From the NCBI GenBank assembly GCA_963813535.1, contig CAWEZH010000003.1, positions 32,001-96,000 on the forward strand: a DNA stretch of 64,000 nucleotides, written 5' to 3'. Made by a program: the position numbers and the translations under genes. The first letter of the stretch is position 1; the number at the start of each line of letters is the position of its first letter. Source of the stretch: an uncultured Chloroflexia bacterium (GTDB lineage: Bacteria; Chloroflexota; Limnocylindria; Limnocylindrales; CSP1-4). Shown here piece after piece: positions 1 through 64,000 of the stretch. The notes under the pieces are model-generated. The model saw nothing but the letters and a program-made list of their open reading frames with translations, ran no database searches and was not told where the DNA came from.

Positions 1-531
1 CGCGAACGGCCCATGCGAACCGACCAGCACCGCCGGCGCGTCCGTCGGGCTCCGACCCGCCTCCGCCAACGTCTCGACGATGACCCGGCCCGTCTCCCAT
101 TCGTATTCCCCGGCGACCTCGTCGTCCCGGAGCGCCCGACTCACCGGCACCGACCCGCGGAAGTAGTCGGCGTGGGTCGTGCCAAGACAGGGGATGGCCC
201 GACCCGCCTGTGCCCACGCCGTGGCGCTTCGGGAGTGGGTATGCACGATCCCGCCGACGTCCGGAAAGGTGCGGTAGAGGTATCGATGGGTCGGCGTATC
301 GGTCGATGGCCGGAGCGACCCCTCGACGACGCCGCCGTCCTCGAGGTCGACCACGACCATGTTCTCCGGCTGCAGCTCCGCGTAGGGCACGCCGCTGGGC
401 TTGATGACCATGACGCCGGCCGTACGGTCGACGCCGCTGACGTTGCCGAAGGACAGGGTGACCAGCCCGGCATCGTGGATGCCCGTGTTCGCAGCGGCGA
501 CCGTGGCGCGCAGCTCGGCCAGGTCGTTCAT
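1..531 (-). CDS. araD: L-ribulose-5-phosphate 4-epimerase (3' end runs off the window)
   Basis: Translated by hand because it is not in the ORF track: MNDLAELRATVAAANTGIHDAGLVTLSFGNVSGVDRTAGVMVIKPSGVPY, with the class II aldolase/AraD GNVS and IKPSG motifs. Its start overlaps the GH127 stop (ATGA), and it sits in an operon with araA. Confidence 0.9.
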   Translation of the reverse strand, partial: MNDLAELRATVAAANTGIHDAGLVTLSFGNVSGVDRTAGVMVIKPSGVPYAELQPENMVVVDLEDGGVVEGSLRPSTDTPTHRYLYRTFPDVGGIVHTHSRSATAWAQAGRAIPCLGTTHADYFRGSVPVSRALRDDEVAGEYEWETGRVIVETLAEAGRSPTDAPAVLVGSHGPFA

Positions 532-2417
532 CCCGGTCCGGCCGGGATCCAGACCCGCATCGCCTCGACGTTCCGGTTGCCCCAGGTGAAGTACGGGATG
601 GCCTGCACCGGCAGGTCGGGCGGCGTCGCGGCCGTCGTCACCACGCCGAGGACGCCGGCGCCGAGATCGGGCCGCGGGACCGTTCGAACCTCGGCGGACG
701 GCCGGACGGCGACATCCTCGAGCGAGGTGCCGGGCGGAAGATCGGCCGTCTCGAACGCATAGACGAGTGGCCCGCGCTCGAAGGCGATCGACCCCCGGAT
801 CGCATCGACGCGACGGTCCGGGTGCACGAGCCGGACCTCCGACGGCAGCTCGAGCGTCAGCCGGTCGCCGGCCTGCCACGCTCGCCGTTCCGAGGTGGTG
901 CGTCCGCTGAGGGCAGTGGTGGCCCCGTCCGGCGTTCGGAGCGTCGTCCCGTCCGCCCAGCCCGGGACGCGCAGGGTGAGCGTCCAGGGTTCGACGGGTG
1001 TCTCATGCACGGTCACCTCGACCCGCCCGTCCCACGGGTACTCGGTCGTCATGGACAGGCTGACGCGGCCGCCGGCCAGGTCCGCCTCGACGTCGCCGTC
1101 GACGAACTGGTGGATCTGTATCCCATCCGGGTCGTGCGTCGCGACGAATTGCGGGAACGAGGCGATGGTCCGCATCAGGTTGGGCGGGCAGCAGGCGCAC
1201 GCATACCACGTCGCACGTTCGCCCTGGCCGGGTTGGGCCCACGCCCGTTCCGTCCGGCGTTGGAGTGGATTGACGTAGAAGAACCGCGTGCCGTCCTGCG
1301 AGAGCGCCGGGAGGACGGCGTTGTACAGGGTGCGCTCGATGACGTCGGCGCACTCTGGGTCGCCCGTGGCCAGGAGGAGCCGCCAGGCGAGCATCACCGA
1401 TGCGATGGCCGCACACGTCTCGGCGTAGGCGAGGTCCGGCGGGAGCTCGAACGGATCGCCGAATGCCTCGTCGCGATGCCGGCTGCCGAGGGCACCCGTC
1501 ATGTACATGCGGGTCGCCACCATGTCGCGCCATCGACGCATGACCGCGTCGAGCAGCGCTTGGTCCCCTTGCTCGACGGCGACGTCGACGGCGCCGCAAT
1601 CGAGGTAGAGCTGGCGCACCGCGTGTCCCACCACCGACGGCGCCTCCGCGACCGGGAGGTGGTCCTGCCAGTAGCCCGGTCCGAACCGCCCGCTGCCGAG
1701 CAGACCGTGACCTCGGCGTTCGATCAGGACGGTGGCGAAATCGAGGTAGCGCCGCTCGCCGGTCGCGCGGTAGAGCTCCACGAGGGCCATCTCGAACTCG
1801 GGATGACCTTCGATGGCCTCGCGGCCTTCCGGCCCGAGCTCTCGCTCGGCGGATGCGACCGCACGCTCGGCGACGAGGAGGAGACGATCGTCGCCGAGCG
1901 CACGGTGCCAGGCGATCGCCGCCTGGAGGAGATGGCCGTAGCAGTACAGCTCGTGGCCCCAGGCCAGGTCGCGGTACTCGGTCCCGGGAGCCAGGATCTG
2001 CACGAAGGTGTTGAGGTAGCCATCAGACCGCTGGGCGGACACGATGAGCCCGATGGCCTCATCGGCCATCTCGCCGATGCGGGCATCCCACGCTCGGCCG
2101 AGCTCCCAGCCAGCCCCCTCGAGCCACTTGTAGACGTCCGAGTCGAGGAAGGGAAACGGCTTGTCGAACATGAGCCCGAGAGCCCGATAGCCGTCGCCGG
2201 CCGCTGCGGCACCCGCGGCGAGCGTGAAGTTGTGCAGGGTGCCGGCGCTCCGGAGCTGCTCGAAGCCGGCGGGGATGGTCCGCTCGCGATTGGTCGCCAG
2301 CCGGTCCGCCCAGAAGCCCCCCGTGACCCGCACATCCGAGGCGGCGAGGGGACGGAAGGTCGACGATGCGCCGCTGGTCGGAAGCACGCTCGGGTCCCGT
2401 GCTGATGTGATCGCCAT
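528..2417 (-). CDS. GH127 family beta-L-arabinofuranosidase-like glycoside hydrolase
   Basis: Motifs DSDVYKWLEG, HELYCYGHL, GHAVR, YAETCAA and CACCPPN (Cys triad). Start taken at the ATG (MAITSARD) just downstream of the araA stop. Confidence 0.88.
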   Translation of the reverse strand: MAITSARDPSVLPTSGASSTFRPLAASDVRVTGGFWADRLATNRERTIPAGFEQLRSAGTLHNFTLAAGAAAAGDGYRALGLMFDKPFPFLDSDVYKWLEGAGWELGRAWDARIGEMADEAIGLIVSAQRSDGYLNTFVQILAPGTEYRDLAWGHELYCYGHLLQAAIAWHRALGDDRLLLVAERAVASAERELGPEGREAIEGHPEFEMALVELYRATGERRYLDFATVLIERRGHGLLGSGRFGPGYWQDHLPVAEAPSVVGHAVRQLYLDCGAVDVAVEQGDQALLDAVMRRWRDMVATRMYMTGALGSRHRDEAFGDPFELPPDLAYAETCAAIASVMLAWRLLLATGDPECADVIERTLYNAVLPALSQDGTRFFYVNPLQRRTERAWAQPGQGERATWYACACCPPNLMRTIASFPQFVATHDPDGIQIHQFVDGDVEADLAGGRVSLSMTTEYPWDGRVEVTVHETPVEPWTLTLRVPGWADGTTLRTPDGATTALSGRTTSERRAWQAGDRLTLELPSEVRLVHPDRRVDAIRGSIAFERGPLVYAFETADLPPGTSLEDVAVRPSAEVRTVPRPDLGAGVLGVVTTAATPPDLPVQAIPYFTWGNRNVEAMRVWIPAGPG

Positions 2418-2419
2418 GA

Positions 2420-3925
2420 CTACGGACCGCGGTTGACGTAGTAGAAGGCCTGGTTCCAACGCAACTCGCGCTTGAAGTCGGCCGCCGTGGTGTCGGCACC
2501 GATCGTCACGAGCTCGATGTCGGCGATGTCCGCGAAGTCGACCAGCGGTTCCATGCCGAGACTCGTCGTGAGGGCCGTGTGATGCGGGCCGCCCGCCATG
2601 AGCCACGCTTCGGCGGCCGTGGCGAGCGTGGGACGCGGTCGCCACACGGCTCGTGCGACCGGAAGCTTGGGCAATGGTTCCTCGGCCCGCACGATGTCGA
2701 CCTCGCTGGCGATCATGCGGAACCGATCCCCGAGATCCGCGAGGCCGACCACGACGGCGGGGCCAGGCGAGGCATCGAAGACGAGGCGGACCGGGTCGGC
2801 ACGGCCGCCGATGGCGAGCGGATGGATCTCGCATGACGGCCGGTCACGCGTCAGCGACGGACAGACCTCGAGCATGTGGGCGCCAAGGACCTCGGGCACC
2901 GGATCGCCCAGGTGGTACGTGTAGTCCTCCATGAACGACGTCCCGCCCGGCAGCCCGGTCGCCATGACCTTGAGGACGCGGACGAGCGCGGCGGCCTTCC
3001 AGTCCCCTTCCGCACCGAACCCGTAGCCGTCCGCCATCAGCCGCTGGACGCCGATGCCCGGCAATTGTTCGAGCGCGCCGAGGTCCTCGAACGTGTCGGT
3101 GAGGGCGGCGAAACCGCCATCCTCGAGGAATGACCGCATGCCGGCCTCGATGCGCGCCGCCGTCCGCAACGCATCGTGGCGATCGCCACCCGCTCGCAGC
3201 GCTGGCACGACGTCGTAGGAACTCTCGTACGCATCGATGAGCGCCGTGACCTCGGTCTCGGGGACGGCCGATACGCGATCGGCGAGGTCGTTGACGCCGT
3301 AGCCGTTGACGGAGAAACCGAGCCGGAGCTGGGCCTCGACCTTGTCGCCCTCGGTCACGGCGACCTGGCGCATGTTGTCGCCGAACCGGGCGATCTTCAG
3401 CCGCCTGGCCTCGTGCCATCCCGCCGCCGCCCGTGCCCACGAGCCGAGTCGGGACGTCACGGCCGGGTCCTGCCAGTGCCCGACGACCGTCTTCCGGCCG
3501 CGCCGCAACCGCGTCTGGATGAACGCGAACTCGCGATCGCCGTGGGCGGCCTGATGGAGGTTCATGAAGTCCATGTCGATCTCGGCCCACGGGAGATCGC
3601 GGTTGTACTGCGTGTGGAGATGGACGAGCGGCTTGCGCAGATCGGCCAGCCCGCCGATCCACATCTTTGCCGGCGAGAACGTGTGCATCCAGGTGATCAC
3701 CCCGACGCACTGGGCGGCCGTATCGGCCTCCTGCAGGACGCTGCTGATGCCCTCCGGCGTGCTGACGACGGTCTTCGCGACGACCCTCACCGGGACGTCG
3801 GCGGACTCGTCGAGACAGGCAGCGATGTGCCGGGCGTTCTCATCGACCTTCTGGAGCACGTCGTCGCCGTACAGGTCCTGGCTGCCCGTCACGAACCACG
3901 CCTCGAGGTGCTGCAGGTCCGTCAT
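2420..3925 (-). CDS. araA: L-arabinose isomerase
   Basis: Motifs [70 protein letters not shown] and GGPHH. An alternative GTG start at 3958 overlaps the upstream stop. Confidence 0.95.
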
Positions 3926-3954
3926 CGACGCCACCGCTCGACTCGCTCGGGCGA

Positions 3955-4858
3955 TCACTTGAGCGCTCCCTGGGTCAGACCCGACACGTAGTAGCGCTGC
4001 AGGAGCAGGTAGAAGAGGACACACGGGATGATCGAGATCGTCACGCCGGCCTGGAGCATCCCCCAGTCCGTGCCTCCGAGGCTCGTCTCGGTTCGGGCGG
4101 CCGCGAGGATGACCGGCAGCGTGAACGAGGACGCCCTGCTGTTCATCACGAGCGACCCGAGCAGCTCGTTCCACGAGGTGATGAAGGCGAACAGGGCCAC
4201 CGTGACGATGGCCGGCACGACCGCCGGCAGGAGGACCCGGGTCAGGACCTGCCAGCTCCCCGCCCCATCGATGACCGCGGCCTCCTCGAGCTCGCGCGGG
4301 ATCGCCTCGAAGCTGTTGCGCATGATGTAGAGGCTGAACGGCAGCTGGATCGTGGTGTGCAGGATCGCCGAGACCGACGATCGTGTTCGTCAGCTTGAGC
4401 TGGACGAACATCAGGAACATCGGGGTCAGCAGCGCCTGGTACGGGATGATCAGCGCCATCAGCAGGAAGACGAACAGGATCTCCTTGCCCGGGATCGGCA
4501 GGCGAGCCAGCGCGAAACCGGCAGGGATCGTGAGGGCCAGGGCGAACACGATCGTCAGGGCCGCCGTGCCGAGGCTGTTGAACAGGTAATGGGGCAACCC
4601 GGCCTGGTAGTCCCACAGGCGCACGTAGCTGTCGAAGCTCAGCTGACTCGGGAGATAGGTCGGCGGAACGGCGGCGGCCTCTGCGGTCGTCTTCAGCGAT
4701 GCCAGGATCGACAAGACGATGGGCAGGATCATCACCGTGCAGATGGCCACACAGATCGCGCCGGTCAGCAGGCGATTCCGGCCCTCGAGTGCGCGGCGCG
4801 GCATCCGACGGACGCGATCCACGGCCGCGGGAGTCGTCGCCACTGACCCGGCACTCAT
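3955..4858 (-). CDS. Carbohydrate ABC transporter permease (MalG-like), frameshifted near 4369
   Basis: The N-half (NSLGTAALT...[11 protein letters not shown]) and C-half ([19 protein letters not shown]...[16 protein letters not shown]) are in different frames. Removing one G from CTCGGCGATC restores the frame. Confidence 0.85.
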
Positions 4859-4859
4859 G

Positions 4860-5738
4860 TCAGACGTGGCTCCGCCGCGTCAGGAACAGCTGCACCACGG
4901 TGAAGACGAGGATGATCGCGGCAAGGATCAACGACAGGGCCGCGCCGTACCCGAGCTTGAGGTACGGGAAGGAATTCAGGTAGACGTAGAAGACCGCCGT
5001 GGCCGTCCGATTGAACGGCTGTCCCGCGGTCATGACGTAGAACTGGTCGAACGCCAGCAGCGAGCCGATGACGCTGATCAGCGTGACCAGCAGGATCGTT
5101 CGGCGGGTCAGCGGCAGCGTGATGTGCAGGACGCGCTGCCTCACGCTGGCCCCATCGACCATCGTCGCCTCGTTGATCTCCGAGGGGATGGCCTGGATGG
5201 CCGCGACGAACAGGAGCATCCCGAAGCCCAGGACCTTCCAGACGATCGAGACGATGATCGCCCACGTCGAGAGCCAGGCGTCGGTGCCGAGCCAGTTGAT
5301 CGGCTTGTCGATCAGGCCGACGTCGATGAGTGCCGTGTTGATGTAGCCGAAGGTCGGGTTGAACAGCCAATACCAGAGCAGGCTCGACACGCCCAGCCCG
5401 ATGACGACCGGCACGAAGACGACCGTCCTCGTCAGTCGGTTGAGCGCCCGGTTCCCGGTGACCAACAGGGCCAGCAGGTACCCACCGACCATGAGGATCG
5501 GGGTGATCAGCAGGGTGTACTGGAGGCTGTAGATCAGCGATACCCAGAACTGCCGGTCGGCGAATGCCCGCGTGAAGTTGCCGATCCCGACGAAATTGGG
5601 CGGCGTGATCAGTGACCAGCTGTTGAACGAGACCCAGACCATCTGGATGAACGGGTATGCCGTGAAGACGAGCACGAAGAGCAGCGCCGGGGCCAGATAG
5701 GCGAGCCCGATGAGCTTGAAGCGGCGCGTTGCGTACAC
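4860..5738 (-). CDS. Carbohydrate ABC transporter permease (MalF-like)
   Basis: Multiple TM segments, an EAA loop (EATMVDGAS), and AFDQFYVMT and GYGAALS. Confidence 0.9.
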
Positions 5739-5863
5739 GCTCGACCTCCGGATGGGACTGGCGCCGACCGAGACGGCCGGTCAGCCGATCGACCTCCGAC
5801 GATACGTGGCCGCGGTACTTCGGAGAAGCACCGCGGCCGACGTCGTCAGTTTGGGCGGGCAGC

Positions 5864-7261
5864 CTAGGTCGGCTGGCAGGAGATGCCCTTCATCGCCTCC
5901 TTGGTCTCGTTGATCACCGTGTCGAGGTCGTCCTCGGTGTAGTAGGCCCGCTGGAGCATCTGCAGCCACGGACCCTGCGGGGAGTTGATCTGCTCGAAGA
6001 ACGTCAGCGTGTACGGGGTGCGGCCGACTTCGAGCGCCTTGGCCACATCCTGCACCAGCGGCTCCGCCTGGAAGTACTTGTTGTCGGCCATGTCCGAGCG
6101 GGTCGTGAGGTTGAGCAGCTTCGCGTAGCCCTCGACCTGCTCGTTGTCCGAGAGGATGAACTTCATGAACTCGACGGCGTCGGTGACGCGGTCGCTGCCG
6201 TTCGGGACGACGACGAGGTCGCCGCCGATGAACGACGCGGACGACCCTGGCGCCTCGCCCGGCAGGTTGGCGATGCCGTATTCGAACTCGTGGCCCTTCA
6301 TCTGGTCGTTGGCCAGCGTGATGTTGAAGTTGCCGGTGCCCATCATGCCGAGCGTCCCGGACCCGAACTGCAGGTGGAAGGTCTCACCGTTCTCCGACCG
6401 GGCTCCTTCCGGGACGTTCCCGGCCTTGATCTGATCACGTGCCCACTGGAGCACGGTCTTGATGCCCGGGCCGGTCAGCGGCTCGTCGCCGCACTTGCCG
6501 GCCTCGATCTGGGCCTCCGAGGCCCACATCAGCGGACCGACGGTGAAGATGTTGCAGCCGGCGCAGTTGCCCGGCAGGTAGTACCCCTTGGTGTCGCCAC
6601 CGAGCGCCGTGATCTTGTCCGCGAACTCGCGGACCTCGGCCAGGCTGGTCGGCGGCTTGGTCGGATCCAGTCCTGCCTTCTCGAACAGGGACTTGTTGTA
6701 GAAGAGCGCCGACACGTCGGCGTAGAGGGGAACGCCGTAGAGGCGCTCATTGAACGTCGCGACGGACATGTGCCCGGGGCTCGCGGTCGTGAGCTCAGGC
6801 CAGTCCTTGATCATGTCCGTGAGATCCACGAGCTGTCCCGCGTTCTCGAACTGCGGGGCGTAGATCAGGTCCATGCCCATCAGATCGGGCACCTCGCCCG
6901 AGGCGATGCCCTGGGCGATCTTGCCGACCATCTCGGCATGGGGGATGTAGCTGAGGTTGATCGGCTTCGCCGCGTTGGCCGTGTTCCAGTCGCAGACGAG
7001 CTGATCGACCATGCCCTTGTTACCGCCCGAGCGCTCCCACATCTGGAGCGCGTTCGGATCGGCGCTCTGCGCGCAATCGGCGGCGGGCTCCGGTGTCGTG
7101 ACGGCCGCCGGAGCGGATTCCGACGCGGCCGCTGATCCGCTGGCCGCCGCACTGGCAGATGCCCCGGCCGACGGCGCGGTGGTCGGTGTCCCGGTGCTAC
7201 ACGCGACGCTCGCGAGGATCACCACGATCGCGAGGGCCCACAGCCGAAGTTGGCTCCTCAT
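5864..7261 (-). CDS. Sugar ABC transporter substrate-binding lipoprotein
   Basis: Lipobox SVAC, Ala/Ser linker, SBP_bac_1-like LYGVPLYADVSALFYNK and FIGGD. GGAG RBS upstream. Confidence 0.9.
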   Translation of the reverse strand: MRSQLRLWALAIVVILASVACSTGTPTTAPSAGASASAAASGSAAASESAPAAVTTPEPAADCAQSADPNALQMWERSGGNKGMVDQLVCDWNTANAAKPINLSYIPHAEMVGKIAQGIASGEVPDLMGMDLIYAPQFENAGQLVDLTDMIKDWPELTTASPGHMSVATFNERLYGVPLYADVSALFYNKSLFEKAGLDPTKPPTSLAEVREFADKITALGGDTKGYYLPGNCAGCNIFTVGPLMWASEAQIEAGKCGDEPLTGPGIKTVLQWARDQIKAGNVPEGARSENGETFHLQFGSGTLGMMGTGNFNITLANDQMKGHEFEYGIANLPGEAPGSSASFIGGDLVVVPNGSDRVTDAVEFMKFILSDNEQVEGYAKLLNLTTRSDMADNKYFQAEPLVQDVAKALEVGRTPYTLTFFEQINSPQGPWLQMLQRAYYTEDDLDTVINETKEAMKGISCQPT

Positions 7262-7348
7262 CCCTGTGCTCCTCCATGAACCACTCCGGCGGTCCGGCCA
7301 GCGGGATGCTGCCTCCGGTCCCCTCGAGCTGTGTCACCATATCACACA

Positions 7349-7362
7349 TGCAAACGCGTGCA
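7349..7362. promoter_or_regulatory. Putative LacI-family operator upstream of the arabinose operon
   Basis: TGCAAACGCGTGCA is a 14-bp imperfect palindrome with central CG, resembling TGnAAnCGnTTnCA, in the divergent intergenic region. Confidence 0.55.
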
Positions 7363-7418
7363 CACATTCGAATTCTCGATGATCTGCACCGACTGGTGCG
7401 GCGACTGGAGGCCGGGCG

Positions 7419-8372
7419 ATGGGCGTGAAGCTGGGGGTCAATCTGTGGAGCCAGGCGAGCGACTGGCCCTCATTCCTGGCCGCCGGCCGCCGTGCCGAGG
7501 AGCTCGGTTACGACTCGCTGTGGACGTGGGACCACCTCTACGCGATCTTCGGTGACCCGCACCAGCCGATCTTCGAGGGCTACACCGCGCTGGCGGCCCT
7601 TGCCCAGGCGACCGAGCGCATCCGCCTCGGACTGTTCGTCGGCGCCAACCCCTTCCGCAATCCGGGTCTCGTCGCCAAGTCCGTCACGACCATCGACCAC
7701 ATCAGCGACGGCCGCGCGATCCTCGGCATCGGCGGCGCGTGGTTCGAGCTGGAGCATCGCGCGTTCGGCCTGGACTTCGGCTCGGGGTTCGGGCAACGCC
7801 TCGATTGGCTGGCCGAGGCCGCGCCAGCCCTGCGAGCCCTGCTCGACGGGTCGTCGGTGACGAGTCCGCCCGACGGTCGCTATGCGTTCGACGACCTGCG
7901 GATCGATCCGCCACCCCTCCAGGGCCACCTGCCGATCATGATCGGCGGCGCCGGCGAGAAGAAGACCCTGCGGATCGTCGCCCGCTACGCGGACATGTGG
8001 AACGTCTTCGGCACACCCGAGACCGTGGCCGCGAAGGATGCCGTCCTCCGCGCGCACTGCGCGGATGTCGGGCGGGACCCATCGGAGATCGAGCGGACGT
8101 TGGGCTGCAAGGTGACGATCAGGTCCAGCGAAGCCGAAGCCGAGCGCGTCCGGCGGTCCCTCCTCGAACACAACCGCACCCCGATGGCGCGGGTCGAAGG
8201 CGACGTCTCGTTCTGGACGGGAACCGCGGAACAGATCGCCGAGACGATGCTCGGCTACGTCAACGTCGGATTCGAGACCTTCATCGTCGAGCTCCCGGCG
8301 CCCTACGATGTGGAGACGATGGAGTCGCTGGTCCGGGTCGTCCGACCGATGGTCGACGCCCGCTTGACGTGA
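7419..8372 (+). CDS. LLM class (probably F420-dependent) oxidoreductase
   Basis: Motifs GYDSLWTWDHL, LAQATERIRLG, RNPGLVAK, GRAILGIGGAW and IMIGGAGEKKTLR. Confidence 0.88.
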   Translation: MGVKLGVNLWSQASDWPSFLAAGRRAEELGYDSLWTWDHLYAIFGDPHQPIFEGYTALAALAQATERIRLGLFVGANPFRNPGLVAKSVTTIDHISDGRAILGIGGAWFELEHRAFGLDFGSGFGQRLDWLAEAAPALRALLDGSSVTSPPDGRYAFDDLRIDPPPLQGHLPIMIGGAGEKKTLRIVARYADMWNVFGTPETVAAKDAVLRAHCADVGRDPSEIERTLGCKVTIRSSEAEAERVRRSLLEHNRTPMARVEGDVSFWTGTAEQIAETMLGYVNVGFETFIVELPAPYDVETMESLVRVVRPMVDARLT

Positions 8373-8382
8373 AGCGCTGACG

Positions 8383-9222
8383 ATGCGGATCGTCGTCACG
8401 GGTGGCAGCGGGAAGGCGGGCCGCTGGGTCGTCCGCGACCTGCGCGAGCACGGTCACGATGTCCTGAACGTCGACATCGTCCGCGACGGCAGCCCGCACG
8501 GGCAGTGCGTCGTCACCGACCTGACCGATCTCGGCTCGGCGATGGAAGTCGTCCGGGGTGCCGACGCCGTCGTCCACCTGGCGGCCATCCCGGCGCCCGA
8601 TCTCAAGGCACCCGGAGAGACGTTCCGCATCAACACGCTGTCCACGTACAACGTCTTCGAGGCGGCGATCCATGGTGGCGTCGGCCGGGTCGTCTGGGCA
8701 TCGAGCGAGACCGTGCTCGGCCTGCCCTTCGATGACCCTCCGGCGTTCGCGCCGATCGACGAGTCGCACCCGCCACGCCCCGAGACGTCCTACGCCATGT
8801 CCAAGCTCGTCGGCGAGATGCTGGCACAGCAGTCGGCCAGGCGCCACGGCCTGCCGTTCATCGGGCTGCGCATCTCGAACATCATGGAACCGGCCGACTA
8901 TGCGATGTTCGCATCGTGGCAGGACGATCCGGCGCAGCGGCGCTGGAACCTGTGGGGCTACGTGGACGCCCGGGATGTGGCGCAAGCGGTTCGCCTTGGT
9001 CTCGATGCGGATGTCCGCGGCGCCGAGGTCTGCATCATCGCGGCCGCCGATACGTGCATGACCATGGACAGCACCTCGCTCATGCAACAGGAGTTCCCGA
9101 CGGTGGACATGACACGAGCCCTGACCGGTCGCGAGACATTGCTCGCGATCGATCGGGCTCGTGACCTGCTGGGATATGCGCCGTCGATCAGCTGGCTCTC
9201 GGAGCGCTCGACGTCGGTCTAG
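8383..9222 (+). CDS. NAD-dependent epimerase/dehydratase family oxidoreductase
   Basis: TGGSGKAG Rossmann motif, VVHLAA, and a YAMSK catalytic motif. Confidence 0.88.
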   Translation: MRIVVTGGSGKAGRWVVRDLREHGHDVLNVDIVRDGSPHGQCVVTDLTDLGSAMEVVRGADAVVHLAAIPAPDLKAPGETFRINTLSTYNVFEAAIHGGVGRVVWASSETVLGLPFDDPPAFAPIDESHPPRPETSYAMSKLVGEMLAQQSARRHGLPFIGLRISNIMEPADYAMFASWQDDPAQRRWNLWGYVDARDVAQAVRLGLDADVRGAEVCIIAAADTCMTMDSTSLMQQEFPTVDMTRALTGRETLLAIDRARDLLGYAPSISWLSERSTSV

Positions 9223-9347
9223 ACGGTCGTCGGGCGGGACCAGTCGTCGCCGATGCCGTCGCGCGAGTCGGTGCCCTTGCTGAGCGCCGAGACGTCGAGC
9301 AGGAGCAGGATCCCCAGCACCGTTGCGATGATCGTCAGCAGTTCCAT
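9219..9347 (-). CDS. 42-aa single-TM micropeptide (GxDSR motif), divergent from MocR regulator
   Basis: GAGGAG RBS followed by MELLTIIATVLGILLLLDVSALSKGTDSRDGIGDDWSRPTTV*. It is homologous to the peptide at 34695-34841 and below the ORF-track size cutoff. Confidence 0.75.
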   Translation of the reverse strand: MELLTIIATVLGILLLLDVSALSKGTDSRDGIGDDWSRPTTV

Positions 9348-9403
9348 CTCGATCTCCTCGATCTGTCGTGGCTCGAGTTCGTAGAGACGATGGTGACGCC
9401 AGA

Positions 9404-9449
9404 CTGGTCATCTGGTAAGGTCCATTCCGATGGCGAGAACCAGGACCAG
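9404..9449. promoter_or_regulatory. Putative MocR operator (TGG[AT]C/G[AT]CCA boxes)
   Basis: Inverted pair TGGTC(9405)-N10-GTCCA(9420) plus a direct copy GACCA(9444), between and overlapping the divergent gene starts. Confidence 0.5.
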
Positions 9450-10836
9450 ATTCCCAACGGAGCTCCTCGTCGAGGTCCGCAAGGACGATCCCCTCCCCCT
9501 CCACCAGCAGCTCGAGCAGGAACTTCGCGGGGCGATCCGCGGAGGCCGGCTGGTGCCGGAGACAGCGCTCCCGTCGACGCGTGTCCTGGCCGAGCAGCTG
9601 AGCCTGTCCCGCGGTGTCGTGGTCGAGGCATATGAGCAGCTCGTCGCCGAGGGGTATCTGACGAGCCTGCCCGGCGGCGCCACCCGCGTCGCGACTCGCG
9701 CGGCCGTCGTGCGACCGGAGGCGCAGGCACCCACGGCCGCGCGCGAGATCCGCATCAACTTCGCGTACGGACGGCCGGACGTCACGCAGTTCCCCCGGCA
9801 GGTCTGGCTGCGCTCGCTCCGGCGTGTCCTCGTGGAGGCGCCGAGCGAGCGGCTCACCTACCTCGATCGACGCGGCGCCGAGGAGTTGCGCGCGGCCCTC
9901 GCCGCCTACCTCAATCGCGTCCGTGGGACAGCGGCCGATGCCGAGCGCATCGTGATCTGCAATGGCTTCGCCCAGGCGATCGACCTCGTCACGCAGCTCG
10001 TCAAGGCGCGTGGCGGGCGGCGGATCGCCGTCGAGGATCCGGGCGATGCTGATGGTCGAGTGGCCGTCCATCGGCACGGGCTGGAGACGGTGCCGCTCCC
10101 CGTCGACGACGGCGGGATCTCGATCGAGGCGTTGCGGGACTCGTCGGCCGATGCGGTGTTCCTGACGCCGGCCCATCACTACCCGACCGGCGCGGTCATG
10201 GCGCCGGACCGTCGAGCCGCCCTGCTGGCCTGGGCCGACGGGCGCGATGCGCTCATCCTGGAGGACGACTACGACGCCGAATACCGCTATGACCGCGAGC
10301 CGATCGGGGCCATCCATGGGCTTGCCCCGGAGCGCGTCATCTACGCGGGATCGGCGAGCAAGACGCTGGCACCGGGTCTCCGTCTCGGCTGGATGATCGT
10401 GCCGCACGACCACGTCGACGCCCTCGGCGCGATCAAGGATGCCAACGATCGCGGCTCACCGAGCCTCGACCAGCTCGCATTCGCCGATTTCCTCGTCAGA
10501 GGTGAGTTCGATCGCCATCTCCGCCGGATGCGACCGATCTATCGCGAGCGTCGGGACGCGTTGCTCGATGCCCTGCGCCGGTATCTGCCTGACGTGCGAC
10601 CGATCGGCGCATCTGCCGGCCTGCATGTCCTCGCGATGCTGCCCGCCGGGATCGACGAGAGCCGGGCCATCGACGACGCCGCCCGATCCGGCGTCAAGGT
10701 GACCGGACTTGCGCACACGTACCGCGACCCGACACGGGCGCCGGGCGGGCTGATCTTCGGCTACGGGCAGGTCACCGCGTCCGAGATCGACGAGGGCGTG
10801 CGGCTCGTTGCCGACGCGGTCGACTCGCTTCGCTGA
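9430..10836 (+). CDS. MocR/GabR family transcriptional regulator (GntR HTH plus PLP aminotransferase domain)
   Basis: LPSTRVLAEQLSLSRGVVVEAYEQL HTH, TPAHHYPTG, ILEDDYDAEY, and GSASKTLAPGLRLGW containing the PLP lysine. Confidence 0.93.
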   Translation: MARTRTRFPTELLVEVRKDDPLPLHQQLEQELRGAIRGGRLVPETALPSTRVLAEQLSLSRGVVVEAYEQLVAEGYLTSLPGGATRVATRAAVVRPEAQAPTAAREIRINFAYGRPDVTQFPRQVWLRSLRRVLVEAPSERLTYLDRRGAEELRAALAAYLNRVRGTAADAERIVICNGFAQAIDLVTQLVKARGGRRIAVEDPGDADGRVAVHRHGLETVPLPVDDGGISIEALRDSSADAVFLTPAHHYPTGAVMAPDRRAALLAWADGRDALILEDDYDAEYRYDREPIGAIHGLAPERVIYAGSASKTLAPGLRLGWMIVPHDHVDALGAIKDANDRGSPSLDQLAFADFLVRGEFDRHLRRMRPIYRERRDALLDALRRYLPDVRPIGASAGLHVLAMLPAGIDESRAIDDAARSGVKVTGLAHTYRDPTRAPGGLIFGYGQVTASEIDEGVRLVADAVDSLR

Positions 10837-10844
10837 ATACGGAT

Positions 10845-10876
10845 GCGCCCCGGGGCCGTTCGACGGCCCGGGGCGC
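10845..10876. terminator. Probable bidirectional terminator hairpin between convergent genes
   Basis: GCGCCCCGGGGCCGT-TCG-ACGGCCCGGGGCGC stem-loop. Confidence 0.65.
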
Positions 10877-10902
10877 GGGATACGCGGGTGGAGAGAGTCG
10901 AT

Positions 10903-11697
10903 TCAGCGGCCGAAGAACTCGGTGAGTGCCGGGGCGAGCACGGTCGGATCGACGTTGTGCTCCTGGCCTTCCAGCGTCATGACGTTGCCGTTCGGCAGCG
11001 CGGCCTCGATCGCCTGTGCTGTCGGGCCGAAGAAGTCGAAGCTTGCCGCGCCGATGAGGACGAGGGTCGGGACGGTCACGGACCTGACCTTGTCGACCGG
11101 CAGCGAGTAGTCGCCCATGATCTCGGCGTCGTACGCGAGGGTATGGGCGAGCGACTCGGTCCACTGCCACCACGGCTGGCTCCGGGCGCCGGCGACGAAC
11201 TCGGGCGGCATCCCGACGACCTTGGCCATGAAGTACTCGACTGCGTCGCCGCGGCGGTCCTGGGCGACCAGGTCACGGTAGATCTGGGCGGTATCCGGGT
11301 CGGGTCGGGGCCGGCTCTCATCGACGATGTACGGCGGCTCCCACAGCGCCAGCTTCGTGACCGGCGAACCCGCGGCCGCCGCGAGCAGGGCCAGCGCTGC
11401 ACCGGAGGACGAGCCGTACAGGTTCGCCGTGCCGCCGGCGGCGCCGATCACGGCGTCGATGTCCTCGATCTCGCGCTCGATGGCATAGGGCTGCGTGTCA
11501 CCCGACGGTCCGCGGCCGCGCCGGTCGTAGTTGAAGACGGTGAACCCGCCGGCGAGCTGCTCGGCGAGGCCGGCGTTGGATGAGCGGTCGACAGAGCCGC
11601 CGCTCACGAGGACGACGGCAGGGCCCTGACCGAGCCGGTCGTAGGCGATGGTCGTGCCGTCCTTGGAGGTGACGTACTCGATGGTCGTGCTGGTCAT
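10903..11697 (-). CDS. Alpha/beta fold hydrolase
   Basis: Motifs SKDGTTIAY, YDRRGRG, GSSSG nucleophile elbow and GQEH. AAGGAG RBS. Confidence 0.88.
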   Translation of the reverse strand: MTSTTIEYVTSKDGTTIAYDRLGQGPAVVLVSGGSVDRSSNAGLAEQLAGGFTVFNYDRRGRGPSGDTQPYAIEREIEDIDAVIGAAGGTANLYGSSSGAALALLAAAAGSPVTKLALWEPPYIVDESRPRPDPDTAQIYRDLVAQDRRGDAVEYFMAKVVGMPPEFVAGARSQPWWQWTESLAHTLAYDAEIMGDYSLPVDKVRSVTVPTLVLIGAASFDFFGPTAQAIEAALPNGNVMTLEGQEHNVDPTVLAPALTEFFGR

Positions 11698-11737
11698 TGT
11701 GGTCACTCCTTGGTCGCGTCTATCTGCGCCGTGTGCG

Positions 11738-12286
11738 TTACTGGGCCGCGGGCCCGTAGGTCATCGCCTGCACGCCGGTCGTGAATGTCCGCGCTTCGAT
11801 GAGTCGAAGCGGGATCGGCTGATCTTCCGCATCGAACAGGCGCTTGCCGTGGCCGACGACGATCGGATGGACGAGTAGCCGGAGCTCGTCGAGCACGCCG
11901 GCCCGCAGCAGGCTGCGGACGAGGGTCGGACTGCCGGTGATCGAGATGTCCTTGCCCGACTGCTCCTTGATCGCCGTAAGCGCCTCGATGACGTCGCCCT
12001 CGATGAGGGTCGAGTTCTGCCACTCGACCGCGTCGAGCGTCGTCGAGGCCACGAGCTTCTGCGTGCCGTTCATGACGTCGGCGAAGGGCTCGTCACTCGA
12101 CACGTTGGGCCAGTACGAGGCGAATTCCTCGTATGTCTTCCGACCGAGCAGCATCGTGTCCGACTGGGCGGCCTGGGAGGCGACGGCCTCGCCCATCTCG
12201 TCGTTGTAGTACGGGAAGTGCCAGTCCTGCGGGGCCTCGACGACACCGTCGAGGGAGATGAAGAGGCCGGCGATGATCTTGCGCAT
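11738..12286 (-). CDS. Dihydrofolate reductase / RibD C-terminal family protein
   Basis: Motifs ISLDGVVE, LLGRKTY, GSPTLVRSL and DELRLLVHPIVVGHGKRLF. AAAGGA RBS. Confidence 0.9.
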   Translation of the reverse strand: MRKIIAGLFISLDGVVEAPQDWHFPYYNDEMGEAVASQAAQSDTMLLGRKTYEEFASYWPNVSSDEPFADVMNGTQKLVASTTLDAVEWQNSTLIEGDVIEALTAIKEQSGKDISITGSPTLVRSLLRAGVLDELRLLVHPIVVGHGKRLFDAEDQPIPLRLIEARTFTTGVQAMTYGPAAQ

Positions 12287-12342
12287 GGTGGTCGTCCTTT
12301 TCTGGTCTGGTCGTCCGTGCCTTTAGGCGGTTTCATCTGGTA

Positions 12343-12369
12343 GTCGGAGCCGCGCCTCGGTTCTCGACA
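12343..12369 (-). promoter_or_regulatory. ECF42-type promoter for the DHFR-like/hydrolase operon
   Basis: TGTCGA-N17-CGAC, matching the ECF42 consensus (-35 TGTCGA, -10 CG[AT]C). Same geometry as the site at 12730. Confidence 0.7.
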
Positions 12370-12397
12370 TGGCTGTAGCGACGATCTTCGCCAAGAC

Positions 12398-12703
12398 CGG
12401 TCACCGGGTGACCGAACGAGCGAACGAAGGGCCCGGCATTGGTGGGTTCGGCCGGCTCAAGGGTCGGATCGGTCACCGGGTGACCGAACGAGCGAACGAC
12501 GGGCCCGACAACGGTCGGTTCGGCCGGCTCACGGGTCGGATCGGTCACCGGGTGACCGAACGAGCGAACGACGGGCCCGACAACGGTCGGTTCGGCCGGC
12601 TCACGGGTCGGATCGGTCACCGGGTGACCGAACGAGCGAACGACGGGCCCGACAACGGTCGGTTCGGCCGGCTCACGGGTCGGATCGGTCACCGGGTGAC
12701 CGA
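12398..12703. repeat. 72-bp tandem repeat, 4.25 copies, each with a CGGTCAC-CGG-GTGACCG hairpin
   Basis: Units start at 12398, 12470, 12542, 12614 and 12686 (partial). Copies 2-4 are identical and copy 1 is diverged. Confidence 0.95.
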
Positions 12704-12729
12704 CCTGCCGCGGGCTGGCGGCGGCACAA

Positions 12730-12756
12730 TGTCGAGACGATGTCCCCGGTTCCGAC
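12730..12756 (+). promoter_or_regulatory. ECF42-type autoregulatory promoter for the YciI-sigma operon
   Basis: TGTCGA-N17-CGAC upstream of the YciI gene. Confidence 0.7.
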
Positions 12757-12804
12757 CTTCCTGTGACGGCGCCCGGATGAGGCCCGCGAACGCAAGGAGT
12801 CCCC

Positions 12805-13155
12805 GTGAAGTACATGATCCTGATCCACTCGGACATGGCGTTCTGGGAGACCCTCCCGGAGGCGGAGGCGAACCGCGTCCTCGGCAATCACTACACGGTG
12901 ATCAACGAGACCAAGGCGTCGGGTGAGCTGATCCGCGTCGAGGGCCTAGGGAACGATCGCACCTTCATCGAGTTCCGCGATGGCACGCCGGCCGTGACCG
13001 ACGGTCCGTTCGGCGAGGTCAAGGAGCAGCTGGCCGGCATCTTCCTGATCGATGTCGACAGCCTCGGTCGCGCCCAGGAGATCGCCGGCCCGCTCGCCGA
13101 GTACGGCGTCGTCGAGATCCGGCCGGTCATGGAGGATGCCGGGACGGAGATGTGA
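12805..13155 (+). CDS. YciI/DGPF domain protein
   Basis: Motifs MKYMILI, VTDGPFGEVKEQLAG and VEIRPV. AAGGAG RBS. Confidence 0.9.
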   Translation: MKYMILIHSDMAFWETLPEAEANRVLGNHYTVINETKASGELIRVEGLGNDRTFIEFRDGTPAVTDGPFGEVKEQLAGIFLIDVDSLGRAQEIAGPLAEYGVVEIRPVMEDAGTEM

Positions 13156-14408
13156 CCGCCTCCGACGCTGTTCCAGCCGACACCGAGGGCCTGCTCCGCC
13201 ACCTGGCGCCGCAGGTCCTCGCCGCTCTCGCTCGACGGAATAGCCAGTTCGACGCCTGCGAGGACGCCGTCCAGGAGGCACTCCTCTCCGCGTCGAGACA
13301 GTGGGCCGAGGACGGCATCCCCGACAACCCCCGTGGCTGGCTGATCACCGTCGCCCAGCGCCGGCTCACGGACCAGCTCCGCGCTGATGTCGCTCGGCAG
13401 CGGCGGGAATCGGCCGCGGCGGCCCTCCTCCCACCGGAGGCGTGGCACGTCCCCGCGCCGGACATCGACGACGCCCCGCCCGATGCCGACGACACCCTGA
13501 CGCTGCTGTTCCTGTGTTGCCATCCGTCCCTGTCGCCACCCTCGCAGTTGGCGCTGACGCTGCGCGCCGTCGCCGGTCTGACCACGACGCAGATCGCGGC
13601 CGCCTTCATGGTTCCGGAGGCGACGATGGCGCAGCGCATCAGCCGCGCGAAGGCGACGATCAAGGGAGCCGGGGCGCGGTTCGAGCTACCGCCGGACGAC
13701 GAGCGATCCGAGCGACTGCACGTCGTCCTTCACGTCCTCTACCTGATGTTCAACGAGGGCTACACGGCCTCGTCCGGCGAGGACCTCCAGCGACCGGCGC
13801 TGGCCGCCGAGGCGATCCGCATCACGCGGGACGTCCACGGCCGGCTGCCCGATGACGGCGAGGTCGCAGGGTTGCTGGCGCTCATGCTGCTGACCGATGC
13901 GCGGCGCCCGGCGCGGACCGAGCCCGACGGTAGCCTCATCCCGCTTGCCGAGCAGGACCGCTCGCGATGGGATCGGGACGCCATCCGCGAAGGCGTCGAC
14001 ATCATCACGGCGACGCTCCCCCGCGGTCGCATCGGCCCGTACCAGCTCCAGGCGGCGATCGCCGCCATCCACGACGAGGCGCCTCGGGCCGAGGACACTG
14101 ACTGGCGCGAGATCCTGGGCCTGTACCAGCTCCTCGAGCGGGTCTCGCCGAACCCGATGGTGACGCTCAACCACGCCGTTGCGGCGGCGATGGTCGATGG
14201 CCCAGCGGCCGGTCTGGCGTTGCTCACCACCCTGGACGGCGACGAGCGGATCGCCAGGCATCATCGCCTCGAGGCGGTCCGAGCCCACCTCCTGGAGATG
14301 GCCGGAGACGTCGACGGCGCGCGGACCGCGTACCGACTGGCGGCGCAGCGAACGACCAGCGTCCCGGAGCGGCGCTATCTCGAGGAGCGTGCGAGCCGCC
14401 TCGGTTGA
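13152..14408 (+). CDS. ECF RNA polymerase sigma factor with C-terminal TPR-like extension (ECF42-type)
   Basis: Motifs EDAVQEA, LLFLCCHPSL, TMAQRISRAK, LYLMFNEGY and GPYQLQAAIAA. Translationally coupled to the DGPF gene. Confidence 0.92.
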   Translation: MTASDAVPADTEGLLRHLAPQVLAALARRNSQFDACEDAVQEALLSASRQWAEDGIPDNPRGWLITVAQRRLTDQLRADVARQRRESAAAALLPPEAWHVPAPDIDDAPPDADDTLTLLFLCCHPSLSPPSQLALTLRAVAGLTTTQIAAAFMVPEATMAQRISRAKATIKGAGARFELPPDDERSERLHVVLHVLYLMFNEGYTASSGEDLQRPALAAEAIRITRDVHGRLPDDGEVAGLLALMLLTDARRPARTEPDGSLIPLAEQDRSRWDRDAIREGVDIITATLPRGRIGPYQLQAAIAAIHDEAPRAEDTDWREILGLYQLLERVSPNPMVTLNHAVAAAMVDGPAAGLALLTTLDGDERIARHHRLEAVRAHLLEMAGDVDGARTAYRLAAQRTTSVPERRYLEERASRLG

Positions 14409-14417
14409 CGCGCCGTT

Positions 14418-15419
14418 CTACTGGACGGTCAATCCTCCGATCATGCCCAGGGCGGCGTGCGGTGCGCCCGTTGCCGGGTCAGGTACGAAGCAGATGAAGG
14501 CGTAGTTGCCGGCCTCCACATCGATGTCCATCGTCGCGGTAGACCCGGCGGAGATCCCGGCGATGCCGCCGGCGCTCGTCCAGGGCGGCGGTGCGCTCGA
14601 TGTCTCGCTCGAGCCGAAGGCCTCGACGATCTGCTCGATCGTGGTGCCCTCGTTCAGCTTGACCAGGGTGGCCTCGTGCGGCTGCGGGCCCTTGTTCTCG
14701 ACGGTCACGGTGTGCTGGCCGGGCGTGAGCGTCGAAAGACCGACGAAGGCGAAGTCCTGGAGGGCCAGCTCGGCATCACCCGCCGGGAGCGGGGCATCCA
14801 CGGCCGTGCCGGTGACCTCCATGGGCGCGATCATGCCCTTCGCGAGGTGCGGGATCCCGTCCGCCCCCGAGACGAAACAGAGGAAGGCGTACTGGCCGGG
14901 TTCGAGGTTGGCGGTGGTCGACGCCGTGACGCCCGGGGCAACGCCAGTGGGGCCACCAGCGAGTGTGAGCATCGCGAGGGCGGCGGCTTCGTCGGGCTGC
15001 TGGAGTGCGGCGGTCAGGTCGGCGAACGTCTTGCCGTCCGCGATCCTCGCGAGCTGGGCCTGATGCTCCTCCTTGCCGGTGTTGTTCACGGTGACCTTAG
15101 TGACGCCTGCTTCGATCGACGCCGGCGCAACGTAGGAAAAGTCCTTGGCCTCGATCGGGACGTCGGTCACCGCACCGGCCGATGCCGATGGCGACGCCGC
15201 CGACGCGCTCGGCTCCGTGCTTGCCGAGCCGCTGGGGCTGGCCGGGGCAACGCTCGGGCTGGCCGACGTCGCCGACTGGCCGGCGCAGGCCGCAAGCGTC
15301 CCGACCATCAGGGTCAGGATCCCGAGGACGCCGGCCACTCGTCCGGCGCGCGTTCGCGTATCGACCACCATCAGGGCACCTCCAAGAGTCCGGGCCATCC
15401 TGTCAAAGGCCGTCATCAC
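14418..15419 (-). CDS. Lipoprotein with two cupredoxin-like repeats
   Basis: Lipobox LAAC. Two repeats each carry His...Cys-x9/10-His-x4-Met (CFVSGADGIPHLAKGM and CFVPDPATGAPHAALGM). Start codon uncertain. Confidence 0.7.
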   Translation of the reverse strand: MMTAFDRMARTLGGALMVVDTRTRAGRVAGVLGILTLMVGTLAACAGQSATSASPSVAPASPSGSASTEPSASAASPSASAGAVTDVPIEAKDFSYVAPASIEAGVTKVTVNNTGKEEHQAQLARIADGKTFADLTAALQQPDEAAALAMLTLAGGPTGVAPGVTASTTANLEPGQYAFLCFVSGADGIPHLAKGMIAPMEVTGTAVDAPLPAGDAELALQDFAFVGLSTLTPGQHTVTVENKGPQPHEATLVKLNEGTTIEQIVEAFGSSETSSAPPPWTSAGGIAGISAGSTATMDIDVEAGNYAFICFVPDPATGAPHAALGMIGGLTVQ

Positions 15420-16698
15420 GTCGGGCTGTCTCGCCGCGGGCTGGACGTGTCAGCTGCGTGTCGCCGCTGGTTGCCACGAGTCTCCGCCGGATGGCCGGCT
15501 GGGGTACGCCGCTCGGGTCGAGGCGCTCGGCGCCGAGGAACGCCTGCATCCGTTCCATCCCGGTCGCGAACGCGTCGATGAACGTCTCGTCGGCAGCGAG
15601 AGCCTGGTCCTCCAGCCACAGCCCGAGGATCGCGAACGTCGAGCTCTGGCGATCCAGACGGCCGTCGAAGCGGGCCACGAGTCGGTCGCCCCACAGGACG
15701 GGTAGCGCGTAGTAGCCGAACTTCCGTTTCGGGGCCGGCGTGTAGACCTCCCAGATGTAGTCGAAGTCGAACAGGGGCTTGGCCCGTTTGCGGGCGCTGA
15801 CCGGATCGAGCGGGGCCAGGAAGGTCGCCTCCTCGGTAGTCGTGGTCTCCTTCGGCTTCCAGTCGCGCGGGACCCGGCCGGCGGCCACGGTCTCGATCGC
15901 CTTCCGGTCCGACGCGAGCGCCCAGCGCGGCCCACGCCAGCCCTCGACGACCACCTCCATCAGGGTGCCGTCCCCGACGGCCCGATCCCGCCACGCGATC
16001 GCGGTCGCACGGCTGCCCTTCTCGTAGATCGTGTACGACGTCCCGGTGACGGCCGAGATGCCTTCGAACGCGACGTGCTTGCGGCGCATGAAGTCCTCGG
16101 TCTCGGCGTCGGATGCCGCCTCGAGGAGCTCGGGCGGGGCGATGGCCTCGGTCGGGGCGTAGACCCGCTCGAACCGTTCGCGGTGATGGACCATCGCCTC
16201 GCCGACGCGCCACAGGTAGTACAGCGCCACGGCGCTGTCCTTGCGCCCGCGATAGCTGTCGGTCCGCGTGCGGCTCGCCATCGTGAAGTCGCGGTTGGCG
16301 ACGGTGCCTCGCTCCTGGAGGATGCGGCGCATCTCGACGATCGCAGCGTGGTGCTCGCGCTCGACATCGCGCCAGTGCCCGATCTCGCGTTCGCGGCGCA
16401 TCAGGTTCCGCCAGTACGGCAGTTCGTCCATCGGCCGGACAGCGAGCCAGCCACCCCAGTCGAAGAACCGCCGCTTGTCGTAGGTCAGCGTCGCCCAGTC
16501 GTCGGGTCGATAGTCGATGACGCGGCTGTGCAACATCAGGTCCTGCGCGCGCGCCATGATCCCGAGCGGGTCGAGTTGCAGGTGCTCCATCGCGCGCATG
16601 GCGCGCTCGGTGCCGGCGAGACCGCGCCATCGACGGCCGGGCCAGAGACCCTGCCGGCCGAGGATGAATCGGCGGGCCGTCTGGCGCGAGATCTCCAT
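15403..16698 (-). CDS. YcaQ/AlkZ-like winged-helix DNA glycosylase (crosslink repair family)
   Basis: LQLDP (QxD catalytic motif), FLAPLDPV, LFDFDYIWEVYTPAPKRKFGYYALPVLWGD. Start at MEISRQTARR. Confidence 0.88.
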   Translation of the reverse strand: MEISRQTARRFILGRQGLWPGRRWRGLAGTERAMRAMEHLQLDPLGIMARAQDLMLHSRVIDYRPDDWATLTYDKRRFFDWGGWLAVRPMDELPYWRNLMRREREIGHWRDVEREHHAAIVEMRRILQERGTVANRDFTMASRTRTDSYRGRKDSAVALYYLWRVGEAMVHHRERFERVYAPTEAIAPPELLEAASDAETEDFMRRKHVAFEGISAVTGTSYTIYEKGSRATAIAWRDRAVGDGTLMEVVVEGWRGPRWALASDRKAIETVAAGRVPRDWKPKETTTTEEATFLAPLDPVSARKRAKPLFDFDYIWEVYTPAPKRKFGYYALPVLWGDRLVARFDGRLDRQSSTFAILGLWLEDQALAADETFIDAFATGMERMQAFLGAERLDPSGVPQPAIRRRLVATSGDTQLTRPARGETARRDDGL

Positions 16699-16734
16699 CG
16701 TCCGCAAGCCTAGCGGCGCTAGGCTGTCGACATC

Positions 16735-17139
16735 ATGGTCGACTCGAACCGGCAGACCTCGAACCTGCGCGACATCGGCGACGTCCCGTCGCTCGACGTC
16801 TGGGGCGACACCGTCCAGGCGCGGGTGATCGTCGGGAACAACGCGAGCCTGGCCGTGGTCGACCTCGCGCCCGGCGCGATCGTCCCGGAGCATCGCCACG
16901 AGCACGAGCAGCTCGGGCTCTGCGTCACAGGCTCGATCACCTTCACGATCGACGGCGAACGGCGGGAGCTCGGGCCGGGCGGCACGTGGCGGATCACGTC
17001 GAACCTGCCGCACGACGCGGTGGCCGGACCGGACGGTGCGATCGTCGTCGACATCTTCGCCCCGGTCCGTGCCGATTGGGACGCGCTGCCACGCTCGGTG
17101 CCTCGTCCCGCTCGCTGGCCGGAGCGAAACGAGGGCTAG
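16735..17139 (+). CDS. Cupin domain protein
   Basis: Motifs PEHRHEHEQLG, SNLPHDA and DIFAPVR. Confidence 0.85.
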   Translation: MVDSNRQTSNLRDIGDVPSLDVWGDTVQARVIVGNNASLAVVDLAPGAIVPEHRHEHEQLGLCVTGSITFTIDGERRELGPGGTWRITSNLPHDAVAGPDGAIVVDIFAPVRADWDALPRSVPRPARWPERNEG

Positions 17140-18059
17140 CGCAGGGCACTGGCCAGCGTCAGCTGTTCGACACGTGGCGGGACGAAGGCCGGGGGTGCGT
17201 CCGGCGCACGTCGTCGGCGCCGGTCCTTGATCCCGTACTCCCTGGCCAGCTCGCGAACGCGCTGCCGGACCGGTTCCACGACGTCCTTGGCGACGTAGGC
17301 CCGACCGTCGTAGAGCCGCTCGTATGACGGCAGCAACTCCGGCCAGTCTCGGGCGAGGTTCTGCAGGAAGTGCTCGCGCGTCCCGGGCTTGAGGTAGAGG
17401 ACGTTGGTCCACACCGCCGTCGCGCCGGCGTCGCGGGCCGCCTTGACGACCTCAGCCATCTTGGCCGGGTCGTCCGACAGGCCGGGCAGGATCGGCGCCA
17501 TGCCGACGCTGGCATCGATGCCGGCGTCGATCAGGGTCCGGATGGCGCGGAGGCGCTGGCGCGGCGGGGCGGTGCCGGGCTCGGTCCTGCGCCAGATCTC
17601 CTCGTCGAGCGTCGGGATCGAGAACGTGATACCGACCTCGGTCTTTGCCGATGCCTCGGTCAGGACGTCGACGTCACGGACGACGAGCGGGCCGCGCGTG
17701 ATGAGACCGATCGGGGTCGACGCGTCGGCCAGCGCCTGGATCGCGCCGCGGGTGAGCCGGAAGCGACCCTCGGCCGGCTGGTACGGGTCGGTCGCCGTGC
17801 CGACCACGACCTGCTCGCGCTTCCACGACTTCCGTGCCAGCTCCCTGCGCAGGACCTCGACGAGATTGGTCTTGACCCGTATCGAGGTGCCATAGCGCGC
17901 GTCCGACGGCCGGTCGGCGAGGTACTCGAAGGCGCGGACGAAACAGAACGTGCATCGGTGGACGCAGCCCATGTATGGGTTGAGCGACCACTTGAAGCCC
18001 ATGCCGCGGACGCGATTGAGAGCGGTCCGGCACGGTTCGTCGCGATAGGTCGGCCGCAT
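17136..18059 (-). CDS. Radical SAM protein, spore photoproduct lyase-like (Rv2578c family)
   Basis: NPYMGCVHRCTFC (CxxxCxxC), GTATDPYQPAE and APILPGLSD, with an SOS box upstream. Confidence 0.9.
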   Translation of the reverse strand: MRPTYRDEPCRTALNRVRGMGFKWSLNPYMGCVHRCTFCFVRAFEYLADRPSDARYGTSIRVKTNLVEVLRRELARKSWKREQVVVGTATDPYQPAEGRFRLTRGAIQALADASTPIGLITRGPLVVRDVDVLTEASAKTEVGITFSIPTLDEEIWRRTEPGTAPPRQRLRAIRTLIDAGIDASVGMAPILPGLSDDPAKMAEVVKAARDAGATAVWTNVLYLKPGTREHFLQNLARDWPELLPSYERLYDGRAYVAKDVVEPVRQRVRELAREYGIKDRRRRRAPDAPPAFVPPRVEQLTLASALR

Positions 18060-18073
18060 GCTATGGGCAAGGA

Positions 18074-18089
18074 TAGAACGGATGTTCTA
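18074..18089. promoter_or_regulatory. LexA (SOS) box
   Basis: TAGAAC-GGAT-GTTCTA has perfectly matching arms and overlaps the -10 (TATCCT, minus strand) of the radical SAM gene. Confidence 0.8.
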
Positions 18090-18108
18090 GTGTGTCGAGC
18101 CCGACTCC

Positions 18109-19017
18109 TCAGGAGCGCGGCGTCGGGGCCTTGCGGGCTTCGAAGCCCAGCTCGCGCGCCTCGCGGACGGTCAGCCGCTCCGTCCGCTTCCAGGTGAACG
18201 CGGTCGCGATCGCGTCCCAGAGCGGCGGCAGATCCCAGTACGCCGAGTGGGACCGCGGGAAGTCCTTGCCCGAGTGGACCCGCAGATCGACCACGCTCGC
18301 CAGGCCGTCGCTCCGTCGGAACAGGGGTTCGGCCACGAACGACAGGAAGTCGCGACTGTCGTAGACGTTGAGCCACGGAACGGGGAGATGCGGCGGATCG
18401 GCCTCCTGGTAGGGCAGCGAGGGGATGGCGTCGAACGTGTACAGCAACGGCGCCTGCGAGCCGACCGTGACGCAGGCCTCGACGGGCGCCTCCGGCCAGC
18501 TCGCGACGAGGTCGACCAGAGCGATCCCGCCAAGACTCAGCCCGACCGGCAGGATGGGCTTGCCCCGAGCGGCACGCCTGACCTCGTCGAGCTCATCCCG
18601 CAACACGTCCTGGATCGAGGCTCGATGCTCGTGATAGCCGATCACGTCGGCGAGCAGCTGGGCGCCGATGGTGTCGAGCAGCATCTCGCGCCGGCTCTCG
18701 AAATAATTCGTGACGAGCCGCAAGACGGATGCGCGCCCGACACCCGTCGGCAGACTGGCCAGGGAGATCGCTGTCGGGCGGGCCTGGCGGTACATGGCCT
18801 TGCGCCAGTTGCCGAGCCGCAGCCCGGAGCGCCGGCGCCATTCGGGCGCGATCACGCGCACGTCCCAGCCGCGCTTGCGGACCTGGTCCTCGATACGGGC
18901 GACGTTCCGAACCAGCCCCTCGGATGTCTCGTTCGCACCGTGGACGAAGAACAGCAGCCCGCTCGGCGCCGGCGGCGGAGGGGCGACGCGGGGACGGGTC
19001 CGACCCGGGCTGGCCAT
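18109..19017 (-). CDS. Hypothetical alpha/beta-hydrolase-like protein
   Basis: Motifs FFVHG, GLSLGG, VTVGSQAP, WLNVYDSRDFLS and SHSAYW. Confidence 0.7.
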   Translation of the reverse strand: MASPGRTRPRVAPPPPAPSGLLFFVHGANETSEGLVRNVARIEDQVRKRGWDVRVIAPEWRRRSGLRLGNWRKAMYRQARPTAISLASLPTGVGRASVLRLVTNYFESRREMLLDTIGAQLLADVIGYHEHRASIQDVLRDELDEVRRAARGKPILPVGLSLGGIALVDLVASWPEAPVEACVTVGSQAPLLYTFDAIPSLPYQEADPPHLPVPWLNVYDSRDFLSFVAEPLFRRSDGLASVVDLRVHSGKDFPRSHSAYWDLPPLWDAIATAFTWKRTERLTVREARELGFEARKAPTPRS

Positions 19018-19046
19018 GCGCTGAGGGTAGCGCGGTGAGCGACGCC

Positions 19047-19074
19047 GGAAACCGCTCGGCAACGCGGGGACGTA
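19047..19074 (+). promoter_or_regulatory. Putative ECF sigma promoter
   Basis: GGAAAC-N18-CGTA upstream of the lipoprotein gene, matching the generic ECF AAC/CGT pattern. Confidence 0.45.
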
Positions 19075-19114
19075 TCCGACCCTGAACCCCAGCCTGCACT
19101 ACGGAGACCCTTCG

Positions 19115-19654
19115 ATGACCTTGGATCCTCGACGTTCCCTGCTGCTCCCGGCACTGCTTGTCAGCGCCGCGATCGTGGCAGCCTGCTCCAGTGGCGGCGC
19201 CGCTACGACCGCCCCGTCGGTGGCCGCACCATCCGCCGCCCCCTCATCAGAAGCACCGGCATCCGAGGCGCCGGCATCGTCCGCTCCGGCGGCCGCCGGA
19301 GCGGCACTCGCGCTCGCCGACAGCGCCCTCGGCATGATCATCACCGACGGCGCCGGCAAGACCCTCTACATGTTCACGCCCGACGAGGGCGGGACACCCA
19401 CCTGCTACGACGACTGCGCCACGGCGTGGCCGCCGCTCTTGGCCGACGACCCCGCGGCGGTGACCGCCGGGACCGGTCTGGATGCCTCCAAGATCACGGT
19501 CGTCGATCGGACCGATGGTGGGAAGCAAGTCAAGTACGGGGAATACCCGCTGTACTTCTTCGCCAATGACGCCGCGGCCGGCGACACCAACGGCCAGGGC
19601 CTCAACGAGAAGTGGTACGTCGTGGGTGCCGACGGCGAGCCGATCAAGGGCTAG
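19115..19654 (+). CDS. Secreted lipoprotein with Y-x4-D repeats (COG4315 / Lipoprotein_15)
   Basis: Lipobox VAAC, GKTLYMFTPD, CYDDCATAWPP and PLYFFANDAAAGDTNGQG. Confidence 0.88.
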   Translation: MTLDPRRSLLLPALLVSAAIVAACSSGGAATTAPSVAAPSAAPSSEAPASEAPASSAPAAAGAALALADSALGMIITDGAGKTLYMFTPDEGGTPTCYDDCATAWPPLLADDPAAVTAGTGLDASKITVVDRTDGGKQVKYGEYPLYFFANDAAAGDTNGQGLNEKWYVVGADGEPIKG

Positions 19655-19750
19655 CCGCACCACATACGGGGGGCGGGGCCGGTGGCGCGAGCCGCCGGCC
19701 TCGTGATTCCGCGGCGCGATCCTCCGCGGCGCGAACCGCTGATCCGCTGA

Positions 19751-21445
19751 TCAGGCGCGCGCGGCCACTCTCGTCCTGGAGCGGTTCTTCGCGCGATCCT
19801 TGAGGATCTGGCCCGCGGCGAGCTTGCCCGGCGCGCCCATCACGCAGCCGCCGGGATGCGTGCCCGACCCGCACTGGTAGTAGCCATCGATGGGGGTGCG
19901 GTACTGCGACCACCCGGGCGCCGGCCGGAAGAAGAACATCTGGGGCGCGAAGAACTCGCCGGCGAAGATGTTCCCCTCGGACAGGCCGACGGTGCGCTCG
20001 ATGTCGAGCGGCGTCCGGACCTCGCGTTGGAGGACCAGGTCGCCGAAGCCCGGGAAGAACCGCTCGAGCGTGCGTTGGACTGTGTCGCCCAGGTTCTCCT
20101 TCTCCGTGTCCCAGTCGCTCTCGCGCAGCTTGTAGGGCGTGTACTGGATGAAGCTCGAGAGGACGTGCTTTCCGGGAGGCGCCATATCGGCATCGATCGT
20201 CGACTGGATGGCCATGTCGATGTAGGGGTGCTCCGAGTACCAGCCGTACTTCGCGTCATCGAACGCCCGCTCGAGGTAATCGAGCGACGGGCCGATGTTC
20301 GTGAAGCCGCGGAACTGGTCGCCCCGATCGCCCAACGCCGGGTACTTCGGCAGCCCATCGAGCGCGAAGTTGACCTTGGACGACGTGCCCTGGAAGCGGA
20401 ACCGCTGGATGTTCTCGACGAGGTCGTCGGGCAGCTCGCGCGGGTTGACGAGCTCCAGGAACGTGCGCCGTGGATCGAGCGCGGAGACGACGGTGTCGGC
20501 GTAGTACTCCGTCCCGTCCTGGAGGGCGACACCCGTCGCGCGACCATCCTTGGTGATGACCGAGTCGACCGGCGATTCGAGGCGGATCTCCGCTCCGAAC
20601 GACTCGGCGGCCCGGGCGAGCACCTGGGTGAAGCCACCGTTGCCCTTCTTGTGGAATGCCCACGCCCCGAACTCGCCGTCGTGCTCGCCGATCGAGTGGT
20701 AGAGCAGCACCAGCCCCGAGCCCTGTGACCGGGGCCCGACCTTGGTCCCGATGATGCTCGACGACGCGAGATAACCCTTGAGCAGGTCCGATTCGAAGTA
20801 ATCGTCGAGGAAGTCGGCGGCGCTCCCGGTCAGCAGTCGGACAGCGTTGTGGAGCACGCGCTTGTCCATCTTCTTGAAGCGCGAACCGAGACTGGCCAGG
20901 GCGACCAGCTCCTCCGGATCGTCGCTGAAGATGTCGGGCGGGACCATGTCCAGCAACGGCTTGAGGGCCTGGCAGACCATCTCCATGTCGTGGCTGTACT
21001 GGTCGTAGGCATCCGCGTCGTGCTTGGAATGCCGTGCGATCTCCTGTTGGTTCTGGCCGTGGTCCTGCGTGAAGTAGAGGTACTCGCCGTCGAGGCCCGG
21101 CGCGAACGTCGTCGACATGAGGAGCGGCATGAAGCCGTGCTTCGTCAGCTCGAGGTCGTGGATGATCTCCGGCCGCAGGAGGCTCAACGCGTACGAGAAC
21201 GTCGTGAACCAGAACCCCGGCCGGAGCTCCTCCGTGATCGCCGCGCCACCGACGACATGGCGTCGTTCCAGCACGAGCACCTTCAGGCCGGACTTCGCGA
21301 GGTAGGCGCCATTGACCAGCCCGTTGTGACCGCCGCCGACGACGATGGCGTCGTAGGTGCGGTCGCCGCGGCTGGTGGCCTTGGTCGACTTCGTGCTCCC
21401 GTTCTTGCGGTTTGCCTTGGCGGGCTTCGGCGCGGTCATCGTCAT
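19751..21445 (-). CDS. FAD-dependent oxidoreductase, phytoene dehydrogenase/PYROXD2-like
   Basis: Motifs VVGGGHNGLV, LERRHVVGGAA and YQCGSGTHPGGCVMGAPG. Start at MTMTAPK. Confidence 0.9.
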   Translation of the reverse strand: MTMTAPKPAKANRKNGSTKSTKATSRGDRTYDAIVVGGGHNGLVNGAYLAKSGLKVLVLERRHVVGGAAITEELRPGFWFTTFSYALSLLRPEIIHDLELTKHGFMPLLMSTTFAPGLDGEYLYFTQDHGQNQQEIARHSKHDADAYDQYSHDMEMVCQALKPLLDMVPPDIFSDDPEELVALASLGSRFKKMDKRVLHNAVRLLTGSAADFLDDYFESDLLKGYLASSSIIGTKVGPRSQGSGLVLLYHSIGEHDGEFGAWAFHKKGNGGFTQVLARAAESFGAEIRLESPVDSVITKDGRATGVALQDGTEYYADTVVSALDPRRTFLELVNPRELPDDLVENIQRFRFQGTSSKVNFALDGLPKYPALGDRGDQFRGFTNIGPSLDYLERAFDDAKYGWYSEHPYIDMAIQSTIDADMAPPGKHVLSSFIQYTPYKLRESDWDTEKENLGDTVQRTLERFFPGFGDLVLQREVRTPLDIERTVGLSEGNIFAGEFFAPQMFFFRPAPGWSQYRTPIDGYYQCGSGTHPGGCVMGAPGKLAAGQILKDRAKNRSRTRVAARA

Positions 21446-21446
21446 A

Positions 21447-22646
21447 TCAGGCCGTCTTTCGCTCCGGGTTGTAGAGCGGCAGCCGCGCCACGTGCGCGGC
21501 GACCTGCTCGTAATGGTGGTCGACGGTGAACTCGAGGTTGACCTTGGTGCCGATCTTCGCGAGGTCCGGTCGGACGCGGGCGATCGCGATGTGGCGCTGG
21601 AGCATCGGCGAGTACATGAAGCTCGTCGCGTAGCCGACTCGCTCGTAGTCGTCGTCGTAGAGCATCCAGTCCTCGACCACCGGCGCGTGGTCCTTGGGCG
21701 GGATGAGACCCGCCTCGTTGTAGACCCGATCGTAGTCCCGCCAGTCCACGACGAGGCCACGCATCGCCCAGCGCGACGTCTTGTCGGCGAGCTCCTTCTC
21801 TAGCGCCCTTCGGCCGATGAAGGCCCGATCGTCGCTCTTGAGGTCCTTGAACATCCAGCCCCAGCCGAGCTCGATCGGCGTCGAGCGGTGGGCGTCGTTC
21901 CACGCGTAGCGGCTGGAGTCGAAATCGGCCTCGAGTAGGAGGAGCCCCGCCTCGATGCGAAGCATGTACAGGGCGGCCAGGCCGAACGGCAGCACACCGT
22001 GGCCCTCGACCGACTCCCACAACGTGTCCCACACGTGGAGCGCGTCGGGTGAATCGATCCAGACCTCGTAGCCGAGGTCGCCGCTGTAGCCGGTGCGGCT
22101 GACGGTCACCCCTGCCCCGCCGATCTCGCCCTTGGCAACGCCGAAGTACGGGATGTGTTCCATCTGCGGGACCAGCCGCTTGAGCAGCGCGCGGCTGCGC
22201 GGACCCTGGAATGCCAGCGTGCCGATCTCGCGGCTGACATCCTCGATGTGGACGTCGTGCTTCCCGATCCGGTCGGCGAAGTAGGCGAAGTTCGGCTCGG
22301 CGGACGTGAGCAGGAACTCGTCCTTGCCGGGTCTCAGGATGACGCCGTCCTCGATGACGAAGCCGCGATCGTCGAGCCAGCACGTGTACTGGGCGGTGCC
22401 GGGCTGGCAGGCGCGGATGTCCCGGGCGAGGACGCCGGCCAGGAAGGTCTCCGCGTCGCGACCGGTGATCCGGTACTTGAAGAGCGGGCTCGTGTCGAAG
22501 ATACCGGCGGCGTTGCGGACCGCGAAGTACTCGAACTTGTCGGACATCTGGTAGCGGTCCGCCGCGAGGTGGCCCGACCAGTGACTCCAGAGTTGCGTCT
22601 CGTTGAGGGCGCTCGTCCGCTCGTGGAACGGCGTCGTCCGGATCAT
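21447..22646 (-). CDS. Aminomethyltransferase (GcvT-like, folate-binding) family protein
   Basis: Motifs TTPFH, EYFAVRNAAGIFDTS, SRTGYSGDLGYE and LRIEAG. Confidence 0.9.
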   Translation of the reverse strand: MIRTTPFHERTSALNETQLWSHWSGHLAADRYQMSDKFEYFAVRNAAGIFDTSPLFKYRITGRDAETFLAGVLARDIRACQPGTAQYTCWLDDRGFVIEDGVILRPGKDEFLLTSAEPNFAYFADRIGKHDVHIEDVSREIGTLAFQGPRSRALLKRLVPQMEHIPYFGVAKGEIGGAGVTVSRTGYSGDLGYEVWIDSPDALHVWDTLWESVEGHGVLPFGLAALYMLRIEAGLLLLEADFDSSRYAWNDAHRSTPIELGWGWMFKDLKSDDRAFIGRRALEKELADKTSRWAMRGLVVDWRDYDRVYNEAGLIPPKDHAPVVEDWMLYDDDYERVGYATSFMYSPMLQRHIAIARVRPDLAKIGTKVNLEFTVDHHYEQVAAHVARLPLYNPERKTA

Positions 22647-22696
22647 CGCGTATCCCCTCGCCTCTCCCCTCGGGTCATCCCGGCGACCTTAGCGGC

Positions 22697-22716
22697 TATT
22701 GGACGTTTGCGCAATA
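22697..22716. promoter_or_regulatory. Putative TetR operator
   Basis: TATTG-N10-CAATA inverted repeat between the divergent GcvT-like and TetR genes. A TACGCT -10 lies 7 nt before the TetR GTG. Confidence 0.5.
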
Positions 22717-22735
22717 TCGTTCTACGCTGCGGTCT

Positions 22736-23338
22736 GTGAAACGGATGGCGCCGGCGGAACGGCGCGAGACGATCGTCGCTGCGACGGTCGACGTCGCCCG
22801 CCGCAAGGGCCTCGCCTCGACGACGGTCCGTGACGTGGCCGCGGAGATGGGCACGTCGTCGGGCCTGATCCATCACTACTTCGGCTCGATGGACGACGTG
22901 CTGGCGTCGGCGTTCGACGTCGTGGCGCGGCAGGACCTCGAGGTGTCCGCGGTCTCGATGGCCGCGGCTGGTTCGCCGGTCGAGGCGCTGCGGATCTTCT
23001 TCCGGACCTATACGCCCTCCGACAAGGACTGGGCGTTCCAACTCTGGCTCGACGCCTGGGCCGAGGCGGCTCGACGTCCCGCGGTCCGACGGACGTCCCG
23101 CCGATTGAACCTCGCGTGGCAGGGTCTCCTCGAGCGGACGATCCGGAGCGGGGTGGCGAGCGGGGCGTTCACGTGCCAGGACCCAGGGGGCGCGGCGTGG
23201 CGGATCCTTTCGCTGCTCGACGGACTGGCACTGCAGGTCGTCGCCCACGGGACGACCATCAAGCGCCGGGACGTCGTGGCGTGGTCGACTGCCGCGGCAG
23301 AGCGAGAGCTGGGGCTGGACCCGGGATCGCTCCGCTAG
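22736..23338 (+). CDS. TetR family regulator (BetI-like C-terminus)
   Basis: TTVRDVAAEMGTSSGLIHHYF HTH, plus WLDAWAEA and LLDGLALQ. Confidence 0.9.
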   Translation: MKRMAPAERRETIVAATVDVARRKGLASTTVRDVAAEMGTSSGLIHHYFGSMDDVLASAFDVVARQDLEVSAVSMAAAGSPVEALRIFFRTYTPSDKDWAFQLWLDAWAEAARRPAVRRTSRRLNLAWQGLLERTIRSGVASGAFTCQDPGGAAWRILSLLDGLALQVVAHGTTIKRRDVVAWSTAAAERELGLDPGSLR

Positions 23339-23644
23339 GACCCGGCCACGGCCCGGCGCGTTCAAGGTCCCGTGCGGCAGCCACCGACGTTACTGCGCGC
23401 GCGTCCTCCGCGGTGGCCAGCCACACGAGCCGTCCACAGGATCGTCGCCGAAGATTTCCGCCAGATGCTCACCACGTGAGCGTTCGTCGGGGAATCCGTG
23501 TCATCTGCTTGATCAGGTGCGCATATGACAGGGAGTCGCGGTGGCTCCGCGCGTCGCGCACGGCTCAGGACCTGACCAACGACCGTGTGATGGTCGTTTG
23601 GCAGAGACCGGCCGGCGGCAAATCGTCGGCCCGGGCCCACGTCC

Positions 23645-24694
23645 CTACGCGCGGACCTCCTGGCGCATGAACAGCACGTAGGCCGCCGCGAAGCACGCCA
23701 CCGTCAGCCCCACCAGCCCGACCACCTGGGGCCAGATCAGGATGAAGCTCTGGTCGAGCGAGAACAGCGACGGGATGCGCTGCTGTGCCTGGGCGTACTC
23801 CCCGAGCGTGGCCGGCGTCGAGACCGTCGTGACCTGCGGGTTCAGCAGCGTCAGCGACGCCTCGCGATAGAGCGTGTCCGGCAGGAATCGCTGGAGCGTC
23901 TCCCGCAGCCCGACGTTCCGGAGGACCTCCTCGCCGGAACCGGTGATCGGCGCCACGAAGCCATTGATCAGCGACACGATCAGCCCGCCGAAGAACGACA
24001 GCAACAACCACGTCCCGAAGCCGACCAGCGCGGACGTCGCCGCTCGCCGGATCGCCACGGACAGCAGCATCCCGAACGCCAGCCACAGCGCGATGTAGGC
24101 GAGGGTCAGCAGGACCCACAGCAGGACCCGCAGGATCTCCGCGGCTTCGGGCACGATCCCGAGTCGGATCAACGCGAACGCCGTCACCCCGCCGATCATC
24201 ACGACGAGGACGAGGGCGATCACCGCCAACCCTGCCGCGAACTTGCCGTTGATCACGTCGTCGCGATGGATCGGCTGCGACAGGAGTCGGGGCAGCGTGC
24301 CGTTCGCCCGCTCGCCGTTGATCGCATCGAACGAGAAGGCGAGTCCCAGCAGCGGCCCGACGAGCCCCAGGAACCCGACCACCGACGGTAGCGCGATCTG
24401 GTCGTTGACCGACGGCGTCAGCCAGAACAAGGCGATGAAGAGCGCCGGGAAGTCGTTCGCTCCGCTCGGGGCCTCGCGGATCTGCCCGCTGATGAAGTAC
24501 AGGGGCACCGCGGCAGCGATGGCCATGATGATCGCCAGCACCAGGAAACGAGACGACAGCAGGTGGTCGCCGAACTCCTTCGCGCCGATCACCATCCACC
24601 CCGCGCGCGGGATCGAGCGCGTGCGCTCCTCGCGTTCGACCGCCGGCTCCGGGCGGACGGCGCCGGTGTCGGCCGTGGTCGGTGTCGACGTCAT
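23645..24694 (-). CDS. ABC-2 type transporter permease
   Basis: FDAINGERANGTLPRLLSQPIHRDDVINGKF, multiple TM segments, C-terminal FMRQEVRA. Confidence 0.88.
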   Translation of the reverse strand: MTSTPTTADTGAVRPEPAVEREERTRSIPRAGWMVIGAKEFGDHLLSSRFLVLAIIMAIAAAVPLYFISGQIREAPSGANDFPALFIALFWLTPSVNDQIALPSVVGFLGLVGPLLGLAFSFDAINGERANGTLPRLLSQPIHRDDVINGKFAAGLAVIALVLVVMIGGVTAFALIRLGIVPEAAEILRVLLWVLLTLAYIALWLAFGMLLSVAIRRAATSALVGFGTWLLLSFFGGLIVSLINGFVAPITGSGEEVLRNVGLRETLQRFLPDTLYREASLTLLNPQVTTVSTPATLGEYAQAQQRIPSLFSLDQSFILIWPQVVGLVGLTVACFAAAYVLFMRQEVRA

Positions 24695-25800
24695 ACGGGC
24701 ACCTCCCGGGCTGCGGGCCGGCTGCCCTCCGAGCGCGGGGCGGCCGCGGGGCGCGCGACCGCGCGGCGGTAGATGTCCTCGAGCGACGGCACGACCGCCC
24801 GGATGGAGGTCAGCGGCAGGTGCTCGGCCGCGACGGCTGCGAGCACGGCGGACCGGACGGTCGGTGGATCCGCGGAACGTTCGATCGACACACGCCATGG
24901 GTCGCCGGGTCGCGCCCCGTCCGAGATCGACGTCACGCCGCGGACCGCGCGAAGCACGGCCTTCGCCCGCTCGACATCAGGACCGGAGTGGACGTCGAGA
25001 CCGATCTCGAGCTCCTGCTTGCCCTCGCCGAAGCGCTCCGCGAGCTGGGCCATCGTCCCCTGCCCGATGAGCCGACCCGCCGAGAAGATGCCGATCCGAT
25101 CGCACACCGACTGGACCTGGTTGAGCAGGTGGCTCGACAGCAGGATGGCCATGCCCCGCTCGGTCACGAGGCGACGCAACAGCTCGAGGATCTCCGACAC
25201 GCCGAGCGGATCGATCGCCGTCGTCGGCTCGTCGAGGATGAGGACGTCGGGATCCTTGATCAGCGCGTCGGCGATGCCGAGGCGCTGGATCATGCCGCGC
25301 GAGTACTGCTCGACGGGGTCGTCGGCCCGATCGGTCAGGCCGACCTGCACGAGCACGGACTCGATCGTCGCTTCGGTCTCCTTGCGGTCGAGCCGGTTGA
25401 GGCGGGCCGTGTAGCGGAGGTTCTCGCGCCCCGTCATCTCGCCGTAGAAGCCGACGGCGTCGGGCAGGTAGCCGACCCTGCGCTTGACCTCGAGCGGGCC
25501 ACGCGAGGGATCGAGCCCGACGACGCGCGCAGCGCCCTCGGTCGGCTCGGTCAGTCCGAGCAACATCAGGATCGTGGTCGTCTTGCCGGCGCCGTTCTGA
25601 CCGAGGAGACCGAAGATCTCCCCGGCCCGGATGTCGAGGTCGAGGTGGTCGACCGCGACGAGCTCGTCATAGCGCTTCGTCAGACCGCGCGTCTTGATGC
25701 GGATCGGGGCGAGCCCGTCCGACGGCGTCGACCGCTCGCCGGCATCGGGTCGTCGCCCGGACCGTCGCTTCGGCGCGATCCGTCCCGGACCCGCGCTCAT
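24691..25800 (-). CDS. ABC transporter ATP-binding protein
   Basis: Walker A GQNGAGKT, signature YSRGM, Walker B ILDEP, and SSH. Confidence 0.92.
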   Translation of the reverse strand: MSAGPGRIAPKRRSGRRPDAGERSTPSDGLAPIRIKTRGLTKRYDELVAVDHLDLDIRAGEIFGLLGQNGAGKTTTILMLLGLTEPTEGAARVVGLDPSRGPLEVKRRVGYLPDAVGFYGEMTGRENLRYTARLNRLDRKETEATIESVLVQVGLTDRADDPVEQYSRGMIQRLGIADALIKDPDVLILDEPTTAIDPLGVSEILELLRRLVTERGMAILLSSHLLNQVQSVCDRIGIFSAGRLIGQGTMAQLAERFGEGKQELEIGLDVHSGPDVERAKAVLRAVRGVTSISDGARPGDPWRVSIERSADPPTVRSAVLAAVAAEHLPLTSIRAVVPSLEDIYRRAVARPAAAPRSEGSRPAAREVPV

Positions 25801-26972
25801 CGCCGACCGTAGGTCCGGAAGACGTAGAACAGGCCGCCGAGGATCAGCACGATGAGTGCGATCCCGACGAACGCCCAGATCGGCGAGGTCTCGACCGTGT
25901 AGCGGATCTCGACGGTATCGCCGGCCGTGTTCTCGGTCGACGCTGTCTTGAACGTGATCACGTAGTCGCCTGCCACCGCGTCGTTCGACGGCGTGATGGT
26001 GGCGTTGATCCGGCCGGTCGCCTGCGGATCGATCGAGGGCAGGCCGTCGGCGGGGTCGACCGTGACGGTCCAGCCGCTCGGTGGCGTGCCCGAAAGGGTC
26101 ACGACAGTGATGGGCGCCGTCCCGTCATTGGTGATCTCGAACGCCTGACTCGTGGCGGAGCCCGCCGAGCCGCGGGTCGACAGGACACCGCCCGGCGTCG
26201 ACAAGGACATCCCATACGAGCCGGTCACGGCGATCGACAGGTCCGTCTCGACGGTCCGCTCGCCCGCGGTGGCGGTGACCTTGATCGGATACGTGTCGGC
26301 CGGTGTGCCCTCGGCCGGTGTGGCGGAGACGCTGATGCTCTGCGTGGCGCCAGCCGTGACCACCGCCGACGCGGCATCGGTGGCACCCGTGAGCGTCGTT
26401 TCGATCGTCCAGCCGTCCGGGCCGGTCGCCGCGGCACTGACCGTGACGTCCTGGGCCGTGTCGTTCTTGAGCTGCAGGTCGAACTTGAACGACTTGTCGG
26501 AGGGCCCCGTCAACTCCGGGGTGTTGGTGGTGAGCGTGAGCGCGCCGGCCGCCTCGGCATTGACGCGCACCGAGATCGGAAGGGTGTCCGCGGCGCCGCC
26601 ACCACGTGCGTTCACGCGGAGCGTGGATGAGCCGGCAGCCGCCTCGGCCGGGACGTTGACGTCGAGCCGGACCTTGCCGGGGCTGCCCGGCGTGACGGCC
26701 ACGCCATCGACGACGTAGCCCCCACCGACCAGGCTCGCGGTCCAACCGCTCGGGACACCGCTGACCGACAGCTCGACGTCGGCCTGTCGCGTCGAATCGA
26801 CCGTCAGCTCGAAGCTGACCTTGTTGCCTGGGGCGATCGCCACGGCCGGGTAGGGTGTCGTGACCTCGAGCCCGTTCGCGGCGCCCACCGTCGGCGCGAA
26901 GACCGTGAGAACGAGTGACGAGATGACGAGCGCGAACGTCGCTGGGGCACGTCGCGCGACCCTTCTGAGCAA
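25797..26972 (-). CDS. NEW3/Ig-like repeat membrane-anchored protein associated with the ABC system
   Basis: GAGGAGG RBS with TTG start, signal peptide, three repeats with (P)xGWT, and a C-terminal TM ending FRTYGRR. Confidence 0.8.
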   Translation of the reverse strand: MLRRVARRAPATFALVISSLVLTVFAPTVGAANGLEVTTPYPAVAIAPGNKVSFELTVDSTRQADVELSVSGVPSGWTASLVGGGYVVDGVAVTPGSPGKVRLDVNVPAEAAAGSSTLRVNARGGGAADTLPISVRVNAEAAGALTLTTNTPELTGPSDKSFKFDLQLKNDTAQDVTVSAAATGPDGWTIETTLTGATDAASAVVTAGATQSISVSATPAEGTPADTYPIKVTATAGERTVETDLSIAVTGSYGMSLSTPGGVLSTRGSAGSATSQAFEITNDGTAPITVVTLSGTPPSGWTVTVDPADGLPSIDPQATGRINATITPSNDAVAGDYVITFKTASTENTAGDTVEIRYTVETSPIWAFVGIALIVLILGGLFYVFRTYGRR

Positions 26973-27155
26973 GGTTTCCCTCCTCGTGGTTCCGAAGTCA
27001 TGGTCGACTGACAGCGCCGAACAATGTGCCAAAGACGGCGGAGACGATACAACCACCATGCGATTCACACTTGGTTCGGATCACTTAACGTTCGGCCCCG
27101 TCGTTCGGGCGGAGCCCTCCGAGGACGACGGCGGAGCGCCGCGTAGACTGCCCGG

Positions 27156-28025
27156 GTGAGCCTCTATTCGCTGGCCGGGCGGGGCAGCCCGGGGGATCCA
27201 GGGGACCTGATCGCGCCGACGTTCATCGCCGCGTTCGACGGCTGGGTCGACGCGGGGAGCGCGGCGACGACCGCCCTCGAAAGCCTACTCGACGACGCGG
27301 TCGACGTCGCGACATTCGATCCGGACGCGCTCTTCGACTATCGGGCCCGGCGCCCGACGCTGCAGATCATCGACGGTCGGCTCGCCGAGCTGACCTGGCC
27401 CGAGCTCGTGGTCCGTCGCGTTCGGTTCAGCGAGCGTGATCTGCTCGTTCTGGCCGGTCCCGAGCCCGACGATCGCTGGCAGGCCTTCGCGACCGATTGC
27501 GTCGAGCTCGCACGCCGGATGGGCGTGGTCGAGTGGGTCAGTCTCGGCGCGATCCCTGCCGCGGTCCCCCATACACGGGACGTCCCGATCCTCGGCACGA
27601 CATCCGAAGCCGGGCGGCTGCGCGGCGACATCCAACCGGGCCCGGCCGGTCTCCTACGGGTGCCGGCGGCGGCCATCAGCGTCCTCGAGATGGCGATGGC
27701 CGAAGGCGGTATCCCGGCGGTGGGCTACTTCGCCCAGGTGCCGCACTACGTCTCCGGGCCGTATCCGGCCGCCTCTCTGGCGTTGATCGAGGCGCTCGGC
27801 CGGCACCTCGGCGTCGAGCTGCCGACCGGCGACCTGGCCGACGAAAGCGGTCAGCTCCGGACGCGACTCGACACCGCGACCGCGCTCGAGGAGACGACGC
27901 GCAGCTACGTCGAACGCCTCGAGTCGATGGTCGATGAGCAGCGCCTTCCCTCTGGCGACGATCTGATCGGCGAGATCGAGCGCTTCCTGCGCGAAGGTGG
28001 CACCGAGGGGCGCCGGCCGAACTGA
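27156..28025 (+). CDS. PAC2 family (proteasome assembly chaperone-like) protein
   Basis: Motifs AFDGWVDAG, FDYRARRP, GPEPDDRW, VPHTR and AQVPHY. A TAGACT -10 lies 6 nt before the GTG. Confidence 0.88.
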   Translation: MSLYSLAGRGSPGDPGDLIAPTFIAAFDGWVDAGSAATTALESLLDDAVDVATFDPDALFDYRARRPTLQIIDGRLAELTWPELVVRRVRFSERDLLVLAGPEPDDRWQAFATDCVELARRMGVVEWVSLGAIPAAVPHTRDVPILGTTSEAGRLRGDIQPGPAGLLRVPAAAISVLEMAMAEGGIPAVGYFAQVPHYVSGPYPAASLALIEALGRHLGVELPTGDLADESGQLRTRLDTATALEETTRSYVERLESMVDEQRLPSGDDLIGEIERFLREGGTEGRRPN

Positions 28026-28053
28026 GGCGCGCCGGCTGCCGACGCCACGCCTG

Positions 28054-28088
28054 TACATGACAGAACCTGTCAACTCTGCGGGTATGCT
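28054..28088 (+). promoter_or_regulatory. WYL-regulator operator plus leaderless promoter
   Basis: TGACAG-AAC-CTGTCA perfect palindrome (28058-28072), then a TATGCT -10 six nt before the ATG. Confidence 0.75.
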
Positions 28089-28094
28089 GAGCCG

Positions 28095-29085
28095 ATGCGT
28101 GCCAGCCGCCTGGTCAATATCCTGCTGCTGCTCCAGAGCCGTGGCGGGATGACTGCTGCCGAGCTCGCACGAGAGCTCGAGGTGTCGGTCCGGACCGTCC
28201 ATCGCGACGTCGAGGAACTGAGCGCGGCCGGCGTCCCGATCTTTGCGGAGCGGGGGCCGACCGGCGGGATCCGCCTCGTGGACGGCTACCGCACGCGCCT
28301 CACGGGCATGACCGCCGACGAGGCCGAGGCCCTCTTCCTCTCCGGACTGCCCGGCCCCGCTGCGCAGCTCGGCCTCGGGACGGTCGTTGCAGCGGCCCAG
28401 TTGAAGGTGATGGCGGCGCTCCCGCCGGAGCTCCGGTCACGGGCCTCGCGCCTCGTCCAGCGCTTCCATCTCGACGCGGCCAACTGGTTCCAGGCGAACG
28501 AGGAGGTGCCGCACCTGGAGACGCTGTCGACCGCGGTCTGGGAGGGCCGGAGCGTGGCGATCGACTACGACCACGGCGACGAGGTCGTCCCCCGGACGCT
28601 CGGGCCGCTGGGGCTGGTGCTGAAGGGCGGGATCTGGTATGTCGTTGCCTCGATCGATGGTCAATTGCGCACGTATCGAGCGTCACGAGTCGTCGCGGCG
28701 ACCCTCCTCGACGTCTCCGTCGACCGACCGGACGATTTCGATCTCGCGGCGTTCTGGGTCGAATTCGAGCACGGCGTTCGAGCGGGAGGCGCCGACGATC
28801 ACCGTCGACGTCCGGGTCCGGGAGGACCAGGCGTGGCGGCTCAACCAGGTCTTCGGGCGCGGGACACTCGCCGGCGGTGAACGAGTCGAGGAGACAGGTC
28901 ACCCCGGCACCATCCGGCTACGCCTGCGCCTCGGCTATCCCGACGAAGCGCCGGGATTGCTCCTGGCCGTCGGCCACAACCTCGAGGTCGTCGGTCCGCC
29001 GGAGGTACGCGACAAGGTCGTGATGCTCGCGAACCGGATCGCCGCGCGCTACCGGGACGAGGCGCCGCTCGAGGCTGGTCGCTGA
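28095..29085 (+). CDS. HTH-WYL-WCX transcriptional regulator (YafY/YobV-like), frameshifted near 28764
   Basis: HTH ELEVSVRTVHRDVEELSAAGVPI, WYL domain PLGLVLKGGIWYVVA and RTYRASR. The C-terminal WCX part (SSTAFERE...LEVVGPPEVRDKV) is in another frame, and removing one T from GAATTCGAGC rejoins it. Confidence 0.88.
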
Positions 29086-29225
29086 GTGATGCGGCCGTTC
29101 CGGCTGACGACCCGGCTGGTGTCGGGCGCATCGCTCGGTCGAAGGAGTCGACGGGTGCGGAGCTCCGTCTCGATCTCGCGCTCTCGGTCGGCTTGGATGA
29201 TGCGGGCGAGTTCGATGTTCAGCAT
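29049..29225 (-). CDS. 58-aa small protein, convergent with and overlapping the WYL gene
   Basis: MLNIELARIIQADREREIETELRTRRLLRPS..., a charged helical N-terminus. A CACACT -10 lies 6 nt upstream and a WYL-type operator further upstream. Confidence 0.6.
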   Translation of the reverse strand: MLNIELARIIQADREREIETELRTRRLLRPSDAPDTSRVVSRNGRITQRPASSGASSR

Positions 29226-29231
29226 GTGGTG

Positions 29232-29266
29232 AGTGTGACCGTCATACATGCCGGAACATGTCATGT
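29232..29266 (-). promoter_or_regulatory. Second WYL-type operator and weak -10 for the small protein gene
   Basis: Plus strand 29245-29266 TACATGCCGGAACATGTCATGT matches TACATGACAGAACCTGTCAACT at 28054 in 17 of 22 positions. Confidence 0.65.
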
Positions 29267-29304
29267 TTCCCGGGGCTCGGCGAAATCGCGCCTTGCACGC
29301 CTCC

Positions 29305-29354
29305 AAAGACACCGCAAGGCCGCTCGACGTCCCCACGCGCGAGCGGCCAGCGGT
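29305..29354 (-). terminator. Intrinsic terminator-like hairpin
   Basis: GGCCGCTCG/CGAGCGGCC stem extended by ACCGC/GCGGT, ending in TGTCTTT on the minus strand. Confidence 0.55.
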
Positions 29355-29531
29355 TCGAAATTCGGTTTCGATCGGTTCGGTATTCGGTTGTTCTTCGGTT
29401 GTTCTTCAGTTGGAGCGGTGACGGACCACCGTCCGGTAAAGTTTGCCGGCTCCGTCGTCACCCGACATCCCGCCGGAGGATCGACGCGTCGCCGGTCGAT
29501 GGTCTCGATGTCCGGCGGTCCGCTTCTTGCT
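29305..29531 (-). ncRNA. Candidate ~230-nt structured small RNA with ACCGA repeats
   Basis: TACTGT -10 at 29543-29538, 5' stems (GACATC/GATGTC, GGAGC/GCTCC, GACGG/CCGTC), an A-rich tract with five ACCGA copies, and a 3' terminator. No convincing ORF. Orientation is inferred. Confidence 0.45.
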
Positions 29532-29588
29532 GACCGCACAGTAGGTGCGTCACTGCAATGCGCCACCCGACGCCCGACATGAACCAGC

Positions 29589-29604
29589 ATGGACATTTGT
29601 CCAT
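29589..29604. promoter_or_regulatory. Palindromic operator ATGGACA-TT-TGTCCAT
   Basis: Perfect 7-bp arms overlapping the CATACT -10 of the DUF4112 gene. A near copy lies at 35525. Confidence 0.55.
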
Positions 29605-29613
29605 ACTCGACTA

Positions 29614-30114
29614 ATGGCTGTGCACGGCGATGTCATCGGTCTCTCGCGCCGCGAACGATTCGGGGCAGCCGAGCGACGCATCGGACGCGTCACGAAGGTC
29701 CTCGACGAACTCTTCGAGGTACCGGGGACGTCGTTCAAGGTCGGCCTCGACCCGATCATCGGGCTGATCCCGGTCGCGGGCGATGCGGTCGCCGCGCTGG
29801 TCGGCGGCTGGGTGATCCTCGAGGCGGCGCGCTTCGGTATCCCGCGGATCGTCCTGGCCAGGATGGTGCTCAACCTGTCCGTCGACCTCGCCATCGGCCT
29901 GATCCCACTGATCGGCGACCTGACCGACTTCGTCTTCACGTCGAACTCGCGGAACCTCGACCTGTTCCGTCGCCATGCCCTCGACCCGGAGTCGTCGACC
30001 CGCGGTCAGCAGGCCCTGTTCGTCGGCCTGGCGCTATTGATCGTCGGGATCATCTGGCTGATCGTGAGGGCGGTCGGCGCGTTCCTCGGCGCGTTGGGGA
30101 GCGTCCGCCTCTAG
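29614..30114 (+). CDS. DUF4112 domain membrane protein
   Basis: LDELFEVPGTSFKVGLDPIIGLIPVAGD, RMVLN and IPLIGDLTDFVFTSNSRN. Confidence 0.9.
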   Translation: MAVHGDVIGLSRRERFGAAERRIGRVTKVLDELFEVPGTSFKVGLDPIIGLIPVAGDAVAALVGGWVILEAARFGIPRIVLARMVLNLSVDLAIGLIPLIGDLTDFVFTSNSRNLDLFRRHALDPESSTRGQQALFVGLALLIVGIIWLIVRAVGAFLGALGSVRL

Positions 30115-30130
30115 GCGCCGCCCGCGCGTC

Positions 30131-31108
30131 CTACCCCGTCGAAGCGATACGGGGCACATTCGACGAGGCAGCCTTCTCCTCGAAGCGGCGAGCGGCCTCG
30201 TCGAGCTTGACGAGATGCTCAGCCAGCCGCCGGCGGGCGTCCTCCGCGGCCGCGTCGAGTCCCTCGAGCTCGAAGATCCTCCAGTGGCGAAGGATCGGCA
30301 TGATGACCTCGTCGTGGTGGACGCGCAGGTCGTAGATGCCGGCCTTGGCGATCTGCGCCGCCTTCCGGATGAACCCTGGGATGCTCGCTCCGGGCATCTC
30401 GAACGCGAGCACCTCGTCGACGATCGCGCGGACCGCAGCCGACGGCTGCACCTTCAGGGCAGCCCCGAGGATGTCGCGGTAGAACACCATGTGCAGGTTC
30501 TCGTCGGCGGCGATACGGACCATGATCTTGTCGGCCACCGGGTCCGACGAGTAACGCCCCGTATTGCGATGGGCGATGCGCGTCGCGAGCTCCTGGAAGG
30601 CGACGTAGGCGAGGCCGCGCAACGTGCTCGGCGCGGCATGGTCGTAGCCCTGTTGGAGTTGCGTCATGCGACCGCGCTCCAGGGCGACCGGGTCGATGTT
30701 CCGGGTGACCGTCAGGTAGTCCCGCAGGACGATCGCGTGGCGGCCTTCTTCCGCCGTCCAGCGACCGACCCAGTTGATCCATGCCCCATCGCCCTTGCCG
30801 AACATCCCGTGGATCAGCCGGTGGTACGAGGGCAGGTTGTCCTCGGTCAGGAGCCCGATCTCGAACGCCGTCTGGGCGACGCCCGTGAGCCGCGGCTGGT
30901 CGGGCGTCCAGGGCTCCTTGTCGAAGTCACGACCGAGCCGGTACGGGATGTAGTCGTGCGGGAACCACTCCTGCGCGACCTTGGCGTGCCGATCGAACAG
31001 GCGACCGGCCTCGGGCTCGAGCTCGACGAGCAGCGCCCGGTCGGCCTCCAGCGCTTCGTTGGGATCGAGCTTCTGGCCAGGCTCGAGGCGTCGGGTCGTA
31101 TCGGTCAC
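30131..31108 (-). CDS. Acyl-ACP desaturase (DesA1-like diiron enzyme)
   Basis: Motifs EWFPHDYIP, LLTEDNLPSYH, WTAEEGRH, FQELAT and DENLH. AGGAG RBS with GTG start. Confidence 0.92.
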   Translation of the reverse strand: MTDTTRRLEPGQKLDPNEALEADRALLVELEPEAGRLFDRHAKVAQEWFPHDYIPYRLGRDFDKEPWTPDQPRLTGVAQTAFEIGLLTEDNLPSYHRLIHGMFGKGDGAWINWVGRWTAEEGRHAIVLRDYLTVTRNIDPVALERGRMTQLQQGYDHAAPSTLRGLAYVAFQELATRIAHRNTGRYSSDPVADKIMVRIAADENLHMVFYRDILGAALKVQPSAAVRAIVDEVLAFEMPGASIPGFIRKAAQIAKAGIYDLRVHHDEVIMPILRHWRIFELEGLDAAAEDARRRLAEHLVKLDEAARRFEEKAASSNVPRIASTG

Positions 31109-31223
31109 GTGGTCTCCTGCGCGCGGTCGTGTGCGGTCATCCGGAGCGTACCCGCTCACCTGCCGGCGGCCGCCGAGACCGATGCGCTCCTGCACACGTC
31201 GGCACGACGGTAGACTCCGCCGG

Positions 31224-32009
31224 ATGCCCGAACCGCGTCGCGTCACCGCGACCCGCTATGTGACACCCCTGCGCGAAGGCGGATCGTTGCCGGGACTCGT
31301 CGAGGCGAACGATGACGGCCTCTACGTCGTGAAGTTCTATGGCGCAGGGCAGGGACCGCGCGCGCTCGTCGCGGAGTGGCTCGCCGGCGAGCTCGCGCGG
31401 GCCGTCGGGCTGGCCGTGCCCGACCTCGTCCTGATCGACGTCGACCCGGGCCTTGGCGATGCCGAGCCCGATGAGGAATTGCAGGATCTCGTGCACCGCA
31501 GCGGTGGTCTCAACCTCGGGCTCGACTTCCTGCCTGGTGCCCTGATGTTCAATCCCGCCGCCGACCCCGACGTCGATCCCGACACGGCCGCGGACATCGT
31601 CTGGCTCGACGCCTTCGTGACCAATCCGGACCGGACCGCGGCCAACCCGAACCTGCTCGTGTGGCACGGTCGGACGTGGCTGATCGACCATGGCGCCGCG
31701 CTCTACATCCACCACACGTGGCGTGATCCGGACGCCCACGCCGAGGGCGCCTTCGAGCGCATCCGCGATCACGTGCTCCTGCCGTTCGCCCGTTCGATCG
31801 CGGACGCCGATGATCGTCTGGCGCCACGACTCGTGTCCGGGGTGTTCGAGGGTCTGGCCGCGGCGATCCCGGAGACGTGGTTGCCGGATGCCGACGGTGT
31901 CGGGTCGGCCCCCGCCCAGAGGGACGCGTACGTGCGCTACCTCGAGCGCCGACTGGCAGCGCGAGCCCGGTTCGTGGAGGAGGCCGACCGTGCCCGACGC
32001 GCCGCGTAA
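31224..32009 (+). CDS. HipA-like kinase
   Basis: LREGGSLPG, YVVKF, NPDRTAANPN and WLIDHG. A TAGACT -10 lies 7 nt before the ATG. Confidence 0.88.
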   Translation: MPEPRRVTATRYVTPLREGGSLPGLVEANDDGLYVVKFYGAGQGPRALVAEWLAGELARAVGLAVPDLVLIDVDPGLGDAEPDEELQDLVHRSGGLNLGLDFLPGALMFNPAADPDVDPDTAADIVWLDAFVTNPDRTAANPNLLVWHGRTWLIDHGAALYIHHTWRDPDAHAEGAFERIRDHVLLPFARSIADADDRLAPRLVSGVFEGLAAAIPETWLPDADGVGSAPAQRDAYVRYLERRLAARARFVEEADRARRAA

Positions 32010-32379
32010 TCCCTATCAGTACGCGATCATCCGCGTCGTCCCCCACGTCGAGCGCGGGGAGACGGTCAACGCCGGCGTCGTGTTGCTGTGCCGGTCGACC
32101 GACTTCGTCGGGGCGCGGACGTCAGTCGACGAGGGGCGCCTTCGGGCGATCGCCCCCGACGCCGACATCGCCTCGATCGAGCGTCACCTCGAGGCCATCG
32201 AGCGGATCGCCCAGGGTGATGCCCGTGGGGGTCCGATCGCTCGCCTGACCACGGCGGAGCGCTTCCACTGGCTGGTGGCGCCGGCCAGCACGATCATCCA
32301 GCCGTCGGAGGTGCATACCGGGTTGACGGACGATCCGGCCCTCGAGCTGGATCGACTCTTCGACGCGCTCGTCCGCTGA
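31990..32379 (+). CDS. DUF3037 domain protein
   Basis: YQYAIIRVVPHVERGETVNAGVVL and RFHWLVAPASTIIQPSEVHTG. Overlaps the end of the kinase gene. Confidence 0.9.
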   Translation: MPDAPRNPYQYAIIRVVPHVERGETVNAGVVLLCRSTDFVGARTSVDEGRLRAIAPDADIASIERHLEAIERIAQGDARGGPIARLTTAERFHWLVAPASTIIQPSEVHTGLTDDPALELDRLFDALVR

Positions 32380-32390
32380 GGTCGGGGGCC

Positions 32391-33002
32391 TCAGGCGGCC
32401 CCGACGGTCATCTGCGCCGAGCGGAGCGCGTCGTGCAGTGTCTCGCCGTCGCCGGGACTCGCGGCGGCGCCGACCAGCCGGAGCTCTGCGCCGAGTCGCC
32501 CGACGACCTTCTCGGCACAGGCATCACGCACGCGCTCGAGCAGCGCCTTGGCTTCGGCCTCCTCCGTCTCGGGCAAGAGGAGATGGAAGCGATCGGCGGC
32601 AGCTCGGGTCACGCGATCGGTCTCACGCGCATGCTCGCGGACGATCTCGCCGACCCGTGACGCGAGCCGGTCTTCGCTACCGGGTGGCGACAGGCGCAGA
32701 CGGATGACGACGATGCTCGCTGGCCGACCATAGCGGGCCAGCCGGGCATCCTCGTGGCGCAACGCGATGTCCCAGTCCGGCCGGGTGTCGAGCGGGATGG
32801 GACTGCGGACGTCGTCCAACGGGATCGGTCGTGGCGCCCGCCGCGTCGTCCGTCGTGCCGTGGTCGGCGGTCCGTCGAGGAAGGCCTCGATCACCTCGCC
32901 GACGCGCTCATCGTGGTGGTCCGTCGGGAGGACGAACCGGGTCCGGCTCGCACGCGGCGTGCGCCGACGTACTGGCGGCGTGTCGTCCGGGAGTTCGGCC
33001 AT
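32391..33002 (-). CDS. Stand-alone degenerate GGDEF-like domain protein
   Basis: EDARLARYGRPASIVVI and RETDRVTRAAADRFHLLLPET, with AADRF in place of GGDEF. Confidence 0.7.
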   Translation of the reverse strand: MAELPDDTPPVRRRTPRASRTRFVLPTDHHDERVGEVIEAFLDGPPTTARRTTRRAPRPIPLDDVRSPIPLDTRPDWDIALRHEDARLARYGRPASIVVIRLRLSPPGSEDRLASRVGEIVREHARETDRVTRAAADRFHLLLPETEEAEAKALLERVRDACAEKVVGRLGAELRLVGAAASPGDGETLHDALRSAQMTVGAA

Positions 33003-33060
33003 GGGGGACCCCAAGTCTAGTCCGACCGGCCGGATCCGGCGGGGAGTCCGCGTCGTCTGG

Positions 33061-34611
33061 CTAGACGCTGACCGCGAGAGATGACCTGGAGAAGCGCCTG
33101 GCTGCCGGAGCGTATTCCGCCCACGCGTCGGCCAGCCGATCGACCGCCTCGACGAGTCGCGCCGGCTCGGCGCCGTAGGCGATCCGGATGTGGTCGCGGA
33201 AGCCACCGTCCGGCGAGGCCAGTGGGCCAGGACGGACGATCACGCCGTGTCGGGCAGCGAGGCGGGTGAACTGGACCGCATCGGCGTCGGGCAGGCCGAC
33301 CCACAGCGAGAGACCGCCCTCCGGCGTGGACCACTGCCACTCGGGCAGCCTGGTGGCGAGGGCGTCGGTGACGATGGTCCGCCGTTCGGCGGCGGCGGCA
33401 CGGGTCCAGGTCACGACGTCGTCGATGCGGTCGAAGACGCGGGCAGCGATGGCCTGGGTGATCAGGCTCGTCGCGTGGTCGGCGACGATCTTGCCGGCGA
33501 CCAAGCGGTCGATGTCGGCGCGCGGCGCCCGGATCCAGCCGATGCGCAACCCGCCCCACGCGAGCTTGCTCAGCGATCCGAGCGTGATGACCCTGTCGCC
33601 CGGGTCGAAGGCGGCGATCGGCGGCGGCGCATCGACCCCGAGGCTGGTATCGGGCGTCAGGTCCTCGACGACCTGGAAGCCAAACTCGGCGGCCGCTGTT
33701 CCCAGGTCGCGGCGTCGCGCCTCCGGCATCGTCGCGCCGGTGGGGTTGTGGTACGTCGGCACGACATAGGCAAGCCGCACCGGTGCGTTGGCGGCGAGGA
33801 GCCTCGCGACGTCGATCCGTGGCCCGTCGGCATCGACCGGCATCGGCATGAGGCGATTGCCGGTGGTGCGAAAGGCATCGATCGCCCCGATGTAGGTCGG
33901 GTTCTCCAGCACCACCGCGCTGCCGGGGCCGCCGATCTGCGACGCCACGAGGTGGACCGCCTGCTGGGCGCCGTTGGTGACGAGGATCTGGTCCGGGTCG
34001 GTCGCGACGCCCAGCCGGTCGAGGTAGCCAGCGATCGCCACCCGGAGGCGGGGGAGGCCGAACGGGTCGTAGCCCATCTCGCCAAGGAGCTCGGGGACGT
34101 CATCGCGGAGGGCCGTCTCGACACAGGCTGCGACGGTCGGACCGGCAGGCAAGGCGCCGATCGTCAGCTGGATCGCATCGGAGTGCTCGGCGCCGGCGAG
34201 CCCCGTCGACCACGCCGGCGGCTCGGACATGCGCAACGGGACTTCGGTGTCGGTCTCCTCGGCCGGTGTCGGTGTCAACGCGAACAGCCCGGGACGACGG
34301 GCGGCTACGCGCGTGCCGCTGCCCTGCCGGCTGCGTGCCAGGCCCGCCAGCCGGAGCCGGTCGTAGGCGGCGACGATGGTCGTCCGGCTGAGGGACAGCT
34401 CCCGGGCCAGTTCGCGCTCGGCCGGGAGACGCGTGCCGGGTGGGAGCAGGCCGACTTCGATGGCCCGGGTCAGGGCGTCGGCAAGCTGTTCGTTCAGCGG
34501 GTCGGCGCCGTCCGCCCAGGGTCCGATCAACTCGACCAGTCCAGCGGCGGAGACCATCGAATGCTTTTTCAGTCCATTTGAGGGTGATTGGCTATTTGGG
34601 TCGTCTGTCAT
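33061..34611 (-). CDS. MocR/GabR family transcriptional regulator (second copy)
   Basis: LPAERELARELSLSRTTIVAAYDRL, TNGAQQA, PTYHNPTG and GSLSKLAWGGLRIGW. Start is ATG 34611 or 34558. Confidence 0.92.
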   Translation of the reverse strand: MTDDPNSQSPSNGLKKHSMVSAAGLVELIGPWADGADPLNEQLADALTRAIEVGLLPPGTRLPAERELARELSLSRTTIVAAYDRLRLAGLARSRQGSGTRVAARRPGLFALTPTPAEETDTEVPLRMSEPPAWSTGLAGAEHSDAIQLTIGALPAGPTVAACVETALRDDVPELLGEMGYDPFGLPRLRVAIAGYLDRLGVATDPDQILVTNGAQQAVHLVASQIGGPGSAVVLENPTYIGAIDAFRTTGNRLMPMPVDADGPRIDVARLLAANAPVRLAYVVPTYHNPTGATMPEARRRDLGTAAAEFGFQVVEDLTPDTSLGVDAPPPIAAFDPGDRVITLGSLSKLAWGGLRIGWIRAPRADIDRLVAGKIVADHATSLITQAIAARVFDRIDDVVTWTRAAAAERRTIVTDALATRLPEWQWSTPEGGLSLWVGLPDADAVQFTRLAARHGVIVRPGPLASPDGGFRDHIRIAYGAEPARLVEAVDRLADAWAEYAPAARRFSRSSLAVSV

Positions 34612-34633
34612 CGGTGCCAATATCGGGCAAACA

Positions 34634-34680
34634 GCAGTCCAATGTCAAGGTGGACTGCGAAGAAATTGTTTCGAATGGAC
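34634..34680. promoter_or_regulatory. Putative MocR operator
   Basis: Perfect inverted repeat GCAGTCCA-N9-TGGACTGC (34634-34658), plus TGGAC at 34676 and GTCCA at 34572. Confidence 0.65.
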
Positions 34681-34694
34681 CGGAAAGGATGACG

Positions 34695-34841
34695 ATGAGC
34701 ATGGACATCGGGATGGCAGCGATGACGGCGATCGTCCTCATCGGTCCGTTCCTTGCGCTCGCGCTCGCGGCGCTCCGATTCGGCGCCGACTCGCGCCCCG
34801 GCATCGACGACCGCGACCAGCGGCCATGGATGGTCGGCTGA
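34695..34841 (+). CDS. 48-aa single-TM micropeptide (GxDSR motif), divergent from MocR regulator
   Basis: AAAGGA RBS followed by MSMDIGMAAMTAIVLIGPFLALALAALRFGADSRPGIDDRDQRPWMVG*. It has its own terminator and is homologous to 9219-9347. Confidence 0.78.
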   Translation: MSMDIGMAAMTAIVLIGPFLALALAALRFGADSRPGIDDRDQRPWMVG

Positions 34842-34863
34842 CGACGAACCTCCCGCGCAGGCG

Positions 34864-34900
34864 AACGACCCCGGCCTCTCGCCGGGGTCGTTTCGTGTCT
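34864..34900 (+). terminator. Intrinsic terminator
   Basis: AACGACCCCGGC-CTCTC-GCCGGGGTCGTT followed by TCGTGTCT. Confidence 0.8.
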
Positions 34901-34921
34901 GGCGGGGAAGTCGCGAAGCCG

Positions 34922-35491
34922 TCAGCCCTTGGCGGCCCGCAGCTCGGCCTTGTGCGCGCGTTTGCCGGCCTGGTAGGACGCCAGCGCCTCGGGTGAATTG
35001 ACGTCGCCCAGGGTCGGATGCGTGGGCATGACGTCAGCCATCCCCGGCAGGTCGACGGCGAGCCGCTTGCCGAGGATCGCGATCATGCCCTTCGCCTTCA
35101 TCTCGCCGATGCCCGGCAGGCCCAGCAACCGCCGCTCGAGGTCGCGTCCATCGGTCGCGTCGGTCCAGATCCGGCTGGCGTCGTTGCCGTAGTCGCCGGC
35201 GATGGCGGCGGCGAGCTGCTGGACCTTGCCGGCCATGGCGCCGGGGAAGCGGTGCAGTGCCGGCCTCTCGCGGAAGACCGCGTCGAGCGTGGCGGGGTCG
35301 GTGGCGGCGATGCGTGCCGCGTCAAGATGGCCGAGTCGGCGCTTGAGCTCGAGCGGGCCGCTGAACGCCTTCTGCACGGTCACCTGTTGATCGAGCGCGA
35401 AGCCGATGAGCAGCGCCAGGGGTTCTTCGACCAGGAGTCGATCGGCCTCGTCGTCCCCGGTGAATGGGAGTCGATCGATCGGGGCAGTCAT
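34922..35491 (-). CDS. HhH-GPD-type base excision repair family protein
   Basis: LLIGFALDQQVTVQKAFSGP, PALHRFPGAMA and the LPGIGEMKA HhH motif. A TACCAT -10 lies 6 nt before the ATG. Confidence 0.88.
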   Translation of the reverse strand: MTAPIDRLPFTGDDEADRLLVEEPLALLIGFALDQQVTVQKAFSGPLELKRRLGHLDAARIAATDPATLDAVFRERPALHRFPGAMAGKVQQLAAAIAGDYGNDASRIWTDATDGRDLERRLLGLPGIGEMKAKGMIAILGKRLAVDLPGMADVMPTHPTLGDVNSPEALASYQAGKRAHKAELRAAKG

Positions 35492-35524
35492 GACCGCATG
35501 GTAGTGGACGGCGTCCGGAGTCCC

Positions 35525-35540
35525 GTCGACAAATGTCCAC
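35525..35540. promoter_or_regulatory. Near-palindrome GTCGACAAATGTCCAC
   Basis: Shares GACAAATGTCCA (12/12) with the reverse complement of the 29589 palindrome. Lies at the -35 of the HhH-GPD gene. Confidence 0.45.
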
Positions 35541-35641
35541 ACGGGTTCGCCACGGACGTCAGCAGCCGTGGCCGCCTCGATGGCCGGAGGATAGGCGCAG
35601 CCCGACCGACGGTGGTCGGGGATGAGGAAAGGAGACCGACG

Positions 35642-35758
35642 ATGGCCTCGACCCCGATGGTCCGGGCAGACGCCTATGGGCTCCTGCCCTCGATCTTGAT
35701 CCTGTTGATGTTGATCCTCGCGAGCCTCGGGATCGTGGCCCACGCCGCGACGCTCTAG
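35642..35758 (+). CDS. 38-aa hydrophobic micropeptide
   Basis: Strong GAAAGGAG RBS followed by MASTPMVRADAYGLLPSILILLMLILASLGIVAHAATL*, flanked by hairpins. Confidence 0.6.
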   Translation: MASTPMVRADAYGLLPSILILLMLILASLGIVAHAATL

Positions 35759-35936
35759 CCCCTCCGGATCGAGACCAACTCAGGGCGGCCGCGGGCCGTC
35801 CGTCCCGGCCCCGGTCGACGTGCCCCCCGCGTCGCGCCGGGGCCTCCGCATGTCGTCTCGGGCGTGGCCTGGTACGTCCCGGGAATCGTGAGGCCCGGCG
35901 TCTGCCGGGCCTCAGGTAGGTGTCAGCGAGTGACGT

Positions 35937-36785
35937 TCAGCTTCCGGCCCGCCACTGGCTGGCCGTCAGGCCAAGGTTGCCGATGACGGATCGCCAGTAC
36001 TTGCCGGACTTGGGCGGATCCATGTGCGCCTTCGCCCACGTGGTTCGCCTCGACGAGAACCAGAAGTCGCGTGCCCCGCTCGCGCTCGGGCTCGACATCA
36101 GGACCTGGTTCATGTTCCGGTTCGTGGTGAACAGCGACCGGATCTGGGGCGTGACGCTGTTGATCGCCTCGGCGAAGACAGCCTTAGCCCCGGCCCGCAG
36201 GAAGCCGGCACCGTAGTTGTCGACGCGCTTGATGGCGGTCGACCGCGTCGGATTCGCCGAGCCCCATTCCGAGTTGCCCGATGCGTAGCACAGGCGGTTG
36301 AGGATCACGACCGCGTTCTTCGCCATCTGGATGTCGCGGTCGATGTAGAACTCGCCCCAGTACTTGACGTTGTAATTGCCGTGGCCCGAGCTGGCGTTCA
36401 GGCCCATCCCGTCCTTCGTATAGCGCTGGAACGCGCCGTACGGGCTGGGATAGCCGTTGCCATGACCCAGGTAGATCAGGAGGTTCGCCCCACGTGCCGC
36501 TGCCTTGACCCTGGTCCAGGTGGCATATGGGCTGTAGAGCTCGGTGACGGAAGCTCCGTACGAGCGGGCGAGCTTGGCATACACGCGCGCGCTGTCGCGG
36601 TATTTGGCGGTGCTCGAGCCTGCAGGACCGACCACGACGACGACCTTGATGCTGGCCGCTCGGGTCTCCTGCGGAACCGCCAACGTGCCAAGACCGGCAA
36701 CGACGACGGCGATGAGTGCAGTGACGATCACGCGATGAGATCGCTGGATGGACGCCCGCTGGGCGCCGTCTGGACGAACTGGCAA
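35937..36785 (-). CDS. Secreted basic hypothetical protein
   Basis: GAGGAGG RBS with TTG start, signal peptide, and motif-like blocks KVVVVVGP, IYLGHGNGYPSPY and LNRLCYASGNSE. Confidence 0.72.
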   Translation of the reverse strand: MPVRPDGAQRASIQRSHRVIVTALIAVVVAGLGTLAVPQETRAASIKVVVVVGPAGSSTAKYRDSARVYAKLARSYGASVTELYSPYATWTRVKAAARGANLLIYLGHGNGYPSPYGAFQRYTKDGMGLNASSGHGNYNVKYWGEFYIDRDIQMAKNAVVILNRLCYASGNSEWGSANPTRSTAIKRVDNYGAGFLRAGAKAVFAEAINSVTPQIRSLFTTNRNMNQVLMSSPSASGARDFWFSSRRTTWAKAHMDPPKSGKYWRSVIGNLGLTASQWRAGS

Positions 36786-37350
36786 GATCCTTGCCTCCTC
36801 TCTTCCGGAACATCGCGTGGGGGACGCGATGACGGTGATGTGGGCCGCCGACGGCAGGAAGGCGAGGCGCGGGGGATGGGGGCATGCCATCGACCACCGC
36901 GGTGAGCGCGGTGCCGACGACGGGTCCACGTCCGCGGGGGGTGCGACGTGGCGGTCGGGTACGGAACCCGACGGTGACAGGAGTCCTGCCGTGGGGGCGG
37001 CGAGTCTTCTGTTGGGCCTGTCTAGTGGGGGCTTGGGCGCCTGGGCCTGGACCGGCAGTATGGCAGCCGGGTCCAGCGGTCGTCCGCAGCCAGAGGTCCT
37101 ATCGCGGCCCGAGACGGGTGAACCGGGTCGGTTTCCGGTGCCCCGGCGCACCATCCACGGCGCGGATCGGCCGATACGACGACGTCGGTCGGCTGTCGAC
37201 CTGCCGTATCGGGTCGGAGGTCGGCGACGGATATCGGCTATGCTCCGGTCGGCCGACGGGCGGCTGCGCGAAGGCGCGCACGGCCGGCGCCACCGTCGTG
37301 CTCCCGCGGATCCCGCCAGCCGACGGCCAGATCCATGCAGGAGCTGCTAC

Positions 37351-38667
37351 TTGACCTTCGAATCGCTCGGCCTTTCGGCCGATCTGCTGAAGACCGTCGC
37401 CGACGAGGGCTACACCACCCCGACGCCGGTCCAGGCAGCCGCCATCCCCATCGTGCTCGAGGGCCGCGACGTGCTCGCCGCCGCGCAGACAGGGACCGGC
37501 AAGACCGCAGCCTTCACGCTGCCCATCCTCGATCGACTCCGCGGCCAGGCCAACGATTCGTTCTCCCCGGCACGCCACCCGGTGCGTGTGCTGATCCTCG
37601 TCCCGACGCGCGAGCTCGCGATGCAGGTCGACGAGAGCGTCCGGACGTACGGCCGGACCGTGCCGCTGCGCTCGGCCGTGGTCTACGGCGGCATGCCGAT
37701 GGACCCACAGATCAAGGCGCTGCGCGCCGGTGTCGAGATCCTGACCGCGACACCCGGGCGCCTGCTCGACCTCGTCGGCCAGAAGGTCGCGAACCTGGGC
37801 CAGGTCGAGATCCTCGTGCTCGACGAGGCCGACCGGATGCTCGACATGGGCTTCCTGCCCGACATCCAGCGGATCATCGAGCTGCTCCCGAAGCGACGCC
37901 AGAACCTGATGTTCTCGGCGACGTTCTCGGACGACATCCGACGCCTGTCCGGCACGATCCTGCGGAACCCGGAGACCGTCGAGGTCGCGCCCCGCAACAC
38001 CACGGTCGAGGGCATCAAGCAGCTGGTCTATCCGGTCGACCGCGATCGGAAGGAGGAGCTGCTCGCGCACCTCATCCGCACCTATGACCTGCGCCAGGTG
38101 CTGGTCTTCACGCGCACGAAGCTCGCGGCATCACGCCTGGCCTCACGGCTGGACCGCGATCGTCTCGACGCCGTCGCGATCCATAGCGATCGCTCGCAGC
38201 CCGAACGCACGCGCGCGCTCGAGGGCTTCAAGTCCGGCGATATCCGCGTGCTCGTCGCGACCGACGTCGCGGCGCGCGGCCTGGACATCGAGGACCTGCC
38301 GGTCGTCGTGAACTTCGAGCTGCCGTGGAATCCGCAGGACTACATCCACCGCATCGGCCGGACCGGCCGGGCGGGGGCGACGGGTGAGGCGATCAGTCTC
38401 GTCTGCATCGACGAGGTCGACCTGTTGCGCGGCATCCAGCGGATGCTCAAGCGGGCGATCCCGTGGACCGTCGAGGACGGCTTCGTCCCGGATCGGTCGG
38501 CCGAGCCGCGTCCGCTCGGGATGCGGGCCGGCCACGCGCATGTCGGCCGCGATCACCATGCCCGCCGCAAGCCGGTCCGGACGAGATCCGGAGCGGGGGT
38601 CGGGTCGGCTGGGGACGCCGGCGGACGGCGCCGTGGCGGCGGTGCGCGCAGGTCGGGCCGGGGTTGA
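37351..38667 (+). CDS. DEAD-box RNA helicase (RhlE-like)
   Basis: Q motif PTPVQ, AQTGTGKT, PTRELA, TPGRLLD, DEAD, SAT, ARGLD and HRIGRTGR. AGGAG RBS with TTG start. Confidence 0.95.
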   Translation: MTFESLGLSADLLKTVADEGYTTPTPVQAAAIPIVLEGRDVLAAAQTGTGKTAAFTLPILDRLRGQANDSFSPARHPVRVLILVPTRELAMQVDESVRTYGRTVPLRSAVVYGGMPMDPQIKALRAGVEILTATPGRLLDLVGQKVANLGQVEILVLDEADRMLDMGFLPDIQRIIELLPKRRQNLMFSATFSDDIRRLSGTILRNPETVEVAPRNTTVEGIKQLVYPVDRDRKEELLAHLIRTYDLRQVLVFTRTKLAASRLASRLDRDRLDAVAIHSDRSQPERTRALEGFKSGDIRVLVATDVAARGLDIEDLPVVVNFELPWNPQDYIHRIGRTGRAGATGEAISLVCIDEVDLLRGIQRMLKRAIPWTVEDGFVPDRSAEPRPLGMRAGHAHVGRDHHARRKPVRTRSGAGVGSAGDAGGRRRGGGARRSGRG

Positions 38668-38688
38668 CGACCGACTAGGACGCGAGGA

Positions 38689-39219
38689 TCAGATCGCGCC
38701 GGTCTCGGCCACGTCGGCCTGGATCATCTCCGCTCCCGGGAAGAAGAACCCCAGCATCAGGTCGCAGGCGACGCTCTCGACGCCATAGCGATTGACCAAT
38801 GCGTGGCGGCCGACAGGGATCTGCGGGACTGCCGTGCCTGTCTCGGACCGCCGCCCCACGCTGACGTCCCGCAGCAACACGAACTCGCCGCTGGGCCGAG
38901 TGAGGGCGCGCCCTGGGTCGAACCCGGGCAGGGTCGGCATCTCACCCTCGACGGTGTATGGACCCATCTCGAGACGGATGCCATGCCACGAGGCGTGTAC
39001 CGGGGTGATCGAGTCGTCGTCCCCGACCGCGATCAGGACGTCGTCGATCGGGATCGATACGCCCGAGTTGGACGATGGGATCCCGCCGAGCGGGTGCCAC
39101 TGGACACGATCGAGCGTCAGGACGCCGTCATGCTCCAGGACCTCACGAAGGGTGCCGGCGCGGGCCAGCACGCCGCTGGCGACTCCCTCGGCCGTGTACG
39201 CGTCCACTTTGATCGGCAT
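38689..39219 (-). CDS. Hypothetical protein
   Basis: Well-formed 176-aa ORF with a GAGGGG RBS, natural amino-acid composition, and filling the gap between flanking genes. Confidence 0.7.
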   Translation of the reverse strand: MPIKVDAYTAEGVASGVLARAGTLREVLEHDGVLTLDRVQWHPLGGIPSSNSGVSIPIDDVLIAVGDDDSITPVHASWHGIRLEMGPYTVEGEMPTLPGFDPGRALTRPSGEFVLLRDVSVGRRSETGTAVPQIPVGRHALVNRYGVESVACDLMLGFFFPGAEMIQADVAETGAI

Positions 39220-39337
39220 ACCGTCCCCTCAGCGTGGGCTCCACCGTGCGGCTCACGCGCGCGCGCGGCAAGTGACCCATCCGTACCGGCGACACGCGTC
39301 CGGTGGTCCGGCGCCCACGTGCGCACCGCGCCTGCGA

Positions 39338-40718
39338 TCAGCGCCGCTGGCGGCAGCCGCAGGGACGATCGAGGGGGGTCAGCGCCATGCGCAGAAGCGA
39401 GCGGACGATCGGCGCCGGATCGGTGCGGCTCTGGTTGGTCAGTACGGCGATCGAGACGCCCTGGTCGGGCAGGTAGCGGACTGCGGATCGAAAGCCGAGC
39501 AGCCGCCCGGAGTGACCCACCGTGGTGAGTCCGTCGATCTCGACCACCTGTGTCCCATAGCCGTACGGCACCGACGACTTGAGGGCGGTCGTCCCGGCCG
39601 GATCGACCATGGCGGCCAGGTAACTGGGCAAGAGGACCTCACCGCCGTAGAGGAAGTGCGCCCAGCGCGCGAGGTCGCGGGCGGTCGACGCGAACCCGCC
39701 GGCCCCGCCGGCGGCCGTCACGACCGACGTGAACGGCACGAGGGCCGTGTCGTCCGACAGGTCGATGGCGGGCGCAGCCGTGGACGCCGACTCGAATCGA
39801 TAGCCGTGAGCGATGTCCGCGGGTGCCTGGTCCTCGGGCTGGTACCAGGTGTGGTCGAGCTCGAGCGGAGCCAGGAAGCGGGTCCGCACCTGCTCGGCGA
39901 GCGGCACCCCGCCGACCTCCTCCGCGAGCATGCCCAGCACGAGATAGTTCGTGTTCGAGTAGTGGAATCCCTTGCCCGGCTCGAAGTAGGCCTTGCCGAC
40001 GTACTTGAGGGCCTGGGTCGGACTCCAGCGCGCGGTCCGGCCGCGATAGCAGCAGCCGGTCGATGGACGGGTGGAAGAAGAAGTCGCGAAGGCCGCTCGT
40101 ATGGTCCAGCAGCTGGCGGACCTTGACCTTGCTGGAGACCTTCTTGACGTCGGGCAGGTAGCGCCGTACGGGAGCGTCGAGGTCCAGGCGACCCTCCTCG
40201 GCGAGTGCGAGGATCAGCGCCGCGGTGAAGGTCTTGCTGACGCTGGCGATGGCGAACGAGGTCGAGCGAGTGACCGGCGCCTTGCCAGGCACGTCGGCGA
40301 GGCCGCTGACACCCGACCAGGTCGAGCCGTCCGGTAGCACGATGGCGACCGAGATGCCCGGGATCGCGTAGCGCTCGCGGAGTCGGTCGAGCCGGGCTTG
40401 CAGTGCGAGGCGGGTCGCCGGAGCGAGTCGCGGGCGGGTGATCGAGACGGGTGGCTCGATCGCCGGAGGCGCACCTGGACCTGGGCTCGGGCCGACCGAT
40501 GCGGCCGGCGATGAGGACGGGAACAGCGTGGTCGATGGCGACGGCTCGGTTCCCGCACGCTCGCTGGGCGTCGACGTCGGCGTGGCCGCCGGCGACGACG
40601 TGGGGGTCGCCGCGAACGCCGGGCTGAGGGCGACGGTGACGATCGCGACGGCTGCGGCGATCGGGATGAGCGGGATGGCCCGTCGGACCCCCGTCCGACG
40701 CGGCCGGGACGCGGCCAT
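39338..40718 (-). CDS. Secreted serine hydrolase (beta-lactamase class C / D,D-peptidase family), frameshifted near 40030
   Basis: SVSK (SxxK) and LLDHTSG are in one frame, while YSN and GHSG are in another. Removing one base from GACCGCGCGCTGG rejoins them. Confidence 0.85.
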
Positions 40719-40786
40719 GCAGCGCGGACCATACCGCGACCTGATCGCGGCTACCATCCCGGGATGCCTACCCCGACGTCCCATCG

Positions 40787-41974
40787 ATGAACGCCGCCGA
40801 ACTCCTGCGCGAGGTCGGCCTGCTCGCCGATGGTCCGGTGGTGTGGGGCCGACCCGTGTCAGCGGGCGGAGCTGGCGTGTTCGTCGTCGAGCTGACCACA
40901 CCCCTGCCACGAGCGCCGATCGAGCTCACACGGGTGGGCAAGTGGATCGAACGCGTGCCCGATCTGACGCTGGACGGCGAACGTCCGACGGCGAAGGGGC
41001 TGGCCGCGCGGCTCGGGGCCTTCTGGCTGCCGTCGCAGTCGGTCGTGTTCATCGGTGCGGCGACCACGACGATCGGCGGGCGCGTCGCGGCGATCCAGAA
41101 GACCGTCCTCGGTGACCGACGGCCGCAGTCCACGGGACATTGGCTGCACACATTCAAGCCGTCCACGCCGATGCGCGTCTGGTGGGCCCGCACCGATGCC
41201 GTCGAGGAATACGAGGACGCGCTCCTGGCGGCCTTCGCCGCGGGCGTGCCCCAGGAGGAGGCCACGACCTTGCCGGGTGCGGGCGTCGTCCTGCCGTTCG
41301 CCAACCTGCGGCGACCGACCGGCGAGCGGCGTACGACCGGGCTCGCCGGATCTCTGCTGGTCGAGGAGCGTGAACCCACGCCCCCGCCGTCGCGAGTCGT
41401 GCTCGTACGGGACGGCGACGCCGAGGGCGCGCGAGGCGAGCCGCCGGTGCGGAAGCCTCGAGCCGCCCGGACAGCGACTGCGACTACTGCGTCGCGCGGA
41501 ACGACGCGAGCGGGCGCGACGACGGTATCGCTCACCGCGGAGGGCGCCACGCGACTGCAGGCCGAGCTCGTCGAGCTGACGACCGTGCGTCGACCCGAGG
41601 TCATCGCGCGGATCCGTACGGCCAAGGAGCTGGGCGACCTGAAGGAGAACGCCGACTACACCGCGGCGCGCGAGGAGCAGTCGTTCCTCGAAGGTCGGAT
41701 CCAGGCGATCGAGCGGCAGTTGCGGGATGCCGTGATCACCGAGGCCCCGAAGGCCGGCGCCGGCGCCGACATCGGGTCACGCGTCACTGTCGAGATCGAC
41801 GGCGATGAATCGGTCTACACCCTGGTCGGCACGGCCGAGTCGAAGCCGTCGGAGGGCAGGCTGTCGGTGGTGTCGCCGGTCGGGCGCGCGCTGGTCGGGT
41901 CGCGACCGGGCGACGAGGTCGACGTCGAGACGCCGCGGGGCCGAGTCGCGTACCGGGTGGTATCGGTCGAGTAG
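40787..41974 (+). CDS. greA: Transcription elongation factor GreA fused to an N-terminal ~220-aa GIY-YIG-like domain
   Basis: C-terminal LTAEG, GDLKENADYTAAREEQ and SPVGRALVG. N-terminal GVFVV...VFIGAA...R...E..LL...LPFANL. Confidence 0.85.
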   Translation: MNAAELLREVGLLADGPVVWGRPVSAGGAGVFVVELTTPLPRAPIELTRVGKWIERVPDLTLDGERPTAKGLAARLGAFWLPSQSVVFIGAATTTIGGRVAAIQKTVLGDRRPQSTGHWLHTFKPSTPMRVWWARTDAVEEYEDALLAAFAAGVPQEEATTLPGAGVVLPFANLRRPTGERRTTGLAGSLLVEEREPTPPPSRVVLVRDGDAEGARGEPPVRKPRAARTATATTASRGTTRAGATTVSLTAEGATRLQAELVELTTVRRPEVIARIRTAKELGDLKENADYTAAREEQSFLEGRIQAIERQLRDAVITEAPKAGAGADIGSRVTVEIDGDESVYTLVGTAESKPSEGRLSVVSPVGRALVGSRPGDEVDVETPRGRVAYRVVSVE

Positions 41975-42028
41975 CGGTTCCCCGGCCTGGGTTCGGGCCG
42001 ACGGAGCGCCGCTGGCGCCCCAGCGGGA

Positions 42029-42694
42029 CTAGGCCTTCGGGCCGTCGACCAGCTTGTGCTCGACCGCGTACAGCGCCGCCTGGGTGCGCGACGCGAGGCC
42101 GAGCTTGCCCAGGATGTTCGACACGTAGGTGCGGGCGGTCCGTTCCGTGATGAACAGCTCGGCGCCGATATCCTTGTTGCTCATCCCCTGCCCCAGCAAC
42201 CGAAGGACATCCTTCTCGCGCTCGGTCAAGGGCTCTGCGAGCTGCTCGTCGGGCGACTTCTTGGCGCGCATCCGCTGCGCCAGCAGCCGGGCGACCGCCG
42301 GGTCAAGGTGCACCTCGCCGGCGTATGCGGCACGGACGGCTGCCGCGACCTCCTCGGCCTCGGCGTCCTTGAGGACGTAGCCGGATGCTCCAGCCTCGAG
42401 GGCGGACGTGACCTTCTCCTCCTCGATGAACGAGGTCATCGTGACGATCTCGGTCTCGGGACGCTCGGCCTTGATCCGGCCGATTGCGGTCACCCCGTCC
42501 ATGTTCGGCATGAGCAGGTCCATCAGCACCACGTCCGGCTCGAGGCGGCGCGCCATCGCGACACCCTCGGAGCCGTCGGCCGCCTCGCCGACGACCTCGA
42601 TGTCGGGCTGATGGTCGAAGAACATCTTCAACCCCATGCGTACGACCGCGTGGTCGTCGACGATGAGGACGCGGATCGGGGCGGGATCGGTCAC
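42029..42694 (-). CDS. NarL/LuxR family response regulator
   Basis: VDDH, DLLMPNMDG, LK and the LTEREKDVL...NILGKLG HTH. AGGAG RBS with GTG start. Confidence 0.93.
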   Translation of the reverse strand: MTDPAPIRVLIVDDHAVVRMGLKMFFDHQPDIEVVGEAADGSEGVAMARRLEPDVVLMDLLMPNMDGVTAIGRIKAERPETEIVTMTSFIEEEKVTSALEAGASGYVLKDAEAEEVAAAVRAAYAGEVHLDPAVARLLAQRMRAKKSPDEQLAEPLTEREKDVLRLLGQGMSNKDIGAELFITERTARTYVSNILGKLGLASRTQAALYAVEHKLVDGPKA

Positions 42695-42794
42695 GTCGAC
42701 TCCTGGGGCCGTGTCGGCGTCGGTCGAGGGTGTGGTCGTGGGATGCGCGGGGCGCGTCGAGTCTAGCAAAGCAGGGTCCTCGGGCTGGGCCGGT

Positions 42795-43199
42795 TCAGAC
42801 GGGATCGGTAGAACGGCCGGCAGCCACGATCGCGGCGATCAGCTCGCTCTGCCGGAAGGTCTTGCGGACGAAACCGTCGGCGCCGCTCTCGAGCACGCCC
42901 GACTCGAGCGAATCGGACCAGCTCATCGCCAGGATGCGGACCGACGGCAGGTTGGCACGCAGGCGGGCGATGAAGGCGATCCCGCCATCGACCTCGGGCA
43001 AGCGTGGATCGACGACCACGACATCGGGCTCATGATCGGATGCGAGGTCGAGCGCGGGGCCGACCTGGCCGGCACTGGCCACGACCATGCACTGACCGCC
43101 GATGGCGAGGAGACCGGTGAGGCTTTCACGTACTCGGTCATCCGCATCGACGACCAGGACACGGAGCGGACCGTCGTCATGGGGACCGAGGTGAGACAT
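42795..43199 (-). CDS. Single-domain response regulator (receiver only)
   Basis: Motifs RVLVVDAD, PDVVVVDPRLPEVDGG and GADGFVRK. Confidence 0.8.
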   Translation of the reverse strand: MSHLGPHDDGPLRVLVVDADDRVRESLTGLLAIGGQCMVVASAGQVGPALDLASDHEPDVVVVDPRLPEVDGGIAFIARLRANLPSVRILAMSWSDSLESGVLESGADGFVRKTFRQSELIAAIVAAGRSTDPV

Positions 43200-43284
43200 G
43201 GGCCCATGGTGGGCCCGCCGGGAGTCGCACCGAAAGGGACCTTCGCCGAAGGCGGGATCGGCGGAATGACAGGTCGGGGCTACG

Positions 43285-46200
43285 TCATCCGTCGCGGATC
43301 GACGCGTCCTCCAGGGTGGTCGAGGGGCGTTGGATCCCGGCCGCCGCCGCCAGGTCGTCCAGCGTGTCCGGCCCCATCCGGACCTCGACGGTGGTGCCTT
43401 CGCCGGGCCGGCTTGCGCACGAGAACTCGGCCCCGATGCGATCGGCTCGGGCGCGCATCCCGGCCAGCCCGAGGTGGCCGTCAGGCACTCGCTCCGGATC
43501 GAAGCCCTTGCCGTCGTCCTCGACGCGTAGCCGGACGCCACCGCCGTCGCGCCGGACATCGACCCGGACCTGGTGCGCAGCAGCGTGCTTCACCACGTTG
43601 TGGAGCGCTTCCTGGGCGATCCGATAGAGGACTTCCTCGGCAGGCAGTGGCATTCGATCGGTCAGATCGCTCTCCACGACGATCGGCAGCCCGAGGCGAC
43701 CCTGGAGCGCGCTCGCGTGGGTCTTGAGCGCGCGGACGAGACCGTCCTGCTCGAGGTTGCCGGGGCGCAGCTCGAAGATCAGCGCGCGCATCTCGGCGAG
43801 CGCCTCCCGCTGGAGGTCGCGCAGCTGGACCAGCTGGTCGCGGGCGGCCGCCGGATCCTTCTCGAGCAGCATCTCCACGGAGCGGGACACGAGCGTCATC
43901 GAGAACAGCGCCTGCGTGACCGAGTCATGGAGCTCCCGGGCGAGGTGCGCGCGCTCCTCGCCGGCCGCCAGCTCCCCCGCCTGCCGGCGCAGCTCGTTCT
44001 CGAGCCGGACCTGATCGCTCACGTCCCGCGTGGCGCCCTGGATCCCGGCGAAACGACCGGCGTCGTCGGTCACGCCGATGGCCCGCACGTCGACGGGCAC
44101 GCGCCGGCCGTCGGGCCCGGTCAGGACCAGCGCGGCCTGCTGCTCGCGGTCGGGGTGCGCGACGAGCTCGCCCCAGCGATCGCCGGCGAGCGGCACGGTC
44201 GACTGATCGACCAGCACCGAGAAGTGCTGCCCGATCATGTCCGCCGACGTGTTGCCGGTGACCCGCTCGATGGCGTCCGACAGGAACGTGAACCGGCCTT
44301 CGGCGTCGGTCGCGAAGACGATGTCGGGCGAGTTCTGGATGAGGAACCGGTAACGCTCCTCGGACTGGCTCAGCTCATGCTCGAGGCGCAGCCGCTCCGA
44401 GATGTCGCGCGCGACGCCGTTGATCCCGACCACCACGCCGTCCTCGACCTTGGCCAGGACGTTGATCTCGAGTGCCCGGGGAGCGCCGTCACCGTCGAGG
44501 AAGTCCATCCGGACGGAGTGGACGGTCGTGGGGTCATCGAGGACGGCCTGGTAGCTGGCCGCGGCTGCGCCCTCCCAGCCTGGCGCCACTCGCTCGAAGA
44601 AGGCGCGGCCGAGCGTGTCCTCGAGGTCCCAGCCGAGCATCGTCGACGCCCGGTCGGACAGGAACGTGTAGCGGCCCTCGGCGTCCGTCGCGAAGACCAT
44701 GTCCGGGGACGACGAGGCGAGGTTCCGGTAGCGGTCCTCCGAGGCTCGCAGGTCACGCTCCAGCCGATCGCGCTCGCGCATGTCGCGGACCGAGCCGTTG
44801 GCGCCCGTGAAGTGCCCGGCGTCATCGAGGCTTGCGACCGCGATGAACTCGGCGGGCACGGACGACCCATCGCGGTGCTGGAGATTGATCCGGCCGCGGA
44901 CCTCCTGCGTGCCGGTCTCCATCGCCGTCGTCCAGTCGAAGTCGGCCACCTCCTGGGACGAGTCGTGGACGAGCGCCCCGAAATGCTTGCCAAGCAGCTC
45001 ATCGGGTCGGAAGCCCGTCAGCCGTTCGACCGCGGCGGACAGGAACGTGATGTTCGCGTCGGCGTCGATGGACCAGATGAGGTCGGGGGCGTTCTGGACG
45101 AGGTAGCGGTAGCGCTCTTCGGATCCGCGCAACTCGCGCTCCAGCCGAGCCCGTTCCGAGACGTCGCGGACCGTGCCCTGCGCGCCGACCCAGACGCCGT
45201 CCTCGAAGACCCCGGCGGTCGTCACCTCGGCCGAGAAGGTCGAGCCGTCTCGACGGACCAGCACGAGTTGGACCCGTTCGACGAGGTCCGGGTCCCGCCC
45301 GACTGCCGCGTACTTCTCGCGGGCGATGGGGATGGAGTCGGGGTGGGTCAGGAAGCCGAAGTGCTCACCGACGATCCGCTCCACGGGCCAGCCGAACAGT
45401 TGCTCGGCCGAGTCCGCCATGAATGTGAAGACACCCTCCGCGTCCGCGCGCCAGATGACGTCCGGTGTCGTCTGGACAAGACCACGGAAGCGCTTCTCCT
45501 CCTGGGTGAGACGCGTGAGGAGCCTCGAGTTCGTCAGGGCGATGGCCGCCTGGTCGGCGAGGCCCTGGAGGAGGTCCAGGTCGTCGGGCTCGAACGTCCG
45601 CGGCGTCGATGACGAGATCGCGAGCGTCCCGATGACCTCTCCACCGGGCGCGCGCAGCGGTGCCGCGGCCATCCCGACCAGGCCCATCCGTTTGGCGACG
45701 GCCTGATCGTCGAGCTCGTGCGGGATGCGCGGGTCGGCCTGGTAGTCCGATGTGAAGACCGGCGCGCCCTGGAGTGCCGCGAGCCCGTTGATGCCGCCAC
45801 CGAGCGGGAACCGCATGCCCATCAGCCACTCGTGCGTCGCGTCACCAGCGCCGCCGCTGACCACGACCGGGACCAGGTTCTCGCCGTCGGACGCCATCCG
45901 GGTGAGGTGGGCGCCGTCGCTCTCGAGCAGTCGGCGCGCCTCCTCGACGACCCGCTCGAGCACCTCGTCGGGGTCGGTCAGCGCTGCGATGCGCGCCGTG
46001 ATGTCACGCAGGGAGCGCTCGGTCTCGGCACGCCGTGCGAGCGCCCGCTTGGACCGCTCCAGCTCGTCGATGAGCTGGGCATTCGTGATCGCGATCGCGG
46101 CCTGCTCGGCGAGGCCGCCGAGAACGGCCGCGTCCAGCTCGTCGAACGCGCTCGGCTCGTGGCTCATGACCTCGATCGCGCCGAGCGGCCCGGCCTCGCC

Positions 46201-48864
46201 GATGATCGGAGCTGCGATCAGGGCGCGCACGTTGGCGAGGTCGGCCAGCGAATCGGTCAGCACGTCGTGCTCGAATTCGGCCGTGTTGTAGTCGGCCACG
46301 TTGATGACGCGCCCCTCGGCGACGGCCTTGCCGGCGACCCCCTGGCCGACCCGCAGGCTGTTGAGCTTGAGCGCCTCGCGCTGTGCCGTGGGGAGACCGG
46401 CGTCGTACGCCCAGATCAGCGTGTCCCGCTCCGGGTCGTACTGGTCGATGACGGCCCCGTCGGCCCGCAGGAGGCGGTGCGCTTCGTCGATGATCGCCTG
46501 GAGCACCTCGTCGGGTTCGCGGAGGGCGGTGATGCGGGCGGCGATCTGCCGCAGCGACCGTTCGGCCTCGGCTCGTCGCTCGACGTCCGCCTGTGAGCGG
46601 GCGAGGGCCTCCATCAGATTCGCGTTCACGATCGCGATGGACGCGTGGGTCGCGAGCGCCGAGAGCGTCTCCACGTCGGCCTCGGCGTACGTCCCGGGCT
46701 GGCGCGACACGACCGACAACACGCCCAACGGGCGGGCGTCCTCGCCGGTCAGCGGGACCGCGATCACGGCCCGGATGCCGGCCTTGCGGATGAACTTCTC
46801 GATGCCAGGTGTCGTCTCGAAGCGGCTATCAGCGAGGTAGTCGGCGGTCATGTATGGCCGCTGATCGGCGAACGCCAGGCCGGCGACGGCCTGACCGGGC
46901 TTGATCCCGCCGGTCCGACCCCAGTCCGGGACGTCGCGCATCGCGTCGCCGGCCGAGTAGGCCCACAGGAGCGAACTGGTCGCGTCGTCCCAGAGGTCGA
47001 TCCGCGAGCCGTCCGACTCGAGGAGACGGGCCGCCTCGACGACGATCCGGTCCAGCACCTCGGTCGGATCGAGGATCGACGACACGCGGACGGCGATCCC
47101 GCGTAGCGTCCGCTCCGCGTCGGCGCGGCGGGCGGTCTCCTCGCGCGAACGTTCGAGCTCGGCGATGAGGCGCACATTGGCGATGGCCACGGCCGCCTGG
47201 TCGGCCAAGCCGACGAGCACGGCTGCATCCTGCTCGTCGTAGCCGTTCGGACGATCGACGTAGACCGTGATGGCGCCGATCACCTCTCCGCGGCGCAGCA
47301 GCGGGGCCGCGATGACCGACTCGATGCCGGCCTCCACGACGAACTTGTCGCGCTCCGGGGTGTGCATGAAGCGGTCGTCGCGCAGGTAGTCACCGCTCCA
47401 CTCGACCTTGCCCGTCCGCAGCGTCATGCCCGATACGCCCGCATCCGGCTGGAGCTCGACCTCGGCCAGGAACTTGTCGTTGTAGTGCAGCCGCGTGTCG
47501 GTATGGCGGTACGAGTCGCCGGCGGCGTCGGCCGGGTCGATGAGGTCGATCATCGCCCCGCTGGAACGGAGGAGGCGCGTCGCGGCATCGACGACCGCCT
47601 GGAGGATCTCGTCCTTGTCGCGCATCGCCGTCACGATCGCGGCGATCTCGCGGAGCGTGCGCTCGGCCTCGGCGGTCCGAGCCAGCGCCGCGCGCGATTC
47701 GGCGAGCTCCGTGATCAGGCGCGCGTTCGTGATCGCGATCGCGGCCTGGCTGGCGAGGGCCCGGACGAGGGCGGCGTCATCCTCGTCGAAGGCGTCCGGC
47801 CTGACCGCATACACCTCGATGACCCCGAGCGGTTCGTGCTCGCCGGTGATCGGTGCCGCGATCATCGACCGGAACCCGGTCCGCTCGTAGAACGTGGAGT
47901 TCTCGGGTCCCGGGGGGAACAGGGAGGCGAGATCGTCCCCGGCGACGACGACCCGGTCCTCGGCCACGGCCACACCGGTCGCTCCTTCGCCGACCGAGAT
48001 CCACAGGTTCATGCGTTCCTCGGCGCTGAACTGCTTGCGGAGACCGTCGTCGTACGCCCACCGCAGATTGCCGGTCTCCGGGTCGAGCAGATCGAGGATC
48101 GCGCCCTCGCCGCCGACCAGGCGGCTCGCCAGCTCGACGACCTCCTGCAGGATCTCGGCCGGATCGCGCAGCGCCGTGATGCGGGCGGCGATCTCCCGCA
48201 GTGCCTGCTCGGCGTCGGCTCGCCGGGCGAGGCCCTCCCGAGAGCGGTCGAGCTCCTGACGCGATCGGTCGAGCTCCTCGATGAGCCGGGCGTTGGCCAT
48301 CGCGCTCGCGGCGTGCTCCGCGAGGGCACGCACCAGCGCGATCTGCGCCGCGTCGAAGGCGTCCTCCGCCTGGGAGAACGAGCCGAGGGCGCCGAACACT
48401 TCGTCACCGGCCACCAGCGGAGCCACGACCATCGACCTGATGCCGAGGTCATCCACGACTCGATCCGCGCTCCGCGAGTGCCGGAATGCCGAGTCATTGC
48501 GGTAGTCGGACGTGACCACGACGGCGCGCGAAGCGACCGCCCGCCCGAACATCCCGACCCCCGGTGCCAGCTCGAGGTCCCGGATCCACTCGCGCGTGCG
48601 CTCGCGCTTGATGCCCGCATCGTGGGCGAAGCGCAGGTTCCCGCTCTCGGCGTCGATCAGGTAGACCATCGCGCCGTCCGCATCCAGAAGGCGAGCGGTC
48701 TCCTCGACGGCCGCGGTCAGCAGACCGTGGACAGCACCCCCGCCGTCGGGATCGCGCGAGCTCCGGCCGGCACGGGATCGCGTCGCATCGGGTTCGGCGG
48801 CAGGTGCGGTCGACGCAGTCGACGCAGGCGTGCGCGGGCGACGGGGTCGGACAGGAGCGCTCAT
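43285..48864 (-). CDS. Soluble multi-sensor histidine kinase (6 GAF + 4 PAS + HisKA_3 + HATPase)
   Basis: Six repeats ending in A(xQ/H)A(A/S)(I/V/S)A..N, four PAS repeats ending in RD(V/I/M), H-box ARELHDSVTQ, and EALHNVVKHA, DDGKGF, GLAGM. Confidence 0.93.
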   Translation of the reverse strand: MSAPVRPRRPRTPASTASTAPAAEPDATRSRAGRSSRDPDGGGAVHGLLTAAVEETARLLDADGAMVYLIDAESGNLRFAHDAGIKRERTREWIRDLELAPGVGMFGRAVASRAVVVTSDYRNDSAFRHSRSADRVVDDLGIRSMVVAPLVAGDEVFGALGSFSQAEDAFDAAQIALVRALAEHAASAMANARLIEELDRSRQELDRSREGLARRADAEQALREIAARITALRDPAEILQEVVELASRLVGGEGAILDLLDPETGNLRWAYDDGLRKQFSAEERMNLWISVGEGATGVAVAEDRVVVAGDDLASLFPPGPENSTFYERTGFRSMIAAPITGEHEPLGVIEVYAVRPDAFDEDDAALVRALASQAAIAITNARLITELAESRAALARTAEAERTLREIAAIVTAMRDKDEILQAVVDAATRLLRSSGAMIDLIDPADAAGDSYRHTDTRLHYNDKFLAEVELQPDAGVSGMTLRTGKVEWSGDYLRDDRFMHTPERDKFVVEAGIESVIAAPLLRRGEVIGAITVYVDRPNGYDEQDAAVLVGLADQAAVAIANVRLIAELERSREETARRADAERTLRGIAVRVSSILDPTEVLDRIVVEAARLLESDGSRIDLWDDATSSLLWAYSAGDAMRDVPDWGRTGGIKPGQAVAGLAFADQRPYMTADYLADSRFETTPGIEKFIRKAGIRAVIAVPLTGEDARPLGVLSVVSRQPGTYAEADVETLSALATHASIAIVNANLMEALARSQADVERRAEAERSLRQIAARITALREPDEVLQAIIDEAHRLLRADGAVIDQYDPERDTLIWAYDAGLPTAQREALKLNSLRVGQGVAGKAVAEGRVINVADYNTAEFEHDVLTDSLADLANVRALIAAPIIGEAGPLGAIEVMSHEPSAFDELDAAVLGGLAEQAAIAITNAQLIDELERSKRALARRAETERSLRDITARIAALTDPDEVLERVVEEARRLLESDGAHLTRMASDGENLVPVVVSGGAGDATHEWLMGMRFPLGGGINGLAALQGAPVFTSDYQADPRIPHELDDQAVAKRMGLVGMAAAPLRAPGGEVIGTLAISSSTPRTFEPDDLDLLQGLADQAAIALTNSRLLTRLTQEEKRFRGLVQTTPDVIWRADAEGVFTFMADSAEQLFGWPVERIVGEHFGFLTHPDSIPIAREKYAAVGRDPDLVERVQLVLVRRDGSTFSAEVTTAGVFEDGVWVGAQGTVRDVSERARLERELRGSEERYRYLVQNAPDLIWSIDADANITFLSAAVERLTGFRPDELLGKHFGALVHDSSQEVADFDWTTAMETGTQEVRGRINLQHRDGSSVPAEFIAVASLDDAGHFTGANGSVRDMRERDRLERDLRASEDRYRNLASSSPDMVFATDAEGRYTFLSDRASTMLGWDLEDTLGRAFFERVAPGWEGAAAASYQAVLDDPTTVHSVRMDFLDGDGAPRALEINVLAKVEDGVVVGINGVARDISERLRLEHELSQSEERYRFLIQNSPDIVFATDAEGRFTFLSDAIERVTGNTSADMIGQHFSVLVDQSTVPLAGDRWGELVAHPDREQQAALVLTGPDGRRVPVDVRAIGVTDDAGRFAGIQGATRDVSDQVRLENELRRQAGELAAGEERAHLARELHDSVTQALFSMTLVSRSVEMLLEKDPAAARDQLVQLRDLQREALAEMRALIFELRPGNLEQDGLVRALKTHASALQGRLGLPIVVESDLTDRMPLPAEEVLYRIAQEALHNVVKHAAAHQVRVDVRRDGGGVRLRVEDDGKGFDPERVPDGHLGLAGMRARADRIGAEFSCASRPGEGTTVEVRMGPDTLDDLAAAAGIQRPSTTLEDASIRDG

Positions 48865-49120
48865 CGGCCGTTGAGGATACGCCGGGCATTCGTGCGGCGG
48901 GCATCGCCGTTCGGCGATGTCGACTACGTCATCCGGCCGAGACGGCGACCGTCGTCCGGCCGCGGCGAGCCTGGTCGTCAGGCAGGGCCAAGTGGGGGCG
49001 AGCGTCCGGTCGGTTCGGTGTCGCTTGCCGGGCGTGCCGGGCAGGGTCCGCGTCCGACGATGCTCTCGTCACCGACCGGACTGATCCGGCACCCACCACA
49101 GACGAGGTCCCGACAACGAG

Positions 49121-49549
49121 ATGTTCGCCTCCCGAACGCCACTCCGCCTTTCCGACGTCGTCATCCGCGCCGCGATCGTCGGTCTTGTCCTTGCCACCGG
49201 GTACATCCACCTGACCCTCGGCGGGCTGCTCTTCACCCTGAACGCGCTCGGCTACTTCACCGCCGCGGTCGCGATGGTCGTGCCGCTCGCGCTGGCCGTC
49301 CGGTTCCGCTGGTTCGTCCGCGTCGGCCTGATCGGCTACGCGGCGACGGCGATCGTCGCCTGGGCGATCATGGGCCCCTACTTCCAGCTGGCCTACATCG
49401 CCAAGGGCATCGAGGTGGCGCTTATCGCACTGCTGGTCATCGACTTCGCCCGCATGGACGGCAATCCCGTCAACGTCGTGAAGCGCGAGCTGGCCGCTCT
49501 CAACGGTTTCGTGGCCAAGACCCGCGGCACCGCCGGCGCCGGGGCGTAG
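49121..49549 (+). CDS. Four-TM hypothetical membrane protein
   Basis: Hydrophobic segments with LATGYIHL, FTLNALGY and KGIEV. Confidence 0.75.
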   Translation: MFASRTPLRLSDVVIRAAIVGLVLATGYIHLTLGGLLFTLNALGYFTAAVAMVVPLALAVRFRWFVRVGLIGYAATAIVAWAIMGPYFQLAYIAKGIEVALIALLVIDFARMDGNPVNVVKRELAALNGFVAKTRGTAGAGA

Positions 49550-49589
49550 CGATCCGCGCTAGGGTTAGCGCATCACATCGATCCAACGG

Positions 49590-49618
49590 ACGAGCCGCGT
49601 CACGGTGACGCGGCTCGT
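49590..49618. repeat. Perfect 14-bp inverted repeat between the membrane protein and cupredoxin genes
   Basis: ACGAGCCGCGTCAC-G-GTGACGCGGCTCGT. Confidence 0.85.
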
Positions 49619-49643
49619 TCCACGCCGTGAAGGAGACCCATCC

Positions 49644-50045
49644 ATGAAGCGAGTCGTCCAGGCTCTCGCCCTCGCCGGGCTGGCCGCCCTCACCGTCGCC
49701 TGCTCGGGCGGTGGCTCCTCCCCCGCCCCGGCCACAGCCGCCCCGGCCAGCCCGGGCGCCTCGGCACCGGCCGGCGGCGGCACCACGATCGTCGCCAAGG
49801 ACCTCGCGTTCCAGCCGACGACCCTGACGATCGCCGCCGATACCCCGACCGAGATCATCCTCGACAACCAGGAGCAGGTGCCGCACAACATCGCCATCAA
49901 GGACGGCGCGGGGGCCACCGTGTTCAAGGGCGAGATCGTCACCGGCACGAAGGTCACGAACGCCGTGCCGGCTCTGCCCGCGGGTGCCTATACCTTCTGG
50001 TGCGAGGTCCATCCGAACATGACCGGGACACTGACCGCCGAGTAG
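49644..50045 (+). CDS. Cupredoxin (plastocyanin-like) lipoprotein
   Basis: AAGGAG RBS, lipobox TVAC, and type-1 copper ligands in PHN...YTFWCEVHPNM. Confidence 0.88.
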   Translation: MKRVVQALALAGLAALTVACSGGGSSPAPATAAPASPGASAPAGGGTTIVAKDLAFQPTTLTIAADTPTEIILDNQEQVPHNIAIKDGAGATVFKGEIVTGTKVTNAVPALPAGAYTFWCEVHPNMTGTLTAE

Positions 50046-50071
50046 CCCGCGCACGCATCCAGTACCGACGC

Positions 50072-50110
50072 CGACCCCGGGACCACCACGGATCCGGGGT
50101 CGCTGCGTTC
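50072..50110 (+). terminator. Terminator-like hairpin
   Basis: CGACCCCGG...CCGGGGTCG stem after the cupredoxin gene. Confidence 0.55.
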
Positions 50111-50167
50111 TCCCTCCCTCGGAGGGTCGGGTACCGTTGCGCTGCAGTCGACCGCACGGGAGTGCCC

Positions 50168-51097
50168 ATGCTCGAGATCGATGACCTGGCGAAGCGCTAC
50201 GGCAATGTCGTCGCGCTCGATGGCGCCAGCTTCACCGCCCGTCCGGGCCGGATCGTCGGCTTCCTCGGTCCGAACGGGGCCGGCAAGACCACGACGATGC
50301 GCTGCGTCTTCGGGCTTGTCAGGGCGGATCGCGGCACGGTGCGGTGGAAGGGCCAGCCGGTCGATCGCGATGCCCGCCTGCGGTTCGGCTACATGCCCGA
50401 GCAGCGCGGCCTCTATCCGCGGATGCGAGTCGGCGAGCAGGTCTCGTACTTCGCCCAGCAGCACGGTCTGACGCCGCGGGACGCGGACGCGGCGGGCCGT
50501 CGGTGGCTCGAGCGGATGGGGCTCGGCGACCGCGCCAAGTCGAAGCTCGAGGAGCTGTCGCACGGCAACCAGCAGCGCGTCCAGTTGACCGTCGCGCTGG
50601 CGCATGATCCGGAGCTGCTCGTCCTCGACGAACCGTTCTCGGGTCTCGACCCGATCGGCATCGCGACCATGACCGACGTCCTCCATGATCGCGCTGCGAA
50701 CGGCGTCGGGGTCGTCTTCTCGAGTCACCAGCTCGACCTCGTCGAGGACGTGTGCGAGGACGTGGTGATCATCGCCCGTGGGCGCGTCGTCGCGGCGGGT
50801 GCGATCGACGAGCTCAAGACCCGGTCGGGTCGACGGCATCTCGAGATCGAGGTCGTCGGCTCGGACGGCTCGTGGCTCGATGGCGATGGCTCCCTGACCG
50901 TCCTCGAGCAGGACGGCGACCGTGTGAAGCTGCTCGTGAGGGACGACGTCGATCTCGACGCGCTCCTGGCGCGGGCGCGCGACGCCGGTGAGGTCCGCAC
51001 GTTCGCCTACCAGGCCCCGAAGCTGTCGGAGCTGTTCATGGAAGCCGTGACACCGACGCCCGCTCCGACCACGTCCCTGGCGGAGCCCGTCGCATGA
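50168..51097 (+). CDS. ABC transporter ATP-binding protein (NatA/YhaQ-like)
   Basis: Motifs GPNGAGKT, LSHGN, VLDEPFSGLDP and SSH. Confidence 0.92.
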   Translation: MLEIDDLAKRYGNVVALDGASFTARPGRIVGFLGPNGAGKTTTMRCVFGLVRADRGTVRWKGQPVDRDARLRFGYMPEQRGLYPRMRVGEQVSYFAQQHGLTPRDADAAGRRWLERMGLGDRAKSKLEELSHGNQQRVQLTVALAHDPELLVLDEPFSGLDPIGIATMTDVLHDRAANGVGVVFSSHQLDLVEDVCEDVVIIARGRVVAAGAIDELKTRSGRRHLEIEVVGSDGSWLDGDGSLTVLEQDGDRVKLLVRDDVDLDALLARARDAGEVRTFAYQAPKLSELFMEAVTPTPAPTTSLAEPVA

Positions 51098-52290
51098 GCC
51101 GCTGGCGGAGCATCTGGCTGGTCGCCAAGCGGGAGATCCTGGAGCGCGGACGAAGTCGCGGGTTCGTGTTCTCGGTGGCCTTCACGACGCTGCTCGTCAT
51201 CGGGTCCTTCGTGGTCCCCACGCTGCTGTTCGGGGACGAGGATCCCAAGGTGATCGGCGTGGTCGGACCGGCTCCGGCCGGGCTCGAGTCGGCGATGGCC
51301 CTGACGGCCGGTCAGCTCGGCCAGGAGGTCCGGGTCGTCGAGCTCGACAGCGAGGCAGCGGCCCAGGCCGCGCTCGCGGATGAATCGGTCGACGCCGTCG
51401 TGAGCGTACCGGCCGACCTGTCCTCGCCAGGAACGGTCCGGTTCCCGAAGGAGCCCGACAACGCCGTGTCCCAGATCGCGACGGCATCGATCGTCGCCCT
51501 GCGCATCCAGGACCTGCTCGCCGAGGCCGACATCGATCCGGCCGCGCTGCTCGCCGTACAGCAGCCGCCCACGGTCGACTCGGTCGACCCTGAGACGGAG
51601 GCCGACCAGGCCCGCTTCCTGTTCGCGAATATCGGCGCCGTGCTGATCCTGGTCGGTATCTTCAGCTTCGGCTTCACGGTGCTGACCGGGGTGATCGAGG
51701 AGAAGCAGAGCCGTGTCGTCGAGGTCGTCCTCTCGACGGTCCGCCCACGCGACCTGCTGATGGGCAAGGTCCTCGGCATCGGGGTCCTTGGGCTCGTGCA
51801 GCTGGTCGTGTTCGTCGCCGCCGCGCTGGCGGCTGCCGTGCTGACAGATCGGTTCACGCTGCCCGCGACCACGCCCGGGGCCGTGGTCATGCTGGCGATC
51901 TGGTTCATCCTGGGCTATGCGCTGTACTCGACGGCGCTGGGCTTCCTGGGTGCCTTGGCATCGCGCATCGAGGAAGCCTCCAATGCGTCGACCCCGGTCA
52001 CGATGATCGCGATGATCAGCTACTTCGTCGCGATCTTCGCGGTCATCAACGACCCGTCCGGCCCCGTGGCCCGGATCGCCACGTTCTTCCCGCCCTCGGC
52101 ACCGTTCGTCGTGCCACTCCGGGCGGCGTTCGATGCGATCGAACCGGTCGAGACGGTGCTCGCCATCGCCGTCACGGTCGTGGCGATCTGGGTCCTGTTC
52201 TCGATCGGCGCCCGTGTGTATGCCGGTGCCGTGCTCCAGACGGCGGGCCGCACGAAGCTGCGCGACGCGTGGCGCTCCGCCGGGGAGTAG
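51094..52290 (+). CDS. ABC-2 transporter permease (NatB/YhaP-like)
   Basis: EEKQSRVVEVVLSTVRPRDLLMGKVLG and multiple TM segments. Confidence 0.9.
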   Translation: MSRWRSIWLVAKREILERGRSRGFVFSVAFTTLLVIGSFVVPTLLFGDEDPKVIGVVGPAPAGLESAMALTAGQLGQEVRVVELDSEAAAQAALADESVDAVVSVPADLSSPGTVRFPKEPDNAVSQIATASIVALRIQDLLAEADIDPAALLAVQQPPTVDSVDPETEADQARFLFANIGAVLILVGIFSFGFTVLTGVIEEKQSRVVEVVLSTVRPRDLLMGKVLGIGVLGLVQLVVFVAAALAAAVLTDRFTLPATTPGAVVMLAIWFILGYALYSTALGFLGALASRIEEASNASTPVTMIAMISYFVAIFAVINDPSGPVARIATFFPPSAPFVVPLRAAFDAIEPVETVLAIAVTVVAIWVLFSIGARVYAGAVLQTAGRTKLRDAWRSAGE

Positions 52291-52293
52291 GCG

Positions 52294-53238
52294 TCAGTCG
52301 AGGGCTTCGAACAGGCCGGGGAGCCCGCCGGCGTGCCAGAAGACGACCCGCTGGCCATCCCACGCCCCCGAGCGCACGCCGGCGACCAGACCGGCCAGCG
52401 CCTTGGCCGTGTAGATCGGGTCCACCAGGATCGCCTCCGTGTGGGCCAGCAGCTCGGCCGCCTCACGGGCGGCATCGGTCGGGCGGCCGTACCCCTCGCC
52501 GATCTGGCGCTCGTCGAGCTCGATCGTGCTCGGGTCGACTCGCCGGCCGAGATCGGCCGCAGTCCGGGCGATGACCGGTCGGAGCTCGTCGGCCGTGCGC
52601 GCGGCGACGATGCCGTCGACCGCGATCGCCGGTGGGAGGCCGGTCAGGAGGCCGGCGTGCGTCCCTCCGGTCGCGCTTGCCAGCACGACCCGGTCGATGG
52701 ACACGCCGGCATCACGGGCCTGCGCGAGGACCTCTCGGGCGGCGAGCAGCTGACCGTACGCGCCGAGCGCGCCGGAGCCGCCGACGTCGATCACGTACGG
52801 GCGCCCACCCGCGGCAGCCGTCTCGGCCACCACGTCCCGTACCTTCGCCTCGCGCTCGGCTCGATCCGCCGTCGCCAGCTGATGGACCGTGGCGCCGAAC
52901 GCCTGTGCCAGCCGGATGCCCGGTCCCGGCGGATCGGCCGGTGGCCCCGAGAGGACGAGATGGACGCGGAGGCCGGCTCGGGCGCCTGCGGCGGCCGTCA
53001 GCCGGGCGTGGTTCGACCAGCGTCGGCCGCTGGTGACGAGCGTGTCGGACCCCTCGGCGAGCGCCGCGCCGACCAGGAACTCGAGATTGCGCAGCTTGTT
53101 GCCGCCGAACGCGAGGGGCAGGAGATCCTCGCGCTTCACCCAGATCTCGACCTTGCCACCGAGCGCCTGGCTGAAGCGGGGCATGGCATGGAACGGCGAC
53201 GGCCCATCGATGAGCGGGAAGCGGGGCGGAGACGCCAT
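52294..53238 (-). CDS. D-cysteine desulfhydrase / ACC deaminase family PLP enzyme
   Basis: KREDLLPLAFGGNKLR, SNHAR, ATGGTHAGL and DPIYTAK. Confidence 0.9.
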   Translation of the reverse strand: MASPPRFPLIDGPSPFHAMPRFSQALGGKVEIWVKREDLLPLAFGGNKLRNLEFLVGAALAEGSDTLVTSGRRWSNHARLTAAAGARAGLRVHLVLSGPPADPPGPGIRLAQAFGATVHQLATADRAEREAKVRDVVAETAAAGGRPYVIDVGGSGALGAYGQLLAAREVLAQARDAGVSIDRVVLASATGGTHAGLLTGLPPAIAVDGIVAARTADELRPVIARTAADLGRRVDPSTIELDERQIGEGYGRPTDAAREAAELLAHTEAILVDPIYTAKALAGLVAGVRSGAWDGQRVVFWHAGGLPGLFEALD

Positions 53239-53269
53239 CGGGCGGATGGTAGCGACCTATCATCGACAC

Positions 53270-53728
53270 ATGCCCGAGCAGGTCGAGCCCACGACGCATC
53301 TCGGGCTGCCGGCGTGGGGGTTCGCCTTTCCGGGACCTCTTCGTGACGAACTGACAGCGCTCGCGCTCGACGGCACGAAGACAGCGACCGCGAGCCTTGG
53401 CGTGGACTTCGTCCTGGATGGGTCCACGCTTCCGCGAGCCGGTGACCGCGAGGTGCTGCTGGACTCCGCCGGGCGACCGATCGCCATCGTCGAGATCACG
53501 CGCGTCGAGCTGTCGACGATCGGTCTGGTCGGCGACGAGTTCGCCCGAGCCGAGGGCGAGGGCTTCGCGGACTCCGTCGAGTGGCGGGAGGCCCACGAGC
53601 GGTTCTGGGGGAGCTACATCGATGACCTGCGAACCGGGCTGCAGGATCCCACATTCACGCTGACGGATTCCACGGTCGTGGTCTGCGAGTGGTTCCGCAT
53701 CGTCGAGCGCCTCGAGGCGACCGGCTGA
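53270..53728 (+). CDS. ASCH domain protein
   Basis: Motifs GTKTATAS, FARAEGEG and WREAHERFW. Confidence 0.88.
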   Translation: MPEQVEPTTHLGLPAWGFAFPGPLRDELTALALDGTKTATASLGVDFVLDGSTLPRAGDREVLLDSAGRPIAIVEITRVELSTIGLVGDEFARAEGEGFADSVEWREAHERFWGSYIDDLRTGLQDPTFTLTDSTVVVCEWFRIVERLEATG

Positions 53729-54144
53729 TGGCGACCCGCATCTCGCCCGATGATCGCGTCACCTCCGTCGGGCAGCACGCCGGCATGGAACGGTCGATCG
53801 CGATCTCGCGGCCGACGGTCGGATCGGAGCAGCTGTATTCCTCGATCGTGTCGACCGCTCCGGGCGACAAGACACGCATCCACCACCACGGCGATTGCGA
53901 GACGTCGATCTACATCGTGACCGGCAGCGCTCGCTACACGTGGGGCACCACCGGTCTGGAGCACGAGATGACCGCATCGGTCGGCGACTTCGTGTACATC
54001 CCCGCCGGCGAGGTCCACGTCGAGGAGAACGCCAGCGCGACCGAGCCGCTCATCGTCGTCCTGACGCGGAACTGTCCCGATTCGCATGTCGTATACGTCG
54101 ATGGCGGCCCGGACGGGGCCGACGACATCCCGGCACCGTGCTGA
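53728..54144 (+). CDS. Cupin domain protein
   Basis: HHHGDCETSIY and GDFVYIPAGEVHVEEN. Confidence 0.88.
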   Translation: MATRISPDDRVTSVGQHAGMERSIAISRPTVGSEQLYSSIVSTAPGDKTRIHHHGDCETSIYIVTGSARYTWGTTGLEHEMTASVGDFVYIPAGEVHVEENASATEPLIVVLTRNCPDSHVVYVDGGPDGADDIPAPC

Positions 54145-54153
54145 CGTGATCCG

Positions 54154-55263
54154 ATGACCGGCGGATGGCGCGACCGATCCTTGCTGGACATGCTGACCGA
54201 GTACGGGCTGGAGCTGTCGCCGGAGCACGAGTTCCCGACCGATGGCTGGTCGGGCGCGACGTTCACGAGCCTCATGGACCAGTACGGCCGGCGGTTCGTC
54301 CTCAAGCGAACGTCGCTCGCCACGGATTGGATCGCCCGCGCGACCCGCGACGAGGAGCTCCGCGAGGGCTGGTTCGCCTCGCTGCCGCCGGGTGGTCTGG
54401 CGTGGATCCCGAAGGCCACGACCTCGTATCTGGGCGCGGCAGCCGACGGGGACGGCGTCGCCATCCTGACGCCAGATCTGTCGAACGAGCTGATCGCCTG
54501 GGAGCGGCCGGGGCACGACCCGGCGATCGATGCGGCGACGCTGGATCGCGTCCTGCGCGCGGTCGCGCGCCTCCACGCGGTGCCATGGGCGGCCATCGTC
54601 GAGTCGGCCAACGATCGCGACGGCGAGCCGCCACCGTGGTGCCCGTTGCCGGAGCGGCTGCGGCTTCTCTCGCCCGCCTCGGCCGCACGGTATGCCGCGG
54701 AGGGGAACCCGGTCGGCGACCGCTTCGTCGCCGGTTGGGAGGCATTCGAACGACTGGCACCGGCGGGCGCCCGCGAGCTGGTGGAACGACTCGACGACGA
54801 TCTGTCGCCGCTCCTCCTGGCGCTCGAAGTCCTGCCGTGGGTCGGCCTGCACGGCGACCTGAAGCTCGCCAACGTGGCGCTGCTCCCGGATGACCAGGTT
54901 GCGTTGATCGACTGGCAGATGACGCTGCGCGGGCCAGTCGCCGTCGAGCTGGGCTGGCTTCTGGTCTCGAACAGCGGGTCGTTGCCGGTCGGTCCGGACG
55001 AGGTGCTCCGGCGCTACCGCGATGCACTCGAGTGGGACAGCGGGCGGTGGGGCTCGGGCGGCGGACCGCCCGACTTCGCCAGCCTCGCCGGCGACTGGGA
55101 CCTCCAACGCGACCTGACCTGGATCGTCGGCCTGCTGCTGCGCGGGTGGCGCAAGGGACTCGACGCCCAGGCCGGCCTCACGCTGCCGTCCGGCGTGTCC
55201 GCCGCAGACGACCTCGCCTGGTGGACTGAACGTGCCGCCGAAGCCGCAGCGCGGCGGCTCTGA
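54154..55263 (+). CDS. Aminoglycoside phosphotransferase / choline kinase-like protein
   Basis: Motifs FVLKR, ARLHA, HGDLKLAN and LIDWQ. Confidence 0.85.
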   Translation: MTGGWRDRSLLDMLTEYGLELSPEHEFPTDGWSGATFTSLMDQYGRRFVLKRTSLATDWIARATRDEELREGWFASLPPGGLAWIPKATTSYLGAAADGDGVAILTPDLSNELIAWERPGHDPAIDAATLDRVLRAVARLHAVPWAAIVESANDRDGEPPPWCPLPERLRLLSPASAARYAAEGNPVGDRFVAGWEAFERLAPAGARELVERLDDDLSPLLLALEVLPWVGLHGDLKLANVALLPDDQVALIDWQMTLRGPVAVELGWLLVSNSGSLPVGPDEVLRRYRDALEWDSGRWGSGGGPPDFASLAGDWDLQRDLTWIVGLLLRGWRKGLDAQAGLTLPSGVSAADDLAWWTERAAEAAARRL

Positions 55264-55277
55264 GGAAGGAGCGATCG

Positions 55278-55658
55278 ATGCCGAAGCACGTCCCGCACGG
55301 TCCCGGGCTCGAGCCAGGGCCATACCCGTTCTCCCAGGTCGTCGAGGCGAACGGTTTCGTCTTCCTCGCCGGCCAGGTCGGCGACGCGCCGGGCTCGCAC
55401 GGTGCGGTCCCGGGTGGGATCGAAGCCGAGACCCGCCAGATGCTCGACAACGTCGGCCGGTTGCTCGACGCCGTCGGGCTGACGCCCGCGGACGTGGTCA
55501 AGTGCACGGTCTATCTGCGCGACTTCGGCGACTTCGCGGCGATGAACACCGTGTATCGCGAGTTCTTCGCGACCGACCCGCCGACACGAGCGACGGTCGG
55601 CGTGACCGCCCTGGCGGCCGACTACAACGTCGAGATCGAGGTGATGGCCGCGCGCTGA
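55278..55658 (+). CDS. RidA/YjgF family protein
   Basis: Motifs PFSQVV, LAGQ, FAAMN, PTRATV and VEIE. Confidence 0.92.
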   Translation: MPKHVPHGPGLEPGPYPFSQVVEANGFVFLAGQVGDAPGSHGAVPGGIEAETRQMLDNVGRLLDAVGLTPADVVKCTVYLRDFGDFAAMNTVYREFFATDPPTRATVGVTALAADYNVEIEVMAAR

Positions 55659-55665
55659 ACCGGCG

Positions 55666-56502
55666 CTACTTGACGATGCCGAAGTCGTCGATCGCGACCA
55701 TCGCGCGACCGCGCGTTCCAAGGACGACGATCCGGACGGTGTGCGTACGCACCGTCGACCAGCGCTTCGAGAACACGGTCGACCGTACGTGGAAGGCCGT
55801 TCGGCGGAGATCCACGGTCCGGACGAGCCGGCCGTCGATGTAGACCTTGGCTCTGCCCCGGGTCGGGCCGGTCGGGCCGAACCACGTCACGCCTCGGCCG
55901 GTGAACCTCAACGTCGCGCTGGCACCCCGACCGGTCGCGTAGCGGACGGTGTCGCCGCGATACCCGGCGTGGCGGGCGATCCGCCAGCGACCGTCATAGT
56001 CGATCGATGTCGAGCGGTCGCCGACGAGCCGCATGCTCGTCGAGCGCTTGGTCGTGCGCTTCTGGTACTTCGTCATGACCCTGCTCACGTACCACTTCGC
56101 CGCGGGTGACCAGCCGGTCCGTGCCGATGATCCGGTCAGCCACCAGTACGCGACGCGACGCCAGCTGCCCAGCCAGCGGTACAGCGAGGTCATCTTTCCG
56201 GACGCGACCCGCTCCTGGTTCCGGGGCGTCGGCCTGGCAGTCGAGCTGCCGAGGTACTGGCGGGCCCAGGCCGGCCAGTTCGACGGCATGATCTGGTACT
56301 TGCCGAACGCACCGGATACCGGGTTCCGGGCGTCGTAGCGACCGCCGGACTCGACGCTCCCGACGGCCGCCTTGAAACGTGCCAGGCCCTTCGGTGCGCG
56401 TGCCGCCGCGACGTCCATCGGTGCTGCGGCGGCGACGAGGACGGTGATCAACGTGGCGGCGACGACGACGCCGGGGCGGCCGCCAAGTCTGGGCACTCGC
56501 AA
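55666..56502 (-). CDS. Secreted lytic transglycosylase/lysozyme-like protein with C-terminal beta-sandwich domain
   Basis: Signal peptide, lysozyme-fold motifs VESGGRY...SGAFGKYQ...NQ, and C-terminal GRAKVYIDG. AGGAAGG RBS with TTG start. Confidence 0.75.
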   Translation of the reverse strand: MRVPRLGGRPGVVVAATLITVLVAAAAPMDVAAARAPKGLARFKAAVGSVESGGRYDARNPVSGAFGKYQIMPSNWPAWARQYLGSSTARPTPRNQERVASGKMTSLYRWLGSWRRVAYWWLTGSSARTGWSPAAKWYVSRVMTKYQKRTTKRSTSMRLVGDRSTSIDYDGRWRIARHAGYRGDTVRYATGRGASATLRFTGRGVTWFGPTGPTRGRAKVYIDGRLVRTVDLRRTAFHVRSTVFSKRWSTVRTHTVRIVVLGTRGRAMVAIDDFGIVK

Positions 56503-56650
56503 TGGACTTCCTTCCTGCCGGTCGATGGGTGAGCACAGCGGTCGGGGCGGCATGGCGAGAGCGGACGCGCTCCCGGGGGTGGGCGCTCCGATCTCGGGAT
56601 CGACCGGACCTTACCCGCGCATCGGGAACGCTCGCTATGGCTCTATCGGG

Positions 56651-57175
56651 TCAGTCACCGATGGCCTGGAGGAAGGCGGCTACCCGGTCGAGCGCATCGT
56701 CGAGGACCGGGGTGACACCGTGGCCGAGTCGCGGGTAGGTGACGAGCTCGGCCGGGCCGCCGATCCGCTTGACCGCGCTGCGGAGCAGGTCGATCTTCGC
56801 GAACGGGTCCGATTCGCCCGACAGGAAGAGCGTCGGGCAGCGAATCGACGCGAAGTGCGAGGTGCGCGCTTCCGTGCGGTCGGGACTGCCGGGCGGATGC
56901 AACGGGAAGGAGAACAGGACCAGCGCTCGGTACGGCGAATCCGGCTCCGCGGCGGCGAGGCTGGCCACCCGGCCACCGTACGAGTGGCCGCCGATCACGA
57001 CATCGGGCCGACTGGGCACGACCTTGTGGAACGCCGGGATCGCGTCTTCGGCCTTGCGTTTCGGCAGATCGATGGCCGTCGCGGCGATCCCGCGCGCCCG
57101 AAGGCCGTCGACGAACGGCTTCATGCTCGCCGACGTGCCGGACGCGCCATGACCGAGATAGACGCTGACCGCCAT
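56651..57175 (-). CDS. Small alpha/beta hydrolase (KANL3/Tex30-like)
   Basis: Motifs GHGA, GGHSYGGR, SFPLHPPG, GESDPF and GH. Confidence 0.88.
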   Translation of the reverse strand: MAVSVYLGHGASGTSASMKPFVDGLRARGIAATAIDLPKRKAEDAIPAFHKVVPSRPDVVIGGHSYGGRVASLAAAEPDSPYRALVLFSFPLHPPGSPDRTEARTSHFASIRCPTLFLSGESDPFAKIDLLRSAVKRIGGPAELVTYPRLGHGVTPVLDDALDRVAAFLQAIGD

Positions 57176-57278
57176 GTCGCCGATAGCGTAGCCATTCCGA
57201 GGTGATGGTCGTGACATGCTAGGTGTCACAGGCGAGGTCGAGACTCCGGTCATCGGAACCACGCCAGGAGTCACCTTG

Positions 57279-57416
57279 ATGACCACCATCGATTGCCCCT
57301 TCTGCTCAGGCGACACGTTCGTCGAGCCCGCGCTCGAGACCATCACGTGCGACGGGTGCGGCGTGACGGTCGAGGTCGCCCCGGACCCGGTCGCCGTGCT
57401 GGACGCCGCCGCCTAG
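57279..57416 (+). CDS. 45-aa zinc-ribbon microprotein
   Basis: AGGAG RBS followed by MTTIDCPFC...TCDGC, two CxxC motifs. Confidence 0.7.
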   Translation: MTTIDCPFCSGDTFVEPALETITCDGCGVTVEVAPDPVAVLDAAA

Positions 57417-58645
57417 CCCGCAGACGGAGCGCTGGGCAAGACGCTCGCACGCCGGAGCGCACCGACGGGCGCGAACGCCAGCGTGAGTCCGATGAGGATC
57501 AGACCCATCACGGCGATCGTCGTCGAGCCGTCGGTGAGGTCGATGAGCGCCCCGCCTGCCAGCATGCCGATCGGCTGGAGCCCCAGCGAGATCGTGCGCG
57601 CCGTGCTCCCGACGCGACCGAGCAATGCGTCGGGGCTCAGGTTGCTCCGCGCCGTGAGGTACGTGACGAGGACCACGCTCTGGGCGATGCCGGCGATCGA
57701 CGCGGCGCCGAGCAGCAGCGGGATCTGCTCCACGCGCGCGACGACGGTCAGCAGGACCCCCGACGTCAGGGTCCCGCCCAGCAGGAAGGGCGCCACCGCG
57801 TGCCGGCTGGCGCGCGCGGTCAGCAAGGCACCGATGACCGTCCCGATGCCGTAGGCGGTGAGCACCAGCCCGAGGACGGTCGCGTCCTGGCCGAGGTCGC
57901 GTGTCACGTGCACGGTCAATGCAGCGACCAGCGGTGCGGTGGTGATCGAGACGAGACCCCAGTACAGGATCATCGGGCGCAGCACCGGGTGGTGCACGAT
58001 GAACTCGATGCCCTCCCGGATGTCGGCGACAAGGCTGCTGGCGGGTCGTTCGATCTGAGCGCGCAGGTCGCGGTGCATGAACGCCAGCGCGAGACTGGAC
58101 AGCGCGAACGAGACGGCATCGATGGCAAGGGTCATGCCCGGTCCGATCGTCGCCGCGAGGAACCCGGCGAAGGCCGGCCCGATGATGTACCCGAACGAAT
58201 AGACGGCCTCGAAGATCGAGTTCGCTCGGGCGAGCTGCGAGCGCCCGACGAGGATCGGGACCGACGCCGTGTAGCCCGCGAGGAAGAACGCGCGGAGGAT
58301 GCTCATCGGGGCCGTGACGACCAGGATCACCGCCATCGTCGGGCCGCCGAGCAGCACCGAGATCGGGATCAGGGCGGTCAGGGCAGCACGGCCGAGGTCG
58401 GCCAGGAACATCATCCGCCGCCGGTCGCTGCGGTCGGCCAGGGCGCCCGCGATCATCCCGAAGAACAGGTCGGGGAGCATCGAGAGCGCTCCGACGATGC
58501 CCATCATCAGGCCCGAGCCGGTGAGCGCCAGGACCAGGAGCGGGAGGGCCGTGAAGCTGACGGCGTCGCCGAGCGCCGAGACGCCCTGCGACGTCAGCAG
58601 CACCCGGAAATCGTGGTTCTTGCTCAGCGGCAGGGGTTCGGGCAC
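57413..58645 (-). CDS. MFS transporter
   Basis: MFS motif A (GALADRSDRRR) and about 12 TM segments. Confidence 0.92.
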   Translation of the reverse strand: MPEPLPLSKNHDFRVLLTSQGVSALGDAVSFTALPLLVLALTGSGLMMGIVGALSMLPDLFFGMIAGALADRSDRRRMMFLADLGRAALTALIPISVLLGGPTMAVILVVTAPMSILRAFFLAGYTASVPILVGRSQLARANSIFEAVYSFGYIIGPAFAGFLAATIGPGMTLAIDAVSFALSSLALAFMHRDLRAQIERPASSLVADIREGIEFIVHHPVLRPMILYWGLVSITTAPLVAALTVHVTRDLGQDATVLGLVLTAYGIGTVIGALLTARASRHAVAPFLLGGTLTSGVLLTVVARVEQIPLLLGAASIAGIAQSVVLVTYLTARSNLSPDALLGRVGSTARTISLGLQPIGMLAGGALIDLTDGSTTIAVMGLILIGLTLAFAPVGALRRASVLPSAPSAG

Positions 58646-58697
58646 CAGCGGATGGTACGAGCGCCGGCATCGTGAACGCGTGCCCTACTCTTTCCCC

Positions 58698-59354
58698 GTG
58701 GACGAGCGACGAGCCATCGACGACATCGTCACCGCAGGTCGCCGACTGGGCGCCCGAGGCCTGATCTCCGCCAGCGAGGGGAACCTGTCCGTCCGTCTCG
58801 ACGATGAGCGATTGGCGATCACGCCGCGGGGCTGGCGCAAGGACGAGCTGACCGCGGCCGACGTGCGGATCGTGCCGATCCGAGCCTCGGAGGAACCGCC
58901 CTCGGGATCACCGGAGCCAGATGCGTCGACCGACATCGCCATCCATCGGGCCGCGCTGACCGCCCGGCCCGACGCGGCCGCCGTCGCGCACGCACACCTC
59001 CCCGCGGCGATGGCGCTCACGCTGGGTGGCGAGATCCCCGACCCGGCGGCCCTTCCGGAGACGGCGCTGTTCATCCCCCGACTGCCGTTCATCCCGTTCG
59101 GGGTACCCGGGAGCGACGAGCTGGCGGCGCGGATCGCCACGGCACTGACGGAGGCTCCCGAGCCACTCGCGAACGCGCTCCTCCTCGATCGTCACGGAGC
59201 GGTTGCGATCGGGCCGGACCTGACCACGGCCGTCGACCGGCTGGAGCTCGTCGAGGTGCTGTGCCGGACATGGCGTGACAGCCTCCTCATCAGGGCGGCC
59301 CGACGCTCCCTCGGGGAGTACCGCGACCCATCCGAGGCTGGACCGAACCGGTAG
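58698..59354 (+). CDS. Class II aldolase/adducin family protein
   Basis: Motifs EGNLSVR, ITP, H...HAH and HG. Confidence 0.88.
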   Translation: MDERRAIDDIVTAGRRLGARGLISASEGNLSVRLDDERLAITPRGWRKDELTAADVRIVPIRASEEPPSGSPEPDASTDIAIHRAALTARPDAAAVAHAHLPAAMALTLGGEIPDPAALPETALFIPRLPFIPFGVPGSDELAARIATALTEAPEPLANALLLDRHGAVAIGPDLTTAVDRLELVEVLCRTWRDSLLIRAARRSLGEYRDPSEAGPNR

Positions 59355-59410
59355 CATCGAGGAGCCCAAGCCCGTCGCGGTGACGCGGCGGCACCCACCC
59401 AGGAGGGATC

Positions 59411-60085
59411 ATGGACACCCGCAAGTACCTGGCCGAACTGGTCGGCACGTTCCTGTTCCTGACGATCGGTTACCTGTCGTTCCCGGCTTCCGCGGCCACC
59501 GACATCCCCCCGTATCTCGCGGTCCCGTTCGCGTTCGGCCTGGGCCTGCTGGCCGCGATCTTCGCGGTCGGTCACATCTCGGGCGGCCATTTCAACCCGG
59601 CCGTCACGGTCGCGGCCGTCCTCGACCGGAGGACCGAGACGACCGATGCCATCGGCTACATCCTTGCCCAGGTCATCGGGGCCATCGGCGCGGCCGCCGT
59701 GGTGTTCGTGGTGTCCGGTCAGGATGCGGTGGCGGCCGGCGTCACCAAGCCGGGTGGCGGTGTCACCGACATCGGAGCGCTGATCCTCGAGATCGTCCTG
59801 ACCGCGGGCTTCGTCCTCGTGATCCTCGTCTCGACCAAGCGGGCAGCCGGGCTCGCCCCGTTGGCCATCCCGCTGACGCTGGTCGCGATCCATTTCGCGG
59901 CGGCGACCCTGTCTGGCGCGTCGGTCAATCCGGCACGATCCATCGGGTCGGCGCTGCTCGGCGGCGACCTCACCGGACTCTGGATCTACGTGATCGGACC
60001 GGTCGTGGGGGCGATCGGCGGGTGGGCACTCTTCCGCCTCATGGACGAGGAAGAGGTCGTGGTCGAGGAAGTCGCGGCAACCTAG
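59411..60085 (+). CDS. Aquaporin (MIP family)
   Basis: SGGHFNPAVT and VNPARS. Confidence 0.93.
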   Translation: MDTRKYLAELVGTFLFLTIGYLSFPASAATDIPPYLAVPFAFGLGLLAAIFAVGHISGGHFNPAVTVAAVLDRRTETTDAIGYILAQVIGAIGAAAVVFVVSGQDAVAAGVTKPGGGVTDIGALILEIVLTAGFVLVILVSTKRAAGLAPLAIPLTLVAIHFAAATLSGASVNPARSIGSALLGGDLTGLWIYVIGPVVGAIGGWALFRLMDEEEVVVEEVAAT

Positions 60086-60091
60086 CCGCAG

Positions 60092-60427
60092 GTGCGGACG
60101 CTCTACCTCCACACCGTCGGGCGAAGGTCAGGCACGGCGCGGCGAACACCGCTGTACTTCGTGGATGACGGCGAGGACCTCGCCGTCATCACCTCGAACG
60201 CGGGACGCGACCACCAACCGGCCTGGTGGCTGAACCTCCAGGCCGCGCCCGACGCGGAGGTCGAGCTCGGGAAGGAACGACGGCACGTGTCCGCCCGCCG
60301 CGCGACGCCCGCGGAGTTCGAGCGCCTGTGGCCGCGCTTCGTCGCCGGGCTGCGCAACTACGAGGCCTACCGCCGGAAGACCGACCGGGAGCTCGTCATC
60401 GTGATGCTGTCGCCGCGAGCGGGCTGA
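60092..60427 (+). CDS. Deazaflavin (F420)-dependent nitroreductase family protein
   Basis: TVGRRSG..R.TPL, SNAG...PAWWLNL and Y..YRRKTDR. Short N-terminus. Confidence 0.85.
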   Translation: MRTLYLHTVGRRSGTARRTPLYFVDDGEDLAVITSNAGRDHQPAWWLNLQAAPDAEVELGKERRHVSARRATPAEFERLWPRFVAGLRNYEAYRRKTDRELVIVMLSPRAG

Positions 60428-60431
60428 AGCC

Positions 60432-60968
60432 CTAGTCGATCTCTCGAAGGCTGAACTGCTGGGCATTGCCCATCTGGGCCCAGATCCGGGTCTGGGTCAC
60501 GGCGAGCATCTGGCGCACGTGGTTGCGGTCGTGGTGGACCCACTCCCCGAGCAGCTCGTCGACCCGCAGCTCGCCGACCTCGGGATGGGAGCCGCTCCGC
60601 GACAGGTCGTCGGGGCCCAGGCCACGCACCAGCGCGATCCCATCCTCGCGCAGGGCGATGAACTCGGCGATGAGCTCGTCGACCGGCCGGAGGTGGTCAC
60701 GGCGCGCCTCGGCGACGGCCGGCGGGTCCCACGCCGCGAGCCGTGGCGGTGCACCAGGCGCGGCGGCGAGGATCGTCCGGATCCGACCGCCGAACCCGCG
60801 TTGGTCGGCCTCGATCAGGTGCCCGACGCACTCGCTCCCGCTCCATTCGCCGGCAGCGGGGCGCCAGCCGGCGTCCGGCCCGAGACCACGCAGCTCCTCG
60901 GCGACGGTGACCGCGGTCGCAGCAAGCAGATCCGCGATCGTCGACGGCGTGAGCGGCGAGTCGCTCAA
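60432..60968 (-). CDS. DinB/DUF664 family protein
   Basis: WSGSECVGHL and HDRNH. AGGAGG RBS with TTG start. Confidence 0.85.
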   Translation of the reverse strand: MSDSPLTPSTIADLLAATAVTVAEELRGLGPDAGWRPAAGEWSGSECVGHLIEADQRGFGGRIRTILAAAPGAPPRLAAWDPPAVAEARRDHLRPVDELIAEFIALREDGIALVRGLGPDDLSRSGSHPEVGELRVDELLGEWVHHDRNHVRQMLAVTQTRIWAQMGNAQQFSLREID

Positions 60969-62917
60969 GATCCCCTCCTGCCCCGCATGCGGTATCCGAC
61001 CATCATCAGGATGAGCCCGCCGATCGCGGCAAGCGTACCGGCCAGACCCAGCGTGACCGTTCCAGCTGAGTAGCGCATCGGGCTGCCCGCAGCCTGGGAC
61101 GGCGATGGCGACGCGACGGCGGTCGAACCCGGTCCGGGCGAGGCGATCGACGGACTCGGCGTCGCGGACGTCCCGACCGGCACGAGGTCGAGGTACGCCT
61201 GGACGCCGCTCGTGAACAGGCTCACGCCCCCGTCGCGCGGCTGGGTGGTCCAGCCCTCGAAACGGTCGGTGCGATGGGCGTGCAGCTCGTCGTCGTAGAA
61301 CAGGACGAGGTATGGCGCGTCGTCGTACGCGAGGTCCTGCATCTGCCCGACGATCGACCGGCGCCCGTCGACGGTGGCCGCGCGTCGCTGTGCCTCGAAC
61401 AGCCGGTCGTACGCCGGGTTCGAATAGTTGCTGTCGCTCCACCCGCCGATCTCCGACGTCGTCAGCAGCGAGAGCAGGAAATCCGGGTCGGGTGAACCGG
61501 TCCATCCCCATAGCTCGACGTCGTACTCGGCGGTGCCGCCCGCTTCGGGCACGTACAGCTGCTCGGCGAGCGTCTCGGGGTCGAGGCCCTTGGCCGTGAC
61601 CCCGATCCCCACGCGCTCCCAGTCGGCGGCGACGGCTACGGCCGAGGCCGCGTACTTCCGATCCGAGGTGGGATAGAAGAGCCGCAGCTCGATCGGACGC
61701 CCATCGAGATCCTCGCGAACGCCATCGCCATCCGTGTCGCGGTAGCCGGCGGCTTCGAGCCTCTCGCGCGCTTCGGGGGGGTCGAAGCGACGCGGACTCG
61801 ACGGTTCGGCGTGGAACTGGACGACACCCGGTGGGACCGTCGTCGAACCCGGTGTCGCGTGGCCGGCGACGGCGGCGTCGATGATCTCGTCGAGGTCGAG
61901 CGCATACCCCAGAGCGTCACGGAACGTCGGGTCCCGAACCGCCGCAGTCGAGGCGCCGCCGCCATCGATCTCCTTGTCATACACGTTGAACGCCAGGTGT
62001 GTGTAGCCCGACGCGAGTCCCTCGACAGCGACGATGGCGGCCTCCTCGTCGAGCGGCTCGACGTCGGCGGCGGCGATGTCCCGCGCGTAGTCGATCTCGC
62101 CACGTCGGAGGGCGGCGGCCATCGCCGACTGGTCCGGGTAGAACCGGAACTCGACCTCCTCGATATACGGCCGTTTGCCCCAGTACTGCGGGTTCCGCAG
62201 GAAACGCGCCGATGTGCCGCGCTGCCATTCGACCGCCTGGAACGGTCCGCTGCCGACGACCGGTGGTGCCGCCTGGAAGTCGGTCGCGGCGCGGGCGAAC
62301 GGCACGGTCGACCAGACATGCGCCGGCAGGATCGGCACCAGGGCGCCGAGCAGCAGCGTCGTCGGCTCGACCGTGGTCAGCCTGACCGTGCGATCGTCGA
62401 CGAGCTCGACCGATCGCAGGCCGACAGCGTCGACCAGCACGTCGCCGTACAGCGAGAGCGGGTGGTCCGGCAGGCGGTCGCCGCGTGTCGCGCCCGCGCG
62501 CGGCAGGTCGTTCCCCTCGGGCGCCCATGGCCCGATATAGGCCGGATCCATGCTCGCGAGGATGTACTGGAACGTGAAGGCCACGTCGTTGGCATCGGCG
62601 AGACCGCCGTCCGACCAGCGCATCCCGTCGCGGATGGTGAACGTCCACGTCGTGCCGTCCTGCGACCAGCTCTCGGCGAAGCCGGTCGGTGCGTACTCGA
62701 GCTCCGGACCGAGGCCCACCAGGACGTCGTAGTCGAGGTTGGTCGCCTCAGCCGACGAGCCGATGAACGCGAGGTTCGGATTGAGCGAGTCGAACTCCTC
62801 GGTGGTCCCGACCCGCAGGATGCGGTCCGCATCGGCCGCCCCGACCCTCGCGGGCGCGGTCGCGACCATCGCGCCGAACCAGACGAGCACCAGGATCCTG
62901 ACCGCACGGCGAGGCAT
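60965..62917 (-). CDS. Peptide/nickel ABC transporter substrate-binding protein with C-terminal anchor
   Basis: WTFTIRDGMRWSDG, DVAFT, VGSGPF, RNPQYW and a C-terminal TM. Confidence 0.9.
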   Translation of the reverse strand: MPRRAVRILVLVWFGAMVATAPARVGAADADRILRVGTTEEFDSLNPNLAFIGSSAEATNLDYDVLVGLGPELEYAPTGFAESWSQDGTTWTFTIRDGMRWSDGGLADANDVAFTFQYILASMDPAYIGPWAPEGNDLPRAGATRGDRLPDHPLSLYGDVLVDAVGLRSVELVDDRTVRLTTVEPTTLLLGALVPILPAHVWSTVPFARAATDFQAAPPVVGSGPFQAVEWQRGTSARFLRNPQYWGKRPYIEEVEFRFYPDQSAMAAALRRGEIDYARDIAAADVEPLDEEAAIVAVEGLASGYTHLAFNVYDKEIDGGGASTAAVRDPTFRDALGYALDLDEIIDAAVAGHATPGSTTVPPGVVQFHAEPSSPRRFDPPEARERLEAAGYRDTDGDGVREDLDGRPIELRLFYPTSDRKYAASAVAVAADWERVGIGVTAKGLDPETLAEQLYVPEAGGTAEYDVELWGWTGSPDPDFLLSLLTTSEIGGWSDSNYSNPAYDRLFEAQRRAATVDGRRSIVGQMQDLAYDDAPYLVLFYDDELHAHRTDRFEGWTTQPRDGGVSLFTSGVQAYLDLVPVGTSATPSPSIASPGPGSTAVASPSPSQAAGSPMRYSAGTVTLGLAGTLAAIGGLILMMVGYRMRGRRGS

Positions 62918-62984
62918 GGTCGGCGAGTATGCCCCGGGTCCGTGACTCAGGCCGTCGATCCCGTGCCGGCCGCCTTCGTCCCGC

Positions 62985-64000
62985 TCACGTCGATGGCGCC
63001 GCATCCACGACCGGCAATGCCCGGCCACCCTCGGCAACGGCGGGCTCGGCGAGCCAGCATGCCGATGCGTGTCCGTCGCCCAGGTCGAACAGCGGTGGCG
63101 ACTCGATCCGGCAGCGGTCGAATGCCTTCGGGCAGCGCGGGTGGAACCGGCAGCCCGTCGGGATGTGCACCGCGTCGGGCGTCTCGCCCTTCAGGATCGT
63201 CCGGCCGGACCGCTCGCCCTTCTGGGGAGGTTCCGGCGACGGCGATACCGAGACCAGGGCCTCGGTGTACGGGTTCCGCGGGTCCCTGATGACGTGCTCG
63301 GCCGTGCCGATCTCCATGATCCGGCCGAGGTACATGACCGCGATGCGGTCGGCGATCACCCACGCGAGCGACAGGTCGTGGGTGATGAACAGGTAGGTCA
63401 GGCCGCGCTCGCGTCGAAGGTCGAGCATGAGCCGCAGGAGCTCGGTCCGGATCGACACGTCGAGCATCGACACCGGCTCGTCCGCGACGATCACCTCCGG
63501 GTCCATGACCAGCGCTCCGGCGATCACCACCCGCTGCCGCTGGCCGCCGGACAGTTCGTGGGGGAAGCGGGATGCGTATTCGGCCGCCGGCCGGAGTCCG
63601 GCGGCGTCGAGCGCGGCGAGCACCGTCGCCCGGCGCTCCGAGGCCGATCCGATGCCGTTCACCTTCAGCGGCTCTGCCACGAAGTCGAAGATCGTCTGCT
63701 TGGGATCGAGCGTCTCGTACGGATCCTGGAAGATGACCTGGACCCGGCGGCGGTAGTCGCGCAGCTCCCGCCCCGACCATAGGCCACTGACGTCCCGACC
63801 CTCGAACGTGATCGTCCCGGCTGTTTGCCGGGTCAGCTTCACGATGACTCGCCCGATCGTGGTCTTGCCGCTGCCCGACTCGCCGACCAGCGCGAGCACC
63901 TCACCACGGCGGAGGGTCAGGTCGACGCCGTCCACCGCTCGCACGGCCGCGGCCGGCTGACGCGTGAGCGTATCGAACAGGCCACCGCCGATCGGGAAGT
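62985..64000 (-). CDS. Oligopeptide ABC transporter ATP-binding protein (OppF-like; 5' end outside the window)
   Basis: GESGSGKT, LSGGQRQR, DEPVSMLD and GCRFHPRC. The frame stays open to the window edge. Confidence 0.92.
   Translation of the reverse strand, partial: FPIGGGLFDTLTRQPAAAVRAVDGVDLTLRRGEVLALVGESGSGKTTIGRVIVKLTRQTAGTITFEGRDVSGLWSGRELRDYRRRVQVIFQDPYETLDPKQTIFDFVAEPLKVNGIGSASERRATVLAALDAAGLRPAAEYASRFPHELSGGQRQRVVIAGALVMDPEVIVADEPVSMLDVSIRTELLRLMLDLRRERGLTYLFITHDLSLAWVIADRIAVMYLGRIMEIGTAEHVIRDPRNPYTEALVSVSPSPEPPQKGERSGRTILKGETPDAVHIPTGCRFHPRCPKAFDRCRIESPPLFDLGDGHASACWLAEPAVAEGGRALPVVDAAPST

Follow-up and report, generated by a model that had tools for sequence, protein, structure and literature searches.

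The window, as the whole 64,000-nucleotide stretch of DNA analysed here is called, belongs to a member of the Chloroflexota (Limnocylindria) whose genome is 92.9% complete at 3,279,982 bases. It holds two convergent genes, one for a transcription factor and one for a microprotein, whose 3' ends overlap by 37 bp. Among the neighbours are genes of PAC2 and DUF4112 type, syntenic in 64 and 60 of 121 loci, respectively; no defence genes were found nearby and no Rfam families between 27000 and 30500, and the region 29300-29545, folded as one RNA, does no better than its shuffles (z -1.66).

The larger gene encodes a transcription factor of wHTH-WYL-WCX architecture on the plus strand (28095-29085, stop codon 29083-29085), and here it occupies two frames, 28095-28778 and 28771-29085. 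An N-terminal winged helix-turn-helix (Pfam HTH_11, residues 8-59, E 4e-16) and a central WYL domain (PF13280, residues 139-203, E 1.5e-15) fall in the first frame, and WCX (E 9.8e-13) is found in the second, after a +1 insertion. In the orthologues, which are intact and 324-368 aa long, WCX is contiguous with the rest. DNA alignment with them places an extra T of the plus strand at 28764/28765, where the window reads GAATTCG and five of five aligned orthologues read GAA-TCG. Within the WYL domain, W181 and Y182 are the same in all 30 orthologues compared. The best solved relative is DriD (E 1.7e-10, residues 2-310), PafC is matched at 1.4e-7, and the WYL models of PADLOC are matched at 1.6e-42. 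The kinship with DriD may extend to the ligand site: of the DriD contacts Y168, R176, R178, Y192, R204 and R207, conserved in its homologues (PMC9186387), our own mapping of ssDNA-contact residues, made from one pairwise HMMER alignment, pairs Y168, R178, Y192, R204 and R207 with Y158, R167, Y182, R192 and R195, all five invariant in the same 30 orthologues, while the sixth, R176, corresponds to a valine.

Facing this gene on the minus strand is a micro-ORF of 58 codons plus a TAG stop (29049-29225; coding 29225 to 29052, stop 29051-29049), which gene callers mostly extend or miss. Its product has many relatives and no name. At E of 0.01 or below it is matched by 218 database proteins, all labelled hypothetical, and a representative library at 50% identity contains at least 280 clusters of the family, 55-90 residues long and without annotation. 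No named family was found in Pfam, NCBIfam or PADLOC, and a look-alike search of the ESM Atlas led to unnamed clusters, the best match scoring 0.88. Fused forms were sought among longer proteins, and all eight matches proved to be the same small ORF called too long at its N-terminus. The original prediction had described a highly charged, helical microprotein, and this picture agrees with the charged sequence and with the AlphaFold2 model, in which a single helix (residues 2-28; pLDDT 85-96 over residues 1-30) is followed by a disordered tail. The tail is variable and ends in QRPASSGASSR; a hydrophobic stretch is absent from the 58 residues. A predicted complex of the microprotein with the WYL dimer (alignments A2 x2 and A3) reached a score of 0.00, the mark being 0.32, and speaks neither for nor against an interaction.

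Candidate operators and their promoters

Each gene is preceded by a 22-mer that we regard as a candidate operator. Operator 1 (28054-28075; no strand assigned) lies before the WYL gene; it reads TACATGACAGAACCTGTCAACT and forms the imperfect palindrome ACATGACA-N5-TGTCAACT. Operator 2 (29245-29266; likewise without a strand) lies before the micro-ORF; it reads TACATGCCGGAACATGTCATGT or, on the minus strand, ACATGACA-N5-CGGCATGT. The two sites are identical at 17 of 22 positions when counted by hand, and both stand where they had been placed from the letters alone. Their core is GAC-N7-GTC, which the WYL factor would bind at both places.

How unusual are these two sites? Within the window, a scan for their consensus with at most three mismatches gave two matches against 0.11 expected, a count reached by one shuffle in 100. 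As the consensus was drawn from the same two sites, a test free of this circularity was run with a symmetrised weight matrix for which 27 sites in relatives were used and the two sites of the window left out. With this matrix, operator 2 is the best place in the entire genome (32.1 bits) and operator 1 scores 30.5 bits; the next-best place reaches 17.4 bits, and only seven places exceed 12 bits. A genome-wide scan for the consensus, the check proposed with the original prediction, likewise returned only these two places at two mismatches or fewer.

The promoters that go with the sites are compact. Upstream of the WYL gene, a -10 hexamer TATGCT (28083-28088, plus strand) follows operator 1 after 7 nt and precedes the ATG at 28095 by 6 nt; the operator spans about -40 to -20. 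Upstream of the micro-ORF, the weak hexamer CACACT (29237-29232, minus strand) lies 7-8 nt after operator 2, which covers the -35 position, and again 6 nt before the ATG, at 29225. Between 27800 and 29700, a consensus scan found no terminator and no sigma-70-type promoter with a -35 hexamer, none at 16-18 nt spacing. Measured from the proximal GNC triplet, the -10 hexamer is 11 nt away at 68 of the 98 WYL promoters (range 8-13, with one outlier at 3) and 12 nt away at the micro-ORF promoter of the window. A site in the -35/-26 region, a fixed distance to the -10 element and a promoter without a -35 hexamer are the features by which the activator subgroup is recognised, and all are present here.

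Both starts had been proposed to be leaderless. At the WYL gene this holds widely: TAnnnT stands 5-8 nt ahead of the start at 107 of the 115 loci. At the micro-ORF it holds among close relatives, where an NAnnnT hexamer, 6 nt and then ATG follow one another in 25 of 25 cases, but not among distant ones, in which the ORF is preceded by 40-80 nt of leader and a Shine-Dalgarno sequence of the GGAG type. In the 25 leaderless relatives, the first base of the hexamer is C in 23 and G in two, never T, and a -10 element that consistently lacks its first T fits what is expected of an activator-dependent promoter.

The arrangement as a whole is shared. In the genus (16 loci), the upstream site is found at every locus and the downstream site at 13, one of the remaining three loci being cut short. 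Among 80 further WYL orthologues (identity 54-83%), the upstream site is present in 65, a downstream site in 67 and the two together in 55; counted over 115 loci, a site lies within 80 nt 5' of the WYL start in 105. The search also works from the other end, since a profile of the micro-ORF alone leads to a convergent WYL gene with both sites in 28 of its best 30 loci. Where a site lies 900-1700 nt past the WYL start (61 cases), an ORF with a [DE]R.R..-type helix motif reads towards the WYL gene in 46, compared with 10 of 1362 random places; the motif expression used for this count had been loosened, and its stricter first version gave 13 of 61. Regulator, small ORF, sites and geometry are conserved together across one family of Limnocylindria (Chloroflexota). 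The proposal of an autoregulated two-gene unit with a shared operator and a microprotein as effector drew support from every comparative test run, including that of conservation in relatives, on which it could have failed.

Kinship with known WYL systems

One of the systems closest to the locus is DriD, which activates didA, a small protein being a main output and FtsN the target of DidA (PMC9186387). DriD recognises the core CGAC-N7-GTCG (PMC13004042; PMC13010146), its site overlaps the -35 region at a fixed distance from -10, and its target promoters have no -35 element (PMC13004042). The points in common are a wHTH-WYL-WCX factor, here presumably a homodimer as well, a pseudo-palindrome with the same GAC-N7-GTC core overlapping -35, a putative small-protein output, and five of six conserved ssDNA-contact residues aligned with invariant ones. 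As with didA, the promoter of the small protein carries the site of the WYL factor, here the conserved operator 2. There are also differences. DriD serves several promoters and does not regulate itself (PMC13004042), whereas here there are two sites only, one of them at the promoter of the factor. The half-site flanks are ACATGACA instead of ATACGAC, and the two genes are convergent and overlapping, in a host from the Chloroflexota. The microprotein, for its part, has no hydrophobic stretch and no detectable relation to named families. DidA is a membrane protein; no such membrane anchoring is apparent in the charged 58-residue sequence, predicted to be a soluble helix with a disordered tail.

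In the size of its regulon, SiwR of Mycobacterium smegmatis is a further parallel. It is a homodimer that recognises a 19-bp imperfect palindrome between -35 and -10, with the -26 region needed for activation; its WYL domain binds ssDNA, and it controls a very small regulon beside its own gene (msmeg_1357-56; PMC10693628). SiwR targets DinB/YfiT-like enzymes in a divergent operon, whereas here the target would be a microprotein. DdaA of Acinetobacter is comparable as a WYL activator: it activates aciT, its targets include a damage-induced cell-division inhibitor, and its site was sought by likeness to the DriD core (PMC13010146). It differs in that recA and further repair genes are under its control as well.

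PafBC had been invoked in the original prediction, and the comparison stands for the domain family and for the promoter layout, but not for membership. The PafBC motif tGTCgg(N10)tA(N3)T places a GTC element at -23 to -28, 12 nt before TAnnnT, in promoters without -35 elements that are read through sigma adaptation (PMC8635444), and the 11-12 nt found here compare well with this spacing. PafBC nevertheless binds as a heterodimer to a half-site that is not palindromic, governs some 150 genes and is linked to the Pup-proteasome system; here a single gene, not pafB plus pafC, faces a palindromic operator, and a search of the genome, 92.9% complete, turned up neither Pup ligase (PF03136) nor a proteasome subunit (PF00227). 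Another WYL-WCX gene is present elsewhere in the genome. A second WYL gene pair was considered as pafBC and dropped, the host being of the Chloroflexota/Limnocylindria and not of the Actinobacteria.

The last group to be compared comprises CapW and BrxR, homodimeric wHTH-WYL-WCX repressors that bind the bidirectional or adjacent promoters of their own genes, from which ssDNA releases them (PMC11662680). The family and an operator at the regulator's own promoter are shared with them; they repress phage-defence operons, however, whereas the present locus has no defence genes nearby, and its promoter layout better fits activators.

How the pair may work

Taken together, these observations favour, with a probability of about 0.6, a self-contained regulon of two promoters, DriD/SiwR-like and switched by a ligand, with the microprotein as an effector on a cellular target. 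A homodimeric factor of the DriD/SiwR/PafBC kind would recognise the GAC-N7-GTC palindrome, which would take the place of -35 both at its own leaderless promoter and at that of the convergent small gene. On binding a ligand at the WYL domain, most likely ssDNA from DNA damage, both promoters would fire, and the output would be a small protein of the cytoplasm, made up of an Arg/Glu-rich helix of 27 residues and a disordered tail, that acts on its target in the cell. Most likely there are exactly two such promoters, with the microprotein as the only output besides the regulator.

Could the minus-strand ORF instead be untranslated, an antisense or convergent RNA controlling the WYL mRNA through the 3' overlap? 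The original prediction had allowed for antisense feedback through these 37 bp, and 21 close relatives indeed share an overlap of the same length. Nothing resembling a terminator was found between the genes, and a conserved hairpin beyond the micro-ORF promoter (29312-29353) may mark the end of the WYL transcript, so that both transcripts could extend across the entire micro-ORF. The substitution pattern is ambiguous in itself: the micro-ORF frame has a dN/dS of 0.38, against 1.4-1.8 in three of its other frames, but the antisense frame that shares its third codon positions is similar at 0.43 and open in 24 of 28 loci, so that dN/dS alone does not pick the strand. The choice of strand comes from the start codon, the promoter and the Shine-Dalgarno sequence, with the ATG exactly 6 nt past the -10 element in leaderless forms and a Shine-Dalgarno sequence in front of leadered ones. 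The overlap is absent from two other genera, in which the genes lie 205 and 300 bp apart and the N-terminal helix is still kept. Each of the 28 loci keeps the frame open, its invariant Arg residues are written with up to four different codons, conservation of the protein persists down to 33-40% identity, and the helix is confidently predicted, all of which makes an RNA-only role very improbable. The 58-aa ORF is, on this comparative evidence, a real gene evolving as a protein.

The frameshift raises a different doubt, namely that the circuit is dead in this strain, the factor having lost its WCX dimerisation domain to a real +1 frameshift and the micro-ORF being left uncontrolled. In this direction point the extra T itself, present in the assembly and missing from the five orthologues as well as from two contigs of relatives about 97% alike (a DNA contig of run X1 and an RNA-library contig of run X20), and the WYL genes split in two more assemblies of the genus (L020 and L038). 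The contigs come from four runs (X1, X2, X4 and X20); the best-matching runs contain 0.22-0.29 of the sampled words, which indicates that they hold relatives and not the window strain. Contigs of run X4 are 100% identical but end before 28764, and no contig of the window strain covers this place. The X20 contig covers part of a relative's WYL gene, with the micro-ORF outside it, and is not proof of transcription. Against a dead circuit stand the intact operators, -10 hexamers and micro-ORF, the operators scoring as high as those of relatives, and the nature of the change, a one-base gain in a TT run of a three-contig assembly. Gains of this kind are a common type of assembly error. The frameshift is either such an error or a strain-specific loss, and a defunct switch seems unlikely.

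The harder choice is between activation, in which the bound factor would stand in for the -35 contact, and repression of the CapW/BrxR type, in which the ligand-free factor would block RNA polymerase at both promoters, its own included as negative autoregulation, until the ligand releases it. We rate activation at somewhat better than even odds and repression with de-repression as possible but distinctly less probable. An operator lying across the promoter matches the CapW/BrxR layout equally well (PMC11662680), and autorepressors typically have a site at their own promoter, the activator DriD not being autoregulated. The distal half-site even contains ATGACA, a 5/6 match to TTGACA; it lies 20 nt from the -10 element, though, too far for an unaided promoter, and nothing similar is found at 16-18 nt. 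A repressor would also have no need of a proximal half-site held at 11-12 nt from -10, as in PafBC promoters. The micro-ORF -10 element is kept weak in 25 of 25 relatives, and the closest solved relatives by sequence, DriD and PafC, are activators. Expression induced by the ligand is predicted by both models alike; the ligand would probably be ssDNA, and the microprotein a damage-response effector.

A bolder extension of the ligand-switched two-promoter regulon, for now rather speculative and improbable, would make the microprotein the founder of a new class of stress effectors, with an Arg/Glu-rich helix and a conserved C-terminal QRPAS(T/S)GAxSR tag, produced as the sole output of a WYL sensor. 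It might bring replication, division, transcription, translation or another such core process to a halt, or it might end the pulse by binding either the ssDNA signal or the sensor itself. If true, the pair would be a minimal, closed generator of a damage pulse. In the window's genus, moreover, one and the same 37 bp encode the conserved microprotein C-terminus on one strand and the regulator tail on the other, their third codon positions coinciding. The tail motif is still faintly recognisable in the two genera without overlap, a hint that the sequence there is set by the microprotein and not by the regulator.

WYL-domain factors are emerging as widespread ssDNA sensors for LexA-independent damage and defence responses, and LexA is also present in uncultured soil Limnocylindria. 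To our knowledge, the examples studied so far are confined to Proteobacteria, Actinobacteria and a few Firmicutes. No literature linking WYL with Limnocylindria was found, nor any description of the pair in a search on WYL, small proteins, leaderless genes and Chloroflexota that covered main texts. The WYL/microprotein pair is, judging by its conservation, most probably a real, self-contained genetic switch, and it would extend the WYL logic to uncultured soil Chloroflexota (Limnocylindria) in the form of one sensor, two operators and one tiny output. That operator core and placement match those of DriD and PafBC suggests that activation by replacing the -35 element has a greater age and a wider spread than the two phyla in which it has been solved would indicate. 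Finding the target of the microprotein would name a new stress effector, and the small size of the pair puts its reconstruction and testing in a laboratory host within reach.

Two operators and the regulator between them

Both palindromic 22-mers of the original prediction were found where it had placed them, with a mutual identity of 17/22 by sequence inspection. After site 1 (28054-28075) come CTGCGGG, TATGCT, GAGCCG and, at 28095, the ATG of a plus-strand WYL regulator; site 2 (29245-29266), in the minus-strand reading, leads through (A)TGACGGT, CACACT and CACCAC to the ATG at 29225 of a convergent micro-ORF. The predicted consensus has two matches in the window at ≤3 mismatches against 0.11 expected, a count reached by 1 of 100 shuffles, and in the 3.28-Mb genome these are the only places with ≤2 mismatches. 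Because this consensus was derived from the same two sites, an independent symmetrised weight matrix was built from 27 sites of orthologous loci, with the window's own sites omitted. Scored with it, they reach 32.1 and 30.5 bits, ahead of 17.4 bits for the runner-up in the genome, where only seven places exceed 12; judged from these scores, the genome holds a pair of such operators and no more, separated by 1.2 kb and with one gene between them.

That gene is read in two frames, 28095-28778 (+; HTH_11 4e-16, WYL 1.5e-15) and 28771-29085 (+; WCX 9.8e-13; stop 29083-29085). An extra T at 28764/65 changes the frame: the window has GAATTCG, while all five aligned orthologues have GAA-TCG, and the T is absent from two contigs of ∼97%-alike relatives (contigs of relatives, not of the window's own strain). 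Of the solved relatives, DriD is the nearest (1.7e-10, full length), followed by PafC (1.4e-7). Five of six DriD residues named as ssDNA contacts in PMC9186387 align with residues invariant in 30 orthologues. The genome has just one other WYL-domain gene (G000:C2:1806065-1808121, L027 8-2064), which encodes 341 aa with HTH, WYL and WCX domains and a weak HTH_PafC match; a 344-aa ORF without a Pfam match precedes it with a 4 bp overlap, and a CAP-domain ORF follows.

Conservation of the unit and its surroundings

How widely is this arrangement kept? A search with the regulator's 228 N-terminal residues (E≤1e-20) detects an orthologue in 16 of the 24 further genomes examined in the genus, but in none of the 16 from the sister family. 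Across 16 genus loci (15 relatives plus the window's own), the upstream site is present in all and the downstream site in 13; two have none above threshold and one locus ends early. Among 401 genomes of the order, a profile made from seven micro-ORFs matches 99, the weakest of them possibly by chance; all lie in the window's family (98/358 genomes, 17/44 genera), with 0/42 in the sister family. A phylum sample at E≤1e-5 gave 2/23 genomes of the window's family and 0/377 genomes of 81 other families. The conservation check proposed beforehand comes out in favour: a convergent WYL gene and both sites accompany 28 of the 30 best loci found by the micro-ORF alone, the other two being one truncated locus and one without a nearby WYL gene.

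Species-representative genomes were also scanned with the WYL alignment, yielding 524 confirmed relatives. Among the best 80 of these (54-83% identity), the upstream site occurs in 65, a downstream site in 67 and both in 55, and in 38 a micro-ORF profile match directly adjoins the downstream site. With a looser helix motif, an ORF runs from the site towards the WYL gene in 46/61 loci vs 10/1362 random control places; when the two result sets are combined, 9 of the 15 missed loci do match the profile.

The orthologous loci are labelled Chloroflexota, Candidatus Limnocylindria/Limnocylindrales. A PAC2-family gene accompanies 64/121 of them and a DUF4112 gene 60/121, counts limited by flank length. 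With this conserved neighbourhood, the unit is a chromosomal, vertically inherited module and no mobile defence island. Seven loci (L063, L084, L085, L086, L094, L115, L123) lie on contigs labelled Saccharimonadales, Steroidobacteraceae, Polarisedimenticolia, Acidimicrobiales or Methylomirabilota; they carry the same WYL gene (57-67% identity), most with operators, and their foreign labels are probably binning or labelling errors, not transfers. In the window, the PAC2-family (proteasome assembly chaperone 2-like) gene at 27156-28025 lies directly upstream of the WYL gene; despite it, searches of the genome (92.9% complete) turned up neither a Pup ligase nor a proteasome subunit.

The region towards the DUF4112 gene has features of its own. 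Within 29312-29421 lies a conserved hairpin, CCGC-AA-GGCCGCTCG / loop / CGAGCGGCC-A-GCGG, in which relatives differ by compensatory changes (GGCC/GGCC vs GACC/GGTC; GCTCG/CGAGC vs GTCC/GGAC); on the plus strand it is followed by 2-5 copies of T-rich GTTGTTCTTCR, odd for a genome of 69% G+C. The hairpin could end the WYL transcript past the micro-ORF, or form part of the DUF4112 leader. Next come ∼110 nt of highly conserved non-coding DNA (29421-29533; about 14 aligned loci) with nested inverted repeats, CGGACCACCG...CGGCGGTCCG and ATCGAC...GTCGAT; no Rfam family was found there, and the entire 29300-29545 folds as RNA no better than shuffles. A perfect palindrome at 29589-29604, ATGGACA-TT-TGTCCAT, has its sole exact match in the genome here, is kept in relatives as ATGGACA-N2-CGTCCAT, and looks in sequence like the operator of another regulator. 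It falls within the longest DUF4112 ORF call (GTG 29545), whose Pfam match does not begin until residue 44; translation probably starts downstream of that GTG.

The micro-ORF as a protein gene

The micro-ORF (29225..29049, minus strand, 58 codons, TAG at 29051-29049) ends 37 bp inside the WYL gene. Its frame is open in 28 loci, and over the helix region dN is 0.33 and dS 0.85, a ratio of 0.38, vs 1.4-1.8 in three other reading frames. The antisense frame with shared third positions gives 0.43, with stops in 4/28 loci, so dN/dS alone cannot pick the coding strand. The strand is decided by the context of the start codon: the ATG stands 6 nt past a -10-like hexamer in 25 close relatives, and there the predicted leaderless start holds. 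In distant relatives it fails, the micro-ORF following a leader of 40-80 nt that contains a GGAG-type Shine-Dalgarno sequence. Invariant arginines are encoded by up to four codons. By these comparative signs, the micro-ORF is a gene.

The family comprises 218 proteins in a 90%-clustered database and 280 clusters in a 50%-clustered library, all unnamed or hypothetical, none with a Pfam family, and database calls commonly carry a false N-terminal extension. The conserved part, M-x3-E-L-A-R-x-I-x-A-D/E-R-E-R-E-I-E-x3-R-x-R-R-L-L, is followed by a variable tail rich in Pro/Ala/Ser/Arg. AlphaFold2 predicts a single helix at residues 2-28 (block pLDDT 85, 96, 85), with low confidence for the tail. 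Within the window's genus this tail closes with QRPAS(T/S)GAxSR, read as lying antisense to the final 11 codons of the regulator, the third positions of both coinciding; a faint likeness persists at loci without gene overlap.

Could the overlap serve antisense feedback, as had been proposed? The same 37 bp recur in 21 close relatives, whereas two other genera have no overlap at all and a third has about 4 bp; such feedback cannot be the function that is conserved. A conserved hairpin does lie beyond the micro-ORF promoter, and a WYL transcript could run antisense over the entire micro-ORF up to it.

Variant targets occur as well. In L052 (G227:C1:710565-713744) a second-type micro-ORF, MYHVVFAHIIQAEREREIEE... 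(1501-1680, +), comes with a separate operator (27.7 bits), roughly 5.5 kb away from the WYL gene of the same genome and beside cupin-like and histidine-kinase-like ORFs; two further genomes (G016, G008) have profile matches 6-8 kb from the WYL gene. Some relatives therefore have a detached regulon target. In one subgroup of loci (L015, L017, L019, L020, L081, L096, L136) the convergent ORF behind the operator has ∼90-95 aa and starts M(Y/F)LE(T/L)SA(M/R)YLLE(L/R)H..., with only a loose likeness to the microprotein helix; the leader before it holds an inverted repeat, CGCGATCG...GATCG.

A proposed closed circuit with a microprotein output

The operator core, GAC-N7-GTC, is that of the DriD site ATACGAC-N7-GTCGTAT (PMC13004042, PMC13010146), and the GTC recognised by PafB through two arginines (PMC8635444) also lies within it. 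If the transcript starts at the ATG, the operator covers about -40 to -20. Its proximal GNC stands 11 nt before the -10 hexamer in 68/98 WYL promoters and 12 nt before it at the window's micro-ORF promoter; in the PafBC motif tGTCgg(N10)tA(N3)T this spacing is 12 (PMC8635444). A promoter scan of the locus found no -35 hexamer at normal spacing, and the first T of the micro-ORF -10 is missing in 25/25 relatives. These promoters resemble those dependent on DriD, PafBC and SiwR, at which the site takes the place of the -35 at a fixed distance from the -10 (PMC13004042, PMC8635444, PMC10693628).

Does the factor activate or repress? Activation of both promoters by -35 replacement, with positive autoregulation through operator 1, is favoured because of the DriD/PafBC-like core, the operator placement, the lack of a -35 and the weak micro-ORF -10. 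A repressor like CapW/BrxR, WYL repressors of phage-defence operons, is the less likely reading; both models alike predict that ligand raises microprotein expression. Since the genome has only two operators, the microprotein would be the sole output. By analogy with DriD-didA (PMC9186387) and DdaA-aciT (PMC13010146), it may act as a checkpoint effector induced by damage, though the protein is charged and predicted to be soluble.

No description of the pair was found in the main texts searched. The autoregulated two-gene circuit first proposed gains support from the conserved sites, WYL gene and micro-ORF. LexA is present in the window's genome, which would make the circuit a side branch of the response to damage. 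Comparative evidence supports a closed, convergent circuit of two operators in Chloroflexota, with a new microprotein family as its putative sole output.
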